From: Candidatus Multivoradales bacterium
GTDB lineage: Bacteria; Acidobacteriota; Thermoanaerobaculia; Multivoradales; J023
Assembly (NCBI GenBank): GCA_965248925.1
Contig: CBDFLE010000006.1
Location: 4,736,001-4,800,000, forward strand
DNA: 64,000 bases
Direction of reading: 5' to 3'
Made by a program: the position numbers and the translations under genes. Of this stretch, positions 1-64,000 are shown in pieces. The notes under the pieces are model-generated. The model was not told the origin of the DNA. It searched no databases and was given only the letters and a program-made list of their open reading frames with translations. How positions within the stretch are numbered: the stretch's first letter is position 1; every line of letters starts with the position of its first letter.

Positions 1-1328
1 CGGTCACCGCCACCATCCGTGAGCTATACCGGCCAGTCGTCTACACCTCGATCTCTACCGCGATCGGATTTCTGTCCTTTCTCAGCGCGTCGGTCGTTCC
101 CATGCGGCATTTTGGTTGCCTTGCTGCCTACGGCATCCTTGTCGCCATGTTCATGACCTTCACCTTGACACCGGCTCTCGCGGTGCTGCTGCCACCGTCT
201 TTCTTCGTCCGTTGGGGGTCTGTCAGCCGCATCAGGTGGTCGCCGGCGGTCTTCGCCGGGCGTCACCGCACCCTTGTGCTGGTGACCGGTCTGCTGCTGC
301 TGGTCATCGGAATACCTGGCTTGCTACGCATCTCGGTGCAGGATTCATGGATCGATAACTTCGACCCCGCATCGCTTCTGGTCCGGACCGAGCGGGCGTT
401 CAGCGAGGCATTCTGGGGCACCTACCGCTTCGATGTGGTGTTTGCTGGGCCGCCCGGCCTCTTCCACCGTCCGCGGGGGGCGCAGCTGGTCTCCTCCGCG
501 GCCCGGGCCGCTGCCGAGGCCTCACACGTCGGTGGAGTTGTAACCTATCTCGAGCCCCTCGACACGGTGGCCGACGTGCTCGGGCTGGCGGTCGGCGCTG
601 CCGGCTTGCCGGACGATGCTCTGCTAGCAGTGGTCGAGGTTGCAACCACGTACGGGCGCCAGATTGGGCTCGAGCGTCTGGTGACGCCGGACGGGCATTC
701 GGCACGGATCCTGGTGGTCGTCAACAGCCCTGACTATCTGCGGTCCCTGGCCTTCGCCAGGCATGTCGAGGAGAAGCTGGCGCCGCTGGCTACGGGCTCG
801 GGAGCTGTTCTCCACACCAGCGGCGACATTCCGCTGGCGCTGGCCACCGTGCGGGCGGTCGTTAGCAATCAGCTGCGATCGGTCGCCTGGACTTTTCTGG
901 GGATAGGGCTGTTGCTCCTGCTGGTGAATCGCCGGCTTTGGCTGACCGTGACCCAGCTTGTGCCGCCGGCAGCGGCTGCTTGGTTGGTGCTATCCGGCAT
1001 GGGTTACGCTGGTCTGTCCCTGGGCGTCGCCACGAGTCTGTTTACGGCTCTGACGATCGGAGTTGGGGTCGACTTCGCGTTGCACCTATCCTACGCCTTC
1101 GAGTATCAACGATCACTAGGCCTCGAAGCGGCGGACGCCGTTTGCGCCGCCCTCGATAGCACCGCGGCGGGCCGGCGGTGGAGCACGGTTGTACTTTCGG
1201 TCGGCTTCCTGGTGTTGGCGGCCTCGGCCTTTGGGCCCAATCACCACCTCGGCCTCCTGCTGGCTGCCGCGATGGTGGCTGCCCATTTGACCACCTGGCT
1301 GTTACTGCCGCGGATGCTAGCCCGATGA
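1..1328 (+). CDS. MMPL/RND-family transporter, 5'-truncated by window edge
   Basis: Frame is open from position 3 (VTATIRELYRPVVYTSISTAIGFLSF...). It has multiple TM helices, the GVGVDFALH motif typical of MMPL TM helices and a large extracytoplasmic loop. Confidence 0.85.
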   Translation, partial: VTATIRELYRPVVYTSISTAIGFLSFLSASVVPMRHFGCLAAYGILVAMFMTFTLTPALAVLLPPSFFVRWGSVSRIRWSPAVFAGRHRTLVLVTGLLLLVIGIPGLLRISVQDSWIDNFDPASLLVRTERAFSEAFWGTYRFDVVFAGPPGLFHRPRGAQLVSSAARAAAEASHVGGVVTYLEPLDTVADVLGLAVGAAGLPDDALLAVVEVATTYGRQIGLERLVTPDGHSARILVVVNSPDYLRSLAFARHVEEKLAPLATGSGAVLHTSGDIPLALATVRAVVSNQLRSVAWTFLGIGLLLLLVNRRLWLTVTQLVPPAAAAWLVLSGMGYAGLSLGVATSLFTALTIGVGVDFALHLSYAFEYQRSLGLEAADAVCAALDSTAAGRRWSTVVLSVGFLVLAASAFGPNHHLGLLLAAAMVAAHLTTWLLLPRMLAR

Positions 1329-2188
1329 GCGCGAAGTCCGCCAGCTTTCCTCGCTGGCTGGCGGCGGGCCTGATCTGGGTGCTGGCCTCGGCGGCCTCTT
1401 GCTATGCCTCTGGTGCCAGTGCGGCGACCGTCCTACGAAGAGCCGATCTGGTGCGTAATCCTTTTCTCGGCACGGTGCTCGACTTCGAGCTGTCGGTCGT
1501 TTCCACGGCCTCTGGCCGCCATCTCCGCCGGTCCCGTTACACAATGCTCACCCGCCGTGGCGACCGGACGCTTGTCGTGCTGTTGCAGGAAGACAGAGCC
1601 GCCCCCGGTACTCTGCTGATCGCGGATGACACCTACTGGTTGTTGCTGCCCCAGGCTGAGCGTCCGGTCAAGCTCGACCTGCGGCAGGTGGTTGCGGGAG
1701 AGCTCTCGCACGCCGGCTTTCTGCGACTCAACCTGCGGCTTCGCTATCAGCCAGCCATCGACGCTGAGGAGGTCGTCAGCGGCATTCCATGCTGGCGACT
1801 CAGGCTGACGCCGAAGAGCAAAACTGCACCCTTCGGCCGGGTGCGATATTGGGTCGCTCGCAACAGCTTTCTACCCGTCCGGATTGAGTTCTACTCCATC
1901 TCGGGGGAGCTTCTCAAGACGGCGAGTTTCACCGGTTACCACGACCTCGGTGGCGGACCTCGGCCGGCGCTGATCGAGATCGAGGACACCCACCGACCGG
2001 ACGAGCGGGCGACGCTGACCTTGAGCTGGCCGAAGGGTGCGCCGACTTCAGGGCTAGCTTTTGATCTCGATGACTTGCTGGCGCTTCGCGACGCGGCTCG
2101 GCGTCTAACCGCCAACGACGATTCGCCGACGAGTGGGCGCCAGCTCGTTGAAGCGCTTGCGAGATCCGCTCGAGCCAGGGGAAGGTAG
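1325..2188 (+). CDS. Outer-membrane lipoprotein-sorting (LolA-like) protein
   Basis: ATGA overlap with the MMPL stop; signal peptide; C-terminal motifs CWRLRLTPK...RVRYWV...PVRIEFY..SGELLKT resemble LolA-like proteins that accompany MMPL genes. Confidence 0.7.
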   Translation: MSAKSASFPRWLAAGLIWVLASAASCYASGASAATVLRRADLVRNPFLGTVLDFELSVVSTASGRHLRRSRYTMLTRRGDRTLVVLLQEDRAAPGTLLIADDTYWLLLPQAERPVKLDLRQVVAGELSHAGFLRLNLRLRYQPAIDAEEVVSGIPCWRLRLTPKSKTAPFGRVRYWVARNSFLPVRIEFYSISGELLKTASFTGYHDLGGGPRPALIEIEDTHRPDERATLTLSWPKGAPTSGLAFDLDDLLALRDAARRLTANDDSPTSGRQLVEALARSARARGR

Positions 2189-2193
2189 GGGCG

Positions 2194-2676
2194 CTAGTGA
2201 GTCCAGTTCAGATGGCTGTCGTAGCAACCGCCACCCTTGGTTGGGGTCGGGGCATTCCCGGGCAGGGCGAGCTGGTCGGCGAATACCAGATCCTCGGTGA
2301 TCCGGCGCGAGGCGAGTTCGGCCGGTAGAACGCTACCCTCTGGCGGTTCGGCGAGGAGCAAGCGAGGTACCACAACGCTACTAGGGGTTACTTCAAGGTA
2401 CTCGGTCAGCAAGCTCTCGGGGTCGATGATAATCGGCGTGGTGTCGTCGCTTTGGCCCTCTTGTAGCAGGCCGAACTCGGCCGCTGACTCGTCGTAGGTG
2501 AACACCAAACGCAGACCATTGGTGTAACGCAAGTCGGCGAGGTCGAAGACCTTGGCGGTGAACTCTTCGCGGTCCTTGGCCGGCGATACCTCGTCGTTGG
2601 CCGAGGCTAGCGCCGGTGTCAGAGCAAGAATGCTGGCGACCAGCAATGTGGTGGTGGTTATGGAATATCGCTGCAT
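2194..2676 (-). CDS. Secreted acidic hypothetical protein (possibly 3'-truncated)
   Basis: Strong RBS (GGAGG) upstream of ATG; Sec signal peptide ending ALASA; 160 aa. Confidence 0.65.
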   Translation of the reverse strand: MQRYSITTTTLLVASILALTPALASANDEVSPAKDREEFTAKVFDLADLRYTNGLRLVFTYDESAAEFGLLQEGQSDDTTPIIIDPESLLTEYLEVTPSSVVVPRLLLAEPPEGSVLPAELASRRITEDLVFADQLALPGNAPTPTKGGGCYDSHLNWTH

Positions 2677-2886
2677 GAGTTCCTCCGTTCAGATCCAGAG
2701 TTGTTTTTTCAGGTCACCGGCATGGGGCCCCGAGGAGCGTTGAAAGAGCCGGAATACCTGTCGAACAGGAGAGGAACGTCTGGTGGTGGCGAACTCCCTC
2801 ACCGCATTTGCGGATTCTCTTTGTACGGTGGATTGCTTGGCGGCAAACCTCAAGGAGGTGGCTGCGCGCTCGACAAGGTCGCCCGC

Positions 2887-4410
2887 CTACTTGAAGATCT
2901 TCATCCAGGTATTGAGGATCTTGGTCACCGTCGGCGTCAGCTTGGTTTTCTGCCACTCGCTGGCGACCCGTTTGTAGATTTCGGCCTGGGTGGGGTAGGG
3001 CAAGATGGTGCTGGCGAATTTGCCCAGGCCGATCTTGTGGGTCACCGCCAGGGCCAGGGGCGCCAACATGTCGCCAGCGTGGGCGGCGACCAGGGTGCCG
3101 CCGAGGATCTGATCGCTACCTTTCTTCAGGTGGAGGCGCAAGAATCCGTCGCTCTCGCCATCGAGCTTGGCGCGGTCGTTGTCGCTCAAGGGCACGGTGT
3201 AGGTGTCGATCGCGATGCCTGCTTTTTCGGCGTCGGCGGCGTACATGCCGACGTGGGCGATCTCCGGGCTGGTGTAGGTGGCCCAAGGAACCACCAGGGC
3301 ACTGGCCTTGAGGCTGCGGAAGAACAACGCGTTCTGCACCACGATCTTGGCCTGGGCGTCGGCGGTGTGGGTGAATTTGAACTGTGAGGCGATGTCGCCA
3401 CAGGCGAAGATCTTGCTGTTCGAGGTGCGTAGGTTGTCGTTCACCGTGACGCCGAATTTGTCGTATTTGACGCCCGCGGCTTCGAGGCCCAGGCCGTCGG
3501 TGTTGGGCCTGCGACCCACCGCCACCAGCAGCTGATCGACGGCGGTGCGGGCGGTCTGGCCGTCTTCCTCTGCCACCACGATGATCGATTCGCCGTCTTT
3601 CTCGATGCCCTTGATCGCCACCCCGAGATGGAGGTCGATGCCGTCGCGGATCATCGCTTGTTGCACGATCTCGGCGGCGTCGCCATCTTCTCGCGACAAA
3701 ACGTGCGGTGCCATGTCGAAGAGCTGTACGTCGCTGCCGAAGTTGGCGAAGGACTGCGCCATCTCGCAACCGATTGGGCCGCCGCCGATGACCCCGAAGC
3801 GGGGCGGCAACTCGGTGAGTGAGAACACTGACTCGTTGGTCAAGTACTCGACCTCGGCCAGGCCGGGGATTGGCGGCGCGGCGGCGCGGGCGCCGGTGGT
3901 GATCACCGCGCGGCGAAAGTGCAACCGCTGGCCATCGACTTCTAGGGCGTCGGAAGCGACGAATTTCCCCTGGCCGAGGAAGATATCGATCCCCTGGTCA
4001 GCGAAGCGCTGCGCTCCGTCGTGGGGGCCAATCTTGGCCCGCTCGCGGCGCATGCGCTCCATCGCCCGAGCAAAGTTACCGGCACCGCTGACCTCCGGCG
4101 CACCAAATACCGCGGCAGCGGTCTTGGCGGTGTGCCAGGCGCGGGCGGCGCTGATCACCCCTTTGGAGGGCACGCAGCCGACGTTGAGACAATCCCCGCC
4201 CAGCAAGTGGCGCTCTACCAGAGCGACTTTGGCCCCCGCTCCGGCCGCCACGATGGCGCTGATCAAGCCGGCGGTGCCACCACCGACCACCACCAAGTGA
4301 TACCGGTCCTGGGGCTGGGGGTTAACCCAATCGTGGGGGTGGACGAACGAGATTAGCTTTTGATTGTGCTCATCCCAGGGCTGCATGGTGGGTTTGCCGT
4401 GCTCACTCAT
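2887..4410 (-). CDS. Class-I pyridine nucleotide-disulfide oxidoreductase, MerA-like
   Basis: GGGTAG FAD motif, GGDCLNVGCVPSK redox disulfide, GGGPIGCE NAD(P) motif, YPTQAE C-terminal motif; no C-terminal Cys-Cys pair. Confidence 0.9.
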   Translation of the reverse strand: MSEHGKPTMQPWDEHNQKLISFVHPHDWVNPQPQDRYHLVVVGGGTAGLISAIVAAGAGAKVALVERHLLGGDCLNVGCVPSKGVISAARAWHTAKTAAAVFGAPEVSGAGNFARAMERMRRERAKIGPHDGAQRFADQGIDIFLGQGKFVASDALEVDGQRLHFRRAVITTGARAAAPPIPGLAEVEYLTNESVFSLTELPPRFGVIGGGPIGCEMAQSFANFGSDVQLFDMAPHVLSREDGDAAEIVQQAMIRDGIDLHLGVAIKGIEKDGESIIVVAEEDGQTARTAVDQLLVAVGRRPNTDGLGLEAAGVKYDKFGVTVNDNLRTSNSKIFACGDIASQFKFTHTADAQAKIVVQNALFFRSLKASALVVPWATYTSPEIAHVGMYAADAEKAGIAIDTYTVPLSDNDRAKLDGESDGFLRLHLKKGSDQILGGTLVAAHAGDMLAPLALAVTHKIGLGKFASTILPYPTQAEIYKRVASEWQKTKLTPTVTKILNTWMKIFK

Positions 4411-5140
4411 CGGTGGCCTCCTTCAGTGCTTTGGCGGCGATCTTGGTGACCATCATCGTTACCACCACGGTCGCCAGCAAGCCGATACCGAGGAAGACCC
4501 ACTGCTCGGCCCCTTTTTCGGCCTCGGCGCCAGCGGCTAATGCCGCCAGGTCACCGGCTGCTTTACCGTAGTAGACCCAGAGAAAAGTGCCGGGAATCAT
4601 GCCGACCGAGGCGGTGATGTAGTCGATGAAGCGCACCTTGGTCAGGCCAAGGCCGTAATTCAACAAGTTGAAAGGGAAGATCGGCGATAGCCGCAGCAAA
4701 AAGACGATCTTGCGTCCCTGAACTCCGACCGCCTTGTCGATGGCGGCGAATCGCTGATTGCCCTCGAGCTTCTTCTCAATAGCCCCGCGAGCCAGGTAGC
4801 GGGACACCAAGAAGGCCAGTCCGGCGCCCAGCGTGGAGCCGACAAAGACGAAGGCGACCCCCTTCGACAGTCCAAACAGGGCGCCGCCGGCTAGGGTCAG
4901 GACAGAGCCTGGCAAGAAGGCCACCGTGGCGACGACGTAGCCAAGAATGAACACCACCGGTCCCCAAAACCCGAGCCCCTCAACCCATTGGGCGAAGTCG
5001 GTGATGTATCCCCCGGCTTGGCTGCCGAGTAAGAACAGGCCGGCGACGGCACCCAAGATCACCACGACCTTGAGCATACCGAAGGTCTTGGACGCAGGCT
5101 TATCGCTGGCCGCGCTCAAAATGGCGGATGACTCGCTCAT
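4403..5140 (-). CDS. TVP38/TMEM64 (DedA/VTT) family membrane protein
   Basis: LTLAGGALFG, LLRLSPIFPFNLLNYGLG and GMIPGT motifs; RBS AAGGAG before ATG at 5140; overlaps the downstream oxidoreductase start. Confidence 0.9.
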   Translation of the reverse strand: MSESSAILSAASDKPASKTFGMLKVVVILGAVAGLFLLGSQAGGYITDFAQWVEGLGFWGPVVFILGYVVATVAFLPGSVLTLAGGALFGLSKGVAFVFVGSTLGAGLAFLVSRYLARGAIEKKLEGNQRFAAIDKAVGVQGRKIVFLLRLSPIFPFNLLNYGLGLTKVRFIDYITASVGMIPGTFLWVYYGKAAGDLAALAAGAEAEKGAEQWVFLGIGLLATVVVTMMVTKIAAKALKEATDE

Positions 5141-5335
5141 TTGCAACTCCTTGTGCGTACTTGGTGGCGGCGCCGAGCATTCAGGCTCGTCATCGCTCTT
5201 TCGCCGGAGGTTACGGCACATCAGGGAAGGTGGTTCTGTCCTCGCGCGGTGGCCGATGGGTTCGGGGTGTTGCCGTCGGTCACAAGTTAGAACTGCAAAT
5301 TGATCCGGAATGTCGATGCATTTTGCAGATTCCTG

Positions 5336-5365
5336 TTGATTAACGTGTCGAGAGGAGCCTACAAT
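5336..5365 (+). promoter_or_regulatory. Putative sigma70 promoter of glnA
   Basis: TTGATT-18 nt-TACAAT about 55 nt upstream of the glnA ATG. Confidence 0.4.
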
Positions 5366-5419
5366 CCGCCGATCGATCGTTAATGCAGAGTCAATCTACT
5401 CCCTGAAAGAGAGGGTCTC

Positions 5420-6751
5420 ATGACCAGGAACGAGATACATCGGCAGGTGAAAGAAGAGAACGTGCGCTTCCTGCGCCTCTGTTTCACCGACATGTTAGGG
5501 GTGATCAAGAACGTCGAGGTGCCGCGGAGCCAGTTCAGCAAGGCCCTCGATGGCCAAATCATGTTCGACGGTTCGTCGATCGAAGGCTTCGTGCGCATCG
5601 AAGAGTCGGACATGCTGCTGATTCCCGATCTCGATTCCTTCCAGGTCAACCCGTGGACCAATCCGGACGGGTCCAAAGTGGCGCGGATGATCTGCGATGT
5701 CTACCTGCCCGACGGCAAGCCCTTTCCAGGTTGTCCACGCTGTACCCTCAAGCGGCAAATCGAGCGGGCGACGGCGATGGGCTACACCATGTTGGCGGGT
5801 CCCGAGGCAGAGTTTTTCCTCTTCGCCAAGGACCCGGACGGCAAGACGGTGGTCGACCAGACCCACGACTTCGGTGGCTATTTCGACTTGACGCCGGTGG
5901 ATCGCGGTGAGGAGTGTCGGCGCGACATCGTGATGGTGCTCGAGGCGATGGGTTTCGAGGTCGAGGCCGCCCATCATGAAGTGGCGCCGGGTCAGCATGA
6001 GATCGATTTCAAATATTCCGAGGCGCTGAGTTGCGCCGACAATGTAGTCACCTTCCGCTTCGTGGTCAAGAAGGTGGCGACGGACCATGGTCTGCACGCC
6101 ACCTTCATGCCCAAGCCTCTCTACGGGGTCAATGGATCGGGCATGCACTGCCATCAGAGTCTGGTCGACAAAGATGGCAACAACACCTTCTTCAACGAGC
6201 AGGCTGAGTGGCAATTGTCGAAGACCGCCCTGGCCTACATCGGTGGTCTGCTAAAGCATGCGCCTGCTTTCGTCTCGGTGACCAATCCGCTAGTCAACTC
6301 TTACAAGCGTTTGCTGCCGGGTTTCGAGGCGCCGACCAACATCGCCTGGTCGGAGAAGAACCGCAGTCCGCTGGTGCGCGTGCCGGCCCGGCGCGGCCCT
6401 GGCACGCGCTGCGAGTTGCGGGTGCCAGATCCGGCTTGCAACCCCTATCTGGCTTTAGCGGTCACCCTGGCCGCTGGTCTCGACGGGGTCGAGACTGGAA
6501 TCGACCCGGGGCCGCCAGTGAACAAGAACATCTTCGCCATGAGCGAGCGGGAGAAGAAACGCTTCAAGATTCGCCAGCTGCCCTCTAATCTGGCGCTGGC
6601 CCTCGATCATCTGGAGAAGAGCAAGGTGATCCGGGACGCCCTCGGCGAGCATATTGCCGAGCACTACATCGCCGCCAAACGACAGGAATACACCGACTTC
6701 CTGGCCCACGTTCATCCCTGGGAGCAAGAACGCTACCTGCACGCCTATTGA
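5420..6751 (+). CDS. glnA: Glutamine synthetase type I (GSI-alpha-like)
   Basis: MFDGSSIEGFVRIEESDM, HHEVAPGQHEIDF, ATFMPKPLYGVNGSGMHCHQS and NRSPLVRVP motifs; 443 aa. Confidence 0.97.
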   Translation: MTRNEIHRQVKEENVRFLRLCFTDMLGVIKNVEVPRSQFSKALDGQIMFDGSSIEGFVRIEESDMLLIPDLDSFQVNPWTNPDGSKVARMICDVYLPDGKPFPGCPRCTLKRQIERATAMGYTMLAGPEAEFFLFAKDPDGKTVVDQTHDFGGYFDLTPVDRGEECRRDIVMVLEAMGFEVEAAHHEVAPGQHEIDFKYSEALSCADNVVTFRFVVKKVATDHGLHATFMPKPLYGVNGSGMHCHQSLVDKDGNNTFFNEQAEWQLSKTALAYIGGLLKHAPAFVSVTNPLVNSYKRLLPGFEAPTNIAWSEKNRSPLVRVPARRGPGTRCELRVPDPACNPYLALAVTLAAGLDGVETGIDPGPPVNKNIFAMSEREKKRFKIRQLPSNLALALDHLEKSKVIRDALGEHIAEHYIAAKRQEYTDFLAHVHPWEQERYLHAY

Positions 6752-6864
6752 TCGTTGGCGGGGTGGCGAAAACCTCCAGGAGCGGCGTACGGCGTGCGCC
6801 CTGTTTGCGGGAGGGGGGGGGCGGGATAGGATGCCGCCGGTGCGGGCGAACCACCGGGGGATGC

Positions 6865-7212
6865 ATGAACTCTGAGTCGACCGGGCAGAACAACCGAGAG
6901 GGAGCCGACCGCGGCTGGGTCTCCCAGGCGGTGCGACGGATGCAGCAGGGTGATGCCGTGGCCAGCCACTTCGAGCTGCTGTTTCGCCACTATGAGCCCA
7001 AGATCCGGGGCCACCTGCGGCGCGATGGCTGGCGCGACGCGGATCTCGACGATGTGGTCCAAGAGGTGATGGTGCGGGTCTATAGAGGAGTGAAGACGTT
7101 TCGTCTCGAGGCGTCCTTCGACACCTGGATCTTGCGGATCATGAGCAATGCCTCCAAGAACGCCATCCGCGGCCGCCACACCGGCAAGGCCCGCGCCACC
7201 CGCGCCTCCTGA
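6865..7212 (+). pseudogene. ECF RNA polymerase sigma factor, truncated (region 2 only)
   Basis: FELLFRHY...DDVVQEVMVRVYRGVKTFRLEASFDTWILRIMSN is sigma region 2; stop at 7212 comes before any region 4 HTH. Confidence 0.75.
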
Positions 7213-7229
7213 GACGCCTTGCTCGACCG

Positions 7230-8000
7230 GAGAGGCGAAACTGGACCGCGCATGGCTGAACCGCCGAGCGCGGCCGAGGGACTGCTCTCGGCGTCCAGCG
7301 ACTGCTGCTCGGCCGGGTGGAGGAGGGCATCGAAGAGTTGCGGCAAGCGGTTGCCGTGCGGCGCGCGCTGGGCGATCCGGTCGCCGTCGGTCAGACCCTG
7401 GGGTCCTTGGCCTGGGGTCTGAGTCTCGATGGCCAGGACGCCGCCGCGCGGGCGGCCTACGCCGAGGCTGTCGAACCGCACCAGCCGCTGGTGGAGAACC
7501 ACGAGGTCGTGCATCTGCCGTCGGCCTCGACCTTGGTGGCTTTACGCCGTCGAGCGGCGCGCCCGCCGGCCCCTCACCTGCTGGCGGTGATCGCCGGCCC
7601 GGTCTTCGAGGCCGACGATCCACGGCTCACCGGCAGCCCCCCACAGCAGACGGCCAGCGCCCCGAACTCGCCCCTGGCGCGTACCCGCCGGGCTCTCAAC
7701 GGCCAGTTCGACCGCCCTCAAGCCGCTGCCGAAGAAGGCTCGCGCATCGCCGCCATCGCCCAGCGGGTGGATGGGCTGGCGCCCCCGGTCCACAGTGGTT
7801 TCGCCGCCAGCCGCGAGCTGGTCACCGGTGGTGATCTCGACAGCTACCGCATCCTGCACTTCACCACCCACGGCATCGTCGACGCCGCCGATCCCGCCCT
7901 GGCCGGGCTGGTGCTGTCGCTCTACGCCGCCGCCAGCCGCCCCCGCGACGGCCTGCTGCCCGCCCGCGATTTGCGCGCTCTGCACCTCGCCGCCGGTCAA
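7230..8000 (+). pseudogene. TPR-CHAT protease remnant
   Basis: A short TPR segment is joined directly to CHAT motifs (HEVVHLPSASTL, YRILHFTTHG, GLVLSL, DGLL). Homology ends before the LVVLSAC catalytic Cys. No credible start; frameshifted 5' part. Confidence 0.75.
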
Positions 8001-9177
8001 AATCTAGCCCTTCGATCGCTTGACCGAGGACTTGCACCGCCCGGTCGAAGCTGTGGACTTGCTCGAAGCTGCAGAAGACCGCCTCCTCAAAGCGTCCGAC
8101 CCGCAACCACCATGCCGTCGCCTCTCGCGACAGCGCGGTCTTGCCCATGCCGCCGCCTCCGGCGACCACCACCGCGTTGTGTTTCTCGAAGGCTCTGCCG
8201 AGTTCCCACAGCTCCTGGGTTCGCCCCTGGAAGCGGTAGGTCGGCTCGGGCGGAAAGCCGTGCAGGCGCTCCTCCGGCGAGCTCACCAAGACCGGCGCGG
8301 CTCCGGCTTCGGCGGCCTCCGCGGAGTCGGCGTCGTCCGTGCGCAGCGACAAATCCGGCCTCACCTGGTAGAGCTGCGGCACGAACCAATCTTGCAGCTT
8401 GACGGTCGATGGATCTGGCCCCAGGGTCAGCCAACGATCGGGCTCGGCTCGCATCCTGGTCCGCGCCGCGGAGAGCGCCTGGCCAATGCTCTGACCGTCC
8501 GCCACCTGGCGGTAAAAGCTCTCCACCAGCAGGCGCGACGCCTCAATGTGGAGTTGGCAGAATTCGACCTCTACCGAACCTCGGGGCAGGCGATCGAGAC
8601 TATCGAGCAGAGGGCGAATGCTGCTGCGCGGATCGATGAAGCCGGAGTCGGTGGGCCGGCTGACGATCACCAGCAGACGCATCGGCAGACTCAGCTGCAT
8701 CGGCTCCAGGGGCCTGGCACCTTCGAGCTGCCGACGGATCGACACCCCGCGAAAGGCCAGTGGCCCCTTGCGATCTCGCATCAGCTCCCAAGGCTGCACC
8801 AAGACGGCAGGTTCCGAAGTGCCGAGGGTTAGCAGAACCGGGCGCTCGGCTTTCAGCGCTTGCAGCAGATTGCGGTAGACATGGGTGCCTTCGACGCTGC
8901 CAAAGGCGGCATCAAAGAGTGCCCGTCCCCACGGCTCAAGCTGGCGCTCCACCTTGTAGGCCCGCACCCGAGTGCCAGCACCGACGAACTCATGGTATTT
9001 CTCCAAGTACCAGCGCAGATCGGTGGCGTCGTCGCCGGTGAGGGGAGGCTTGAGCGCAAACGGCCCGGAGATCTGCCCGTCCGACTCCACCCACCGGGCC
9101 TCGTAGGGGGCGTTAGGGGAGGAGTCGGAGTCAGACTCGGTCTTGCGGATCACTAGGCGGACGGAATAAGGGGTCAT
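8000..9177 (-). pseudogene. CHAT + P-loop NTPase (NB-ARC-like) protein remnant
   Basis: RBS GAGGAG; CHAT N-terminal motifs (LRWYLEKY, PWELMRD, RLLVIVSRP); catalytic core missing; then FQGRTQEL...GGGGMGKTAL Walker A; homology lost near 8000. Confidence 0.75.
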
Positions 9178-9292
9178 CGTCGCTCCTCGAAGTGGTTATG
9201 AGGAGTTGGACCCGGCGAGTTCGCTTGTAGGGGTATCGGGATCGAGGCCCAGGCAGAGGCGGCGAGGGTCGACCGTAAACAAGAGCCTTACT

Positions 9293-9460
9293 CTTCGTCC
9301 CGCCAGGGACGTTACATCCTAGCGAGGGATTTCAATCCCTCGCGGTGGCTGTCTGAGTCGGGATGGCGTGACTCGCTGGACCTTGGTGCCGGCGCCCCAC
9401 GCGCGCCCCGCAAGTGATTGAAATCACTCGCTAGGTGATAACGTCCCTGACGGGACGAGG
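9293..9460. repeat. REP-doublet (REPIN/MITE-like) element with 53-bp imperfect inverted arms
   Basis: Arm 9293-9345 matches the reverse complement of 9408-9460. Each arm holds two hairpins: GTCCC-N4-GGGAC and GCGAGGGAT-TTCA-ATCCCTCGC. Confidence 0.8.
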
Positions 9461-9553
9461 ACGCTGCGTGTCCCGAGTTTGCACGTAGTGCTAGGTTCGT
9501 CCCCATTGACCCGCTCTTTTCCCCGATCCGATCAGCTGGCGAAAGGCTCCGCG

Positions 9554-10813
9554 ATGTTTCTCAAGCACTTATCCCTGAACAACATTCGCTGTTTCGAGAG
9601 TGCCGAACTCGACTTTGACCTGCCCGGTGGCAAGAACCGCAAGTGGACGGTGCTGCTGGGCGAGAACGGGACCGGCAAGACCACCGTCCTCAAGACGCTG
9701 GCGCTGGCGATGGCAGGTTCCGACGCGCTCAGCGAGCTGGTCGGCGATCCGCGGAGGTGGATCCGCTCTGGCGCCGACCATGGCACCATCCGACTGTCTA
9801 TCGAGACCGCTCGGGGCGAGGTGCGTGAGATTTCGCTAGACTTTCTTCGCAGTGAGAGCCGTTCGCAGTTCCTCAAGCGAGCCACCATCTCTCTCGAATT
9901 GCTCGATGCGGCGCTGGAGCACACCAGCCGCAATTACTTGACCGTGGCCTACGGCGCCTCGCGGCGGTTGGGCGATGGTGGCCTGGTGGGGAGTTCCAAG
10001 CAGGGTGGGTTTTCTCATCCCCGAGCCCGCAGCCTGGCGTCGCTCTTCGATCGCGAAGCGGAACTCAACCCAATCGAGAGCTGGGCCATGCGGCTCGACT
10101 ACAGCAGCGATGGACAGCACCTGGGAGTAATTCGCAAGGTGCTGAGCGACTTCTTGCCCGACACCTCGTTCTCGCATATCGACAAGAGCCTCGGGAGCCT
10201 GATGTTCGACACTCCTGACGGTGCGATGCCCTTGCGGCAGCTCAGCGATGGCTACCAGAATGTGGCCGCTTGGGTCGGTGATTTGCTCTTTCAGATCACC
10301 AACATTTTTGGCGATTACAAAGATCCGCTCGAGGCCCGTGGGGTGCTAATCATCGACGAGGTCGATTTGCATCTGCATCCGAAGTGGCAGCGGCGACTGC
10401 TCGGCTTTCTCGACTCGCGGCTACCGAATATGCAGCTGGTAGTGACCACCCACTCGGTGGTGACCGCTCAGCAAGCAAAAGCCGGGGCCCTGCACTACTG
10501 CGTTCGCCGACCGGAGCGGTTGGAGATCGAGGCCTTCGCCGGCGATCCGGGCAAGTTGCTGCTCAATCAGTTGATCTCTACCGAGGCCTTCGGCAACGCT
10601 TCCGATGAGTCCCTGCGGGTCGAGAAAGACAAGCAGGACTATCGAGAGCTGCACCATAAGGCGAGCCAGAGCGCTGCCGACCGGGCACGGATGGAGGAGA
10701 TCTCCGACCGCCTCGGGCAGATTCCCGAAGATGCCGAAGACGGCGTTTTCATGACTGTCGAGCAGCGTCAGCTGATGGCTGAGATCCAACGGCAGTATCC
10801 GGGCCAGAAGTGA
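9554..10813 (+). CDS. ABC/AAA-type ATPase, Septu PtuA-like
   Basis: LSLNNIRCFE N-terminus, Walker A GENGTGKT, signature LSDGYQ, Walker B IIDEVDLHLHPKWQR, H-loop TTHS. Confidence 0.85.
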   Translation: MFLKHLSLNNIRCFESAELDFDLPGGKNRKWTVLLGENGTGKTTVLKTLALAMAGSDALSELVGDPRRWIRSGADHGTIRLSIETARGEVREISLDFLRSESRSQFLKRATISLELLDAALEHTSRNYLTVAYGASRRLGDGGLVGSSKQGGFSHPRARSLASLFDREAELNPIESWAMRLDYSSDGQHLGVIRKVLSDFLPDTSFSHIDKSLGSLMFDTPDGAMPLRQLSDGYQNVAAWVGDLLFQITNIFGDYKDPLEARGVLIIDEVDLHLHPKWQRRLLGFLDSRLPNMQLVVTTHSVVTAQQAKAGALHYCVRRPERLEIEAFAGDPGKLLLNQLISTEAFGNASDESLRVEKDKQDYRELHHKASQSAADRARMEEISDRLGQIPEDAEDGVFMTVEQRQLMAEIQRQYPGQK

Positions 10814-11637
10814 TGATCGGCCTGGTTCGAGTTCGCACCAAGAAGGCGGTTCCCTCCAGCTTTCGCGGCGCCACGCCGCACAACCGGTTGGTCAAGCTGA
10901 TGCAGGACGTCCAATCCAAGCTGGCGGCGGGAGAACCGGTAGAGCTTGAGATCGACTCTAAATGGAAGGTAACCAAGAACCAGTTGCTCACCGAGACCCA
11001 CGGCAAGTGTGCCTATTGCGAGACTCCAACCGCGGTCGTCGCCTTCGGTGATGTGGAGCATTTCCGGCCGAAATCGGTCTACTGGTGGCTAGCCTACGTC
11101 TACGACAACTACCTTGCTTCCTGCGCGGTCTGCAACCAGCAATTCAAGGGTAAGAAGTTTGAACACGACGGACCGATGATGGCCGCTCCGCCGGTCAGCG
11201 AGATGACTCCTGCCGCGGAGCTGAAGTCCCTTGCCAAGACCTTCATTCCCGATCCGTTGAAAGCCGATCAAGTGACCGCCTTCGAAGCTGCTCACCAGGT
11301 TGAAGCTGCGCGAATTCCGAATCCCTACATTGACCACCCAGAAGAGATCTTCGCTTGGGAAGTGCTCGCTGGAAGCCGGGAAGTCGAGCTGGTCGCCAGA
11401 CTGGGGGTGCCGGGATCCGTCGCCAAAGTGGACGCCGCCGAGCGCATCTACGGTCTTAACCGGCCGGAACTAAAGCGCCTACGGTTCAAGCACTTTCAGT
11501 TCTACAGTGTCTCTCGACAGACCGCCGACGAGCCAGGTGTTCCGCTGGTGATCCGCGACCTTCATCTGCGGCTGATCGAAAGCATGACAAGGCCGGATAG
11601 TCCCTATGCCGGGATGATCCGCTTTTTCGAAGGCTAG
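10810..11637 (+). CDS. HNH endonuclease, Septu PtuB-like
   Basis: GKCAYCE...VEHFRPK...WLAYVYDNYLASCAVCNQQFKG, IPNPYIDHPE, GLNRPEL; GTGA overlap with the ATPase. Confidence 0.85.
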   Translation: MMIGLVRVRTKKAVPSSFRGATPHNRLVKLMQDVQSKLAAGEPVELEIDSKWKVTKNQLLTETHGKCAYCETPTAVVAFGDVEHFRPKSVYWWLAYVYDNYLASCAVCNQQFKGKKFEHDGPMMAAPPVSEMTPAAELKSLAKTFIPDPLKADQVTAFEAAHQVEAARIPNPYIDHPEEIFAWEVLAGSREVELVARLGVPGSVAKVDAAERIYGLNRPELKRLRFKHFQFYSVSRQTADEPGVPLVIRDLHLRLIESMTRPDSPYAGMIRFFEG

Positions 11638-11878
11638 CAGGCTGAGGAAAAGTCTCGCCACGCTCCGAGCGGCCATTTTTCGCCAGCTCCGCGTTGCAAA
11701 ACCTCGCAGGATTCCCAATATTCCTGCGGTCTTGCGCCTTGATCTGATGAAAACTTGCTCGCTCTCGCAGGCGGCAGACTTCCACCACAGGCGGCTAGAG
11801 CGGGGTCTCCTGGTTTAGGAGTCCGGTAATTGCCTGGGATTCGCTGGGCGTGGCTGATTGGGGACGGGTCGCCGGCCG

Positions 11879-11912
11879 GAAAAAATCGGGGCAGGCCCGC
11901 AGGCCCACCCCG
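11879..11912 (-). terminator. Rho-independent terminator for the minus-strand CRTAC1-like gene
   Basis: Minus strand reads CGGGGTGGGCC-TGC-GGGCCTGCCCCG followed by ATTTTTTT, about 65 nt after the stop. Confidence 0.7.
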
Positions 11913-11977
11913 TGGGTCAATCAATGCAGATGGTCAACGCCGTTGTTCAGCAAGAACGACCAAGATCATGGCTCGAC

Positions 11978-14101
11978 TCAATGCTCTTCCAAATACCCAA
12001 CCAAAGCGCTCCAGAAGAACCGAGCGTCCTCGCGGCGGCTGATCACCCCAGCTCCGCGCAATTCTTCGAGGGCGTCGCCGACGCAGAATAGGTAGTCGAC
12101 GAAACCCAGCTCGCTGTCGATGCTGCAGGGGATTTCAGGGAAGTTCAGCCGGCTGCGCTGGCGGACATGGTGCAGCCGGTTGCGAGTGCCGCCGGGCCAC
12201 AGCACGTCGACGGTGGCTCGCCTGGCATGGCCGAGGCCGAAGCCGATCTCCAAGCTGTGCTGGGAGAGATAGGTCGAGCCGCTCTGCACCGGCACGGTAG
12301 CGGTCTGACCATGGCGTGGGGTGACCGAGACCACCGCGCCGATGCCGTCACGGTTGACCTGGCCGCCGCTGGTGATACCCACCGTGCCGAGGGTCTTGAC
12401 CTTGATCCAGCGGTTGCCGTTGTTGCCGCTGTTGATCTCTACCGCCAGATCGCCGAGCTGATGGTCGATACCAGTCCAGACGAAGCCGTCCGGAGTCGGC
12501 GTGTAGGTCGGAGAAAAGCCGGCGGTGGTGTCGAGCACCGAGCCGTAGGTCGCTGGACTGAGTAGCACCGGTAGCAGGGGCGAGAGCACCAGATTGGCGG
12601 CTGAGACAATGTCGGTGAAGCCATCGTCGTCGAGATCGCCGGTGGCGACGCCGTGGACGGTGCGCACTTGGTGATCGGTGGTCAGTGCGGCGCTGTCGAG
12701 TTCGAAGGTGCCGCAACCCTGGTTGCGCATCAGCACCCCCGGGTTGTCGGCGAAGACCAGGAAGTTCATTTCCAGGCCACCGTGGTAAAGCAGGTCGGTG
12801 TCGCCATCGTTGTCGTAGTCGAACGCCGAGCTACCCCAGCCGAAGACCGAGGCGCCGAGGTCGCCGACCCCACCGTCGCTGAAGGTACCATCGCCGTTGC
12901 CGAAGTGCAGGCGGGTGCTTTGGTCGCCGAGTAGATATGGGGCGCCGAAGGTCGGCAGGTTGTAGTCGCCGAAGTTCGATCCCAGCAGGTCGAGGTGGCT
13001 GTCGCAGTTGACATCGGCCACCGCGAAGCCCATCCACGATCCCGAGGAGGTGTCGTTGAGGTCGATCACTTCATCGACAAAGTGGCCGCTGCCACCGTTG
13101 AGGAAGATGTGCAGGAAACCACGGTCGAGACCGCCATCACGGGCGATCGGGAAGGCTCCCTGATCGTCGGCTTGCAGCAGGTCGAGGTCGCCGTCCTGGT
13201 CGATGTCGACCATGCCGACCGCCCAAGTGATGGTCGCGACTCCGGGTGGAATGCTAGCCATGGCGTAGATCCCGGAGCCGGCGCTAATGTCTTCGAAGGA
13301 GCCGTCGCCGCGATTGCGAAACAGCTGGTTGGGCTGATTCAAAGCAAATGGTTCGGCGAAAATAGGCAGTAAGACGTCGTCGTGGAAGTTGTTGGCGATG
13401 AAGACGTCGAGCAGTCCGTCGCCGTCGATGTCGCCCATGGCGCAGGAAGTTGAGGCTAGCGCTCCGCCTTCGAGGCCGCTAGGCGAGACGGTGGTGAAGG
13501 CACCGCCGTGGTTCTCGAGCAGCAGGTTGTCTTCGCTGCGGCCGAGCACCAAGATCTCCGGGTCGCCGTCGTTGTCGAGGTCGCCATAACAGACCCCGGC
13601 ACCGGTCTGAGCGGTGAGGTCGGCGCCCACCGCGCTCGCAACATCGACGAAAGTAGCGTCGCCGGTCTCGACCAGTTGGTTGGCGTAGAGGCTGTTGGCC
13701 ACCCCCGGGCCGTTGGTAGCGTAGATGTCGAGATCACCATCGCCATCGAAATCGAGCACGGCAACGCCGACCAGACCATGAATGGCGTCGCTGTTGGGTA
13801 GCAGCGCCAAATTGGGAAAGGGAATCGGCTGGCTCAGACTGGCGTCGCGAACGGCTTCGACGCTAGCGAACAGAGCACCGCGGTGGCGGGCAAAGTCGAT
13901 TCCGGCACCGCCATCAGCCGCGATGTTGTCAAAAGTTACCCCGCCATCGGCTCTGGCGACGCCGGTCACTGTTCCGCTCACAAGCAGCAAAGCGGTGACC
14001 ATTCTCAGAACTGAGCGGGCCGCTGGGCGGCAACTAGGTCGCAGAGAAGCAGGGTGGGTGGCAAGGCGGAAATGGCGAGCATGAAGAGGAGTTGGGATCA
14101 T
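11978..14101 (-). CDS. CRTAC1-family protein (FG-GAP/VCBS repeats + ASPIC/UnbV domain)
   Basis: Signal peptide; repeated DxDxDG motifs (DFDGDGDLD, DLDNDGDPE, DYDNDGDTD); NRDGIGAVV...GSTYLSQ...FGLG...VLWPGG; RBS AGGAGG before 14101. Confidence 0.88.
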   Translation of the reverse strand: MIPTPLHARHFRLATHPASLRPSCRPAARSVLRMVTALLLVSGTVTGVARADGGVTFDNIAADGGAGIDFARHRGALFASVEAVRDASLSQPIPFPNLALLPNSDAIHGLVGVAVLDFDGDGDLDIYATNGPGVANSLYANQLVETGDATFVDVASAVGADLTAQTGAGVCYGDLDNDGDPEILVLGRSEDNLLLENHGGAFTTVSPSGLEGGALASTSCAMGDIDGDGLLDVFIANNFHDDVLLPIFAEPFALNQPNQLFRNRGDGSFEDISAGSGIYAMASIPPGVATITWAVGMVDIDQDGDLDLLQADDQGAFPIARDGGLDRGFLHIFLNGGSGHFVDEVIDLNDTSSGSWMGFAVADVNCDSHLDLLGSNFGDYNLPTFGAPYLLGDQSTRLHFGNGDGTFSDGGVGDLGASVFGWGSSAFDYDNDGDTDLLYHGGLEMNFLVFADNPGVLMRNQGCGTFELDSAALTTDHQVRTVHGVATGDLDDDGFTDIVSAANLVLSPLLPVLLSPATYGSVLDTTAGFSPTYTPTPDGFVWTGIDHQLGDLAVEINSGNNGNRWIKVKTLGTVGITSGGQVNRDGIGAVVSVTPRHGQTATVPVQSGSTYLSQHSLEIGFGLGHARRATVDVLWPGGTRNRLHHVRQRSRLNFPEIPCSIDSELGFVDYLFCVGDALEELRGAGVISRREDARFFWSALVGYLEEH

Positions 14102-14795
14102 CGTTCTAAACCCTCCTGGTCGGGTTTTCGGCCCGACTGGCTTTGACCCGGCGACCAGACCTTCCAGATAGGTCGCTGAGTCGTTCCACGGCGGCAACCT
14201 GCATTCCATGCACCACGCAGCACCTGCAGAAGGTTTTCCCCGAGCCCAACAGGGTCACTCGGGGTCTACCGGATTGCTGTCCGTTGTCCTATGCAGAAAA
14301 GCATAGACGATCTTAATCAATCCTGCTGCGCTATTCACCCAACTTGCATCAAAAATCCATGTTTTGGACCAAAAAGACATCTTTTTGGCCTCATTAGCCG
14401 GGTTTGGAGCGGGTTGCAGGTGGGCTAGTCGCCGTTCTGGCATCTCAGGGAGAGGGTCAGTTAAGATTTTGGAGCTGAAGAGTGGCTTGGCTGGCGTTGA
14501 CGAGACTCACTTTGAGCTTGGGCTGGCCACGGGTCGCTGGCCGTCGACGGAGGGAGTGACGGAATTCCCTCACCGATGCGGTTGAATTGACGCTCCTGAA
14601 GCAACTTAGGCTTTTCAACTTGCTTTCCGCAGGGATTTGTGTGAAGTTAGTTGCAGAATAGTTGATTCATCCTGAAGTAAGCCGGGACCCAGAAGGCCCC
14701 GAAAAAGGGCAAGCCATGGCCTGTCGTTGGGAGGGGTGTAGGCACAACTTGAGGCTTCAGGAGGCGAATCAGCCTGACCGCGGAGGCCATTTGCT

Positions 14796-16931
14796 TTGAG
14801 ATTTACATTTGCTTTGAGATTCAACTGCGTTGATCGATTCCAGCTCCCTGTTCGAGTTCACCGCCTTGAACCCGCCCACCGTCTTGGACGAAGGCTCAGG
14901 GCTCTACCGCTCTGCTTCCTGCTGGGAGCATCGGCCTTGTTGGCCGATGGCGGCGTGACCTTCACAGACATCGCGCCGGATGCCGGCAGCGGCTTGACCT
15001 ACAGTCGGCAACGTTCTCCCAGCGACGCCGCTTTTGATGCCATCAAACAGCAGCCGGAGTACACCTTCGACGACCTGCTGATCACGCCGCTCAAGAGCCG
15101 TGGCGCCCCGGGAGTAGCGATTTTCGACTATGACGACGATGGCGACCTCGACCTTTACGTCACCAACGGTCCCGGCAAGGCCAACAGCCTGTTCGCCAAC
15201 CAGCTGATGGAAAGCGGCGCGGTGAGTTTTTTCGACCTGGCCCTGGCGGCTGGGGTCGATGCCACAGAGCAGAACTCCAACGGCACTTGCAGCGGCGATC
15301 TCGACAACGATGGTGACACCGAACTCTTGGTGCTCGGCAACAGCGAGCCCAACTTACTGTTTGAGAACCAAGGCGGCGGGCTATTCACCGACATCACGGC
15401 CGCGGCCGGCCTTGGTGGCGGCATTTTGGCGTCGACCTCCTGCAGCATGGGCGACATCAATGGTGATGGCTGGTTGGACATCTTTGTTGGCAACGCGCTT
15501 GATATGTCGGTGCAACTCGGCATCTTCACCGAGCCGTTTGGTTTCAACCAAGCAAACCAGCTATTTGTCAATCAGGGCGACGGTAGTTTTGTCGAAGGAG
15601 CCGCGGCCGCGGGCCTACTCGATCTCGATTTGCCGGCCGCTGCGCCGCCGGACGCCGCCACTATTACTTGGGCCGTGGCCTTGGTGGATATCGATCTCGA
15701 TGGGGATACCGATGTGGTGCATGCCGACGACCAGGCGGCCTTTCCGGCCGGCGTGCTGGGTGGTATCGACCGCGGCTATGTGCAGATTTTCGAGAACGAT
15801 GGCAGCGGCCAGTTCACCAACATGACCTATGAGCGCGACATGGGGCGGCCAGGGGCGTGGATGGGATTGTCGTTCGGCGACTTTGATAGCAACGGCACCA
15901 TGGATCTGTTCGGTTCCAATTTCGGCAATCATCCGGGGTTCTTCGTCGGCTTTAGCGACACTAGCGTCTATCACGCCGACTCGAGATGGTTTCTGCAGCA
16001 GGACGAGGGTAGCTTTCTTGATCCCTCAGATCCGGTGCGCCTGAACACCCCCTTTGGCTGGGGCACTTCGGCGCTGGACTACGACAACGATGGTGATAGC
16101 GACATTCTCTTCCACGGCGGGCTCGACGTCGGGCCGTTTGTCGCTACCAATCCAGGTTCGTTGCTGGCCGGTGACGGCGCCGGGGGTTTCACCCGTGATC
16201 TGGAAGCGCTGGCGGGTTCTACCGAGCACGTGCGGCGCACGGTTCATGGCGTCGCTACCGGCGATCTCGATGGCAATGGCTTTCAAGATATTGTTACGGT
16301 GGCCAACTTTACCTTTTATGATGCGCCCTTGACCATGGCGCCGCCGCTGGGGGGTGAGTTCGATCTCGATGCGGTGGTGCAGCTGTCTTTCCTTCCCTTG
16401 GCCATGCCGCCGGACTTCTTGTTTACGTGGAGCGGCATCGAATTCGCGGACGGTGACCTGTCGGTGGAACTCAACGATGGCGCCAACGGCAATCACTCGC
16501 TCCAGGTGCGCACCCTGGGGACGGTGGGGCTGACCACCGACGGCGCGGTAAATCGCGATGGCATCGGGGCGGTGGTGAGGTTCCGCACACCGAGGGGAAA
16601 GCGCCAGATGGTGCCGGTGTTGGGTGGCTCTAGCTATGCCTCGCAGCATGCCTTGGCGAGCCATTTTGGCCTCGGTTCCGAGCGCCGTGGATTGATCGAT
16701 GTGCTGTGGCCCGGCGGTACTCGCAATCGTCTCTACACGCTGCGCTTGAGAGAACGGGTGACCTTCCCCGAAATCCCTTGCAGTTACGCCGAAGAGGGCG
16801 GCTTTTTCGCCTATCTTGGGTGTACTGACCAAGCCCTCGATGAGCTAGAAGCGGCGGGGGTGATCGATGCGGCGCAAGCCTTCCGCTTCTTCGCCAGTGC
16901 CGTCCGCGCCTACTTCGACCACCGCCGCTAG
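14796..16931 (+). CDS. CRTAC1-family protein, paralog of 11978-14101
   Basis: Same repeat and ASPIC/UnbV motifs, colinear with the neighbour. TTG start 9 nt after GGAGG; start uncertain. Confidence 0.88.
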   Translation: MRFTFALRFNCVDRFQLPVRVHRLEPAHRLGRRLRALPLCFLLGASALLADGGVTFTDIAPDAGSGLTYSRQRSPSDAAFDAIKQQPEYTFDDLLITPLKSRGAPGVAIFDYDDDGDLDLYVTNGPGKANSLFANQLMESGAVSFFDLALAAGVDATEQNSNGTCSGDLDNDGDTELLVLGNSEPNLLFENQGGGLFTDITAAAGLGGGILASTSCSMGDINGDGWLDIFVGNALDMSVQLGIFTEPFGFNQANQLFVNQGDGSFVEGAAAAGLLDLDLPAAAPPDAATITWAVALVDIDLDGDTDVVHADDQAAFPAGVLGGIDRGYVQIFENDGSGQFTNMTYERDMGRPGAWMGLSFGDFDSNGTMDLFGSNFGNHPGFFVGFSDTSVYHADSRWFLQQDEGSFLDPSDPVRLNTPFGWGTSALDYDNDGDSDILFHGGLDVGPFVATNPGSLLAGDGAGGFTRDLEALAGSTEHVRRTVHGVATGDLDGNGFQDIVTVANFTFYDAPLTMAPPLGGEFDLDAVVQLSFLPLAMPPDFLFTWSGIEFADGDLSVELNDGANGNHSLQVRTLGTVGLTTDGAVNRDGIGAVVRFRTPRGKRQMVPVLGGSSYASQHALASHFGLGSERRGLIDVLWPGGTRNRLYTLRLRERVTFPEIPCSYAEEGGFFAYLGCTDQALDELEAAGVIDAAQAFRFFASAVRAYFDHRR

Positions 16932-17062
16932 GCGGCAATGCTGTTCGACCTGCTGACGTAGTGCGGCGGGTCCTTGATTGAACCAGCCCGCCGGTGTCGG
17001 AGAGGGCGCTGGCGGGTCCTACAACGGCCGGTCCACGGGCCGGTCGTGGGGGGATCCCAGAA

Positions 17063-18466
17063 ATGACCAAGATTTTCGAGCCTTTTCGCATCAAGGCGGT
17101 CGAGCCGATTCACCTCAGTTCACCTGCCGAGCGTGCGCAAGTTCTGGCTACTGCTGGTTACAACCTATTCAAGATACCGTCCGCGGCAGTGCTGATCGAC
17201 TTGCTATCCGACAGTGGTACCGGCGCCATGAGCGCCGCCCAATGGTCCGCCCTGATGTCCGGCGACGAGTCCTACGCCGGGGGCAGTAGCTTTCGCCGTT
17301 TCGAGGCCGCGGTCCACGACATCTTCGGCTTTCGCCATGTTATTCCGACCCATCAAGGGCGGGCGGCCGAGCGCATCCTGGCGTCGACCCTGTGCCAGCC
17401 GGGCGACGTGGTGCCCAACAACACCCACTTCGACACCACTCGCGCCAACCTCGAAGCGGCGGGCGCCACGGCCATCGATCTGCCCTGTCGTCAGGCCAGC
17501 GAGGTCGATCAACCCCACCCTTTCAAGGGGGATATCGATCTCAATGCCTTAGAGCAAGTGCTCGATGATCATCCCGGTCGGGTACCGCTGGTGATGCTGA
17601 CCGTGACTAATAACGGTGGCGGCGGACAACCAGTTTCGATGGCCAATCTTCGCGCCGCCTCGGTGCTGGCGCGGCGCCATGGGGTGCCGCTCTATCTCGA
17701 TGCCTGCCGTTTCGCTGAGAACGCCTACTTGATCCAGCAGCGCACACCTCGCTACGCCTCGCGGCCGCTGATCGATATCGCGAGGTTGATGTTTTCATTC
17801 GCTGAAGGCTGCACGATGAGCGCCAAGAAAGATGGCATGGCCAATATCGGCGGCTTCCTCTGCACCCGCGACGAGCAAGTCGCCGCGAAGCAGAAAGAGC
17901 TGTTGATTCTGACTGAGGGGTTTCCGACTTATGGCGGTTTGGCGGGCCGCGATCTGGAGTGCATCGCGGTGGGTCTCTACGAGGCTCTCGATCAGGACTA
18001 CCAGCGCTATCGGCACGCCATGACCAGCCATCTCGGTGGCCAGCTGACCGCCGCCGGAGTGCCGATTGTCGAGCCCCCAGGAGGCCACGCTATCTACATC
18101 GATGCGCGGCGCATGCTGCCGCACCTGCCGCCCGAGGCATATCCCGGCCAGGCGTTGGCGATCGAGCTTTACTTGCATGCCGGCATCCGCTCGGTGGAAA
18201 TCGGTTCAGTAATGTTTGGTCGCCTCGATCCGGTGACCGGCGAGGAGACTTTTGCCGAGCTCGATTTGGTACGCTTGGCGATGCCGCGACGGGTTTACAC
18301 CCGCAGCCACATCGACTACGTCGCCGACTCGATCTGCGAGATCGCCAGCCGCAGCCAGCTAGTACCGGGGGTGAGAATCGCCAGCCAGCCAGCGGCCCTG
18401 CGGCATTTCACCGCGGCTTTTGAGATGCTGCCGCTGGCCGATGAGCAACGTTTAGCCTCGGGGTGA
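17063..18466 (+). CDS. tnaA: Tryptophanase (beta-eliminating lyase family)
   Basis: EPFRIKAVEPI, DLLSDSGT, THQGRAAE, NTHFDTT, MSAKKD (PLP lysine; SAKKD rather than the TPL-type SGKKD), EGFPTYGGLAGRD, LRHFTA. Confidence 0.85.
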   Translation: MTKIFEPFRIKAVEPIHLSSPAERAQVLATAGYNLFKIPSAAVLIDLLSDSGTGAMSAAQWSALMSGDESYAGGSSFRRFEAAVHDIFGFRHVIPTHQGRAAERILASTLCQPGDVVPNNTHFDTTRANLEAAGATAIDLPCRQASEVDQPHPFKGDIDLNALEQVLDDHPGRVPLVMLTVTNNGGGGQPVSMANLRAASVLARRHGVPLYLDACRFAENAYLIQQRTPRYASRPLIDIARLMFSFAEGCTMSAKKDGMANIGGFLCTRDEQVAAKQKELLILTEGFPTYGGLAGRDLECIAVGLYEALDQDYQRYRHAMTSHLGGQLTAAGVPIVEPPGGHAIYIDARRMLPHLPPEAYPGQALAIELYLHAGIRSVEIGSVMFGRLDPVTGEETFAELDLVRLAMPRRVYTRSHIDYVADSICEIASRSQLVPGVRIASQPAALRHFTAAFEMLPLADEQRLASG

Positions 18467-18489
18467 GGCTGGCAATCAGGCTGTACCGA

Positions 18490-18512
18490 CCAGGCAATAA
18501 CAATTTGCCTGG
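18490..18512. promoter_or_regulatory. Palindrome (operator or terminator) between tnaA and the AraC-TPR gene
   Basis: CCAGGCAA-7 nt-TTGCCTGG, followed by TATACT at 18515-18520. Confidence 0.4.
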
Positions 18513-18568
18513 GCTATACTCCAAGCTAGCTTAATTCATAGGATTCTGCAGCAGCGGAGGGATGGTCA

Positions 18569-20250
18569 GTGGTGCAGTGGCTAGAGGCGCAGGCACAGCG
18601 CGAGGAAGTGGCCAGGCCGATCCGCGAGCGCATGCGGCAAGAAGCCGCCCGAGCACCGGTGCGCGTCAGCCAGATGATCGCCTTGATTGCGGAGCGCCTT
18701 TTTGATTCGGAGCTTAGTGTCAAGAGTGTCGCCCTCGCCTGTGGCATTCGTGACAAGTCGATCTCCACCCATTTCGGTCGCCAGCTGGGCTGCACACCCC
18801 GACCCTACATCCGCGAAGCACGGCTGGAAACAGCCGCCGCTTTGCTGCGCACTACCCAGCTGCCGATCTTCGTCATTGCCGAGCTGGTTTGCTACGGCGA
18901 TCTCAGCAGCTTCGGCCATGCCTTCGAACGCTGGGATGGACAATCGCCAACAGCCTACCGGCAGCAGGCCACAGAGCACGCGCCGGGCCAGGAGCAGGTG
19001 TCCGATCCACCTCTCAGCGTGGCCACTTTGCGTCGAGTCTTGAACGGTAGTGCGGCTCCTGATGTGGTGCGGAAAGTGCTTTGCCGGGTCCAGTCGCTCT
19101 ATGCGGGACGACTGGACCCGAGGGTCGATCTGGCAGGCTCTGGCGAGCCGGAGATTGTCGATGGACGCAACTTTGAGCGGGTCTCGGCCGCCATCGAGTG
19201 GGAGACGCTACGCCAGCGCTCGCCGCAAGAGCAGATTGTCCGGGTTCGGGATCGCCTGCGCTTCCCCTCGGCGGCCCTCTGCAATCTGTTGCTCACTAAG
19301 AGCCGCGAGCAAGGTCGCACCGACCGCGCAGAAGGTGTCCGCCTGGTGGAACTAGCCTTGCATCACCTCGAGGGTAGCGCGGCGCTGCTCGGCGACAGGC
19401 TGCCGGACGTGCGCGCCAGAGCCTTGGCTCATCTTGGCAATGCTCATCGGCTGGCGCTCGATTTCGCCGCCGCCGAGCAGGCGTTTGCCGATGCCAAGGC
19501 CGAGTGGTATATGCCGCGGGAGCATCCTGATCAGACTGTACTCGCGGAGTCGCTTGCGCTTTTGTCGGCACTCCGCGTCTTTCAGCGTCGCCTTGACGAG
19601 GGGCTGCAGCTCATCAACGAAGCAATCACCTGCTTCAAGGCGGTGGAGGTTCCAGAACTCCTGGCACGGTCGTTGATCCGGCGCGCCTTGATTCATGATC
19701 TTCAAGCTGACTATCAAGCGGCAGTCCTCGATCTCCGCGTAGCGGCTGCTCTACTTGAAGAGGGACAGGATCCCTATCAGGATCTGGTCATAGCCAAGAA
19801 CCTGGCCACCTCCTATTCACTCGCCGGAAAGTACGACAAGGCGGAAGCTGCGCTGGCCCGTGCTCGCCAATGCTGTAAACGTAGCCAGAACCCCGTCGAT
19901 TGGGTGCAACTCACCTGGATCAAGGGCTTGATTCATGAGGGGCGACACCAGCTTGACCAGGCAGCCGGCTGCTATTCCGGTGCGCGGCTAGGCTTCATTG
20001 CGCGGCAAGAATGGGGCCATGACGCGGCCGTCTCACTCTACTTGGCAGGGGTCCTGGTCAAGCAAGACAAGATGGAGGAGGCGCTACCGGTGATCGCCGA
20101 GACCCTGCCGCTTCTTGACAGTCTTGGGTTGCACCCGATGCTCTCGAAGCACGCGGCCTACTCGGGCAAGCCTTGGTCGCTCAAGAGGTGAATTTGGCAG
20201 CTCTCCTGCGAGCCCGGGACCTACTTGACCGCATGCGACGCAACAGCTGA
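18569..20250 (+). CDS. AraC-type HTH + TPR regulator; probable 1-nt frameshift near 20135 (called ORF stops at 20191)
   Basis: N-terminal AraC motifs (LSVKSVALACG...FGRQLGCTPRPYIREARLETAAALLRTT...IAELVCYGDLSSFGHAF); TPR helices; a helical C-terminus continues in another frame to TGA 20250. Confidence 0.8.
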
Positions 20251-20368
20251 CGTCTGAAGGTGGACGACGGCTCCATCGCCCACCCACTACCAACATTGGT
20301 TTCTCCTTCTAGCCGTAGGGATCTCCCAGCGGGAAGAACCCATCTGGGGCCGAGTGCGGGAAGAAGAT

Positions 20369-20440
20369 CTACGGATCAAGATGCGGCCTGGCGCAAGATG
20401 CTTTCTCCGCTGCCGTCACAACAAACATCAGCAAGGTCAT
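20369..20440 (-). CDS. Putative 23-aa small peptide MTLLMFVVTAAEKASCARPHLDP
   Basis: AAGGAGG RBS 6 nt before ATG; hydrophobic N-terminus; not listed separately in the ORF track. Confidence 0.35.
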   Translation of the reverse strand: MTLLMFVVTAAEKASCARPHLDP

Positions 20441-20808
20441 TGGTTGCCTCCTTGGGTCACCAGGGCCTCTGCCGGGATGGCAGCACCCGATATCGATGAA
20501 CCCTAGCGCTGGGCAGGAGATCACACCAGTAGTTCGAACAATTTCAAGGACCCGAGACAAGGGAGGTCCAACCAGGCGCGGCTGGCGGGGGCCAGCACCA
20601 GCATTTGGCACGAATGGACAGGTGGCGTCGCCACAACTCACCAGGATGATCTCCTTCAGGGGCCTACCCATTCCCTGCCAAAGTCCTGGTCCTGGATGCG
20701 GCATGAAAGACGCTTCCTCCCATCAGCGGCCAGGCGGTAGTCATTGCCCCTGCTCTCTCGACTGGCGCTCGTTCTGGCCGCCGCTTTTTGCTCTCTGAAG
20801 GAGTAGTC

Positions 20809-21258
20809 GTGGATGAAGAAAGTGTGGAAGTGCCCTGCCACCCGAGATTGCTGCAGATCACGGTGACAGTGCCCGAGGGTTTGATCGGATTGCTGCACGA
20901 ATATGCTGACCTTTTGGGAGTCTCTCTCAGTCAGGCCGTCGGTACGGCGGTCCAGCGCTATCTTCGCAATTGGAACCTCGCGGAGCTGGTGCTACACGAT
21001 CAGATCGAACGGCTGCTAGCCGCCGACGGCCGCAGCTGGCGGCAGGTTTCCGAGCTGCTCGACCCGCGTTGTGAAGGCGGCATCGAATACGAACGCTTGA
21101 TCTGCAACCTCGATGCCCGCATTGCCCGCAGGGGTGGCCAAGTCCGGCGCCTGCAGTGGCTACATCAGCGCCTGATCCAAGAGCTCGATGACCAGCTGCT
21201 TGCCAAGGCGCGCCGGCTAGTTGAGGCGGTCGTAGGCGGAGAGTGGAGTGCGACCTAG
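20809..21258 (+). CDS. Hypothetical protein with ribbon-helix-helix-like N-terminus
   Basis: AAGGAG before GTG 20809; LQITVTVPEGLIGLLHEYADLLGVSLSQAVGTAVQRYL fits the CopG/RHH pattern. Confidence 0.55.
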   Translation: MDEESVEVPCHPRLLQITVTVPEGLIGLLHEYADLLGVSLSQAVGTAVQRYLRNWNLAELVLHDQIERLLAADGRSWRQVSELLDPRCEGGIEYERLICNLDARIARRGGQVRRLQWLHQRLIQELDDQLLAKARRLVEAVVGGEWSAT

Positions 21259-21475
21259 ATGGCATAGCACCCCATTCGCGAGCCGGTTGCTCAGCAGCTG
21301 TCCTAGCTTCGGGCTGCCAACGGAGTTCATGCTCGCCCGTGCCGGAGGAACACTCAACGAGGGAATCGTGGGCGACCCACTATTTGAAATGAAACTGTGG
21401 CAAAATGGACAGCGATGATCGTACTCGTAAGAAAAACTTGATCTTAAGAGACTGAGATCTACTAACAATGGAGGC

Positions 21476-22279
21476 ATGAGAATGAAGTGCTTGTCCGTCA
21501 GTAACGACAGAGAGTTCATGGGGCGAAGGAATCGTTTACCGATTTTCTTACTTGCAACTCTTGCAATGCTACTCATATTAGCCGCCAGTGACCTGGTGGC
21601 TCAGGATGAAACTAAAGAGCCGGATCCAATCTTCGTGGTCAAACGTCCGTGGCGAGAACCGACCCACCCAGACTGGGTTTCCGCCGACGCTGCCCAAGTA
21701 GGCGGTAAGCTCAACGAGGATCTATTCCGCTGGCCACGGGGGCTACGCAGACTGCTCAACTCGCAGCCGGTTGATCCCGAATCTGGGTGTATACCCTACG
21801 GGAAGACCGACGATGTCTTCCCGGATTTCCTGGGTTTCGAGTCCTCGCGGCTGGTCGCACACCTGAAGATTACACATGCCGTCCCCGGCTTCTTGGGCGG
21901 CTTCCCCGGCACACTTTTCCGTGGTACTTTGGCTGGAGGAGGATTGTTGCGCAAACCCGTCACTCTTGAGGACCAACAGGTTTTCGACTTCTTCATGCTC
22001 AGTGGCCGGGTACCTTTGGAAGATAAAGTTATCTGCGCCGACGACCGCCGCTTTCCTCACGATCTGCGGGTTGGCGACGAAGCGATCATCTTCTCCGCCG
22101 ACACATTCGTCCCAACTCCGTCGGAGAGTTTTGTCGAGATTGGCTACGGTGGCGTCTTGGCCTTTCGCGACGGCTGGATGCTGCTGCAAGGGGAAGCTCA
22201 GAAGCGCCTGAAGCTAAGCGATAGCAGAGAAAAGACCCTCGAAATCATCCGTGGAAAGCTTGCTAAGGAGGCTGAGTGA
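21476..22279 (+). CDS. Secreted hypothetical protein
   Basis: Signal peptide (LPIFLLATLAMLLILAASDLVA); GTGA coupling to the downstream protease gene; start uncertain (21476/21482/21518). Confidence 0.65.
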   Translation: MRMKCLSVSNDREFMGRRNRLPIFLLATLAMLLILAASDLVAQDETKEPDPIFVVKRPWREPTHPDWVSADAAQVGGKLNEDLFRWPRGLRRLLNSQPVDPESGCIPYGKTDDVFPDFLGFESSRLVAHLKITHAVPGFLGGFPGTLFRGTLAGGGLLRKPVTLEDQQVFDFFMLSGRVPLEDKVICADDRRFPHDLRVGDEAIIFSADTFVPTPSESFVEIGYGGVLAFRDGWMLLQGEAQKRLKLSDSREKTLEIIRGKLAKEAE

Positions 22280-23051
22280 TGCGCCGAAACTACTTGGCGC
22301 ACCTGTCCATTGTATGCTTGCTTACGTTGCCTGCCCACGGGCAGTCGTGCGTCAATCGAGAGGTCCCGTTCGAAACCCCAAGTTTTAGCAACGTGGTCTT
22401 CAATCTGAGTAATGTTCCTGCAACCCACCGGGGCAGGTTTAGAGAGGCTATGGCTGCTTGGAATTCCCAGTCGTGCAACACGGAAGGAGCATTCGGCGCT
22501 GATTATGATTTTCCCTATCTCAAGGAAGGGGCAGCCTCGGCGTACGATTTTCAGGCTTTCGTCTTCTTCCACCAGAGACCGAATCCACGCAATACAGAGT
22601 CTTGTGGTAGGCGCGGTGCTGACGAGATCCATCTCTATTCCACAGCCACGTTGACCAATGGAACCACGACCTACACGGTCGATTGCCGAAACCCGGCAGT
22701 CATGGCCGATACCGCCGCGCATGAAATCGGCCATATGTTGGGACTTGGGCACATCAACAACCAGACCTGCGTCACCTCTATTATGGCCGGTCTCGGTATT
22801 TCCCCACAGGGGCAGTTGATCAACAGAAGCATTCAGGCAGTTGAATGCCAGACCGTTGCCACCTCCCATGAGACTCCCGATGAGGCGCAAGCAGAAGAAG
22901 ACTGGTGCGGGACAGAGGGAACTGCTTGCCATGATGGGGACTACGATTACTGTAGCCCGATCGTCGTCCCGCTGACCGAGAAGTAAGACCTCGCCCCGCC
23001 CCACCTGGACAGATTGGCCTCAGTCGGGTAGCGAGTTGCGTCGTTCGGCGG

Positions 23052-24587
23052 TCAATCGCCGGGAATGGCCGGCAGGGTGACGGTGCCGGGTTTTTCGAGA
23101 GCGGCCCGAGTCGCCTTGAGCAGGTACGCGTAGGGCTCATCGCCGGCAAGCTTGGCGCTCTCGGTGAGGCTGTAGAGGATCGCCGCGACCTCGGTTCCCC
23201 GCTTGGAGCGCGACCCGTAGTGGTTCTTGCGTCCGATGACGACGCCTCGCAGCTCCCGCTCTGCAAGGTTGTTGTCGAGGGGAATTAGGGGGTTTTCAAG
23301 AAAACGCGTTAGCCCTTTCCAATGGCCGAGCAGGTAGTTGACTGCCTTGCCCAATCCGCTGCGCGGCAGGGCTACGGGTCTGGTCTCCATAGCCCAAGCT
23401 TGCAGCTTTTTGAGAATGGGCCCGGAGTGCTCGGCGCGCAGCTTCAGGCGCAGATCCAGAAGCTCTTGCGGCTCCGGAACTTGGATAGCCGGTACCTTCC
23501 GCTCCACTTTGAAAAGATCGCTGATCATGTCCAGCGCTTGACCACAGTGTTTTGGGTAGTTGTGCTCTGCGTCGGCGAATTTTCTTCGTGCGTGTGCCCA
23601 GCAGTGGGCCAGTGTGAATCCAGGACCGGCGCGGGATGCCGACTGATCGTCCCTCTTGGCCTCACTCTTGGCCAGAGCCTTGTAGGCCGAGTATCCGTCG
23701 CACACCACGATGCCCTGATAACCAGAGAGGATCGACCTGGCAGATTTTTCCGAGCGAGTTCCGCACAATCGATAGAACACCGCCTGCCGATTGGCCACGC
23801 TCCACACCCACCACTTGGAATTTTCTTGACGAGTCACCAGCCGCCAGTGAGTCTCGTCGGCGTGGACCACCGGAGCCATGAGCACCTTGTCATGCAGAGC
23901 CAGGTAGCTCGGCGTCAGCACCCTGGCCAAAGCTTCGATCTGGTCCCACAGAGTCTGCGAGCTGACGTTCAGCCCTTCCCGCGCCATGCTTCGGCTCTGG
24001 CGCTCAAGAGGTGCATGGTCAAGGTATTTGCTGATTGCCACCTCGACCGCGAACTCTGGTGCATAGCGCCCTCCAGGGATCAGCTTTGGCAGCGCTGGCG
24101 CCGTGACCACTGCCGCGTTGCAGCGACAGCGATACTTCTGACGCTGGTGCTTGACCATGATGAAGTGTCGCCGGACTACGGAGATCTCGTCGGAATCTTC
24201 CGTCTGATCACCCATCGGCTGAAGGGAGCCGTCGCAGGTCGGGCAAACCTGCTCTGCAATGGGTAGCTCGAGGAGTTTCTCGACCACTGGCAGCAAGGGC
24301 TGCGGAGTCGGCCCGTGGCCGGTCTGCGGCTTACGCTCCGACGCTGGGGTCCGCGTCCTGGGGCGTTTCTCCGAGGACGGGCCGAAGATCTTTCGCTCGC
24401 GTTGAGCGAGAATCTCCTGCAGTTGCTCAAGCTCAAGTTGCAGGGTAGCAGCGCCGGCCCCTGCAAGATGTGCGTTGCTAACTATCAGATTCTTGATGCG
24501 CTCGTGCAGGTGTCGATTCTCGCGATCGAGCAGCAGCGCAATTTGACGCAGAACGTCGGGGCGCTGTTCGTTCTCGATCCGAAGCAT
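23052..24587 (-). CDS. tnpC: IS66 DDE transposase TnpC
   Basis: Leucine zipper + FGPSSEK, CPTC zinc finger, VHADET, VCDGYSAY, AHCWAHARRKF, DNNLAERELR. Confidence 0.95.
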   Translation of the reverse strand: MLRIENEQRPDVLRQIALLLDRENRHLHERIKNLIVSNAHLAGAGAATLQLELEQLQEILAQRERKIFGPSSEKRPRTRTPASERKPQTGHGPTPQPLLPVVEKLLELPIAEQVCPTCDGSLQPMGDQTEDSDEISVVRRHFIMVKHQRQKYRCRCNAAVVTAPALPKLIPGGRYAPEFAVEVAISKYLDHAPLERQSRSMAREGLNVSSQTLWDQIEALARVLTPSYLALHDKVLMAPVVHADETHWRLVTRQENSKWWVWSVANRQAVFYRLCGTRSEKSARSILSGYQGIVVCDGYSAYKALAKSEAKRDDQSASRAGPGFTLAHCWAHARRKFADAEHNYPKHCGQALDMISDLFKVERKVPAIQVPEPQELLDLRLKLRAEHSGPILKKLQAWAMETRPVALPRSGLGKAVNYLLGHWKGLTRFLENPLIPLDNNLAERELRGVVIGRKNHYGSRSKRGTEVAAILYSLTESAKLAGDEPYAYLLKATRAALEKPGTVTLPAIPGD

Positions 24588-24608
24588 GCGTCTATTATAG
24601 ATCAGAAA

Positions 24609-24983
24609 TCAGGCTGCGTCAGCAACCTTTTTCCTCACAAATAGGGGCGGCGAGAGCCTCATCTTTCCGATCAGCTTGCTGCCCTCCAAGAACAAGGCCA
24701 GCTCACTCATAGTCAGCCGCAGCCGGTCCTCTTCCCGTTCGCGCCACAGACAGGCAAACCGCCCCTGCTCGAGCCGCTTGCTGTAGACACAGAGCCCGGT
24801 ACCGTCCCAGACCAGAACCTTCGCGAGGGTTTGCGCCCGATTGACGAATAGGAACAGATCGCCTGAGAGAGGGTCTTGGTCAAGCTCGCCGGTCACCAGA
24901 CCCGAGAGACCGTCGAACCCCTTGCGGAGGTCGGCAGGCGCACCGAAGGCGTAGACGCTGACCCGGCGGGTCGAGCCGATCAT
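24609..24983 (-). CDS. tnpB: IS66 accessory protein TnpB
   Basis: DLRKGFDGL...DPLSGDLFLFVNR...KVLVWDGTGLCVYSKRLEQGRF. Confidence 0.95.
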   Translation of the reverse strand: MIGSTRRVSVYAFGAPADLRKGFDGLSGLVTGELDQDPLSGDLFLFVNRAQTLAKVLVWDGTGLCVYSKRLEQGRFACLWREREEDRLRLTMSELALFLEGSKLIGKMRLSPPLFVRKKVADAA

Positions 24984-25354
24984 CCGAGCGCTTCCAGCAG
25001 CAATGCCACGTCGGCCAGAGCCAGGCCCTCCACGCGGTGGCCAGCGACAGTCACCAGGACCAAGCCCTCTCGATGGCTTCGATTCATGATTGCTACTTCG
25101 TCGGCCTCTACGACTTCGACCGCCCGCAGCTGAATCGGCCTCGGCGGCGCTGCCTCGATCCAGCGGCGGAGCGTGTCGACGCCGACTCCCAAAGCAGCGG
25201 CCACCCGGCCCAACCGATCGCCGTTGGACTGCGCTTCCAAAGCAACTTCCACGGCTTCTGCCCGAAGGGAAGCCGGATACCGACATCCGCGGCCTGGGCG
25301 GCAGCCAAAGTAGACCTCGACCTGATGACGAAAGCTCGCAATTCGTTGTTCCAT
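24980..25354 (-). CDS. tnpA: IS66 accessory HTH protein TnpA
   Basis: RBS AAAGGAGG; RYPASLRAEAV...VAAALGVGVDTLRRW HTH; ATGA overlap with tnpB. Confidence 0.85.
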   Translation of the reverse strand: MEQRIASFRHQVEVYFGCRPGRGCRYPASLRAEAVEVALEAQSNGDRLGRVAAALGVGVDTLRRWIEAAPPRPIQLRAVEVVEADEVAIMNRSHREGLVLVTVAGHRVEGLALADVALLLEALG

Positions 25355-26309
25355 AACGGTTCCTCCTTTTGAGGAATCACCATGCAACAGATCCGGCCGC
25401 TTGGCCAGACGGGGCGCGGCGATGTCTTACACCGAGAAGACAGAACTAGTCTTTACTTCGCCGGATAAGGGCGTCGAGATTGATCTCGATGGCGATGGCA
25501 TCAAGGACCGGGTTGGCAGGACTTATCCCGGTAGCCAGCTGGCGCTTCTCTGGCGGGACCGAAATGGCAATGGCAAGGTCGAGGATGGTAGTGAGCTGTT
25601 CGGCTCCTCGACGCTGCTGAGGGATGGTACTTTGGCACTCAATGGCTACTTTGCGTTGGGTGATATGGACGCCGATCACAACGGCTGGGTCGAGCCCAGA
25701 GACGCGGGATGGAGTGAGCTTCTGCTGTGGGTGGATGAAAACCACGATAGCGAGAGCCAACAGCGAGAGATCTTGACTCTCGATATGGCGGGGATCTACG
25801 CTCTTCGGGTCTAGGCGTTACCCCTTAGCTTGCGCGATGAGCACGGAAACTGGTCTTGGTGGTGGTCGGAGGCCTACATCGAGAACGATTCCGGCGAGAC
25901 CTTCAAGGTGCCGACAGTCGATGTGTTTTTTGTTCATGGTGGCCACTGACTTGGTCCGCCGTTTGGCCAAGGAGCCAAACGGCCGGTCGGTGGCCAAAGC
26001 TAGCCCGCTGGTCCGATTTGGCTGGGTGGCGAGAGAGTGGCGGCAGGGCTCGTCAGCGGCGGGCAATGCTGCTATATTGGACCTTCGTTCTGGGCCTTTT
26101 TCGTGTCGAAGGCCGGTGCGCGGCTGCTGGCTTGCGATTTGTAGCCAGCTAGCGTACCCACCTCGTGTACCCAGTTCGCAGTCCGGGGGGACTAAGTGCC
26201 ATTTTGCAGACCTCAATGCCGCAGCCGCTCAGCGGTCGTCGTCCGCTCTGTGCTTGGTGGGAGGTAGCTGGCAGCGCCGGTATTCTGAGGTCGGTGGCGG
26301 GATTCAACC

Positions 26310-27824
26310 ATGCAGCAAGAGGGCTTTTTAGAGGATTTCATTGGCGAGGCTCGGGAGATCATCGAATCTGTCGAGGAGGGATTGCTGAACCTAGAATCAG
26401 CGTCGGCTGGGGCCCGCTTGAAGATTCTCGACACGGTGCGCCGTGGTCTGCACACCCTCAAGGGCAATGCCGGCATGATGGGGCTGAGCAAGATTCAGCA
26501 GCTCGCCCACCGGCTGGAGGATCTGGTCGAGGAGCTGGATTCCGCACGCCCTGACGTCAGCCATCTGTTGGCTGGTCTTGATCGCTGTCGGGAATTGCTT
26601 GACGAGGCTGAAAATGTTGGCCAGAAGGAGGACGTCTCTGCTGCTGGGCTGGCAGGCAGTCTGCGGGTGGGCGCAGCGGCCCTCGACTCGCTGGTCGACA
26701 GGCTGGCGGAGATGGTGGTGTTGCGCAACCGTCTCCAGGAAGTGATTGACCGTGGCCGGTCGCTGTTGCCGGCGCGAGACTTCTGGAATGAGCTGGAGCA
26801 GACCGAGGAGCGATTGGGCAAGAATCTGCAACAGATTCGCACCGAAGTGATGGGCCTGCGTCTAGTACCGCTGGGCACTCTCTTCGGGGCCCTGCGGCGG
26901 ATTGTTCACGACGAGGCGCGGCGCTCTGGCAAGGAAGTCGAGTTTGATATCACCGCCAGTGAGACCACCCTCGATAAGGGTCTGCTGGAGGTCGCCAGCC
27001 AAGCTCTGGGACATATGGTTCGCAACGCCGTGGTGCACGGGATCGAGTTGGCCGCGGAGCGCCTCCGGGTCGGCAAACCGGCCTCAGGTCGAGTGAGCCT
27101 GGAGAGCGAGATTCGTGGCGATGAGGTGCTGATTACCCTGGCTGACGACGGTGCTGGCGTCGATCGTCAAGCGTTGGCGGAGGTCGCGACCCGTCATGGG
27201 CTCAAAGCCACCGCCGAACATGAACTGCTCGGCACCCTCTTTCTGCCCGGTTTGAGCACTCACTCCGGAACCGATCTCGGTGCCGGTCGCGGAATCGGTC
27301 TGTCTGCGGCGGTGGGTGCCGTTCAAGGCATGGGGGGTCGCATCGAGGTCAGTTCAGAGAGCGGCCAAGGCACCAGTTTCCGAGTCTTCTTGCCGCTGGC
27401 GGTGTCGACCGCGCGGGCCTTGATGCTGCGGGTCGACGGCGAGATCTATGCCCTGCCGTTGGCCACCATCGTCGAGGCTCAGCAGCTGCTGGTGGAGGAG
27501 GGCGCGGAGCAGCTCTCGGGCGAAGTCTACCGTTGGCGACAGCAAGATGTGCCGGCGATCGACCTGGGTTTCCTGTTCGGCACCGCGCGCTTGCCACGGG
27601 CCGAGGGCTACGCGGTGATGATCGAAGTCGATCAACAACAGCGGGCGTTGCTGGTCGATACTCTGATCGAGATCCGCGAGATCGTGGTTAAGGATCTCGA
27701 CCCAGTTTTCGGTGGGCCTCTCGGGATCGGCGGCACCACCGTGTTGCCAGATGGGCGTGCGGTGTTGATGCTCAATCCGCTGGGCCTAATGGCGGCCGAG
27801 ATCGTAGTGGAGAAGAGTGCGTGA
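26310..27824 (+). CDS. cheA: Chemotaxis histidine kinase CheA (no P2 domain)
   Basis: Hpt LHTLKGNAGMMG, HMVRNAVVHGIE, DDGAG, GRGIGL, C-terminal CheW domain; very short P1-P3 linker. Confidence 0.93.
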   Translation: MQQEGFLEDFIGEAREIIESVEEGLLNLESASAGARLKILDTVRRGLHTLKGNAGMMGLSKIQQLAHRLEDLVEELDSARPDVSHLLAGLDRCRELLDEAENVGQKEDVSAAGLAGSLRVGAAALDSLVDRLAEMVVLRNRLQEVIDRGRSLLPARDFWNELEQTEERLGKNLQQIRTEVMGLRLVPLGTLFGALRRIVHDEARRSGKEVEFDITASETTLDKGLLEVASQALGHMVRNAVVHGIELAAERLRVGKPASGRVSLESEIRGDEVLITLADDGAGVDRQALAEVATRHGLKATAEHELLGTLFLPGLSTHSGTDLGAGRGIGLSAAVGAVQGMGGRIEVSSESGQGTSFRVFLPLAVSTARALMLRVDGEIYALPLATIVEAQQLLVEEGAEQLSGEVYRWRQQDVPAIDLGFLFGTARLPRAEGYAVMIEVDQQQRALLVDTLIEIREIVVKDLDPVFGGPLGIGGTTVLPDGRAVLMLNPLGLMAAEIVVEKSA

Positions 27825-28477
27825 GCAAGCAGCGGCAACCCTCCGCTGGTGACCGGCCAGCGGCTGAGAAGTCGCTCGAAGCGGTGGCTGAGAAGGCCGC
27901 TGGCGAGCGCTCGCAGGGCAAGATTACCCTGCCCTCCTCAGGCTTGGCGGAAGAAATCCTGGAACTGCTCGAGCAGCAGCAAGCCCGTGCCGCGGCGGCG
28001 GAAGAAGTCAGCATGGCATGGGTGGCTTTCGGCTTGGGTGGCACTTCGTTCGCGCTGCCGGTTGAGAGCGTGCGAGAGGTGGTTCGCATCGAATCCATCA
28101 CGCGCGTGCCCCACACCGCCCAGGCGGTGGCCGGCCTGACGACGGTGTGGGGGCAGCCTGTACCGGTGATCGACCTGCGGCGGCGGATCGGCATCGAGGC
28201 GAGTGCCCTCGACTCTGACAGCCGTCTTTTGGTCACCAGTGGAAATCGCCCGCTAGGCTTGTTGGTGGACCGAGTGGAACAAGTTTTTCGAGTTTTGCCG
28301 AGTCGGGTGGCACCGACGCCAAGGGAGCTGCCGGGCACTGCCGGCGAGTTGGCCACGGGATCGTTTGATCCCGGGTCACGGCGTTCAGTGCTGCTCGACC
28401 TCGCTTCTATTTTGCGCTTCCAACGGACGACCGCGGGGCCAGGGAATGCCGCTGCCAGATCCCAGGAAGCATCGTGA
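27821..28477 (+). CDS. cheW: CheW coupling protein
   Basis: FALPVESVREVV...ITRVPH...GLTTVWGQPVPVIDLR...GLLVDRV. Confidence 0.92.
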   Translation: MSKQRQPSAGDRPAAEKSLEAVAEKAAGERSQGKITLPSSGLAEEILELLEQQQARAAAAEEVSMAWVAFGLGGTSFALPVESVREVVRIESITRVPHTAQAVAGLTTVWGQPVPVIDLRRRIGIEASALDSDSRLLVTSGNRPLGLLVDRVEQVFRVLPSRVAPTPRELPGTAGELATGSFDPGSRRSVLLDLASILRFQRTTAGPGNAAARSQEAS

Positions 28478-28487
28478 GGAGAAGATC

Positions 28488-28946
28488 ATGACCAAGACGA
28501 CGCGAACGATTCTGCTGGCCGGCGCCGCGATTCTGCTGGCGATGCTGACCGCCGGTTTGTTGTGTGCCGAGAACGAGGACTCGTTCCAAGTCATCGTCCA
28601 TGTGGACAACCCCACTCCGTCGATGAGCCGGGCCGAGGTGTCGCGCTTGCTGCTGAAGAAAGTGTCGCGCTGGAGCTTCGGCACCAAACCCTCTGCCCAT
28701 CCGGTGGATCAAGCCCAGGGGACAGCGATACGTGAAGCATTCTCACTGAAGATCCACAAGCGGAAGTCTTCGGCGGTGCGCTCTTACTGGCAGCAACGGA
28801 TCTTCTCCGGCCGTGGCGTGCCGCCACCCGAGGCGTCTAGTGACGCAGAGGTGGTGGAGTTTGTCCGTGACGACCTGGGGGGGATCGGATATGTCTCCAA
28901 AGCAGCAGTTTTGGAGGGTGTCAAGACCCTCAAAGTTACCGATTAA
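28488..28946 (+). CDS. Small periplasmic-binding-protein-like protein (PBP2/phosphate-binding-like)
   Basis: Signal peptide; VIVHVDNP...YWQQRIFSGRGVPP...VVEFVRDDLGGIGYV matches the small PBP family found beside porins and sensors. Confidence 0.8.
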   Translation: MTKTTRTILLAGAAILLAMLTAGLLCAENEDSFQVIVHVDNPTPSMSRAEVSRLLLKKVSRWSFGTKPSAHPVDQAQGTAIREAFSLKIHKRKSSAVRSYWQQRIFSGRGVPPPEASSDAEVVEFVRDDLGGIGYVSKAAVLEGVKTLKVTD

Positions 28947-28955
28947 GGCAAGGCG

Positions 28956-30953
28956 ATGTTGAATCTCAAACTACGAACCAAGATTCTGTTGATTCCGATC
29001 TGGGCGACCGTGGCCTTGCTGGTCATCCTGGGTCTCACTTTCCAAGCTCGCCGGAGTAGCGAAGTGCTGGTGGACGAAGTCGAGCTGGCTCGCGATCTGG
29101 AAGAGAAGTTCGTCGAGCTGGGGCGTCAGCTGCAAGATGCTTCCTCGGCGTTCGACCCCGATCTGCTGGGCGATGCTGACCAGATTCACCACGACTTCCA
29201 ACTTCTCGCCAACGGCAAGCGACTGGCGTCGAATGCCGCCGACCCGGGGTCGAATTCCGCGGCGGAGGGCGAATCACGGGCGTTATCTCAAGACTTGAAG
29301 CAGCGTCTGCTATCGATCCAGGAGCAGCTCGAAGCCTATTTTCAACTGGCGAGAGGCAACGTGCAGATGGAGATCGATGGCGACGGCGTGCTGGACTTCG
29401 AAGCAGTGCAACAGCAAGTGGAGAGCCAGAATGCGGTGGCACTGTCCCTGAGCAAGCTGGGTGAGGAAACTCGCCGGGCGATGGAGAGTTCCTTCAAGAC
29501 CACTTTGAACACGATTATCGCCTTGTCGATCTTCTTTATCGCCGTGCTGTTCGCTTTGTCGTGGTGGTTGGTGAGATCGATCACCCGGCCTCTTGGACGG
29601 GCAGTGGCGGTCAGTGAACAGGTCGCTCGGGGGGATCTCAGTGCTCAGGTCGAAGGGGCTAACACCGACGACGAGATCGGCCAACTGACCACTGCCAACG
29701 CTCGCATGTTGGCCTATCTGCGAGAGATGGCTGAGGTTGCCGACAGCATGGCGAAGGGTGATCTGACGGTTCTGGTTTCGCCCCGCTCGGAGCAAGACAC
29801 CTTTGGCCACGCCTTGCAGAAGATGGTCGACAACCTCAGCCGAATGATCGGCAATCTGAAGGAAACCGCCGGCCAGGTAGCTTCGTCTTCAGACGAGATC
29901 TCAGCCTCGGCGGCGCAGATCAACAAGGGTGCCGAGAACCAGAGTTCGTCCACCGAGGAGACCTCCTCGACGATGGTCGAGATGGCGGCGCAGATCGACA
30001 GCGTTGCCGGCTCGACCCGCAGTCTGGCCTCCAATGTCGACGAGACCTCGACCTCGATTCATGAGATGGGGGCGTCGATCGAGGAGGTGGCGAAGAATGC
30101 CGGCGTTTTGCTCGATTCGGTGTCCAAGAGCATCGAGACTAGCGAAGAGATGCTGAGTTCCTTCGACGCCATTGCCGCAAATGTTCGCCAGGTCGATCAG
30201 GCTAGCCGAAAAGCGAGTGAGGAAGCCCGTGAGGGCAGCAAGCAGCTGTCGGAAGTGATCAGCGGCATCGGCGCTTCGTCGAAGGACATCGGCAAGATCG
30301 TCCGGATCATCGAAGAGATCGCCGATCAAACTAACCTACTGTCAGTCAACGCGGCCATCGAGGCGGCCCATGCTGGCGAGGCTGGCAAGGGTTTTGCCGT
30401 GGTTGCAGATGAAGTCAAGCGGCTCGCAGAGCGCTCGGTGGGGTCGACCCGTGAGATATCTTCCTTTGTCGAGACGGTGCAGGAAGATACCGCCCGAGCG
30501 GTTTTCCTTTCGCAACGTTTGTTGACCCGGATGGTGGAATCGGTGTCGGGTACCAGCCAATTGGTGGGGGATGTGGCGCGTGCCACGGAAGAGCAGTCGA
30601 GTGGTGCGCGGATTGTTCTTGGCACTTCATCGCAGATGCACCAGATCGCCGAACAGCTGGCCCTGGCGGCCCGCGAGCAGGCCGATGGAGCGCGACAGAT
30701 CCTGCGCTCGGTGGAGTCGATGAACAGCATGACGCAGCAGGTTGCCGACGCCTCGGCCGAGCAGAAACGCGGTGGCGACTTGATCGTCCGGGCGATCGAA
30801 GAGATCGCCCAGGTGGCGCACCAGAATCTGGTCGCTACCGAGCAGCTGTCGCTGGCTACCCAGAGCTTGGCCAGCGACAGCGAGCGCCTGCAAGGGATGT
30901 CTGACGCCTTTTCTATCGCTGGCCAGGGCGCCTCCCGAGAGGTAGGACGATGA
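28956..30953 (+). CDS. Methyl-accepting chemotaxis protein
   Basis: Two TM helices, tandem [44 protein letters not shown] hairpin. Confidence 0.95.
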
Positions 30954-32845
30954 GTCGGGGCGACGCGACCTCGGCGTCCGAGCCCTCTTGGGAGGACTGT
31001 CGTCAGCTGCTCGATCGGCTGCCGCAGCTGCCGGTGGAGGAGAGGACAAGCGCTTTCGAGGATCTGGTGCGTAGCTCCAGTTCGGAGATCCGCAGCCAAG
31101 CCCTGCATCTCGGCGGCGCTGTCTTGTCGGATGATCGCTTAGTCGAGTATTTGGCCAACGACGACGATGCTGTTCTCCGCAACGCGGGTCTGGAGATTCT
31201 CAAGATGCGCGGTGGGCGGAGCTTTTCGACCGTCGTGGGTCTGCTCGGCGACGCCAATCCGGAAGTTGCGCTGCAAGCGGTGCTGATTCTCGACCACCTG
31301 AAGGATCCGCGAGCGCTGGAACCTGTCCGCCGGCTACTGTCGCATGCCGATCCGAACGTGCGGTCGGCGGTGATTACCGCCATTGGCCACCTTGGCGATG
31401 CCCGTGCCGTAGGGGATCTAACTCCCTTTATCGAGGGCGACCCGTGGTTGCAAATGTCGGCCATCGAGGCTCTGGGTGACCTGCGCTCGGGCGAGGCTGT
31501 TCCCCATCTCGGTGACTTGCTCACCGATCTGACGGTCGGCCCGATGGTGGCCGAAGCGTTGGCTCGAATCGGTGGTGAGCAAGCCTTTGTCCAGCTTTCC
31601 CGGCATTGGTTGAGTTTCTCCGACGATCTTGATCCTGAAGTCTCTCTGGGTCTCTTGGCCCATGTTCTTGAAGGTTTGGAGAGTCCGCCGTCCGCTTCCG
31701 AGGCGCTGCTCCAGCGGCTCAGCGACTACCTCCCCAGCGAGGCGGCTGGTGGCTCGGCGGCGCGCTGCCTGCTGATCTTTGGCCCGAGTGGGAATGATGG
31801 CCAAGCGCTCGACAACTTGGCGGCGAACTCTGCCGATCTTGCCGCCCTGCCGCCTTGCCTGGCGCATCGGGGTGATTTGATTGGCGAGTTGCTCGGTCGT
31901 GGGGCCGCTTTCTCGGGGTGGGGATTCTTGCTCGCCGCGAGGCAGCCGGAGACGGTGCCAGTAGCAGCATTGGCGGCGGCGGTGGCCGGGGTTGGCGAGG
32001 CGGTTGCCTTGCCAGCGGTGGCGGCGGCGTTGGCTGAGGTCGACGACCAGCAACTCGATATCCCCTTGCTCGATCTTTATCTGCGCTTGGCTCCCCTAGA
32101 GCGGGGTGAGTTGGGGGCCGCGCTAGCGCCAAGGCGCGAGCATCTGCTGGCCCTAGTGCCGCGCCGCGAGGATCTTGACGAATGTTCTGCGTTGGTCTTG
32201 CGGGCCTTACTCGGCGAACCCGCGGCCGAGGTGGCGGCCGGCATCGAGCGGTTGGCAAGCGTCGACCGCCGGACCGTGGTAGTGCAGATTCGCGACCGTT
32301 CAGACATCCTGTGCCTACTGCCGTGGGCAGACTGGATCGAGGCTGAAGCCGAGTCAATCGCCGCCTTGGCGGCCACGGTAGCGGCGCGCTGCCAACTGCG
32401 GAGTTTGCTGCCGCAGCTGCGCGGCCTGCTGTCGCGAGTGCCTGGCCCCGAGGTCATTCGCGCCCTTGGCGAAATGGGCGACCAAGACAGTGTGCGCGGC
32501 CTGATCGATCTACAACGTGGCCACGAGGAGCTACGGCCGGTGATCCTCAAGAGTCTCGGCGAGATCGGTGGCGGCGAGGCGCGAAAAGCGCTGCGGGAGG
32601 TGATCGACGGCCCGGATGCGACCCTTGAGCGGGTTGCTTTCCGGGCGTTGTCGCAATGTGCCACAGCGGCTGACGAAGCGCTCTTTCGCGATGCTATCGA
32701 GCATCCCGACTGGAATGTTCGCCTGGCGTGTGCCGAGGTGCTCGGGCGTTCTGCTCGGGTCGACAATCTCGGCGCCTTGGCACGATTGGTCGCTGATCCG
32801 GCGTCGATAGTTTCGCAACGCGCGCTGTCCTACCTCGAATCCTAA
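30950..32845 (+). CDS. HEAT-repeat protein
   Basis: Repeated D.dpnVR.aai.aLG.lgd units at both ends. Confidence 0.85.
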
Positions 32846-32855
32846 GAGGCCGGGC

Positions 32856-33683
32856 ATGAACGATCGCCAGCCGACAATGAGCGAGGAGGAGTGTCTGCTG
32901 CTCGGCGAGCTGATCTCGACCCGTTTCGGCCTGCACTTTCCGGTACGTAAACGCGAGATCTTGGAATCGCGGCTGCGGCCGCGGCTCGAACTCTATAGCT
33001 TGCGCAGTTTCTTCGATTATTACTTGCTGCTGCTGGGGGAGAATAGCGGCGAACTCGAGCATCTGGCGCGGCTGGTGTCGAACAACGAGACCTATTTTTT
33101 CCGCGAGAGCTATCAATTCGAGGCTTTGTTGTTCGAACAGCTAGCTGAGGTGGTGGGCGACTCGGATCGGTTGCGGGTGCTATCGGCGGGGTGTTCGTCC
33201 GGCGAGGAGCCTTACACCTTGGGCATCATCTCGCTGCGTCACGCTCTACAGCTGGATGGCACCGCGGTTGAGATCGATGCTTTTGACATCGATCAGCGGC
33301 GAATCGAGATGGCGCGTCGGGGGGTCTACCGGTCCTACTCACTACGCAGTTTGGAGGCCGCTCAGAAGCGGCTCTATTTTCGCCAGCTCAAGGATGATCG
33401 GTTCGAATTGCGGCCCCTCTATCGCCAGCCAGTGCGCTTCGCGACTGGCAATATTGTGCAACTCGAGACCTTCCGGGCCAATGAGCCTTACGATGCAGTG
33501 TTCTGCCGCAATGTGCTGATTTACTTCGGCGCGGCAGCCTTGCACCAGGCGATCGACAATTTTGCTGCTGTGCTCCGTTCCGGAGGCTTGCTTTTTCTCG
33601 GTCATTCCGAGTCGATCATTGGCCTGGGCAAGCCCTTTGAGACCCTGCGTCTGGATCGCTGCATGGCCTATCGGCGGCTTTGA
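32856..33683 (+). CDS. cheR: CheR methyltransferase
   Basis: NNETYFFRE, SAGCSSGEEPYT, FCRNVLIYF, LFLGHSES. Confidence 0.95.
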   Translation: MNDRQPTMSEEECLLLGELISTRFGLHFPVRKREILESRLRPRLELYSLRSFFDYYLLLLGENSGELEHLARLVSNNETYFFRESYQFEALLFEQLAEVVGDSDRLRVLSAGCSSGEEPYTLGIISLRHALQLDGTAVEIDAFDIDQRRIEMARRGVYRSYSLRSLEAAQKRLYFRQLKDDRFELRPLYRQPVRFATGNIVQLETFRANEPYDAVFCRNVLIYFGAAALHQAIDNFAAVLRSGGLLFLGHSESIIGLGKPFETLRLDRCMAYRRL

Positions 33684-33821
33684 ACTCGCCGTCTTCTAAA
33701 CTCACCGTGGGTTGGACCCTTTGCCGGGGTCGAATCCGCTAGCATGAGCTTGATGCCTGGGGTCGAGGCGGCTCGATGGTCGCCGTGGTTACCTGGGCGC
33801 TGGGGAGCTAAGTCCATCGAT

Positions 33822-34862
33822 ATGAGGCGTATCCGTGTCGCGGTAGCCGACGACTCCAGCTTTGTTCGCCGGGCGATAGTGCGCCTGCTGCAGGAGCATC
33901 GGCAGATCTGGGTGGTGGGAGTCGCGGCCTCGGGGGAAGAATTACTCGCCAACCTCGGAGTTTGGCGTCCGGACGTGATCACTCTCGACCTGGCGATGCC
34001 GGGAATCGGCGGTCTGGCGACTCTTGATCGACTGATGATCACCCGCCCGACGCCGGTGATCATCTTCTCCACCCACTCCGGTCAAGGAGCGCCGCAGACT
34101 ATCGAGGCGCTGCATCGGGGAGCGGTCGATTTTATCGATAAGCAGCGCTATTCGATGGTCGACTTCGAGGCTCTGCGGCAGGTGCTGGTGGAGAAGATCC
34201 TACAAGTCTGCAGCCAGCGCCCGCGGCGCGGTCGCAGTCCCCGGTCAGCAGCCGCGGAGAACGCGCTTTTCGCCGGCCAGGTGGACTTGCTGGTCATCGG
34301 TGCGTCGACCGGTGGGCCGCCGGCTATTCAACAGATTCTCGAAGACTTGGGGCCGAATTTGAAAGTGCCGGTGGCGGTCGCCCAGCACATGCCCGAGGGC
34401 TTTACGCGAGCGTTTGCCAAGCGGATGAACGCGCATTTGTCGGTGGCGGTGCGCGAAGCGACGGATGGTGAGCGGTTGCAGCCGGGTACGGTCTACATAG
34501 CTCCCGCGAACTATCACCTGACTTTCGCCCAAGACATTGCTGGTGCCGGGTTGATCGCCCAGGTGGCGCGCACCCCGCTCGACACCGCGCACCATCCCTC
34601 GGTCGATCTGCTGTTCTCTTCAGCCGCGCGAGTAGTGGGTGGCGGCACCGTGGGGGTGCTGCTGACCGGCATGGGGCGCGATGGCAGCGAAGGGTTGATG
34701 GACCTGAGACAAGTCGGTGCCCACACCATTGCGCAGGACCAGGCCACCAGTGTGGTCTATAGCATGCCGAGCTCGGCGGTGGCTCTGGGTTCCGTCTGCG
34801 AAGTGCTACCGCTGGGCGAGATCGGCAGCCGGCTGCGGCGAATGCAAGCTCAACTCGACTAA
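33822..34862 (+). CDS. cheB: CheB response-regulator methylesterase
   Basis: REC domain (VADDS, TLDLAMP), GASTGGP, QHMP, PSVDLLF, LTGMGRDG. Confidence 0.95.
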   Translation: MRRIRVAVADDSSFVRRAIVRLLQEHRQIWVVGVAASGEELLANLGVWRPDVITLDLAMPGIGGLATLDRLMITRPTPVIIFSTHSGQGAPQTIEALHRGAVDFIDKQRYSMVDFEALRQVLVEKILQVCSQRPRRGRSPRSAAAENALFAGQVDLLVIGASTGGPPAIQQILEDLGPNLKVPVAVAQHMPEGFTRAFAKRMNAHLSVAVREATDGERLQPGTVYIAPANYHLTFAQDIAGAGLIAQVARTPLDTAHHPSVDLLFSSAARVVGGGTVGVLLTGMGRDGSEGLMDLRQVGAHTIAQDQATSVVYSMPSSAVALGSVCEVLPLGEIGSRLRRMQAQLD

Positions 34863-34896
34863 CTCGAAATCACTTCAACTGTACGCCCAGGTGGTG

Positions 34897-36516
34897 TCAG
34901 ACCGCCGGTTGGCCGGTCAGCTGACGCCGGAGAAGTTCGTTCTCGAATGCCACGCCGACCTGGGCGGCGGCCAATTCAAGCATTTCTAACTCGTCTACTG
35001 GCCTGTAGGCGTCGCCATTGTCGGCGTAGATAACCGCGATTACCCGTTCGGTGCCAACCACGGGGATCGCCACCACCTGGTCGAAGTTCGGGCGGCCGAT
35101 CTTGTTGGCCAGATTTTCGGGCAAGCGAGCGTCAGCGAAGCTCGACGAGTGTGACGAGCCGCTGTCGATGACATCGATCAGTGAGCAGCGATCAGTCATT
35201 CGCAGGTGCAGGCCGCCACAGAGCTGGGCCAAGGGCTTGCGATCGACACCGAAGCCGAAGGCGCCGAGGGAAGCCAGGGTGTCGGGGCGAGCGAGAAAGA
35301 GGATGGCCCGTTCGACAGACTCGCTGAGAATATGCATCAAGTTCAAGGCCATGGTTGCCGAGATAACGCCGGAGCGCAGGTCGGCTACGATGCGCCGCAA
35401 TTTGTTGAACCCGGCCTTGGCCTCTTTCTCGACTTCGCTGCGAAACTCACTGAAGCCACGATCACGCACCAAGCTCGCCAGGCAGGAGGCCACCGCCTGC
35501 GGCGCACTGGGCACCGCGGCGACGGCGCCGGCCTCGTAGCTGCGGGCGGTCTGGAGGACATCGTCGACCATGGTGACGACGGTGGCTCGGGGTCGCTGCC
35601 GACGGATACTTTCTACTGTGCCGAGGTCGAAATGGTCGCTTCGCAAGTCGATCAGGACCACTGGCGCGGGCTCACCGGGTAGGGCTGAGCCAGCGTCGCG
35701 CACTTCGACCTGACCGAGGTGGCCATTCTCTTGCGGCATGAAGCCGCGCAGCTGATCGATGAACTGCCCATCGTGGGTCAGTACTTGCAAGCGCGGCCGG
35801 TTCTGCGGACTCCGGGTCTGCGGGGTCGACCGGTTTTCCTTCGGTTGCGCCTGGCCGGGGGCCAGCACCGCGTCGGAGAACTCTGCTACATCGGCCAGGG
35901 TGAAGGTGGTGCCGGATTCCAGCGGTTCGCTGCGGTTGCGCCGCTCGCGGGCGGCGGCGACACCATTTTCCGGGATGCCGGTCATGCCCCCCCCGGTATC
36001 GTCGAGAGAGTCGCCCTCGTCGTACATCTGGGCGCCGCGAAGCAGTAGTTGCTCGGTGTTGAGGCGAATATTGGCCAGTACATCACCCGGATACATGCCG
36101 AGTTCATCGATCGGTTTGAGTTGATCGCGGACGAATTCGAATTCGCCTTCTTTCCAGATCATGACGCGGAAAATAGTGCGCTCGATCTGACGCGTCACCA
36201 CCTTGTGAATCTGATCGGTGCTGACCAGCTGGGTAGCGGTGAGCACTTGCCCCAACGACTGTCTCGGCCAGGCGCTGCCTTGGATGCGCAGAGCCTGATC
36301 GAGGGCGTCTTGGGTGATCAACCGGCGGGCCACTAACAACTCACCTAGCCGCTTCGAGTCGGGACTCAGGGCATTGATGATGCGGCCGCGATGAAAGGTG
36401 ATTTCAGCCCGCTGGTCGCGCCGGCTGAGGGTCAGCGTGCCAGTGCTGTGGCCGAGGTGAACGAACTGCAGAACGTCAGCAACGGTGACGTCTTCGAGAT
36501 TGCCGGAGATGCTCAT
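34897..36516 (-). CDS. DUF4388 (PATAN-like) + degenerate REC + GAF-like protein
   Basis: MSISGNLEDVTVADVLQFVHLGHSTGTL, RLGELLV, WKEGEFEF; C-terminal VIAVIYADN. Confidence 0.8.
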   Translation of the reverse strand: MSISGNLEDVTVADVLQFVHLGHSTGTLTLSRRDQRAEITFHRGRIINALSPDSKRLGELLVARRLITQDALDQALRIQGSAWPRQSLGQVLTATQLVSTDQIHKVVTRQIERTIFRVMIWKEGEFEFVRDQLKPIDELGMYPGDVLANIRLNTEQLLLRGAQMYDEGDSLDDTGGGMTGIPENGVAAARERRNRSEPLESGTTFTLADVAEFSDAVLAPGQAQPKENRSTPQTRSPQNRPRLQVLTHDGQFIDQLRGFMPQENGHLGQVEVRDAGSALPGEPAPVVLIDLRSDHFDLGTVESIRRQRPRATVVTMVDDVLQTARSYEAGAVAAVPSAPQAVASCLASLVRDRGFSEFRSEVEKEAKAGFNKLRRIVADLRSGVISATMALNLMHILSESVERAILFLARPDTLASLGAFGFGVDRKPLAQLCGGLHLRMTDRCSLIDVIDSGSSHSSSFADARLPENLANKIGRPNFDQVVAIPVVGTERVIAVIYADNGDAYRPVDELEMLELAAAQVGVAFENELLRRQLTGQPAV

Positions 36517-37172
36517 TGGCCTCCTTGGAGGAGTCGCACCAGACTCTCGAGACTGTGCAGCTTGCGGGCCGCCAGGGCGTAGGCTTCGGCGGCAAATAGT
36601 GCTGAAGCGGCATGCGCCGCCAGCAGATCAAGGATCTCTCGATCGTCGGAGGATAGGGCCGGTTTATGGTCGAATAACTTGTCCAGCACCAACACCCCGA
36701 CGATGACATTCTGCACCCTCAAGGGCACGACGGCCAGGGCTTCGCCTTTGCCTTCTCCGAGCCGGATGACGCCGTCTTCCAGGGTCTGGTCGACCAGGGG
36801 CTCGCCACCGCGATAGAAGTCACCAGCGAAGTGATTTGGCAGATGCCCGTCGGCGAATCCGCGGCGCAAGGCCAGGCGACAGTGTTCGCTGTCGGAATCG
36901 CGCCACAGCAGCGCGAAGCGTTCGGCACCGAGTAGGTCGACGGCTATTTCAGCGATGGTCGCTTGCACCTCTTCCGAGCTTTGGGCGGCGTACAGCTGGT
37001 AGGTGGCGACGAACATCTTCATGATCTGGCCGCCGCGGTTTTCAATCACCACCATTCGCTGGGTGAGGTCTTCGTTCTCGGCTTCCAGAGACCGCAAGCG
37101 CTCCTCGAGCTGCTGGGCGGTCGCCCGGGACTCGCTCTCTGGAGTGCTGGTCGGCTGTAATTCGGTCGCCAC
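36513..37172 (-). CDS. Coiled-coil + GAF domain protein
   Basis: LAVVPLRVQNVIVGVLVLDKLFDHK...DREILDLLAAHAASAL. Confidence 0.8.
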   Translation of the reverse strand: MATELQPTSTPESESRATAQQLEERLRSLEAENEDLTQRMVVIENRGGQIMKMFVATYQLYAAQSSEEVQATIAEIAVDLLGAERFALLWRDSDSEHCRLALRRGFADGHLPNHFAGDFYRGGEPLVDQTLEDGVIRLGEGKGEALAVVPLRVQNVIVGVLVLDKLFDHKPALSSDDREILDLLAAHAASALFAAEAYALAARKLHSLESLVRLLQGGQ

Positions 37173-37230
37173 TTTGAAGATCTCTGGTCGGTGCCTCTGA
37201 GGGAGACTCTCGCGAATTGCCGTCCGCTAC

Positions 37231-37599
37231 TCACAGGCGGGAGATGATCTTGAGCACCTCATCTGCCTGGAAGGGTTTCTTGATGTAGGCCGCGGCTCCC
37301 GCCTTGAGGCCCCGAATGGTGTCTTCTTCTTTGCCCTCGGTGCTGATGATCACCACCGGGATTTCGGCCACCGCGGGGGTCTCTTTGACTTTGGCAAGGA
37401 ACTCCAGGCCGTTCATCTTCGGCATGTTGATGTCGAGCAGGATGAGGTCGACCGTCGAGCTGCCAGTATGCTCACTGAGCCGCTGCAAGGCCTCCTGACC
37501 ATCCATGGCATGGATCAGTTCCGACTGGCGCAGCAGTGTGCCGAAGATTTTGTGGATCAACTTGGAGTCGTCGATTACCAGGACCTTTTTCGGTTCCAA
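37231..37599 (-). CDS. Single-domain response regulator (CheY-like)
   Basis: VLVIDDS, LLDINMPKMNG, ISTE, YIKKPF; probable TTG start at 37599. Confidence 0.9.
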   Translation of the reverse strand: MEPKKVLVIDDSKLIHKIFGTLLRQSELIHAMDGQEALQRLSEHTGSSTVDLILLDINMPKMNGLEFLAKVKETPAVAEIPVVIISTEGKEEDTIRGLKAGAAAYIKKPFQADEVLKIISRL

Positions 37600-37810
37600 A
37601 ACAAGTCCCCCTGCGGAGGGCCTCCCGGCCACTCTTTCGATCCACCGGTGGACCAATGGATCAGATTAGCCTCGGCCCTGGAGATCTCTTGCTCCACGGC
37701 CAGTCGAAAAACAGCAAGCTTCCAAGCTACCGCTGAAAGTATAGCCCGATTGCTACTTTTTGTCGCGGTGGCCTTCGCGGCGCCTTGACCGGCGCCGCTG
37801 CCTGGTTAGT

Positions 37811-39010
37811 TTAGAAGCTGAAGTGAGCACCGAGAACGATCAGCTCGGTCGAATCGTCGAGAATATTGAACAGCAACGCGCGCTCGATGTCCGCCGGGTT
37901 GTCGGGAAAGGCGAAGCGGTTGCCAGTGACATCGTGGTAACTCAGTTTGAGCACGAAATTGGGATTGAACCAGCGGTTCAATCCGATCGCCACCTCTTTG
38001 TGCTCCTCGGTTTGGCGCACCACCGGCGGTAGAGGAAGGGGCAGCAAGAGGTCAAAGTCCCAATCTTCGAAGCGTCCGGCGACTTCCCAATTCTCGTGCA
38101 AGCGGAAGGCGACTTCACTGTAACCACCGTTGGTCTCGAAGGCGCCGTCCCGCTCTTGGTGGGTGAACTCTGAGCGCACTATCCAGCGCCCAGAGAGGTA
38201 CTCGGCATGCAGACCCCAGGTATCGACATCCGTAGGCACGTTGCCGCCGAGCACCGAAGCGATGGTCTGCTCGCCGGTGTAGGCTGAGAGGCCGATCTTG
38301 AAGCCGTCGACCGGGGTCAGCAGGTCAAGTTTTACGCCGATCATGTCGCGAGTTACGAATTTGGAATCGACGAAGCCGCTCAGCCGCAGGTCCTGATCGG
38401 CGGCTAGCAGGCTGGGAATGCGGAATTCTCCCTTCAGTTGGCCGATATAGAGATCGTACTGAAGACCAAACTCTCCGGGGTTGTGATGTAGCCCGGTGAT
38501 GCCAATGCCGTTGTAAAACTCGGCGATTACCCCCTGCGGGCCATAGATCGACTGCGGTAGCAGAAAGAAAGGGCGCAAAGTGCCGACGTTGAAGAATTCG
38601 GCATAGAGCGCGAAGGGATGGGGAACGCGGCCGACACGTAGCTTCAATGAGTCCGAAAAGGCCCATTCGGCAAAGGCGTACTCGAGTTCCGCGACGGCTT
38701 CGCCCTGGTCGTCTTCGAGGAATTGTATTTGGCCGACCAAGGTCAGCTGGTCCGCCGGTGTAGCGGTGATGTTGAGCGTCAAGTCCGCGTTGTCGTAGCT
38801 GCCTTCGTCGTCACCGACGGAATAGGCGTTGCCATCGGTCTTGCCGTAAGCCCAGCCGCCGAAGCCGTGCAGGACTACTTTGTCTCCTAGATCTAATGCC
38901 GACGCCGCTCCGGCAAAGCCGAGAATGATCGTCACCATCGCTCCCCCGGCGATGATCATTCTTGCTTTGTGCGTGGCGCGGCCCCTCTGGTCCCCTGAGA
39001 TGAGCCCCAT
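37811..39010 (-). CDS. Outer-membrane beta-barrel (porin-like)
   Basis: RBS AAGGAG; signal peptide; LEYAFAEW...LKLRVGR; alternating beta pattern; terminal Phe (GAHFSF). Confidence 0.8.
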   Translation of the reverse strand: MGLISGDQRGRATHKARMIIAGGAMVTIILGFAGAASALDLGDKVVLHGFGGWAYGKTDGNAYSVGDDEGSYDNADLTLNITATPADQLTLVGQIQFLEDDQGEAVAELEYAFAEWAFSDSLKLRVGRVPHPFALYAEFFNVGTLRPFFLLPQSIYGPQGVIAEFYNGIGITGLHHNPGEFGLQYDLYIGQLKGEFRIPSLLAADQDLRLSGFVDSKFVTRDMIGVKLDLLTPVDGFKIGLSAYTGEQTIASVLGGNVPTDVDTWGLHAEYLSGRWIVRSEFTHQERDGAFETNGGYSEVAFRLHENWEVAGRFEDWDFDLLLPLPLPPVVRQTEEHKEVAIGLNRWFNPNFVLKLSYHDVTGNRFAFPDNPADIERALLFNILDDSTELIVLGAHFSF

Positions 39011-39620
39011 GCGCTTTCTCCTTGGTCTGCTGTTCTCGAAATCACGGCCCAAGGGCCGCAGGAGGGGAAGTGTATAACAATCCACCTGGGCTTTTTTCGA
39101 TTGATTGAACGTGGAGTGATGAATTCACGGGTGATGGAGGAAAATCTGTCAGATCGTGACGACCTCTCTCTCCTGCTGCCCCGGCAGATGAATAGATGAG
39201 GCGGCGGCGTACCTGCTGCCCGGGGCCTCGGGTCATCCAGCTCCGTCTTGAGTATCGGACTAGCTGCTGGTATCACCAGACTCGAAGCCGTCTTCGAAGA
39301 TCGGAGCCTCGGGCGCAGCCTCCCTTGCGATCGAGAAGTAGCGGTAGCGCAAGCCAGTGCCGTTGGGCATCGAGCCGTCGGCGACACTGACAGCTCGATG
39401 CCCACATTCACTTGCCGGGTTCCGGAGCCTGCGCTCGGCTCATCAGGCTGCGCTTTTACGAAGGTTTGAAGTCCCTCGCTAGGGTGTGACGCCCCGGGCG
39501 GGACGGAGAGAAACGCGCCTATTTTCACCCGTTTGGGTAGTTCCCGAGACTTCAGAGTTTAGGGGTGGAAGATGAGGCAGGTCCGTGCGCGCTTCGCCGC
39601 GATGTGATGAGATCGGCGCG

Positions 39621-40511
39621 ATGAGCCCGATCGAGCAATTGGCCTTCGACATCCGCCGCACGGTGTTTCGCCATGTGCTCGACAATGGCGGTGGCTACCT
39701 GTCGCAGGCGTGCTCGTCGGCCGAGCTGCTGGCGACTCTGTACGGCGAACTGATGCATCTCGGCCCGTCAGAGGTCGCCGGCTTGCCGCAGCCTTTCGCC
39801 GGGGTTCCTGGGGCCGGCGCCGAGCGGCGCTCGGGGCGGCGCCACAACGGGCCGCTGGCGCCTGACCTCGATCGCCTGGTGTTCTCACCAGCGCATTACG
39901 CGCTAGTGCTCTACGCTACTTTGATCGCCAGCGGTCGGCTGCACCCACGGGCCTTGGAGGCATTCGACCAGGACGGTTCGACGCTGGAGATGATCGGCGC
40001 CGAGCACTCGCCCGGTTTCGAACTCACCACCGGCTCGCTGGCGCAGGCTTTGTCGACCGCTGGCGGCATTGCTCTGGCGCGGCGCCTGCGCGGCGATAGC
40101 GGTCATGTGTGGGTATTCATGAGTGACGGTGAATTCCAAGAAGGCCAGACCTGGGAAGCCATCGCCGCCTTGGCCTTCCACCAGCTCGACAATCTGACCG
40201 TGGTAGTCGACGTCAATGGTCAGCAATGCGATGGACGAATGTCGGCGGTGATGAGCATCGAGCCGCTGGCCCGGCGCATCGAATCTTTCGGCGCCACCGC
40301 CCGCGAGGTCGACGGGCACGACATAGAGCAGCTAATAGCCGCTGCCGGTGATCGCGGCCCTGGCCGACCCACCTTCGTTCTCGGCCGCACCGATCCCGCT
40401 CGCGGCATCGACCTGCTGCGGCAGCGGGCACCTCTGCTGCATTCGTTGACAATCGGCTCAGAGCAAGAGCTGGCTCGGTGGCGGCAGGCCTACCAGGAGC
40501 TCTACGGATGA
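39621..40511 (+). CDS. Split transketolase-like protein, ThDP-binding subunit (non-canonical)
   Basis: DRLVFSPAHY, PGFELTTGSLAQ, SDGEFQEGQTWEA...DNL...DVN, EVDGHD. Confidence 0.9.
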   Translation: MSPIEQLAFDIRRTVFRHVLDNGGGYLSQACSSAELLATLYGELMHLGPSEVAGLPQPFAGVPGAGAERRSGRRHNGPLAPDLDRLVFSPAHYALVLYATLIASGRLHPRALEAFDQDGSTLEMIGAEHSPGFELTTGSLAQALSTAGGIALARRLRGDSGHVWVFMSDGEFQEGQTWEAIAALAFHQLDNLTVVVDVNGQQCDGRMSAVMSIEPLARRIESFGATAREVDGHDIEQLIAAAGDRGPGRPTFVLGRTDPARGIDLLRQRAPLLHSLTIGSEQELARWRQAYQELYG

Positions 40512-41518
40512 GGCCCGAGTTGGTTAGCCGGCCCTATGTCGAGCGCTTTGTCGACTGGGCGGCGGACAAACCCGAGGTGGTGGTGCTGTCGGCCGACTTG
40601 ACCAACTCGTGCGAGATCGGTCGTTGGCGGGACACCTATCCAGAGCGCTTTTTCTCGATGGGCATGGCGGAGCAGAACATGCTGAGCTTTGCCGCCGGCC
40701 TGGCTCGTGAGGGCTTGCGGCCCTTTGTTCACACCTTCGCCGTATTCCTCTACCGGCGGCCTTACGATCAGTTGGCGATGTCGATCGCCTATCCGAACCT
40801 GCCGGTGCGGCTGATGGGTTTCTTACCTGGAATCACTACCCCTGGTGGGGTCACCCATCAGGCGATCGAGGATCTCGCCATTCTGCGGGCGACGCCCAAC
40901 ATGACGATCCTCGAAACCGGCGACGCGACCGAGGTTGAGTCGGTGCTCGATGCCGCTGACGCGGTCGATGGGCCGGTTTACGTGCGCCTGCTGCGGGGTG
41001 AGATCCCACGGCTGTTCCCAGCCGACGAGCCGTTGCGCCTGGGGCAGTCTCGGCAACTCAGCCGCGGCCGTGACCTGGCCCTGATCACCAGTGGCATCGC
41101 CACCGAAGAGGGTATCCGGGCCGGTCGAGTTCTGGCCGAGCATGGTGTCGGGGTGAGCCATCTGCATGTTTCCACCTTGAAGCCTTTCGGCGATCCGGCG
41201 TTGGAGCGGGCGATCGGCGAGGCGAAAAACGGGGTGATTACCCTCGAAAACCATTCGATCATCGGTGGCCTGGGCGCCGCGGTGGCTGAGTACATGGCCG
41301 AGCAGGCGGTCGGCGTGCCGCTGCGCCGCCTCGGGCTGCGCGATCGCTATGCCCACGGCGCTAGCCGTCCCTATTTGATGCGCACCCTGGAACTCGATGC
41401 CCAGGCGGTATTGGCGACGGCGTCGCGGTTGCTCGGTCGCGAAATTTCGGCCGCCGGCCTAGCCGCCGATCCCCCCTTCACCCCGTGCCGCTCGCTGGTC
41501 AACGCCGAGGCCTTGTGA
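40508..41518 (+). CDS. Split transketolase-like protein, pyrimidine-binding/C-terminal subunit
   Basis: LSADL, ERFFSMGMAEQNM, RRPYDQ, THQAIED, GPVYVRL, ENHSIIGGLG; ATGA coupling. Confidence 0.9.
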   Translation: MRPELVSRPYVERFVDWAADKPEVVVLSADLTNSCEIGRWRDTYPERFFSMGMAEQNMLSFAAGLAREGLRPFVHTFAVFLYRRPYDQLAMSIAYPNLPVRLMGFLPGITTPGGVTHQAIEDLAILRATPNMTILETGDATEVESVLDAADAVDGPVYVRLLRGEIPRLFPADEPLRLGQSRQLSRGRDLALITSGIATEEGIRAGRVLAEHGVGVSHLHVSTLKPFGDPALERAIGEAKNGVITLENHSIIGGLGAAVAEYMAEQAVGVPLRRLGLRDRYAHGASRPYLMRTLELDAQAVLATASRLLGREISAAGLAADPPFTPCRSLVNAEAL

Positions 41519-41562
41519 GGTTGCCGGTGAGGTTGCCAGTGAGGTTGCCAGTCTCGTTGCCG
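41515..41562 (+). repeat. 12-bp tandem repeat (4 units, last degenerate) at the RLP start
   Basis: GTGAGGTTGCCG GTGAGGTTGCCA GTGAGGTTGCCA GTCTCGTTGCCG. Confidence 0.9.
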
Positions 41563-42699
41563 CCGACCGTCCTTGAGTTGTCTGGCGAGCGGATTGTGGC
41601 GCTCTATGCCTTGGCCGGAGAAGAGAGCGCGGCACGGCAGCTGGCCGAGCATCTCTGTGTCGAACAGACCATCGAATTTCCCGTCGATCTGCTGCCCGAC
41701 GACGATATTCGCCACCACTTGGTGGCCAAGCTGGAGGATTTTCAGCCCGCCGCCGAAGCCGGTCGCTGGCTAGCGACGGTGAGTTTTGCCGAAGAACTTT
41801 CCGCCTTCGCTGGACCACAGCTGCTCAATCTGCTGTTCGGCAACATCAGCCTGGCGCCTGGGGTCAAACTGCTCGACTTTCAACTTTCGGCTCGGATTGT
41901 GGCCGGCTTCAGCGGGCCGCGTTTTGGCGTTGCCGGCCTGCGCCGCTTGCTCGGTGCGCCGCGGCGGCCCTTGCTGGCCACCGCCCTCAAGCCGCTGGGT
42001 TTGGCGATTGAGGAGCTGGCGGCGATGGCGGCCGACTTTGTCGAGGGTGGGATTGACTTGATCAAGGACGACCATGGCTTGGCCGATCAGCCCTTTGCCA
42101 GCTTTGCCGAGAGGGTGCGGCGAATCAGCACGGCGGTCGACCGCGCCAACCAGCGGCATGGCCGCCGCAGTCTCTATCTGCCATCGCTCAATGTCGCCGC
42201 AGAGCAGCTGTTACCGGCTGCTGAGCTGGTGGCGGCCAGCGGTGCTAGAGGAGCGATGGTGTTGCCCGGTTTACACGGTTTCGACGCCTTGCGAGCCTTA
42301 GCCGCGAACGACGATCTGGGGTTAGTGTTGATGGCCCACCCGGCGTTCCTGGGCGGCTGGGTGAGTTCACCCGCGAGCGGTCTCGATCACTCGCTGGTGT
42401 TCGGCCGCCTGCCCAGGTTGTTCGGTGCCGATATTTCGGTGTTCCCCAACTTTGGCGGCCGTTTCTCCTTCACTAGCGAGCAGTGTGCGGGCATCAGTGC
42501 GGGTCTAGGCTCACCTTGGTCGGGGATTGCCAGCGCATTGCCGGCCCCCGCTGGTGGCATGAGCCTCGAACGGGTTGGCGAGATGATCGACTTTTATGGC
42601 CGCGACGTCGGGCTGTTGATCGGCGGCGACCTGCACCGTGGCCCGAGTCGAGTCGAGCGCGCCGCCCGCCTGCGGGAGCTGGCCGCAGCAGCTGTCTAG
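41515..42699 (+). CDS. RuBisCO-like protein (form IV, KDDH type)
   Basis: VEQT, LFGNIS, GPRFGVAGLR, ATALKPLGL, GGIDLIKDDHGLADQ, MAHPA, PAPAGGM, LLIGG; GTGA coupling. Confidence 0.92.
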   Translation: MRLPVRLPVRLPVSLPPTVLELSGERIVALYALAGEESAARQLAEHLCVEQTIEFPVDLLPDDDIRHHLVAKLEDFQPAAEAGRWLATVSFAEELSAFAGPQLLNLLFGNISLAPGVKLLDFQLSARIVAGFSGPRFGVAGLRRLLGAPRRPLLATALKPLGLAIEELAAMAADFVEGGIDLIKDDHGLADQPFASFAERVRRISTAVDRANQRHGRRSLYLPSLNVAAEQLLPAAELVAASGARGAMVLPGLHGFDALRALAANDDLGLVLMAHPAFLGGWVSSPASGLDHSLVFGRLPRLFGADISVFPNFGGRFSFTSEQCAGISAGLGSPWSGIASALPAPAGGMSLERVGEMIDFYGRDVGLLIGGDLHRGPSRVERAARLRELAAAAV

Positions 42700-42839
42700 G
42701 CGCCACCACTCACGTCGACCGGAGAAGGCATTGATGAGGTCTGCGGGGAGAGGGTCGAAGAATGGCTCGGAAACGTCGATCCAACCTTTCGCCAATCCGG
42801 CGAGGGCGCGCATTAGCCGGGGCTGCTTGCCGGCTTTTC

Positions 42840-43400
42840 TCAGGCAGATTCGTAGGCCTCTCGCAGCCAGCCCAAAAGTTCGTCGTCGACCTGGTCGACG
42901 GAACTCAGCCGCACTCGGTGGCTGACCATGGCGTTGAAGCTGCCGGCAGCCTCGAGGCGCTCGCCAGCGGGCTTGCCTTTGAGCTGGATGCCGACGTCGA
43001 CACGGGTGCGGGTCGACGGTTGGATGAGACCGAACTGCTTGCTGCGCCGCAGGCTGACGTAGGTTTTCTTGGGTGAGAATTCGACCTCGGTGCCGAATGC
43101 CGCCACCCCTTTGGTCAAGCGGTCGTAGATCGGCTTGAGGTCGGACTTGGCGCCGGCATATTGGTTGGCGAGCAGGTCGTCTTGGCTGGCGGGTTGCTCA
43201 CCAGCCAGCGTGTAATGGGCAATCAGATTGGCGAAGCCGTGGCTGACGCCGTGCTCCTTTTTCAGCAGCTTGAGAACCTGACCGTGCTTGCCGAGCCCGC
43301 TGGCACGAGTGATCTTTAGCCAGGCATCCATGTCCTTACCGGTCTTCTCTGGCAGGTTGGCGACCATCGAGGCGGCCATCTCTTCGGGGGATTTGGGCAT
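42840..43400 (-). CDS. DUF4287/DUF5655 domain protein
   Basis: NLPEKTGK...LKKEHGVSHGFAN; PKKTYVSLRRSKQFG...VDDELLGWLREAY; RBS AAGGAG. Confidence 0.85.
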   Translation of the reverse strand: MPKSPEEMAASMVANLPEKTGKDMDAWLKITRASGLGKHGQVLKLLKKEHGVSHGFANLIAHYTLAGEQPASQDDLLANQYAGAKSDLKPIYDRLTKGVAAFGTEVEFSPKKTYVSLRRSKQFGLIQPSTRTRVDVGIQLKGKPAGERLEAAGSFNAMVSHRVRLSSVDQVDDELLGWLREAYESA

Positions 43401-43588
43401 CGTACACGCCGCTCCTTCGTAACGCTGTTCGTAAGGCAGAACGTATTATCGTCTGATTATCGTCTGACGGGCAGCATAGCAAGTGACGGGCTCGGTTCGA
43501 TCGCCGGGAGACTGGCGAAGACAGTCGCGGCCGGTTCAGGGTATGCTGTCGGAATCAAAAAGGTGCGGTTCGGGGCGTTGGGGACACC

Positions 43589-44524
43589 ATGAACTCTGCG
43601 AACAAAAAGATGCGGGCGAGCTACCGGCCGATGCTGGCTAGCTTGCTTTTGGGCTGGCTGGTCGGCTGCGGCATGCCGTTGGCCGAGAATTCCAATGCCG
43701 GCTCCGGCAGCAGGGGAGCGGATATCGATACGGTACCGTCGGGGGATGGAGTGCCGATCGCCTATCGGCTCGTTGGCCGTGGCGAGCCGGCGGTGATTTT
43801 GGTGCACGGCTGGGCCTGCGACCAAAGTTTTTGGTCCGCGCAGGTGGCCCCCCTCGCCATGGATCATGCGGTGGTCACTCTGGATTTGGCGGGCCATGGC
43901 GAGTCTGGTGCCGGCCGGCAGCGTTGGAGCGTGAATTCGATGGGCGAGGATATTCGCGCGGTGGTTGAACACCTCGGCTTGCGGCGAGTGGTCTTGGTGG
44001 GGCATTCGATGGGTGGACCGGCGGTGCTCGAGGCGGCTCGCCTACTGCCGGATCGGACCCTCGGAGTGATCGGCGTCGACACTTTCCGCGACGCAGAGAG
44101 CCACGCCGACAGTGAGCAATGGCAGACTCTGATCGAGTCTTTTCGCCAGGACTTTGAGGTTACCTGTGGCCAATTTGTCGACGCGCTGTTTCGCCAGGAT
44201 GCCGAACCAGCCCTGGTGGCGAGTGTTGAGAAACGGATGTGTGATGTGGATCCGGACGTCGGTCTAGCCTTGTTGCAAGCGCTGAGTCACTACCGCCTCG
44301 ACGCCGCGATGGGCTTTGTGGCGGCACCGATTCGAGCGATCAACTCAGACCTTTTTCCCACCCAAACAGAGATCAACCGCCGCTATGCGCCGGAGTTTGA
44401 AGTTGAGGTAATGCACGGCATCGGTCATTTTCCGATGCTCGAGCGGCCACGGGACTTCGGCGAGCTGCTGCTCCATGCGGTCGAAGACTTGGCGGCCCGC
44501 TGGGTGGACCTTGGCGCCGGGTAA
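43589..44524 (+). CDS. Alpha/beta hydrolase, probable lipoprotein
   Basis: LVGC lipobox, VHGW, DLAGHGES, GHSMGG, GHFPMLE. Confidence 0.9.
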   Translation: MNSANKKMRASYRPMLASLLLGWLVGCGMPLAENSNAGSGSRGADIDTVPSGDGVPIAYRLVGRGEPAVILVHGWACDQSFWSAQVAPLAMDHAVVTLDLAGHGESGAGRQRWSVNSMGEDIRAVVEHLGLRRVVLVGHSMGGPAVLEAARLLPDRTLGVIGVDTFRDAESHADSEQWQTLIESFRQDFEVTCGQFVDALFRQDAEPALVASVEKRMCDVDPDVGLALLQALSHYRLDAAMGFVAAPIRAINSDLFPTQTEINRRYAPEFEVEVMHGIGHFPMLERPRDFGELLLHAVEDLAARWVDLGAG

Positions 44525-44594
44525 AATGTTGGTTCTAGTATGATCTGGGGTCAGGGGACCCGAGGCGTAAGGGAATGCCAGCGAGCGAACAACT

Positions 44595-45836
44595 ATGAGC
44601 GAACAAGGGGTGATGAACCGATCTTCGCGAGTCCAAGCGCGGCGAATCAAAGTGGATTGTGAAATCGCAATCCGGCCGCCGGACGCGGTCGAACCGGTGC
44701 GGGTCTTGCGGCTTTACAACATGTCGATGACCGGCATGTTCATCTGTGCTGAGTCATTGCTCAGTCCCGGCACTCTGTTCTCTTTCGAGATCATGCCGCC
44801 AGCGGACGGCAAGCCTATTCATGGCAAGGCACAGGTGGTTTGGACTCGCCAGGCCAGCGGAGGGCCGAAACATCAAGCAGGCATGGGGGCTCACTTTCAT
44901 GCCCTGGACGACGTGAATATGAACCTGCTGCGGCGGCTGGTCGAGTCCAACCAGGCCGACAGCGCGAGCCGGCTGTCACCTGCAGATCAGCTGCGGCGTG
45001 TGGTGGAAGATGCCCTAACGGATACCCCCGAAGGGGGAGTCGCAGCGGTTCCAGAGACAGCATCCCAGCGGCCTGCGCCTCGGGTTCCGGTGGTGCGTCA
45101 GGCACGCCCTCTCTATGGCACTAGCGTGGCTAGAAGCGCCAAGGAACGATCCTTGGGTTGGTGGCCGCTGCTAATCGTCCTGCTCCTTGGGCTGGGTGCG
45201 ACGAGTTTCTGGCTGATGCATCGGAGAGATCCCGCGCCGCCGCCATCGACGGCCAGCAAGCCGGCCGAACCGCTGCCGCCGGTCGCCGAAGCCGCTGCCT
45301 CACCTACTGAGTCGGCGGCGACCGCGGCAGTGACCGTGGTAGAGAACGCGCCACTTGCCGAGCCCCTGGTGGCCGCGCCGGCGGCACCGGCAGCAGCTGT
45401 GGACCAAGCTGTTACAACGCCGCCGGTGGTCGATCCTGTGGTGGCTGATTCGGCGCCGCCGCCAGTGGTGGATCAGCCGCCGTTAGCGCCCCTCAAGGAT
45501 GCCCGCCGCGCCATTGAGGCCTGGGCCGCGGCTTGGTCGGAACAGCGGGTCGATGGCTACTTGGCGGCCTATGCCAGTGGTTTTGTGCCGCCGGGAGGCA
45601 GGAACCGCGCACAATGGCGCAGCTATCGCCGCGATCGACTGAGCGCTCCTTCGTTCATCTCGGTGCGTCTGTCACAGCTCGACATCACTCGCCAGGGGGA
45701 TGAGCGGGCGCGGGGGACGTTCCTGCAAGACTACCGCTCGAGCACCATCTCGGATGTGGTGGAGAAGACTTTGGAGTTGGTCTGGGAAGAGGGTGGCTGG
45801 CGGATTCTCAGTGAGACTTCCAAGCCGGTCTCCTGA
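44595..45836 (+). CDS. PilZ-TM-Pro/Ala linker-NTF2-like (Csd6/Cds6 C-terminal-like) protein
   Basis: RVQAR and NMSMTGMFI PilZ motifs; one TM; WAAAWSEQRVDGYLAAY...FLQDYRS...KTLELVWEEGGWRILSE. Confidence 0.75.
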   Translation: MSEQGVMNRSSRVQARRIKVDCEIAIRPPDAVEPVRVLRLYNMSMTGMFICAESLLSPGTLFSFEIMPPADGKPIHGKAQVVWTRQASGGPKHQAGMGAHFHALDDVNMNLLRRLVESNQADSASRLSPADQLRRVVEDALTDTPEGGVAAVPETASQRPAPRVPVVRQARPLYGTSVARSAKERSLGWWPLLIVLLLGLGATSFWLMHRRDPAPPPSTASKPAEPLPPVAEAAASPTESAATAAVTVVENAPLAEPLVAAPAAPAAAVDQAVTTPPVVDPVVADSAPPPVVDQPPLAPLKDARRAIEAWAAAWSEQRVDGYLAAYASGFVPPGGRNRAQWRSYRRDRLSAPSFISVRLSQLDITRQGDERARGTFLQDYRSSTISDVVEKTLELVWEEGGWRILSETSKPVS

Positions 45837-45860
45837 TCGCCTAGTAGGACTCGGCCTGCT

Positions 45861-48800
45861 TCAGGCGGTGGCGGCGGTTGCTTCGGGGTGCAGGTCTTCG
45901 ACCTCCACCGCCACCAGCTTGGAAACCCCGCGCTCTTCCATGGTGACGCCGTAGAGGGTGCCGGCAACCTCCATGCTCAACTTGTTGTGGGTGACGACCA
46001 GGAATTGAGTGTCCTGGGCCATCTCCCGCAGGCAGTCGACGAAGCGCAGGACATTAGCGTCGTCGAGGGGAGCGTCGACCTCGTCGAGAATGCAGAAAGG
46101 CGATGGCTTGGTCTTGAACAAGGCAAAGAGCAGGGCGATGGCGGTCAGAGCCTTCTCGCCGCCCGAGAGCAGCATGATGCTCTGCGGCCGCTTGCCGGGC
46201 GGGCGGGCGACGATCTCGATGCCGGTGTCGAGGGGGTCTTCCGGATCGAGCAGGCCCATCGACGCCTCGCCACCGCGGAAAAGGCGGGTGAACATTTCGC
46301 TGAAAGTGCTGTTGACCGCCTCGAAAGTCTCCAGGAAGCGCTCTGAGGAAACCTCGTTGATCTCGCGGATAGTGTTGCGCAAGCTCTCCATCGAGGAAGC
46401 TATATCGCCGCGCTGGGTAGTCAGGAAGCCGTGCCGCTCGTCTTGCTCGTCGTATTCCTCGGCAGCCAGTACATTGACCGGGCCGAGCCGTTCGAGAATC
46501 CGCTTGCAATCGGCCAATTCCGCTTCGAGCTGGGCCAAGCGCTCCCGGTCTACGGCTTCGGGTAGGTCATCCTCTTCGACCATGACCGCCGCTGCCGCCG
46601 CGGTTTCGCCCTCCTCCAGTTGTTCTGGTTCGCCGTCGTCGGTCGAGGCTTCCACGGCCGGGTCGCCTGCCTCGGTGACTTCGCCAGCGAGGAGGGTTGC
46701 GGGATCTAGTTCAGCCGCGGTGTCGTTGGCTGCCGGGTCGTCGGTCTCATCCCCAGCTGCCAGTCCCAGCTGCTCTTGCGGCCGCGGCAGGGTGCCGGGC
46801 AAGTATCTATCGAACGCCTCGAAGTAGGCCCGAGCTTGGTGTTCTGAATCTTGGCGCAGGCCGGCGCGTTCGATGCGCAGTTCTTCGATGCGACCGCGGT
46901 AATCCTCGCGCGCTCGGCGATGGGTTTCCACCCGATCTTCGAGGGTGCGTACCTGCTGCCGGCGTTGATCGAGGGCGGTCTGGGCGATGAGCACTGCTTC
47001 TTGCGCTCCAGCTCTTTGCTCGAGGGCGATCTGGAGGGTTTCCTCGGCCTTCTCCATATTCAGCTCCAGCTCCCGCAAGCGGGTCGCCAAGGCGTCTTCT
47101 TCTTCGCTCCACAGTTGGATCTGGCGATGGCTTTCGGCCAGTTGGCGGCGCATCCGCGCGCCTTGTCGCTGCTGCGATTGGAGGCGCTCTTCGAGCAATT
47201 CCAGTTTGCCGCGCCGGCCGGCTCCGGCGGTGCGTACCGCTTCGCGTTGCTGACGCGCGGCATCCACCGCGGCCACCGCCTCGGCGATTTCCTCAACAGC
47301 CTGCCGCAGGCCCTTCTCGGCCTCGGCCAAGCGCTCGGCGAGTTCTTGCTTTTGCTTGGTGGCGGTGCCGATCTGGCGATCGATCTCCTGCTGTTCCTCG
47401 GCGATGGTGGCGATCGAAGCGGCGAACTTGTCGCGCCGGCCGAGCGAGTCCTGACGTCGGGCCTGGTCCACCGCAATCTCGCGTTCGAGCCTGGCCAGAC
47501 GCTCATCGAGGCGCCGGATCTCCCCTGCCAGAGCGGTGCGCTGGTCGACTAACTGGCGTAGTTGCAGCGTTTTTTCCTCAAGCCGCAGCTCGTTCTGGGG
47601 AATGCACTCTGCCAGTGTTTCGAGCTCGCTCTCGCGGGCCAGGATTCCTGGGGCCGCCTGCTCGCGTTGCACCCGCAAAGTGCCGGCCAACGCCCAATGC
47701 CGCTGGCGACTGATAAAGGCGACGCCGGGGTGCTGGCTGGCCAGCCGGGCGGCGTCGTCAACCGAGTTCACCAAGAAGGCTGGCGGCAGTGCCCGACCAA
47801 GCTCCTCTGACAGCCCCAAAGCGCTGGCCAGAGGCTGGCTGATCGCCGGGTCGTCGATCTTCGTTTGAGCGTCGTTGGTGCCAGGGGAGGTGCTGCCAAA
47901 AGAGGTGCCGGAAGCGGAGCCAGCCATTTGTGGCAGCAAGAAGATGCCGGATGCGTTGGCGTTGGCCAGCCGGTCGGCGAGCGCCAAGCCGTCGTCGCCG
48001 GGGGTCAGCACGACGGCGTCTGCGAGTTGGCCGAGGAAGTGGTCGATGCCATGCTCCCAGCCTTCTACCGGCCGTACCAGGTCGGCCAAGAAACGGGGCT
48101 GGTCGAGGCCGATGCCGCTCAAGATCTCGATTAGCGAGCGACGGCGCTCAGCGTGCTCGGCGCTGAGTTCGGCGAGGATCTGCTGTCGTTGGCGGTCGCC
48201 GGCCAGCTTCGACTCCAACTGCCGACGCTCGTCGCCCAGCTTCGCTTCCGCGGCCAAGGCGCGGTCGAGATCGGCGCCCATCTGCTGGCGTTGCTGCTGG
48301 CCTTCTTGCTGCTGACCGCGGGCTGCTGTGACCCGGGTTTCGATCTCTGCCAGCCGTTGGCTCGCTTCTGCGAGCTGCTGGCCGATGTTGCCACGTTCTT
48401 CTTCCAGGAAGCGACGGCGGAAAGTACGGCGCTCGATCTCGATTTGCTCGCGCTGCATGGCGGCGCGCAGCTGCTCGACCTCGGCCGCGGTTCTCTGCTG
48501 CCGCTGTCGCTGCTCGACCAACCCGCCCTCGCTCTCGACCAGCGCTTGATCGGCGGCGGCGATCAGCCGATCGTCCTCGGCGACCTGCTCGGCGGCGGCG
48601 TCACGCTCGCTGACCAGCTCTTGAGAACGTTGATCGAGTTCGCCGAGAGAATTCTGGTCGGCTGCGCTCGAGCGGTTTCTCTCGGCGGCGTGCTGTTGGC
48701 CACGGCTGTGGCGCTCGACGATCTCTTGGCGGGTCTGGCGAGCGCCCTTCAAGTACTCCTGGCGACCTTCGATAGTCGCTGCCAGGTCGGCGTGGCGTTG

Positions 48801-49664
48801 ATGGGCCTCGGCGACCGCGCTGGCCAGCCGGTCGAGGTCTTCGCGGCCGGCGCTCAGATCGGCGCTGTCGCGGCTCAATTCGGCACTCAGCCCGGCGTCT
48901 TGGTCGACCTCCTGGTGCAGCCGCTGTTCGAGTTCGGCGAGCGCTAGGCTGAGCAGCGACCAGCGGCCGAAGAGCACCAGCTTGAGCAAGCCTAGGTGGG
49001 TGCCCTCGTGCAGGCGGTAACGTCGAGCGGCGCTGGCTTGGCGCTTGAGTGAGCGCAGCGCCCGTTCGACCTCGGAGATGATGTCATCGAGGCGCAGCAG
49101 GTTGCCGGTGACTTCTTCGAGCTTGACCTCGGCGATCCGTTTGCGCGCCTTGTAGCGGGTGATGCCGGCAGCTTCTTCGAGCAGCTTGCGGCGCTCCTGC
49201 GGTTTGCCGGACAAGATCATGCCGATCTTGCCCTGCTCGATCACCGAATAGGCGCGGATACCCAGGCCAGTGTCCATCAGCAAGTCCTTGACCTGCTTCA
49301 GGCGGACGACCTTGCCATTCAGCCGATACTGCGAGTCGCCACTACGAAAAACCCGTCGGCCGATCGACAACTTGCCGTCTTCGGCATATTCGAAAGACGG
49401 ATCGGTGAGTAGTTCCAGAGTGACCTCGCCCATCCCCAGCGGCTGGCGCTTGTCCGAACCGTTGAAGATCACATCTTCCATCGTCCGGCTGCGCAGCGAT
49501 TTGGCGCTCTGCTCCCCCAGCACCCAGGTAATGGCGTCTGAGAGGTTCGATTTGCCGCAGCCGTTGGGGCCGACGATAGCCGTGATACCACCGGCGAAAG
49601 ACACCTCGACCGGGTCCGGAAAGGACTTGAATCCAGCTATCTGCAGTCGGTGGAGCTTCATCAT
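45861..49664 (-). CDS. smc: Chromosome segregation protein SMC
   Basis: GFKSF, GPNGCGKSN, EDVIFNGS, IEQG, LGPVN, LSGGEKALTA, PFCILDEVDAPLD, VTHN. Confidence 0.95.
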   Translation of the reverse strand: MMKLHRLQIAGFKSFPDPVEVSFAGGITAIVGPNGCGKSNLSDAITWVLGEQSAKSLRSRTMEDVIFNGSDKRQPLGMGEVTLELLTDPSFEYAEDGKLSIGRRVFRSGDSQYRLNGKVVRLKQVKDLLMDTGLGIRAYSVIEQGKIGMILSGKPQERRKLLEEAAGITRYKARKRIAEVKLEEVTGNLLRLDDIISEVERALRSLKRQASAARRYRLHEGTHLGLLKLVLFGRWSLLSLALAELEQRLHQEVDQDAGLSAELSRDSADLSAGREDLDRLASAVAEAHQRHADLAATIEGRQEYLKGARQTRQEIVERHSRGQQHAAERNRSSAADQNSLGELDQRSQELVSERDAAAEQVAEDDRLIAAADQALVESEGGLVEQRQRQQRTAAEVEQLRAAMQREQIEIERRTFRRRFLEEERGNIGQQLAEASQRLAEIETRVTAARGQQQEGQQQRQQMGADLDRALAAEAKLGDERRQLESKLAGDRQRQQILAELSAEHAERRRSLIEILSGIGLDQPRFLADLVRPVEGWEHGIDHFLGQLADAVVLTPGDDGLALADRLANANASGIFLLPQMAGSASGTSFGSTSPGTNDAQTKIDDPAISQPLASALGLSEELGRALPPAFLVNSVDDAARLASQHPGVAFISRQRHWALAGTLRVQREQAAPGILARESELETLAECIPQNELRLEEKTLQLRQLVDQRTALAGEIRRLDERLARLEREIAVDQARRQDSLGRRDKFAASIATIAEEQQEIDRQIGTATKQKQELAERLAEAEKGLRQAVEEIAEAVAAVDAARQQREAVRTAGAGRRGKLELLEERLQSQQRQGARMRRQLAESHRQIQLWSEEEDALATRLRELELNMEKAEETLQIALEQRAGAQEAVLIAQTALDQRRQQVRTLEDRVETHRRAREDYRGRIEELRIERAGLRQDSEHQARAYFEAFDRYLPGTLPRPQEQLGLAAGDETDDPAANDTAAELDPATLLAGEVTEAGDPAVEASTDDGEPEQLEEGETAAAAAVMVEEDDLPEAVDRERLAQLEAELADCKRILERLGPVNVLAAEEYDEQDERHGFLTTQRGDIASSMESLRNTIREINEVSSERFLETFEAVNSTFSEMFTRLFRGGEASMGLLDPEDPLDTGIEIVARPPGKRPQSIMLLSGGEKALTAIALLFALFKTKPSPFCILDEVDAPLDDANVLRFVDCLREMAQDTQFLVVTHNKLSMEVAGTLYGVTMEERGVSKLVAVEVEDLHPEATAATA

Positions 49665-49839
49665 GATCGCCAGGTCCGTAGGTCCGTTGAAGGGAGGCGG
49701 GAAGATAGCAGACCCCCGATCGAACCACAAGGAGTAGGGGTTGAGAATCTCGACGCCGCTATATGTGACTATTCTAGCGCGGCCGGTCCAGGCGGTCCAG
49801 GCTAGATCTGGACTCATTACCAAGCGGCTCCGGGGTCGC

Positions 49840-50436
49840 TTAGCGGGCTTCGCCGCGTTCGGGAAGCAACTCGCGGAGGAAGAAGGCAGCCCACAGTAGC
49901 AGCGGCATGGCGAGGCGGAAGGGGAGGTCGAGCAGATGCTTGGCGAGGCCCCAGAAATTGCGCCCCCAAGCGCCGTAATTGTCCATGCTCCAGCTGTCGA
50001 GTTGGGTGGCGTAGACGAATTTGACCCAGCAGAAGAGCAAGACGACGTGGAAGCACACCGACAGCAGGGTCGCCCAGCCGAGGCCGCCGAGGCGCCGCCG
50101 CCAGCCGACCCCGGGCACCGCCAAGAAAAAGGCGCCCATTAGAATCAGCGGGAAGTGGGTGTCGGTGACCCGCACTGAGTAGAGGGCGCCGCGGGAGGTT
50201 GGGAAGTCGGTGCGGGTGACTACAAAGTAGTGGCGGTCGCGGACCTGCAAGCGGGTTACCGACGGCCGCTCGCTGAGCCGCACTAGATTCTCGGCGGCGC
50301 GGGTCAGGAAGAGATTGTAGACCGGCGTGGCCAGCACCCAGAGCAGAATCACCGGTGTCAGCCAGAGCAAGACGCCGACGATGAAACGGCTAGCCCAGGA
50401 GCGCTGCGTTGGCCGTTCGCGGCGCGCCTTGCTCAT
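49840..50436 (-). CDS. Membrane protein, exosortase H-associated-like
   Basis: Four predicted TM segments; directly downstream of the exosortase. Confidence 0.6.
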   Translation of the reverse strand: MSKARRERPTQRSWASRFIVGVLLWLTPVILLWVLATPVYNLFLTRAAENLVRLSERPSVTRLQVRDRHYFVVTRTDFPTSRGALYSVRVTDTHFPLILMGAFFLAVPGVGWRRRLGGLGWATLLSVCFHVVLLFCWVKFVYATQLDSWSMDNYGAWGRNFWGLAKHLLDLPFRLAMPLLLWAAFFLRELLPERGEAR

Positions 50437-50449
50437 CGCTGCTCGCGGT

Positions 50450-51028
50450 TCATTCCGCCGCCGCCGGACGGGCCGGGGCGGTGGCGAAACGGTTGGCCCA
50501 GAAAATCCACAGCAGCACGCCGCAGAGAATCACGATGGTTTGCCAAATCACCGTATGTGAGCTGTCGAAGAGGGCCGGGAAGTAGGCGCCGGTGAGAAAA
50601 AGGGCCACCACCCGCACCAGGTTGATGGCCTGGATGGCGAGGAAGCCCAACACCAAGCCGATGCCTCGCGCCTTCCATGGGCTGGGGAAGGCGAGCACCG
50701 CGGCGAGGAAGATGATCATGGTCTCGATCCCATTGCAGCCGTTCTTGATGTTGACGGCGAATTTCGGACTGCGGATGATCGTGCCGCGCATCTCGATGTC
50801 TTGGCCGATGACCTTGAGCGCCACGCCGCTGGCTTTGGCGACGCCGCCGGTGAAGGGCTCGACGGCGTGATCGTTGACCCAATTTAGCGACAGCAGGGTG
50901 AAGCCGCCGCCAAGGATCAGCACAAAGAGCAGCAAGAACTGGATTTCGAGCTTGTAGGCCCGCCAGCCGCCGGCTGCTTGTTGGTTAGGGCGTTCGGTCG
51001 CGGGGGTGTTGGTTTTCTTCTTCGCCAT
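50450..51028 (-). CDS. xrtH: Exosortase H
   Basis: FAVNIKNGCNGIE (Cys), AFPSPWK, NLVRVVALF (Arg), HTVIWQ (His). Confidence 0.85.
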   Translation of the reverse strand: MAKKKTNTPATERPNQQAAGGWRAYKLEIQFLLLFVLILGGGFTLLSLNWVNDHAVEPFTGGVAKASGVALKVIGQDIEMRGTIIRSPKFAVNIKNGCNGIETMIIFLAAVLAFPSPWKARGIGLVLGFLAIQAINLVRVVALFLTGAYFPALFDSSHTVIWQTIVILCGVLLWIFWANRFATAPARPAAAE

Positions 51029-51103
51029 GGTGCGGGGGGATTGTACCCGCAGTGGCGCCCGGCGGGAAGCGCGGCGCCGGTCCTGCCGCCGCGCACTCAC
51101 TCG

Positions 51104-51132
51104 TTGACAACCTCGGTCGGCAGCCTTAGCAT
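51104..51132 (+). promoter_or_regulatory. Putative sigma70 promoter of the pyr operon
   Basis: TTGACA-17 nt-TAGCAT. Confidence 0.6.
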
Positions 51133-51285
51133 CGTTCGGGTCCCACGGACCCCTAGACAACTATTCGCCGAGACGGTATCTGCTGCGTCGGTATCTGTCG
51201 AGACGGTGTTTGCCCAGAGTTGTGCCACGTTCGCTGGCACGATGGGGAAGGGTGCGGCGGGGTCGCCGCTGGAGAGCTTGCCAGG

Positions 51286-51861
51286 ATGGACGCTAGAACT
51301 GAATTCGAGTCTTGCCGGGTGCTGATGGACCGGGCCGAGATCGGTCGGGTGGTGCGGCGCATGGCGGTGCAGTTGGTTGAGCTGGAGCCGCGGCTTGAGC
51401 GGATGTTGCTGGTCGGTATCCGCACCCGTGGTTTGCCGCTGGCCGAGCGGTTGGCGGATGAGATCGAGGCTATCGAGGGTCTGCGACCACCGATCGGTGC
51501 GCTCGATATCACCCTCTATCGTGACGATTTGTCGACTATCGGACCGCAGCCGGTGGTGGGCGAGACCAGCTTTCCTGTGCCCCTGGACGATCGGGTGGTG
51601 GTGCTGGCCGACGATGTGCTCTACACCGGTCGGACGGTGCGGGCGGCTCTTGACGAGCTATCCGACTGGGGGCGGCCGAGTGTTGTCCGCCTGGCGGTGT
51701 TGGTCGACCGCGGTCGCCGCGAGCTGCCGATTCAAGCCGATGTGGTGGGTCGGCTGATGCAGACCAGTGCCGAGGAGTTGGTCGAAGTGGCGCTCGAGGC
51801 GACGGATGGCTGCGACGAAGTGCGGCTGCTGCGGCCGCTGGCAGGAGGAGCGCGGCAATGA
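51286..51861 (+). CDS. pyrR: Bifunctional pyr regulator / uracil phosphoribosyltransferase
   Basis: [42 protein letters not shown]. Confidence 0.95.
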
Positions 51862-52853
51862 CCCCACCCTCCAAGACCGCATCTTCCAAGACCGCATCTT
51901 CCAAGACCGCGGTACCTGGGCGCACGTGGCGGCGCAAAGACTTGCTCGGCATCGATGAATTGGCGCCCTGGGAGATCGAGCTGGTGCTCGACACCGCTGA
52001 ATCCTTTCGCGATGTCTCGGTAAGGCCGATCAAGAAAGTGCCGACGCTGCGCGGCAAGACAGTGATCAATCTGTTCTTCGAAGCGTCCACCCGCACCCGA
52101 TCGAGCTTCGAGATTGCCGAGAAGCGGTTGTCGGCCGATTCGCTGAATTTCTCTTCCCAGTCCTCGGCCCTGACCAAGGGGGAGAGTCTGCTCGACACCG
52201 CTCGCAACCTGGAAGCGATGGCGCCTGATCTGGTGGTTATTCGCCATCAGCATCCCGGGGTGCCGCAGATGCTCGCCGCACGGCTCGACTCGGGGGTGAT
52301 CAACGCCGGCGACGGGGCCCACGAGCATCCCACCCAGGCGTTGCTCGATGCTTTTACCATCCGCCAGCACAAAGGCTCGCTAGAGGGCTTGCGGGTGATG
52401 ATCGTCGGCGATATTGAACACAGCCGGGTTGTAAGGTCGAATATCCACCTGCTGCGCAAGCTGGGCGCGCGGGTGAGCCTTGCCGGGCCCCGGCTGACCA
52501 TGCCGGTGGAGGTCGAAAGTCTAGGGGTTGAGGTATTCTGGGATCTTGATCAGGCGCTCGCTGGCCAGGACGTGGTGATGATGTTGCGAGTGCAGATGGA
52601 GCGGCACGAGAAAGCCGTGTTTCCGTCGGTCCGTGAGTACCACAAGCTGTTCGGCCTGACCTCCGCTCGCTTGGCGGCGGCGGCTGACGATGTTCTGCTG
52701 ATGCATCCTGGGCCGATGAATCGTGGAGTGGAGATCGCCAGCGAGGTGGCCGACGGGCCCCGCTCGGTGATTCTCGAGCAAGTGACCAACGGGGTCGCGG
52801 TGCGCATGGCGGTGCTCTACCTGCTGGCGGGTGTCGGCAAGGAGGCGGCATGA
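51858..52853 (+). CDS. pyrB: Aspartate carbamoyltransferase catalytic subunit
   Basis: [40 protein letters not shown]; N-terminal 15-bp tandem repeat encoding SKTAS. Confidence 0.97.
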
Positions 52854-54139
52854 GCAGGCTAGTGCTCAAAGGGGGGCGGCTGGTGGATCCGTCGCAGGGG
52901 CTGGATGGCGCTTTCGACCTGCTGATCGAGGACGGTCGGGTGGCCGAGGTGGCAGTCGGGCTCGAGGTGGATGGCGCTGAGGTCCGCCGGGTCGAGGGCT
53001 TGGTGGTAGCGCCTGGCTTTGTCGATACCGGCGTGCGACTCGGCGAGCCGGGGCACGAGTATCGCGAGACGTTGGGGGCAACCCTGCGGGCGGCAGCGGC
53101 GGGGGGATTCACCGCGATAGCCGGGCTGGCGTCGACCGCGCCGGTGGGCGATCAACGAGCGACCACCGAACTGCTGCTCAGCGAGGCCGCGCGCCATCCC
53201 TGGGCTCGGCTGTGGCCGGTGGGGGCGGTGACCCGCGGCATGGCCGGCGAGGAGTTGGCCGAGATTGGCGAGATGCGCGAGGCTGGAGCAGTGGCTTTTG
53301 GCGACGATGCGTGGCCGATCGACGACCCCGCGGTGCTGCGCCGCGCCTTGCTTTATGCTCGCCATTTCGATGCCCTGTTGGTCGAGCGGCCGCAGGATCG
53401 ACGCTTGGCCGGCGAGGGGGTGATGCACGAAGGACGTTGGTCGACCCGCCTCGGTCTGCCTGGCATTCCGCCCTTGGCGGAGGAGGTGGCGGTGGCTCGC
53501 GACCTGCTGCTGGCTGAAGAAACCGGCGGCAGGCTGCATCTGGCGCCGATCTCCACCGGTCGGGTCGTAGAGCGTCTGCGCCAGGCCAAAGCGGCGGGTC
53601 TGGCGGTGAGCTGCGCGGTGAGCGTGCATCACCTGCTACTGAGTGATCACCACCTGGCCGACAGCGGCTTCTCGCCATTCTTCAAAGTCTTGCCGCCTCT
53701 CCGCCCGGCAGCCGATGTCGAGGCGCTGCAAGCCGGCCTCGCCGACGGTACGGTGGACGCCCTCCGCAGCGATCACACCCCCTACCATGGGGACGAGGTC
53801 GAGGTGCAATTCAGCGCGGCGCCGTTTGGTATCGTTGGCCTGGAGACCGCCGTCAGCCTGTGTCTCGATCGGTTGGTCGCCGCCGGGGTGATCGGCCTGA
53901 GCCGGCTGATTGAATTGTTCTCTACCGCTCCGGCGCGGCTTTACGGACTGGATGCTGGCAGCTTGGCGGTCGGCAGTCTGGCGGATGTCACTCTGCTCGA
54001 TTTGGCGCGTTCAGTGACCGTCGAGCCGGAGAAGTTCTACGGCACGGCGCGCAATACTCCCTTCGCCGGCTGGCAGCTGCGCGGTGCCCCGGTTGGTACT
54101 TTGCTGGCGGGCCGGCCGATCGACTTGGCCGGACCTTGA
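52850..54139 (+). CDS. pyrC: Dihydroorotase-like protein, probably inactive (PyrC')
   Basis: Amidohydrolase layout ([28 protein letters not shown]) with metal-ligand His residues replaced. Confidence 0.88.
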
Positions 54140-54191
54140 GCGGCGGCCGGTGAGCAGAGACTTCTCTCATATTTTTCAAGGGGTTAGTGCG

Positions 54192-55058
54192 ATGTATGAA
54201 GAGCTACTCCAGACTGCGGTACGGGCTTCGCGGGGGGCTGCCGGCAAGCTGCTCGAGTACTTCGGCACCGCCGATCTCGACGTCCGGGCCAAGGGTGATT
54301 ACGATTTCGTCAGTCGGGCCGATCACGAGAGTGAGGCCTACATCTTGGGCGAAATCCGCCGCGACTTCCCTGCCCACCGGATTTTGGCGGAGGAGAGTGG
54401 GAGTTCGGGCAGCAGCGGGTCAGCGGGCGACGGAGCGGATTTTCAATGGGTGATAGACCCTCTCGACGGCACTTCGAATTTTCTTCAGGGACTGCCCTAT
54501 TGGGCGATCTCGATCGGTTGTCGCCGGGGTTCTGAGATGGTGGCAGCGGTGATTCTCGATCCTTTCGACGACCGCCTGTTCAGCGCCACCCTCGGCGGTG
54601 GGGCGTTTCTTGACGGCCAGCGTTTGTCGATCTCTCAGCGGCCGGGGTTGGACGGTGCTTTCCTCGCCACCGGTTATCCATTCAAGGCACGGCGGGCTTT
54701 GGACACCTATCTTGATGTGTTTCGCGATGTCTTTCTGCGCTCACGAGCGATTCGCCGCTGCGGTGCTGCCGCCCTCGACCTGGCTTACACCGCCGCTGGG
54801 GTCTACGACGGTTTCTTCGAGTTTCGCCTGGCGCCGTGGGATCTGGCCGCCGGTTCGTTGCTGGTACACGAAGCCGGCGGCGTGGTGACCGACCTGGATG
54901 GCGGCGAGGACTACTTGGCGGGTGGCAATGTGATTGCCGGGCCAGACTCGCTGCATGCGGAGCTGCTGGCGCTGGTGCGGCGTCACGTCGATGAGGCGCG
55001 TCTCGACCAGATCGACCCGCGTCAGGCGCCTGTTATCACTGCTCCAACAGTGGGTTGA
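54192..55058 (+). CDS. suhB: Inositol monophosphatase family protein
   Basis: ILAEE, WVIDPLDGTSNF, RRCGAAALDL, PWDLAAG. Confidence 0.9.
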   Translation: MYEELLQTAVRASRGAAGKLLEYFGTADLDVRAKGDYDFVSRADHESEAYILGEIRRDFPAHRILAEESGSSGSSGSAGDGADFQWVIDPLDGTSNFLQGLPYWAISIGCRRGSEMVAAVILDPFDDRLFSATLGGGAFLDGQRLSISQRPGLDGAFLATGYPFKARRALDTYLDVFRDVFLRSRAIRRCGAAALDLAYTAAGVYDGFFEFRLAPWDLAAGSLLVHEAGGVVTDLDGGEDYLAGGNVIAGPDSLHAELLALVRRHVDEARLDQIDPRQAPVITAPTVG

Positions 55059-55211
55059 GGGAGGGCATCTCGGGCCACCGCCAAGGCCGGTCAATGAGAT
55101 GGATTGGAGTCTCGGGCCGAGTTGGTGGATAATAGGTGGCCCTGGATAGGTTGCTCGCTCATCGAGCCGGCCAGTGGGTGCCTCGTGACCGAGGTGGATG
55201 GGACCGGGAAG

Positions 55212-56342
55212 ATGCGCCAAAGAAATTTCCTCAGCCGAGCCTGCAAGCGCTTGATCGACCGACTCCGAGGCCACTTCGCCAGGCGTCCGTCGGCCGGCGA
55301 CCGGCCGTTGTTGGAGATCCAATACCATCCGCCGAGTATTCGCTACGGGGTTTGGTACTTCTTTCTCTCGCAGCGTCAGATAGTGCGTCTGTCGGTCGTT
55401 GCCGCCCTCTACGTCAGTTTCCTGCTGTTTAGTCTAGTGGTGACTCCGGCGGCGGTGCGCAGTCGCGTTTACCAGGGGCAATACCAGAGGCTGCTAGATC
55501 AGCGAGCCCGCTTTGGCGAGCGTCTGCATCCGCTGGTCGACCTCCTAGCGGAGCTAGAGAGAGAAACCGACGCGGCGCGGATTGAGATGGCCAAGATCTA
55601 TCTGGCCTACGGCTTCAGCTATGAGGAGTCCCGCGGCCTGGGGGGATATCCCTTCGTCCCCGAGCAGATCGAGGGCGATCCGAAATATAAGAAAGAGGTC
55701 GAGCAGGGCAATCGGCTACGGGCGCGAGCCAGCGAGCAGCTCGGCGTGCTCGGCACTTTCCTTGAGGAAGTCCAGAGCTTCGAGCAGGCGGATCAGCTGC
55801 GGGTGCGCACCACGCCATCGATCGCGCCGCTGCGGGGCAGAGATTTTGTCCTCACCAGCCCCTTTGGCAGCCGCCGGGATCCGTTCACCGAGGAGTTCAA
55901 CTTCCATGCCGGCATCGATATGGCGGCGCCCACCGGCTTGCCGATCTATGCCACCGCCGACGGCGTTGTGGCTTTTGCCGGTCGCTATCCGCTGAAGCGC
56001 TCGGTGGGTTGGTGGCGCTATGGCAAGATGGTGATGATCACTCACGGCGAGCACTTCGTCAGCATCTTTGGCCACTGCGACGAGATCCTCGACCTGCGGG
56101 CCGGTCAGCGGGTGGAGAAGGGACAACAAATCGCCACCGTTGGCAACACTGGCCACAGCACCAATCCTCATCTGCACTACGAGATCCGGCGCCGTGACGA
56201 ACAAGGCGATCTCGGGCCGGTCGACCCGCGGATCTACATCCTCGATCACCGTTGGACCGAGGAGGAGCTCCTGCTGGTGCTTTCTCGCCAAACCCCCGAC
56301 GCTTCTGAATACGAACCTTTGCCGCGGATAGCCCGGCGCTGA
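55212..56342 (+). CDS. M23 metallopeptidase with N-terminal TM and coiled coil
   Basis: TSPFGSRRDP, HAGID, GNTGHSTNPHLHYE. Confidence 0.93.
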   Translation: MRQRNFLSRACKRLIDRLRGHFARRPSAGDRPLLEIQYHPPSIRYGVWYFFLSQRQIVRLSVVAALYVSFLLFSLVVTPAAVRSRVYQGQYQRLLDQRARFGERLHPLVDLLAELERETDAARIEMAKIYLAYGFSYEESRGLGGYPFVPEQIEGDPKYKKEVEQGNRLRARASEQLGVLGTFLEEVQSFEQADQLRVRTTPSIAPLRGRDFVLTSPFGSRRDPFTEEFNFHAGIDMAAPTGLPIYATADGVVAFAGRYPLKRSVGWWRYGKMVMITHGEHFVSIFGHCDEILDLRAGQRVEKGQQIATVGNTGHSTNPHLHYEIRRRDEQGDLGPVDPRIYILDHRWTEEELLLVLSRQTPDASEYEPLPRIARR

Positions 56343-56354
56343 GTCCGCCAGGCT

Positions 56355-57431
56355 CTACCAGCCAAAGCTGGCTTGGCGGGGCATCGGCTCGCCGTGGCGC
56401 TGCAAGTAGCGCAGCTCGCGGTAGCTGATCAGCTCGACGCCCGCGGCCTTGATCGCCGCTAAGGCGATGGATGAGCTGAAGAATTCGCTATCCGCCGCGC
56501 GCTGGCGCCAGTCGCAGGTCGTGGCTTTCATTTCGGCGCTGGGTAGGGCGGCGTGGATGAAGATCTCAGAGACGAAACCTGGCCTTAGCTGGCGCAAGCG
56601 TTGGCGCCAGAACTCAGCGGTTTGTTCGATGCGGGGCGGGCCTTTGACGTAGAGGAAGTCCGGATGAATCACCCCCAACTCGTCGGCCATCTCGATCAGG
56701 AATAGCGCCTTGCGCGGCCCCATCAAGTCGGGCCCAGCGATGCGGCAGGGCAGCGCATAGAGTTTGGCAATCCTGAGGTAGAGTTCGTGGTAGCTCGGCT
56801 CGAATTGCAACGTGCCCATGTGAGAATCCAGGTGGGTGACGTCGATTCCCGCCGCGAGCGCTCGGTCGAGCTGGGCTCGAAGTTCGACCTCGACCTCCGC
56901 CAAGGTTGCGTGGGCATAGACTTGTGCCGGATTGGGATACAGGAAACCGAGTTTATCCACCAGGCCCGGCACGGCTCCCGGACCACTGACTGGACCCCAT
57001 CGGTATCGCTGCCACTCGCTGGTGAGGGTCAAGTGGATTCCGAGATTGGCTCGCGGGCTCCTGCTGGCGAACTCGGCCACCCACGGGAACCAGGCGCAAG
57101 GAACCATGATCGTGGCGGAGGTCAGGCCGCCTGATCGCAAGGCCTCGGAAGTGGCCACCGAACTGGCGTGGTTCATTCCGAAGTCATCGCCGTTGATGAT
57201 CAAGACTTTGGCATCGGCAGCGAAGCCGAGTCGCTCGACGAGGGGCCTTTGGGGAGGCTGAGGCGGCTTTGCGGCGCCGGTTACGGGCCGGCCAACCGAG
57301 CCGCTGCTCCCGGCGCTGGTCTGAACTCCGCGATCGTCGAATGGTAGACCGAAGTAGGTCGCCAATGATCCGCGTGAAATCCAGCCGAGGGCCAAGAAGA
57401 AAATCACCAGGAGCGTTGATCGTCGTAGCAT
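56355..57431 (-). CDS. YdjC/ChbG-family carbohydrate deacetylase, exported
   Basis: INGDDFG, TSATIMVP, GIHLTLTSEW, THLDSHM; N-terminal hydrophobic segment. Confidence 0.88.
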   Translation of the reverse strand: MLRRSTLLVIFFLALGWISRGSLATYFGLPFDDRGVQTSAGSSGSVGRPVTGAAKPPQPPQRPLVERLGFAADAKVLIINGDDFGMNHASSVATSEALRSGGLTSATIMVPCAWFPWVAEFASRSPRANLGIHLTLTSEWQRYRWGPVSGPGAVPGLVDKLGFLYPNPAQVYAHATLAEVEVELRAQLDRALAAGIDVTHLDSHMGTLQFEPSYHELYLRIAKLYALPCRIAGPDLMGPRKALFLIEMADELGVIHPDFLYVKGPPRIEQTAEFWRQRLRQLRPGFVSEIFIHAALPSAEMKATTCDWRQRAADSEFFSSSIALAAIKAAGVELISYRELRYLQRHGEPMPRQASFGW

Positions 57432-57651
57432 CAGATGACTCCGCCTGCTGAGCAAGTTGATAGGTGCTGGTCGCGCTCGCGACAGATGAATTACCTGGCT
57501 CTCTCTTGTATACTATGTTTTGACGGCATGTGTTTCAACCGACTGCCGGCAGGAGTTGGTGTCCCGTTGGCGTCGCCCAACTGAGAATCGGATATGCTCT
57601 GTGCCTTGCTGCGGCACAATTCGAGATCACAGTAGGTTGACGGAGAACTTC

Positions 57652-58533
57652 ATGAGCAAAGTCGACAGCTCGCCGACGATGATCATTCCCCAAGGCACCG
57701 AGATCCAGATCGACGTTCACGGCCAGCTCTCGGTGCGGACTCCGGGCAATTTGGTGATCCAGAATTCGGGGCACTATGGTGAGATCGAGTCGGTGGGCGG
57801 CTCGATTCGGGTCGAGGCCAACGCTGAGGTCGAGGCGGTCAGCGTGCGCTGTGCCGAGACCTGCTACATCCAGGGCAGCCTGACTTCGTGGAAGGTCAAG
57901 GCGAAGGCGATCCATCTTGAGGAGAGCGCCCAAGCGCGGATCGTCTTGCAGGAGACCGAGTCGATCGAAATCGGCAAGAACGCCAAGCTGGTGGGCAATT
58001 TCTCGTCGGAGAAGGAGCTTTTCCTGCTCTTCTCGCGTTTTGCCCAGCAGCTGCGCTCGCTGCCCTTCTATTTCGATCGCAAACAGGAGTCACAGCTCGA
58101 ACCGCGGCGCGCCGAGGAGCGGACGGTTGCCGCGACCCCGGTTGCTGTGACCCCAGTTGCCGCGACCTCTTTAGCTGTGGGCGCGGCCGAAGTAGCCCGG
58201 CAAGCGGCCGTGCTGCAGGCCGCGGCGCCGGGGAAAGTGGCCGTCGAGGAGCTGTCTTCAAAAGTGCTGGAAGCAGGTAGGGAGCTGCCCGACCAGCTTT
58301 TTTTCGCCCTGGTGCTGCTCGAGCGAGAATCTCAGAACGAGGCCTACGGCACCACCTCCGTGCGGGTGTTAGTAGAGTTGGTCAAACTGCTCAAAGCGAG
58401 AGATTTCGAGACCCTGCTACATACTTTCACCACCTTATTTACGCGCGTGGTGGAGCCAGGCGATGATGTGCGCCGTGCCGAAGAGTTGATCGCTGGCCAT
58501 TTCGAGGCCACCGCCAAGGCCACCCCCGGTTGA
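57652..58533 (+). CDS. Bactofilin-like (polymer-forming beta-helix) protein with helical C-terminal extension
   Basis: Beta-solenoid periodicity IIPQGTEI...IRVEANAEVE...YIQGSL...IHLEESAQA...IEIGKNAKLVGNF. Confidence 0.6.
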   Translation: MSKVDSSPTMIIPQGTEIQIDVHGQLSVRTPGNLVIQNSGHYGEIESVGGSIRVEANAEVEAVSVRCAETCYIQGSLTSWKVKAKAIHLEESAQARIVLQETESIEIGKNAKLVGNFSSEKELFLLFSRFAQQLRSLPFYFDRKQESQLEPRRAEERTVAATPVAVTPVAATSLAVGAAEVARQAAVLQAAAPGKVAVEELSSKVLEAGRELPDQLFFALVLLERESQNEAYGTTSVRVLVELVKLLKARDFETLLHTFTTLFTRVVEPGDDVRRAEELIAGHFEATAKATPG

Positions 58534-58681
58534 GCGACGGCGGTTCGCGGTGAGACGTCTTGGTCGGTGGCGAGATATCGGCCATAATGTCCAGCGCCGG
58601 TTCACCGCAGTGTCGTAGCGAGTACCGAAACCCCATCGGATCCAGCGCCCATTCCCCAACATCCTTGACGAGAGGCTGGTT

Positions 58682-60073
58682 GTGAGTCGCAAGAGAAGAC
58701 CTGGCAAGGGCGCCAGCGGCCCAGCTCGCAAGCCCTCTCGCCCGCGCCGGCCAAAGGATCGAACCCGCCGCTCGACCGTTGGGCATTGGCTCGATAGCCT
58801 GGCGCCGCTGGGTGCCGGCGCGCTGCTCATGGTGCCACCGCTAGTGTTTTCACCGCAGGCTTACGACGCTTTTCGCTTGCCCAAGATGCTGCTCGGCGAG
58901 GGTCTGGCGGTGGTGGCCCTATTGCTGCTGCTGCCTCGCTTGCGCCATGTCGACAAGATTGACTGGCGAGCGCTGGCCCGCCATCCCGCGCTGTGGGCAG
59001 CGTTGCCCCTAGCGGCGGTCTCCGCCTTCGGTCTGTTGGCTAGCTCCTATCCACACCACCTCTACCGGGCGCTACCTCCCTGGCTGCTTGGATTGGCTTG
59101 CGCGGTCGGTTGGAGTCTCGGCCTGCAACCCCGAGAGCAACGCTGGTTGTGGCGCGCCACCATTGTGCCGGGAATGGTCTTGGCGCTACTGGGTATTTTG
59201 CAATTCCACGGTTGGTATCAGCCGCTGGAGTTTAGCCAGCAGATTGGCGAGCGCTTGCAAGTCACTTCGTTGGCCGGCGGCGCTTTTGACTTGGCGGCTT
59301 TTCTACTGCTGCCTTGCCTGGCCGCGCAGGCGGCGGCTTGGAGTGCCTCGGGTTGGCGCCGCTGGGCCTGGTGGCTGGCTCTGGCGATCTGCCTCTATGG
59401 CATCGCGGCGAGCCAGACCCTGTCGGTGCTGCTGGTGCTAGGGGTGGCCACCGGGGTGCTGTGGTGGCAGTTGCTGCCCCGGCGCAGGGTGGTGCAGGGG
59501 TTGGCAGCCCTGGCCGGGCTCGGCTTGCTGCTGACCTTGGCGGTGACGCCGTTGCGCCAACGAGTGGTACGCAAGGCCGCTGAATTGTCCTCGGGCGAGA
59601 TCAACCGCGTGCTGAGTGGCCGGTTTGACGGTTGGCGCGCCGCTTGGTGGATGTTCACGGAGCAGCCGCTGAGCGGTGTAGGCCATGGTGCATTCCGTGC
59701 TGAGTACGGCAGCGCGCGATTGCAGCTTAGCGCCCGCGGAGTGCAATTCTCCCGCTTTCAGCATCAGGTTTTTTTTACCCATGCTCACAATGAGTACCTG
59801 CAAGCCTTGGCGGAATGGGGGGGGCTGGGGTTACTCGCCATGCTGTGGGCGGGGGGAATGATCTGCCGCAGTTTGGCCGCCAAGCTGCGGCATTTACCGA
59901 GGAGCGGACCGCAGGGGCGTCTACAGGCTGCTGAGCTGCTTTCGATGGTGGTCGCCGTGGCCCTGCTGGCGGCGGTTAACTTTCCTCTCCACCTGGCTAT
60001 TTGCGGCTTTCCGATCGCTCTGCTGTTCGCTGCCGTGCTGCGCCCGACCGGCGCTGTCGGGGAGCCGGCGTGA
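58682..60073 (+). CDS. O-antigen ligase (Wzy_C) family protein
   Basis: About 12 TM helices; GR...W..AWWMF.EQPLSGVGHGAF, HAHNEYLQALAEWG. Confidence 0.9.
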   Translation: MSRKRRPGKGASGPARKPSRPRRPKDRTRRSTVGHWLDSLAPLGAGALLMVPPLVFSPQAYDAFRLPKMLLGEGLAVVALLLLLPRLRHVDKIDWRALARHPALWAALPLAAVSAFGLLASSYPHHLYRALPPWLLGLACAVGWSLGLQPREQRWLWRATIVPGMVLALLGILQFHGWYQPLEFSQQIGERLQVTSLAGGAFDLAAFLLLPCLAAQAAAWSASGWRRWAWWLALAICLYGIAASQTLSVLLVLGVATGVLWWQLLPRRRVVQGLAALAGLGLLLTLAVTPLRQRVVRKAAELSSGEINRVLSGRFDGWRAAWWMFTEQPLSGVGHGAFRAEYGSARLQLSARGVQFSRFQHQVFFTHAHNEYLQALAEWGGLGLLAMLWAGGMICRSLAAKLRHLPRSGPQGRLQAAELLSMVVAVALLAAVNFPLHLAICGFPIALLFAAVLRPTGAVGEPA

Positions 60074-60756
60074 AGGGGTGGCAGCTAGCTGTGGTGCTCA
60101 CCGCGGCGCTCGGCGCGCTGCTAGTGTGGCAACTCGGGAGAGCCCATCGACGCTGGCAGGCGAGCCGTATCTTGCGCACCGTCGAGGCGGTGACTCAGCG
60201 GGTCCAAGAAGCTGGTTCGACGGTGCCGCCGCGGGTGCGACAGCAGCTGTTGCAGCGCAACTTGGAGATTCTCAAACAGGCTGCTGAGCAGGCTCCTGAT
60301 GAGGTTACCAACCTGGTGCTGCGCGGTGGGCAATACTCCCTACTCGGTCGTCAGGAGCTAGCCCTGCGCAGCTATCGGCAGGCCCTGGCCCTCGAGCCTC
60401 GGGCCGAGATCTATCTCAACTTGGGGCATCTGCACTGGGCTCGGGAGGAGCGCGAAGAAGCTCGCCGAGCGTTCACTTTCGCGGGTTTTCTGGATCACTC
60501 TCAGGTGCCCTCTTTGCGCAAATTTTTTGCCGCTGGGGAGCGTCCCTGGGGTCATCCTCAGACCACCCTGGCGCCCCTGCTCGAGCCGTCGGGGCAGCTA
60601 TCGGCCAACGGCTCGGTCAGTGGTGGTGGAGTCGCTGGCGGTGGCGCTGGCGAGATCGGTGGCAAGAATGGCGAGTCGACCCCGAAGCGGTCGGGAAATA
60701 CGCGGGGACCCCGCTTGAACCGCCCAGCCAAGCGCGGGCAAGGAGGCATTGGATGA
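60070..60756 (+). CDS. Membrane-anchored TPR protein
   Basis: N-terminal TM; ALRSYRQALALEPRAEIYLNLG; GTGA coupling to the ligase. Confidence 0.75.
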   Translation: MKGWQLAVVLTAALGALLVWQLGRAHRRWQASRILRTVEAVTQRVQEAGSTVPPRVRQQLLQRNLEILKQAAEQAPDEVTNLVLRGGQYSLLGRQELALRSYRQALALEPRAEIYLNLGHLHWAREEREEARRAFTFAGFLDHSQVPSLRKFFAAGERPWGHPQTTLAPLLEPSGQLSANGSVSGGGVAGGGAGEIGGKNGESTPKRSGNTRGPRLNRPAKRGQGGIG

Positions 60757-62105
60757 GCAGCGAGGAGCAACCGGACGGCGAGGCTGGGAAACGGGTGGCG
60801 GAGTGGCGGCAGCGTCTTGGCCAGCATCAGGTGCAGCTCGGAGTGATCGGCTTGGGGTACGTGGGCCTGCCGCTAGCGCTGTCCTTTGCCGAACGTGGTT
60901 TTCGGGTGATCGGCTTCGATGTCGATCAGCGCAAGGTCGCGGCCTTGGCCGCGGGGCGGTCGTACATCGAGCATCTCGATCGCGGCCGGGTCAGCCAGGC
61001 GGTGGATGCCGGTCGGCTGCAAGCGACTAGCGATTTCGACCGTCTGAGCGAGCCCGATGCCTTGCTGATCTGTGTGCCGACACCGCTCGGTGCTTGTCGG
61101 GAGCCTAATCTCGACTTTGTCCGCGCCACTGGCGAGCAAATCGCTCGCCGGCTGCGCTCTGGTCAGCTGGTGATTCTCGAGTCGACCACCTATCCGGGCA
61201 CCACCGAGGAGCTGTTGGTGCCCTTGTTAGAGACCTCCGGGTTGCGCTGTGGCGAGGATTTCCACGTCGCTTTCTCGCCCGAGCGTGAAGATCCAGGCAA
61301 TAAAGAGTTTGGCACGACAGCCATTCCCAAGGTAGTGGGCGGTGTCGACCCGCTGGCCGGTGATCTCGCCGAAGCGCTCTATCAGCAAGCATTCGAGAAG
61401 ACAGTGCGGGTTTCTAGCGCTCGAGCCGCCGAAGCCACCAAGCTGATGGAGAATATTTTTCGCGCGGTCAACATCGCCCTAGTCAACGAACTGAAGACGG
61501 TTTACGCGGCGATGGATGTCGATGTTTGGGAAGTGATCGATGCCGCCGCCACCAAGCCCTTTGGTTTTATGAAGTTCACTCCCGGTCCCGGTTGGGGCGG
61601 GCATTGCATTCCGGTGGATCCTTTCTATTTGTCGTGGAAAGCGCGCGAGCATGGGCTGGAAGCGCGCTTTATCGAGCTGGCTGGCGAGATCTGTCGCGAG
61701 ATGCCGCGGCGGGTGGTGGATCATCTGCAGCGGGCGCTCAATGACCGCGGCAAGCCGGTCAAGGGGAGCAAGGTGCTGGTGCTCGGCATCGCCTATAAAC
61801 CGGATATCGACGATCCTCGCGAGAGTCCATCTTTTGAGCTCATCGAGCAATTGTTGCACCTCGGTGCCGAGGTCAGCTACTACGACCCGCACATTCCACA
61901 GGCACCCCGCATGCGCACTTGGCCGGATCTACCACCAATGCGTTCGGTGAAACTCAGCGGCGATCTGTTGGCGGCGCAGGACGCGGTGCTGTTGGCGACC
62001 AACCACTCGCAGGTGGACTACGACCAGGTGCTCAACCGAGCCCAAATGGTGGTGGATACCCGCGGCGTCTACCGCCAGCCGTCGGCCAAGGTGGTCCGCG
62101 CTTGA
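60753..62105 (+). CDS. Nucleotide-sugar dehydrogenase (WbpA/WecC-like)
   Basis: GLGYVG, CVPTP, ESTTYPGTT, SPEREDPGN, GGHCIPVDP. Confidence 0.93.
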   Translation: MSSEEQPDGEAGKRVAEWRQRLGQHQVQLGVIGLGYVGLPLALSFAERGFRVIGFDVDQRKVAALAAGRSYIEHLDRGRVSQAVDAGRLQATSDFDRLSEPDALLICVPTPLGACREPNLDFVRATGEQIARRLRSGQLVILESTTYPGTTEELLVPLLETSGLRCGEDFHVAFSPEREDPGNKEFGTTAIPKVVGGVDPLAGDLAEALYQQAFEKTVRVSSARAAEATKLMENIFRAVNIALVNELKTVYAAMDVDVWEVIDAAATKPFGFMKFTPGPGWGGHCIPVDPFYLSWKAREHGLEARFIELAGEICREMPRRVVDHLQRALNDRGKPVKGSKVLVLGIAYKPDIDDPRESPSFELIEQLLHLGAEVSYYDPHIPQAPRMRTWPDLPPMRSVKLSGDLLAAQDAVLLATNHSQVDYDQVLNRAQMVVDTRGVYRQPSAKVVRA

Positions 62106-63079
62106 GCAGCTCAGGGTCGTTGGCGGCCGCTTGGCGGGGTCGCCGGGTGATGGTGACCGGTGGGGCTGGTTTTATCGGCTCCCACTTGGTGGACGCCTTG
62201 GTCGCGGCGGGGGCCCTGGTAACCGTGCTCGATGACCTTTCCAACGGTCGGCGCGCCAATCTGAGTCGGGTGGCGGAGCAGATCTGCTTTCTCGAGGGCA
62301 GCTTGCTCGACCGGCAGCTGGTGCGGCAAGCGGTGGAGGGTGCCGAGTTGGTGCTACACCAGGCAGCGTTGGGTTCTGTACCCCGATCGATGCGCGATCC
62401 GGCGACCACGGTGGAGGTCAATGTTGCCGGCACGGCGATCGTCTTCGGGGCGGCGCGGGATGCCGGCGTTGGCCGGGTGGTCTACGCTTCGTCGTCGTCG
62501 GTCTATGGTGACAGCACGGAGATGCCGCGGCGTGAGGGAGTTGAAGGACGACCCCTGTCGCCCTATGCCCTGTCGAAGATGATGAATGAGCAGTTGGCCG
62601 AGGTCTTCGGAACTAGCTTTGGCATGCAGCTGATCGGCTTGCGCTATTTCAATATCTATGGTCCGCGGCAGAGTCCTGACGGCCCCTACGCGGCGGTGGT
62701 GCCGTTGTTTTTTGATGCTTATCGCCAAGGTACAGCGGCGATTATCCACGGCGACGGTGGGCAGAGCCGCGATTTCACCTGGGTGGGCGACGCCGTGCGG
62801 GCCAATCTGCTGGCGGCGGCGGCGCCGGCTGAGGCCTGCGGCCGGGCCTACAACGTGGGTGCCGGCATGGGGGTCTCGGTCAACCGTTTGGCGCGGCTGA
62901 TCCGTCAGTTGGTGGGAGCAGGTGTCGAGCCGACCCACGGGCCGCAGCGCGCTGGCGATGTGTACGACTCCCTGGCCGACTTGACGGCGATTGGCGAAGC
63001 TCTTGGCTACTGTCCAGGGGTATCCCTCGAGCAGGGGCTAGAACTCACCCACGCGGCGACAGATCAGCCGCTCCGCTGA
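62102..63079 (+). CDS. NAD-dependent epimerase (WbpP-like UDP-HexNAc 4-epimerase)
   Basis: TGGAGFIGS, HQAALGSVPRS, SSSSVYG, YALSK, LRYFNIYGPRQ. Confidence 0.92.
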   Translation: MSSSGSLAAAWRGRRVMVTGGAGFIGSHLVDALVAAGALVTVLDDLSNGRRANLSRVAEQICFLEGSLLDRQLVRQAVEGAELVLHQAALGSVPRSMRDPATTVEVNVAGTAIVFGAARDAGVGRVVYASSSSVYGDSTEMPRREGVEGRPLSPYALSKMMNEQLAEVFGTSFGMQLIGLRYFNIYGPRQSPDGPYAAVVPLFFDAYRQGTAAIIHGDGGQSRDFTWVGDAVRANLLAAAAPAEACGRAYNVGAGMGVSVNRLARLIRQLVGAGVEPTHGPQRAGDVYDSLADLTAIGEALGYCPGVSLEQGLELTHAATDQPLR

Positions 63080-64000
63080 TGCGCATCCTGTGGGTAGCCA
63101 CCAAGCCGCCTTGGCCACCGATCGATGGCGGTAGGTTGCTGGTTGACGGCACCCTGCGGGCCCTGGCCGCGGCCGGTGCGCGCCTGACTTTGGTGGTTCC
63201 TGATGGCGGTGTCGACCGGCCTGCGGTCGAGGCGGCTCTCGACGGCGTTTGCGAGCTTCATTGGGTGGCGGCACGGCGCCGATCGGTAGCAGCCGCGGTG
63301 TTTGCCGGGCTGAGTCAGCGCCTACCGCTGAGCGTGGCGCGGCATGCCTTGCCAGCAGTGCGGGCAGCGGTGGATCAGTTGTGCCGCGAACGTCGTTTCG
63401 AGGTGCTGCACGCGGAGCAGTTACAAGCTTTCTGGGCCACTTCCGGGACTGCCGGCAGCCTCTTGCCTCGGGTTCTGCGGGCGCAGAATGTGGAGAGTGA
63501 TCTGTGGCTTCAGGCAGCCAGCAGAAAGGCTCTGTTGGCACCGGTGATGGCTTGGGAAGGGCGCCGCCTGGCGGCTTGGGAAGGGGCCTCGGTGGCGGCC
63601 GCTGATCTGACCTTGGCGTTGACCGGGGAAGATTCTCAGCGCCTGGCCAAGCTGGCCGGAGGCGGCCGGCTGGAAGTGTTGGCGGCTCCCTTTGCCGAGC
63701 GGCTGCCAGCGGCTGAGCGGGTGCTGCCCGGCGCGCCGGCGATTGTCCTGTTGGGCAGTGCCGGCTGGTTGCCCAATCGGCTGGCCGGTGAGCATTTCGT
63801 GCGCACCGTTTGGCCGCGCTTGCGGCAGCGCCTGCCGCGGGCCGAGTTGCATGTTTTTGGCGACCTGCCGCTCGCCGGTGGTGCTCCGGCGCTGCATTTG
63901 CATCCACCGCTGGTGGATTCTCGGCAGGCGTTCGCGCCCGGATCGATCTTGGTGGTGCCGCTGCGCATCGCTTCCGGGGTGCGGATGAAGATTCTCGAAG
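63079..64000 (+). CDS. Glycosyltransferase family 4, 3'-truncated by window edge
   Basis: TGATG coupling; MRILWVATKPPWPPIDGG...; ends ...VVPLRIASGVRMKILE; absent from the ORF track because no stop falls inside the window. Confidence 0.85.
   Translation, partial: MRILWVATKPPWPPIDGGRLLVDGTLRALAAAGARLTLVVPDGGVDRPAVEAALDGVCELHWVAARRRSVAAAVFAGLSQRLPLSVARHALPAVRAAVDQLCRERRFEVLHAEQLQAFWATSGTAGSLLPRVLRAQNVESDLWLQAASRKALLAPVMAWEGRRLAAWEGASVAAADLTLALTGEDSQRLAKLAGGGRLEVLAAPFAERLPAAERVLPGAPAIVLLGSAGWLPNRLAGEHFVRTVWPRLRQRLPRAELHVFGDLPLAGGAPALHLHPPLVDSRQAFAPGSILVVPLRIASGVRMKILE

Follow-up and report, generated by a model that had tools for sequence, protein, structure and literature searches.

The window, by which we mean the whole stretch of 64,000 nucleotides that was analyzed, carries a trio of genes on the + strand. 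The first, TK-N (39621..40511; ATG start, 296 aa; PF00456 match, E 3.3e-18; alternative GTG start at 39585), encodes the ThDP/pyrophosphate-binding half of a split transketolase-like enzyme. The second, TK-C (40508..41518; 336 aa; PF02779, 3e-28; PF02780, 1.6e-14), encodes the pyrimidine-binding domain and the C-terminal domain of that enzyme. The third (41539..42699; PF00016, 6.2e-23) encodes a DeepYkr-type RuBisCO-like protein (RLP) of 386 aa when counted from 41539 and of 394 aa when counted from 41515. At the TK-C/RLP junction lies a 12-nt tandem repeat (41515..41562, + strand), in which GTG codons at 41515, 41527 and 41539 are possible in-frame starts, each with GAGG before it. Tandem Repeats Finder gave its unit as GTGAGGTTGCCA, with a period of 12, 3.2 copies and 96% matches over 41515-41552.

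A sequence-only reading of this DNA had described the three genes as translationally coupled through an ATGA and a GTGA overlap. The three ORFs and the first overlap, in which the TK-C ATG overlaps the TK-N stop (ATGA at 40508-40511), can be read from the sequence. The GTGA at 41515-41518 corresponds to the first unit of the junction repeat. Because the repeat offers three GTG codons, the 386 aa of the database protein (P0001) imply a start at 41539, and the N-termini of RLP homologues align 3′ of the repeat in the homologue consensus, the RLP start is uncertain and the second overlap is possible but not established. The gap from TK-C to the RLP is at most 20 nt whichever start holds. An Rfam scan of 38800-43500 (E up to 1) returned no riboswitch or other RNA family, a promoter scan found nothing like a sigma-70 site, and the frequency of terminator-like sites did not exceed that in shuffled sequence. 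The trio stands alone in the source genome, with no sugar importer among its neighbors.

The RLP is the sole PF00016 match in the source genome. Its best solved relative was 3qfw (255.3 bits, 1.2e-74; next entry 141 bits), which we take to be RLP1 of Rhodopseudomonas palustris. Scores under the cut-offs of TIGR03332 (140.7 bits; cut-off 513.6), TIGR03326 (135.7 bits; cut-off 497) and NF042437 (OiaX, 89 bits; cut-off 700) place it outside the MtnW, form III and OiaX families. The low OiaX score, set against the score with 3qfw, also places it apart from the apionate RLPs within form IV, the grouping that would have spoken against the sequence-only reading.

The KDDH motif and the missing second Lys of KPK, both remarked on earlier, are present in the window RLP (KDDH at residues 176-179, counted from 41539; KPK replaced by K151-P152-L153) and are family-wide. 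K151, K176, D177 and D178 were found in 86/86 RLP rows and H179 in 85/86; H267-P268 is conserved also. The window RLP fits both the active-site pattern K-P-(L/M), K-D-D-H, H-P and 3qfw as the closest structure. The catalytic columns EQTxE, GN, KP, KDDH, HP, R293, GRF and GG are common to the TK-linked clade and to a cupin-linked sister clade. A quick tree built without an R. rubrum or R. palustris sequence, in which SH-aLRT was the sole measure of support, has a branch with a value of 99 between nine TK-less rows, two of which are linked to a cupin, and the 86 rows that include the window RLP. A cupin-linked RLP (L107) scored 310.8 bits with 3qfw and the TK-linked rows scored 252-255 bits. The characterized RLPs, about 45% identical to the window RLP, appear to be in the sister clade. 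By motif and tree, the window RLP is a DeepYkr-type protein from a sister clade of the cupin-linked RLPs. Its earlier assignment to the Rhodospirillum rubrum type holds for the catalytic columns and the closest structure, but it appears to stand beside the characterized cupin-linked enzymes and not among them. According to the accessible portions of PMC5893883 and PMC6302742, the DeepYkr RLPs of R. rubrum and R. palustris carry out a 1,3-isomerization in the MTA-isoprenoid shunt. By analogy, the window RLP is predicted to be a 1,3-isomerase acting on the MtnA product.

Both halves of the ThDP enzyme have a split transketolase as their best solved relative. For TK-N this was 6yak, the N-terminal chain (1.1e-34), and for TK-C it was 6yaj (1.7e-58), with DXS structures next (~1e-36). 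PF00456, PF02779 and PF02780, the full transketolase domain set, were all matched. Scores with the NCBIfam transketolase model NF004559 (159.8 bits for TK-N and 203.9 bits) were below its cut-off of 488, and TK-C scored 162.2 bits with the DXS model TIGR00204, below the cut-off of 465.95 and in the C-terminal half only. TK-N reached ~19 bits with DXS models and matched transketolase models far better. The source genome's own Tkt (866 bits; cut-off 682) has the canonical residues in the family alignment.

For the substrate residues we use His26, His100, His461 and Asp469 in what we take to be the numbering of E. coli transketolase, and we count the Asp/Asn metal motif, the activating Glu and His473 of the canonical enzyme among the cofactor residues. 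In the alignment, the TK family keeps the cofactor residues while the four substrate residues are replaced or lost. Asp169 and Asn199 are present in 61/61 TK-N members, and Glu55 and His117 in 65/65 TK-C members. TK-N also keeps His92 and His274, TK-C keeps Ser34 and Arg163, and three of four phosphate ligands are retained (Arg8/Lys, Ser34, Arg163). The His26 position is Tyr in 61/61 family members (Tyr26 in the window TK-N). The His100 position is Met in 51/61 (Met124 in the window TK-N) and Leu in 10/61, by which the donor pocket, as aligned, is altered where C1 of the substrate sits. His461 is lost, with no His in the aligned TK-C segment, and the Asp469 position is Gly in 65/65 (Gly113 in the window TK-C). 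In addition, a 27-residue insert at TK-N positions 49-75 interrupts the canonical motifs.

In canonical transketolase, His461 and Asp469 bind the aldehyde half through its phosphate and its 2-hydroxyl. Because both are lost, the pattern of the family is not the one expected if xylulose-5-P had simply been exchanged for its 1-methylthio analogue. In the accessible portion of PMC3657141, E. coli mutations at the positions of His26, His461 and Asp469 direct the enzyme to non-phosphorylated, non-hydroxylated aliphatic aldehydes such as propionaldehyde. Since the changes here are at the same positions, glyceraldehyde-3-P fits poorly as the released aldehyde.

A locus was informative if the sequence upstream of its RLP spanned 2.2 kb or more, and in 58 of the 68 such loci the order tkN-tkC-RLP was found on one strand. 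Trio-bearing loci occur in Actinomycetota, Chloroflexota, Bacillota, Spirochaetota, Planctomycetota, Pseudomonadota, Myxococcota and one archaeal MAG. Four of the 10 remaining genomes carry a TK-N orthologue elsewhere (53-60% identity); in 6 of the 68, all MAGs in which absence is not proven, neither the RLP locus nor the rest of the genome yielded a TK orthologue. Among 201 genomes of another class, that around G301, a TK-N orthologue was present in three and an RLP in the same three, one of which is the class center G301 itself, picked because it has the pair. Among the 23 genomes tested in the phylum of the window, TK-N orthologues of 60-62% identity were found only in G000 and in five genomes with a TK-clade RLP. 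The trio is conserved and co-inherited, which speaks for the sequence-only reading, and this distribution suggests that TK and RLP are functionally coupled.

MtnA was the commonest neighbor of the trio. Of the 51 TK loci whose flank was long enough, 28 have it immediately upstream in the same orientation, and 37 of 58 have it at some place in the locus; all four of the locus MtnA genes tested scored over the MtnA equivalog cut-off. The MtnK equivalog family was present in 22/80 loci and an aldolase-SDR fusion in 12/80. Sugar ABC importers, a SorC-type regulator, RbsD and an LsrF-type thiolase were also recurrent in the loci. Cultured carriers include Clostridium, Chloroflexus, Alicyclobacillus, Alkalispirochaeta and Marichromatium, next to many uncultured lineages.

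The mtnA gene expected in the source genome was found (415 bits; cut-off 279), as was a 5′-methylthioadenosine (MTA) phosphorylase gene (313 bits; cut-off 274.85), both unlinked to the trio. Searches of this genome, which is 96.9% complete, found no MtnK, ARD or Dxr. No canonical DXS was found there either, the top match to the DXS model being TK-C (160.9 bits). The sole PF00596 match was a 678-aa aldolase-SDR fusion (C6:4242033; NF006196, 898 bits; cut-off 831), which sits 0.53 Mb from the trio. As no Dxr was found, the genome appears to have no MEP pathway to take up 1-deoxy-xylulose-5-P (DXP), and with ARD and MtnK likewise not found it fits a non-isoprenoid fate.

The earlier statement that the locus has no cupin was confirmed and extended: none was present among the neighbors of the trio, and tblastn of the whole source genome with two RLP-linked cupins (E 1e-3) returned nothing. 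A Cupin_2 gene lies immediately downstream of two of the nine TK-less sister-clade RLPs, and a spermidine synthase gene lies upstream of one. Three other TK-less RLPs (L109, L111 and L113) are followed by small ORFs that had no Pfam match and were unlike both cupins. The cupin and TK look like alternatives beside the RLP.

From the observed gene content, families, synteny, co-occurrence, MtnA/MtnK link and residue changes, we infer the substrates, the enzyme order and every chemical step of the following scheme. The trio would make up the specific half of a salvage branch that needs no oxygen and recycles the sugars left over from S-adenosylmethionine, with substrates coming from MTA and probably from 5′-deoxyadenosine too. 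MTA phosphorylase and MtnA would yield 5-methylthio- or 5-deoxy-ribulose-1-phosphate. A 1,3-isomerization by the RLP would move the carbonyl, resulting in 1-methylthio- or 1-deoxy-xylulose/ribulose-5-phosphate. The split ThDP enzyme would take the slot of the cupin methylsulfurylase. In the reaction that we purely infer for it, it would attack C2 of the 1-substituted ketose and cleave C2-C3, giving glyceraldehyde-3-phosphate and a ThDP-bound C2 unit. This unit might be released as an aldehyde or transferred to an acceptor; alternatively, the methylthio form might undergo beta-elimination of methanethiol to leave an acetyl unit. The pairing probably marks an undescribed salvage branch. We give about an even chance to the reading in which the RLP isomerizes the MtnA product and the 1-substituted pentulose-5-P so formed is then cleaved by the TK-like enzyme, and the altered aldehyde-site residues appear to fit the cleavage only partly.

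The same residue changes bear on two other readings of the TK-like enzyme. It could be a carboligase or detoxifier with non-phosphorylated aldehydes or aldoses as acceptors, such as (methylthio)acetaldehyde, acetaldehyde, 5-deoxyribose or methylthioribose from the same salvage network, while the RLP acts on a phosphorylated product or in parallel. Tyr for His26, the loss of His461 and Gly for Asp469 lie at the positions of the E. coli aliphatic-aldehyde mutants in the available part of PMC3657141, Synechococcus elongatus transketolase makes 7-deoxysedoheptulose from 5-deoxyribose (PMC8102628, in its accessible part), and aldolase-SDR fusions, the would-be aldehyde makers, are found in some loci and in the source genome. 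However, the donor-side His100 is lost too, which makes ordinary ketol donors unlikely, most phosphate ligands are kept, and the tight pairing is with the RLP, the fusion being present in just 12 of the 80 loci. We regard the carboligase as unlikely. The inheritance of RLP and TK as one unit would have no explanation if the TK-like enzyme cleaved the MtnA product, 5-deoxy- or 5-methylthio-ribulose-1-P, directly at C2-C3, with the RLP in a parallel or side-product branch. Met or Leu at the His100 position would also disfavor a phosphate at C1, and Asp469 would still be useful for an alpha-hydroxy aldehyde. Direct cleavage was proposed earlier for the promiscuous transketolase of Methanocaldococcus jannaschii (prior work cited in the accessible part of PMC8102628), the phosphate-free aldehyde it would release agrees with the loss of His461, and MtnA is adjacent in many loci; we nevertheless find it quite unlikely.

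The sugar importers, regulator, RbsD and thiolase of the loci, together with the work of other RLP clades in sugar-acid catabolism, for example of apiose (PMC6302742, accessible part), would suit an unrelated pentulose or tetrulose phosphate of general sugar catabolism, with the MtnA and MtnK neighbors as promiscuous sugar enzymes. This is very unlikely in our judgment: those neighbors pass by score as MtnA and MtnK equivalogs, the RLP is under the OiaX cut-off and agrees with the methylthioribulose isomerase clade in its catalytic columns, and the trio of the source genome stands without an importer. The operon might instead supply DXP for vitamins in a cell without DXS, either through the RLP from 5-deoxyribulose-1-P or through the TK-like enzyme as a DXS analogue. 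PdxJ (269 bits; cut-off 192.75), PdxA and ThiG are present, neither DXS nor Dxr was found, and TK-C is the best match to the DXS model, with DXS enzymes as its second-best solved relatives. The absence of DXS is, however, a trait of the lineage and not of the genomes that carry the RLP and TK (10/11 other genomes of the order lack it at E 1e-100); PdxJ is present in 12/12 and ThiG in 10/12 genomes of the order, but a TK-N orthologue in 0/11 others. DXS occurs in 7/15 genomes of the phylum with an RLP versus 168/301 overall, and Asp469, which DXS keeps in printed alignments, is Gly in TK-C. The cross-tabulation of genomes gives no support to the trio as a DXS replacement, and we consider DXP supply highly improbable.

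Returning to isomerization by the RLP followed by cleavage, a route that ended in an aldehyde and a triose phosphate would duplicate a one-enzyme aldolase step, and the source genome has an aldolase-SDR fusion. By analogy with other ThDP enzymes, the split enzyme might be a new kind of lyase, which cleaves 1-methylthio-xylulose/ribulose-5-P and expels methanethiol from the enamine, resulting in glyceraldehyde-3-P, methanethiol and an acetyl unit. We hold this tentatively and think it rather unlikely. If true, all carbon and sulfur of MTA would be recovered without oxygen, reductant or an isoprenoid pathway, with methanethiol usable for methionine resynthesis, by a unit spread by gene transfer over at least 8 phyla.

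MTA and 5′-deoxyadenosine are produced by every cell and are inhibitors of the enzymes that make them. To our knowledge, few routes for their disposal have been described. A conserved unit of RLP and ThDP enzyme, if real, would be a further one. It would also assign a function to the large sister clade of the sole characterized DeepYkr RLPs, and would show natural evolution of a transketolase at active-site positions that engineers mutate for substrate range. Since some carriers are in culture, this can be put to a direct test. We found no description of an RLP-transketolase link in a literature search that may miss genome-context remarks and supplements; the matches concerned the Calvin cycle or 7-deoxysedoheptulose. 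The link is likewise absent from the accessible portions of PMC6302742, PMC5893883, PMC13454268, 10.1101/386292 and PMC7895386.

Among known systems, the MTA-isoprenoid shunt (MtnP, MtnA, DeepYkr RLP1 and a cupin 1-methylthioxylulose-5-P methylsulfurylase) is alike in MtnP and MtnA, and its RLP shares the superfamily branch and catalytic columns of the window RLP but apparently belongs to the sister clade (99 SH-aLRT). It differs in that neither cupin nor Dxr was detected in the source genome, where a ThDP enzyme is in the place of the partner. The DHAP shunt (MtnP or MtnK, MtnA and the class II aldolase Ald2) has the same entry steps and is likewise independent of oxygen. The trio, in contrast, has no aldolase, and its expected triose would be glyceraldehyde-3-P after an extra isomerization, not DHAP; the class II aldolase domain of the source genome occurs only within the aldolase-SDR fusion, which co-occurs with the trio in the 12 loci noted above.

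The split transketolase of Carboxydothermus hydrogenoformans (6yak/6yaj) has the same two-chain architecture and cofactor motifs and is the closest structure for both halves. Its motifs read GH...GH...GQG and tHaG...eDG, whereas the window enzyme has GY, MI, AQA, fLPG and pGG in addition to the 27-residue insert. DXS likewise depends on ThDP and works with glyceraldehyde-3-P and a 1-deoxy-ketose-5-phosphate, but the TIGR00204 match was sub-cut-off and confined to the C-terminal half, and TK-N is nearer to transketolase models. In phosphoketolase and sulfoacetaldehyde acetyltransferase, a beta-leaving group (water or sulfite) is expelled from the enamine to give acetyl-ThDP. These enzymes are a precedent for the proposed loss of methanethiol, in mechanism only. 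The transketolase steps of 5′-deoxyadenosine salvage, documented in S. elongatus and suggested in M. jannaschii, also link transketolase chemistry to the sugars of S-adenosylmethionine by-products (PMC8102628, accessible part). Those steps are side activities of a housekeeping transketolase, whereas here an altered paralogue, apparently dedicated, is inherited with the RLP and the canonical Tkt is retained.

The RuBisCO-like protein (RLP) and the split thiamine diphosphate (ThDP) enzyme are encoded by three ORFs in a row on the plus strand (39585-42699). TK-N (39621-40511) matches the transketolase ThDP-binding domain PF00456 (E 3.3e-18). TK-C (40508-41518) matches PF02779 (pyrimidine-binding, 3e-28) and PF02780 (C-terminal, 1.6e-14). 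The RLP gene, which ends at 42699, matches PF00016 (RuBisCO large-chain catalytic, 6.2e-23). The sequence-only reading had both junctions coupled by overlaps. The ATGA between TK-N and TK-C can be read in the sequence. A GTGA is present at 41515, but its role as a functional overlap is uncertain because it opens a tandem repeat with a 12-nt unit, GTGAGGTTGCCA (41515-41552 in region 41515-41562, 3.2 copies), at the junction of the TK-C stop and the RLP start; because the database copy of the RLP, at 386 amino acids, starts at 41539; and because the alignment of RLP homologues begins only past the repeat. The repeat codes for VRLP repeats and holds three in-frame GTG codons, each of them preceded by a GAGG at a distance of six bases, and slippage in it could alter the RLP N-terminus or the coupling of TK-C and RLP. 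The spacing between these two genes is 20 nt at most.

The trio is isolated in the window, since the flanking genes are unrelated: a porin-like gene, response regulators, GAF/DUF4388 proteins and CheR/CheB upstream on the opposite strand, and a DUF4287/DUF5655 protein, a hydrolase and a PilZ protein downstream. Neither a riboswitch nor a consensus promoter was found at the trio. Ahead of TK-N, a minus-strand ORF of 190 aa (38956-39528) that matches no family takes up most of the interval and overlaps the porin-like gene at its start. It is unlikely to be a real gene; without it, about 0.5 kb of untranslated DNA would precede the operon. A DUF4388/GAF protein (34897-37172, minus strand) with an MshE-type c-di-GMP-binding motif adjoins a GAF protein and a receiver domain, and a 1320-aa ORF lies at 45861-49823 (minus strand). 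The surroundings look like a chemotaxis and c-di-GMP signalling region unconnected to the trio.

The trio, whose conservation the sequence-only reading had proposed to test, is widely conserved. With each species represented by a single genome, a scan gave 581 relatives, of which the best 80 loci were kept; 68 of these 80 were informative, the RLP having 2.2 kb or more of sequence upstream. The order tkN-tkC-RLP on one strand was found in 58 of the 68 (best 80 of 581), with a TK-C to RLP gap of -9 to 246 nt in 56 of the 58. Two of the remaining loci had TK-C only and eight had neither half; in 4 of these 10 genomes a TK-N ortholog (53-60% identity) was present elsewhere, and a search of the other six gave matches of 30-39% or none. 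Carriers among the best 80 of 581 belong to Actinomycetota, Chloroflexota, Bacillota (including Clostridium ljungdahlii, C. drakei and an Alicyclobacillus), Spirochaetota, Planctomycetota, Pseudomonadota, Myxococcota and Gemmatimonadota, with one Promethearchaeota MAG. Besides C. ljungdahlii, cultured carriers include Chloroflexus sp. MS-G and Alkalispirochaeta alkalica. In the reverse direction, 3 of 201 genomes of one Acidimicrobiia MAG's class had TK-N orthologs, one of them being that MAG itself (G301), picked as the centre for having the genes, and the same three had the RLP, adjoining. In the window's phylum, the RLP was detected at E <= 1e-40 in 15 of 301 sampled genomes; the 301-genome tallies, for RLP and DXS, take in G024, G049 and G152, which are flagged unpublished, and none of the claims depends on any one of them. 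Among 23 genomes of the phylum tested, TK-N orthologs (60-62% identity) occurred in the window's genome and in exactly the five with the RLP closest to the window's; TK-N lies <1.5 kb from the RLP in four of these five and starts about 3.5 kb away in the other (G096). A Chloroflexia MAG (G302) has two TK-N orthologs 13 kb apart (C3:46143-47000 and C3:59588-60454, 61-62% identity), so the unit is duplicated there. The Promethearchaeota contig carries mtnA-tkN-tkC-RLP (L023, 5809-10079) with a bacterial-type MtnA (450 bits), so that either the genes were transferred to archaea or the contig was misbinned.

The neighbours point to a link between the trio and by-products of S-adenosylmethionine. 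Of the 51 TK loci whose flank reaches 3.4 kb or more, 28 had MtnA as the adjoining upstream gene on the same strand, and it was anywhere in the locus in 37 of 58 (both among the best 80 of 581); all four locus MtnA genes tested exceeded the equivalog cut-off (418-450 bits vs 279). Clustering of 850 neighbouring ORFs from the best 80 of 581 loci gave as recurrent partners a SorC-type regulator (23 loci), an MtnK equivalog (22 loci; 392 bits vs 275), sugar ABC importer parts (10-13 loci), an aldolase-SDR fusion (NF006196, 12 loci), an SDR (9 loci), an LsrF thiolase equivalog (8 loci, one at L013 2109-2987; 336 bits vs 297) and RbsD (7 loci). LsrF is the 3-hydroxy-5-phosphonooxypentane-2,4-dione thiolase, and as its substrate is 1-deoxy-xylulose-5-P (DXP) oxidised at C4, its presence beside the trio hints at a second, CoA-dependent exit for a 1-deoxy product. 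In a Planctomycetaceae MAG (L053), the gene that immediately precedes the RLP encodes a Cys/Met-metabolism PLP enzyme (7113-8255), which would agree with methanethiol being used again.

The window's own genome (G000) encodes MtnA (415 bits vs 279) and a 5'-methylthioadenosine phosphorylase (TIGR01694, 313 vs 274.85), both unlinked to the trio. Also unlinked is an aldolase-SDR of the same family (898 bits vs 831), 44% identical to the cluster type. Searches of the genome found no MtnK, ARD dioxygenase, stand-alone class II aldolase or LsrF, and no RLP-linked cupin, in agreement with its noted absence from the window.

The RLP is the sole RuBisCO-family gene in G000 (7.98 Mb, 6 contigs, 96.9% complete). 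It fails every curated NCBIfam model: MtnW (140.7 vs 513.6 bits), NF007095 (189.5 vs 409), form III (135.7 vs 497) and OiaX of the apiose pathway (89 vs 700). The sequence-only reading had named a grouping with apionate or other sugar-acid RLPs as a refutation. Its best solved relative is 3qfw (255.3 bits), which we take to be the R. palustris DeepYkr RLP; YkrW-type enolases (128-141 bits), the Chlorobium RLP (100) and R. palustris RLP2 (95) score lower. The altered signatures read from the sequence are present, as K176-D-D-H179 and K151-P-L153 (numbered from 41539). In R. rubrum and R. palustris the DeepYkr RLPs are described as 5-methylthioribulose-1-P 1,3-isomerases, and a cupin methylsulfurylase encoded by an adjacent gene then yields methanethiol and DXP (PMC5893883, PMC6302742).

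In a quick maximum-likelihood tree of 95 RLPs (midpoint root, SH-aLRT support only), a branch with support 99 had on one side nine RLPs that lack TK and come from the window's phylum, and on the other the remaining 86 rows, the window's included. TK was in the locus for 73 of the 86 and absent for nine, and four loci were too short. Among the nine nested rows without TK, L105 is a labelling artefact from a short locus, and the genomes of L053 and L083 carry TK-N at another place. In the sister clade of nine, two RLPs (L107 and L108) are directly followed by a Cupin_2 gene, and L108 also has a spermidine synthase upstream; 3qfw scores 310.8 bits to the L107 RLP vs 255 to the window's and 252 to that of C. 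ljungdahlii. Because of this split, the cupin linkage and the higher score of L107, the TK-linked RLPs are, on this tree, probably a sister group of the characterised DeepYkr type. The catalytic columns are nonetheless common to the two clades (E42-Q-T-x-E46, G101-N102, K151-P152, K176-D-D-H179, H267-P268, R293, G307-R-F309, G339-G340), and the window's RLP falls in the TK-linked group and not among the cupin-linked proteins. It groups with three Actinomycetota rows (support 99) and not with Myxococcota rows, which together with the patchy distribution suggests gene transfer without an assignable direction.

The nearest solved structures of TK-N and TK-C are both chains of the Carboxydothermus hydrogenoformans split transketolase (1.1e-34 and 1.7e-58), followed for TK-C by DXS. 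Both halves fall far under the transketolase and DXS cut-offs, and G000 has a separate full-length transketolase, Tkt (866 bits vs 682). We aligned 61 TK-N and 65 TK-C family members with Tkt; canonical positions are given in E. coli numbering. The metal-motif Asp and Asn are kept (Asp169 and Asn199, each 61/61), as are Glu411 (Glu55), His473 (His117) and Arg520 (Arg163), each in 65/65, and Ser385 (Ser34, 62/65). The His66 column (His92) has His in 51 and Gln in 10 of 61. His26 is replaced by Tyr in 61/61, Asp469 by Gly in 65/65 (Gly113 in TK-C), and His100, the residue holding the donor C1 hydroxyl, by Met in 51 and Leu in 10 of 61 (Met124 in TK-N). The GPLGQG motif reads GSLAQA in most members, His461 is lost from a segment without any His, and a conserved 27-residue insert follows residue 48 of TK-N. 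By these residues the RLP-linked enzyme is not a canonical transketolase. In E. coli transketolase, H461 binds the substrate phosphate, H461S and D469 variants have increased activity on glycolaldehyde or propionaldehyde, and H26Y reverses enantioselectivity on propionaldehyde (PMC3657141).

The most economical reading of these sequences is that the RLP would isomerise the MtnA product to a 1-methylthio- or 1-deoxy-xylulose/ribulose-5-P and that the split ThDP enzyme, in the cupin's place, would cleave the C2-C3 bond of the RLP product. The replacement of His100 by Met or Leu is in keeping with methyl or methylthiomethyl as the C1 group. The C2 unit might be released as an aldehyde, be transferred to an acceptor or, with methanethiol leaving the enamine, become an acetyl unit; this third option would follow phosphoketolase and sulfoacetaldehyde acetyltransferase, which are precedents for leaving-group loss from a ThDP enamine. 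We favour a product that differs from that of the aldolase route, because the aldolase-SDR fusion is often in the same clusters. Tyr26, Gly113 and the absence of His461 point to an aldehyde that is less polar or unphosphorylated, contrary to this simple picture. Because these changes count against it, we keep alive two other readings, in which the enzyme is an acceptor-type carboligase or cleaves ribulose-1-phosphates directly; the latter activity was once suggested for M. jannaschii (cited in PMC8102628).

Supply of DXP by the trio could be considered, since G000 has PdxA (L003 5622-6635), PdxJ (C6:4593996-4594703; 269 bits vs 192.75) and ThiG (C6:2275917-2276651), no Dxr was found in it, no canonical DXS was found at E 0.001, and what the DXS model matches best is TK-C (160.9 bits vs 466). 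But the whole order has the same pattern whether or not the trio is present, and this role is therefore unlikely: PdxJ is in 12 and ThiG in 10 of its 12 genomes, and among the other 11, 10 lack DXS at E 1e-100 and none has a TK-N ortholog. Three fused E1 alpha-beta proteins (L089, L091 and L092) are candidates for the source of DXP in this lineage, whose PdxJ and ThiG consume it. Because G000 appears to lack the MEP pathway, sending the RLP product into isoprenoid synthesis, its classical fate, would be pointless there.

Full-text searches of the accessible literature gave no description of an RLP-transketolase pair. The window presents the unit in a minimal, isolated form, in a host where searches found no MtnK, RLP-linked cupin, Dxr or canonical DXS. 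The sister-clade relation of TK-linked and cupin-linked RLPs is seen inside one phylum, and the residue changes of this natural family parallel those of engineered transketolase variants.
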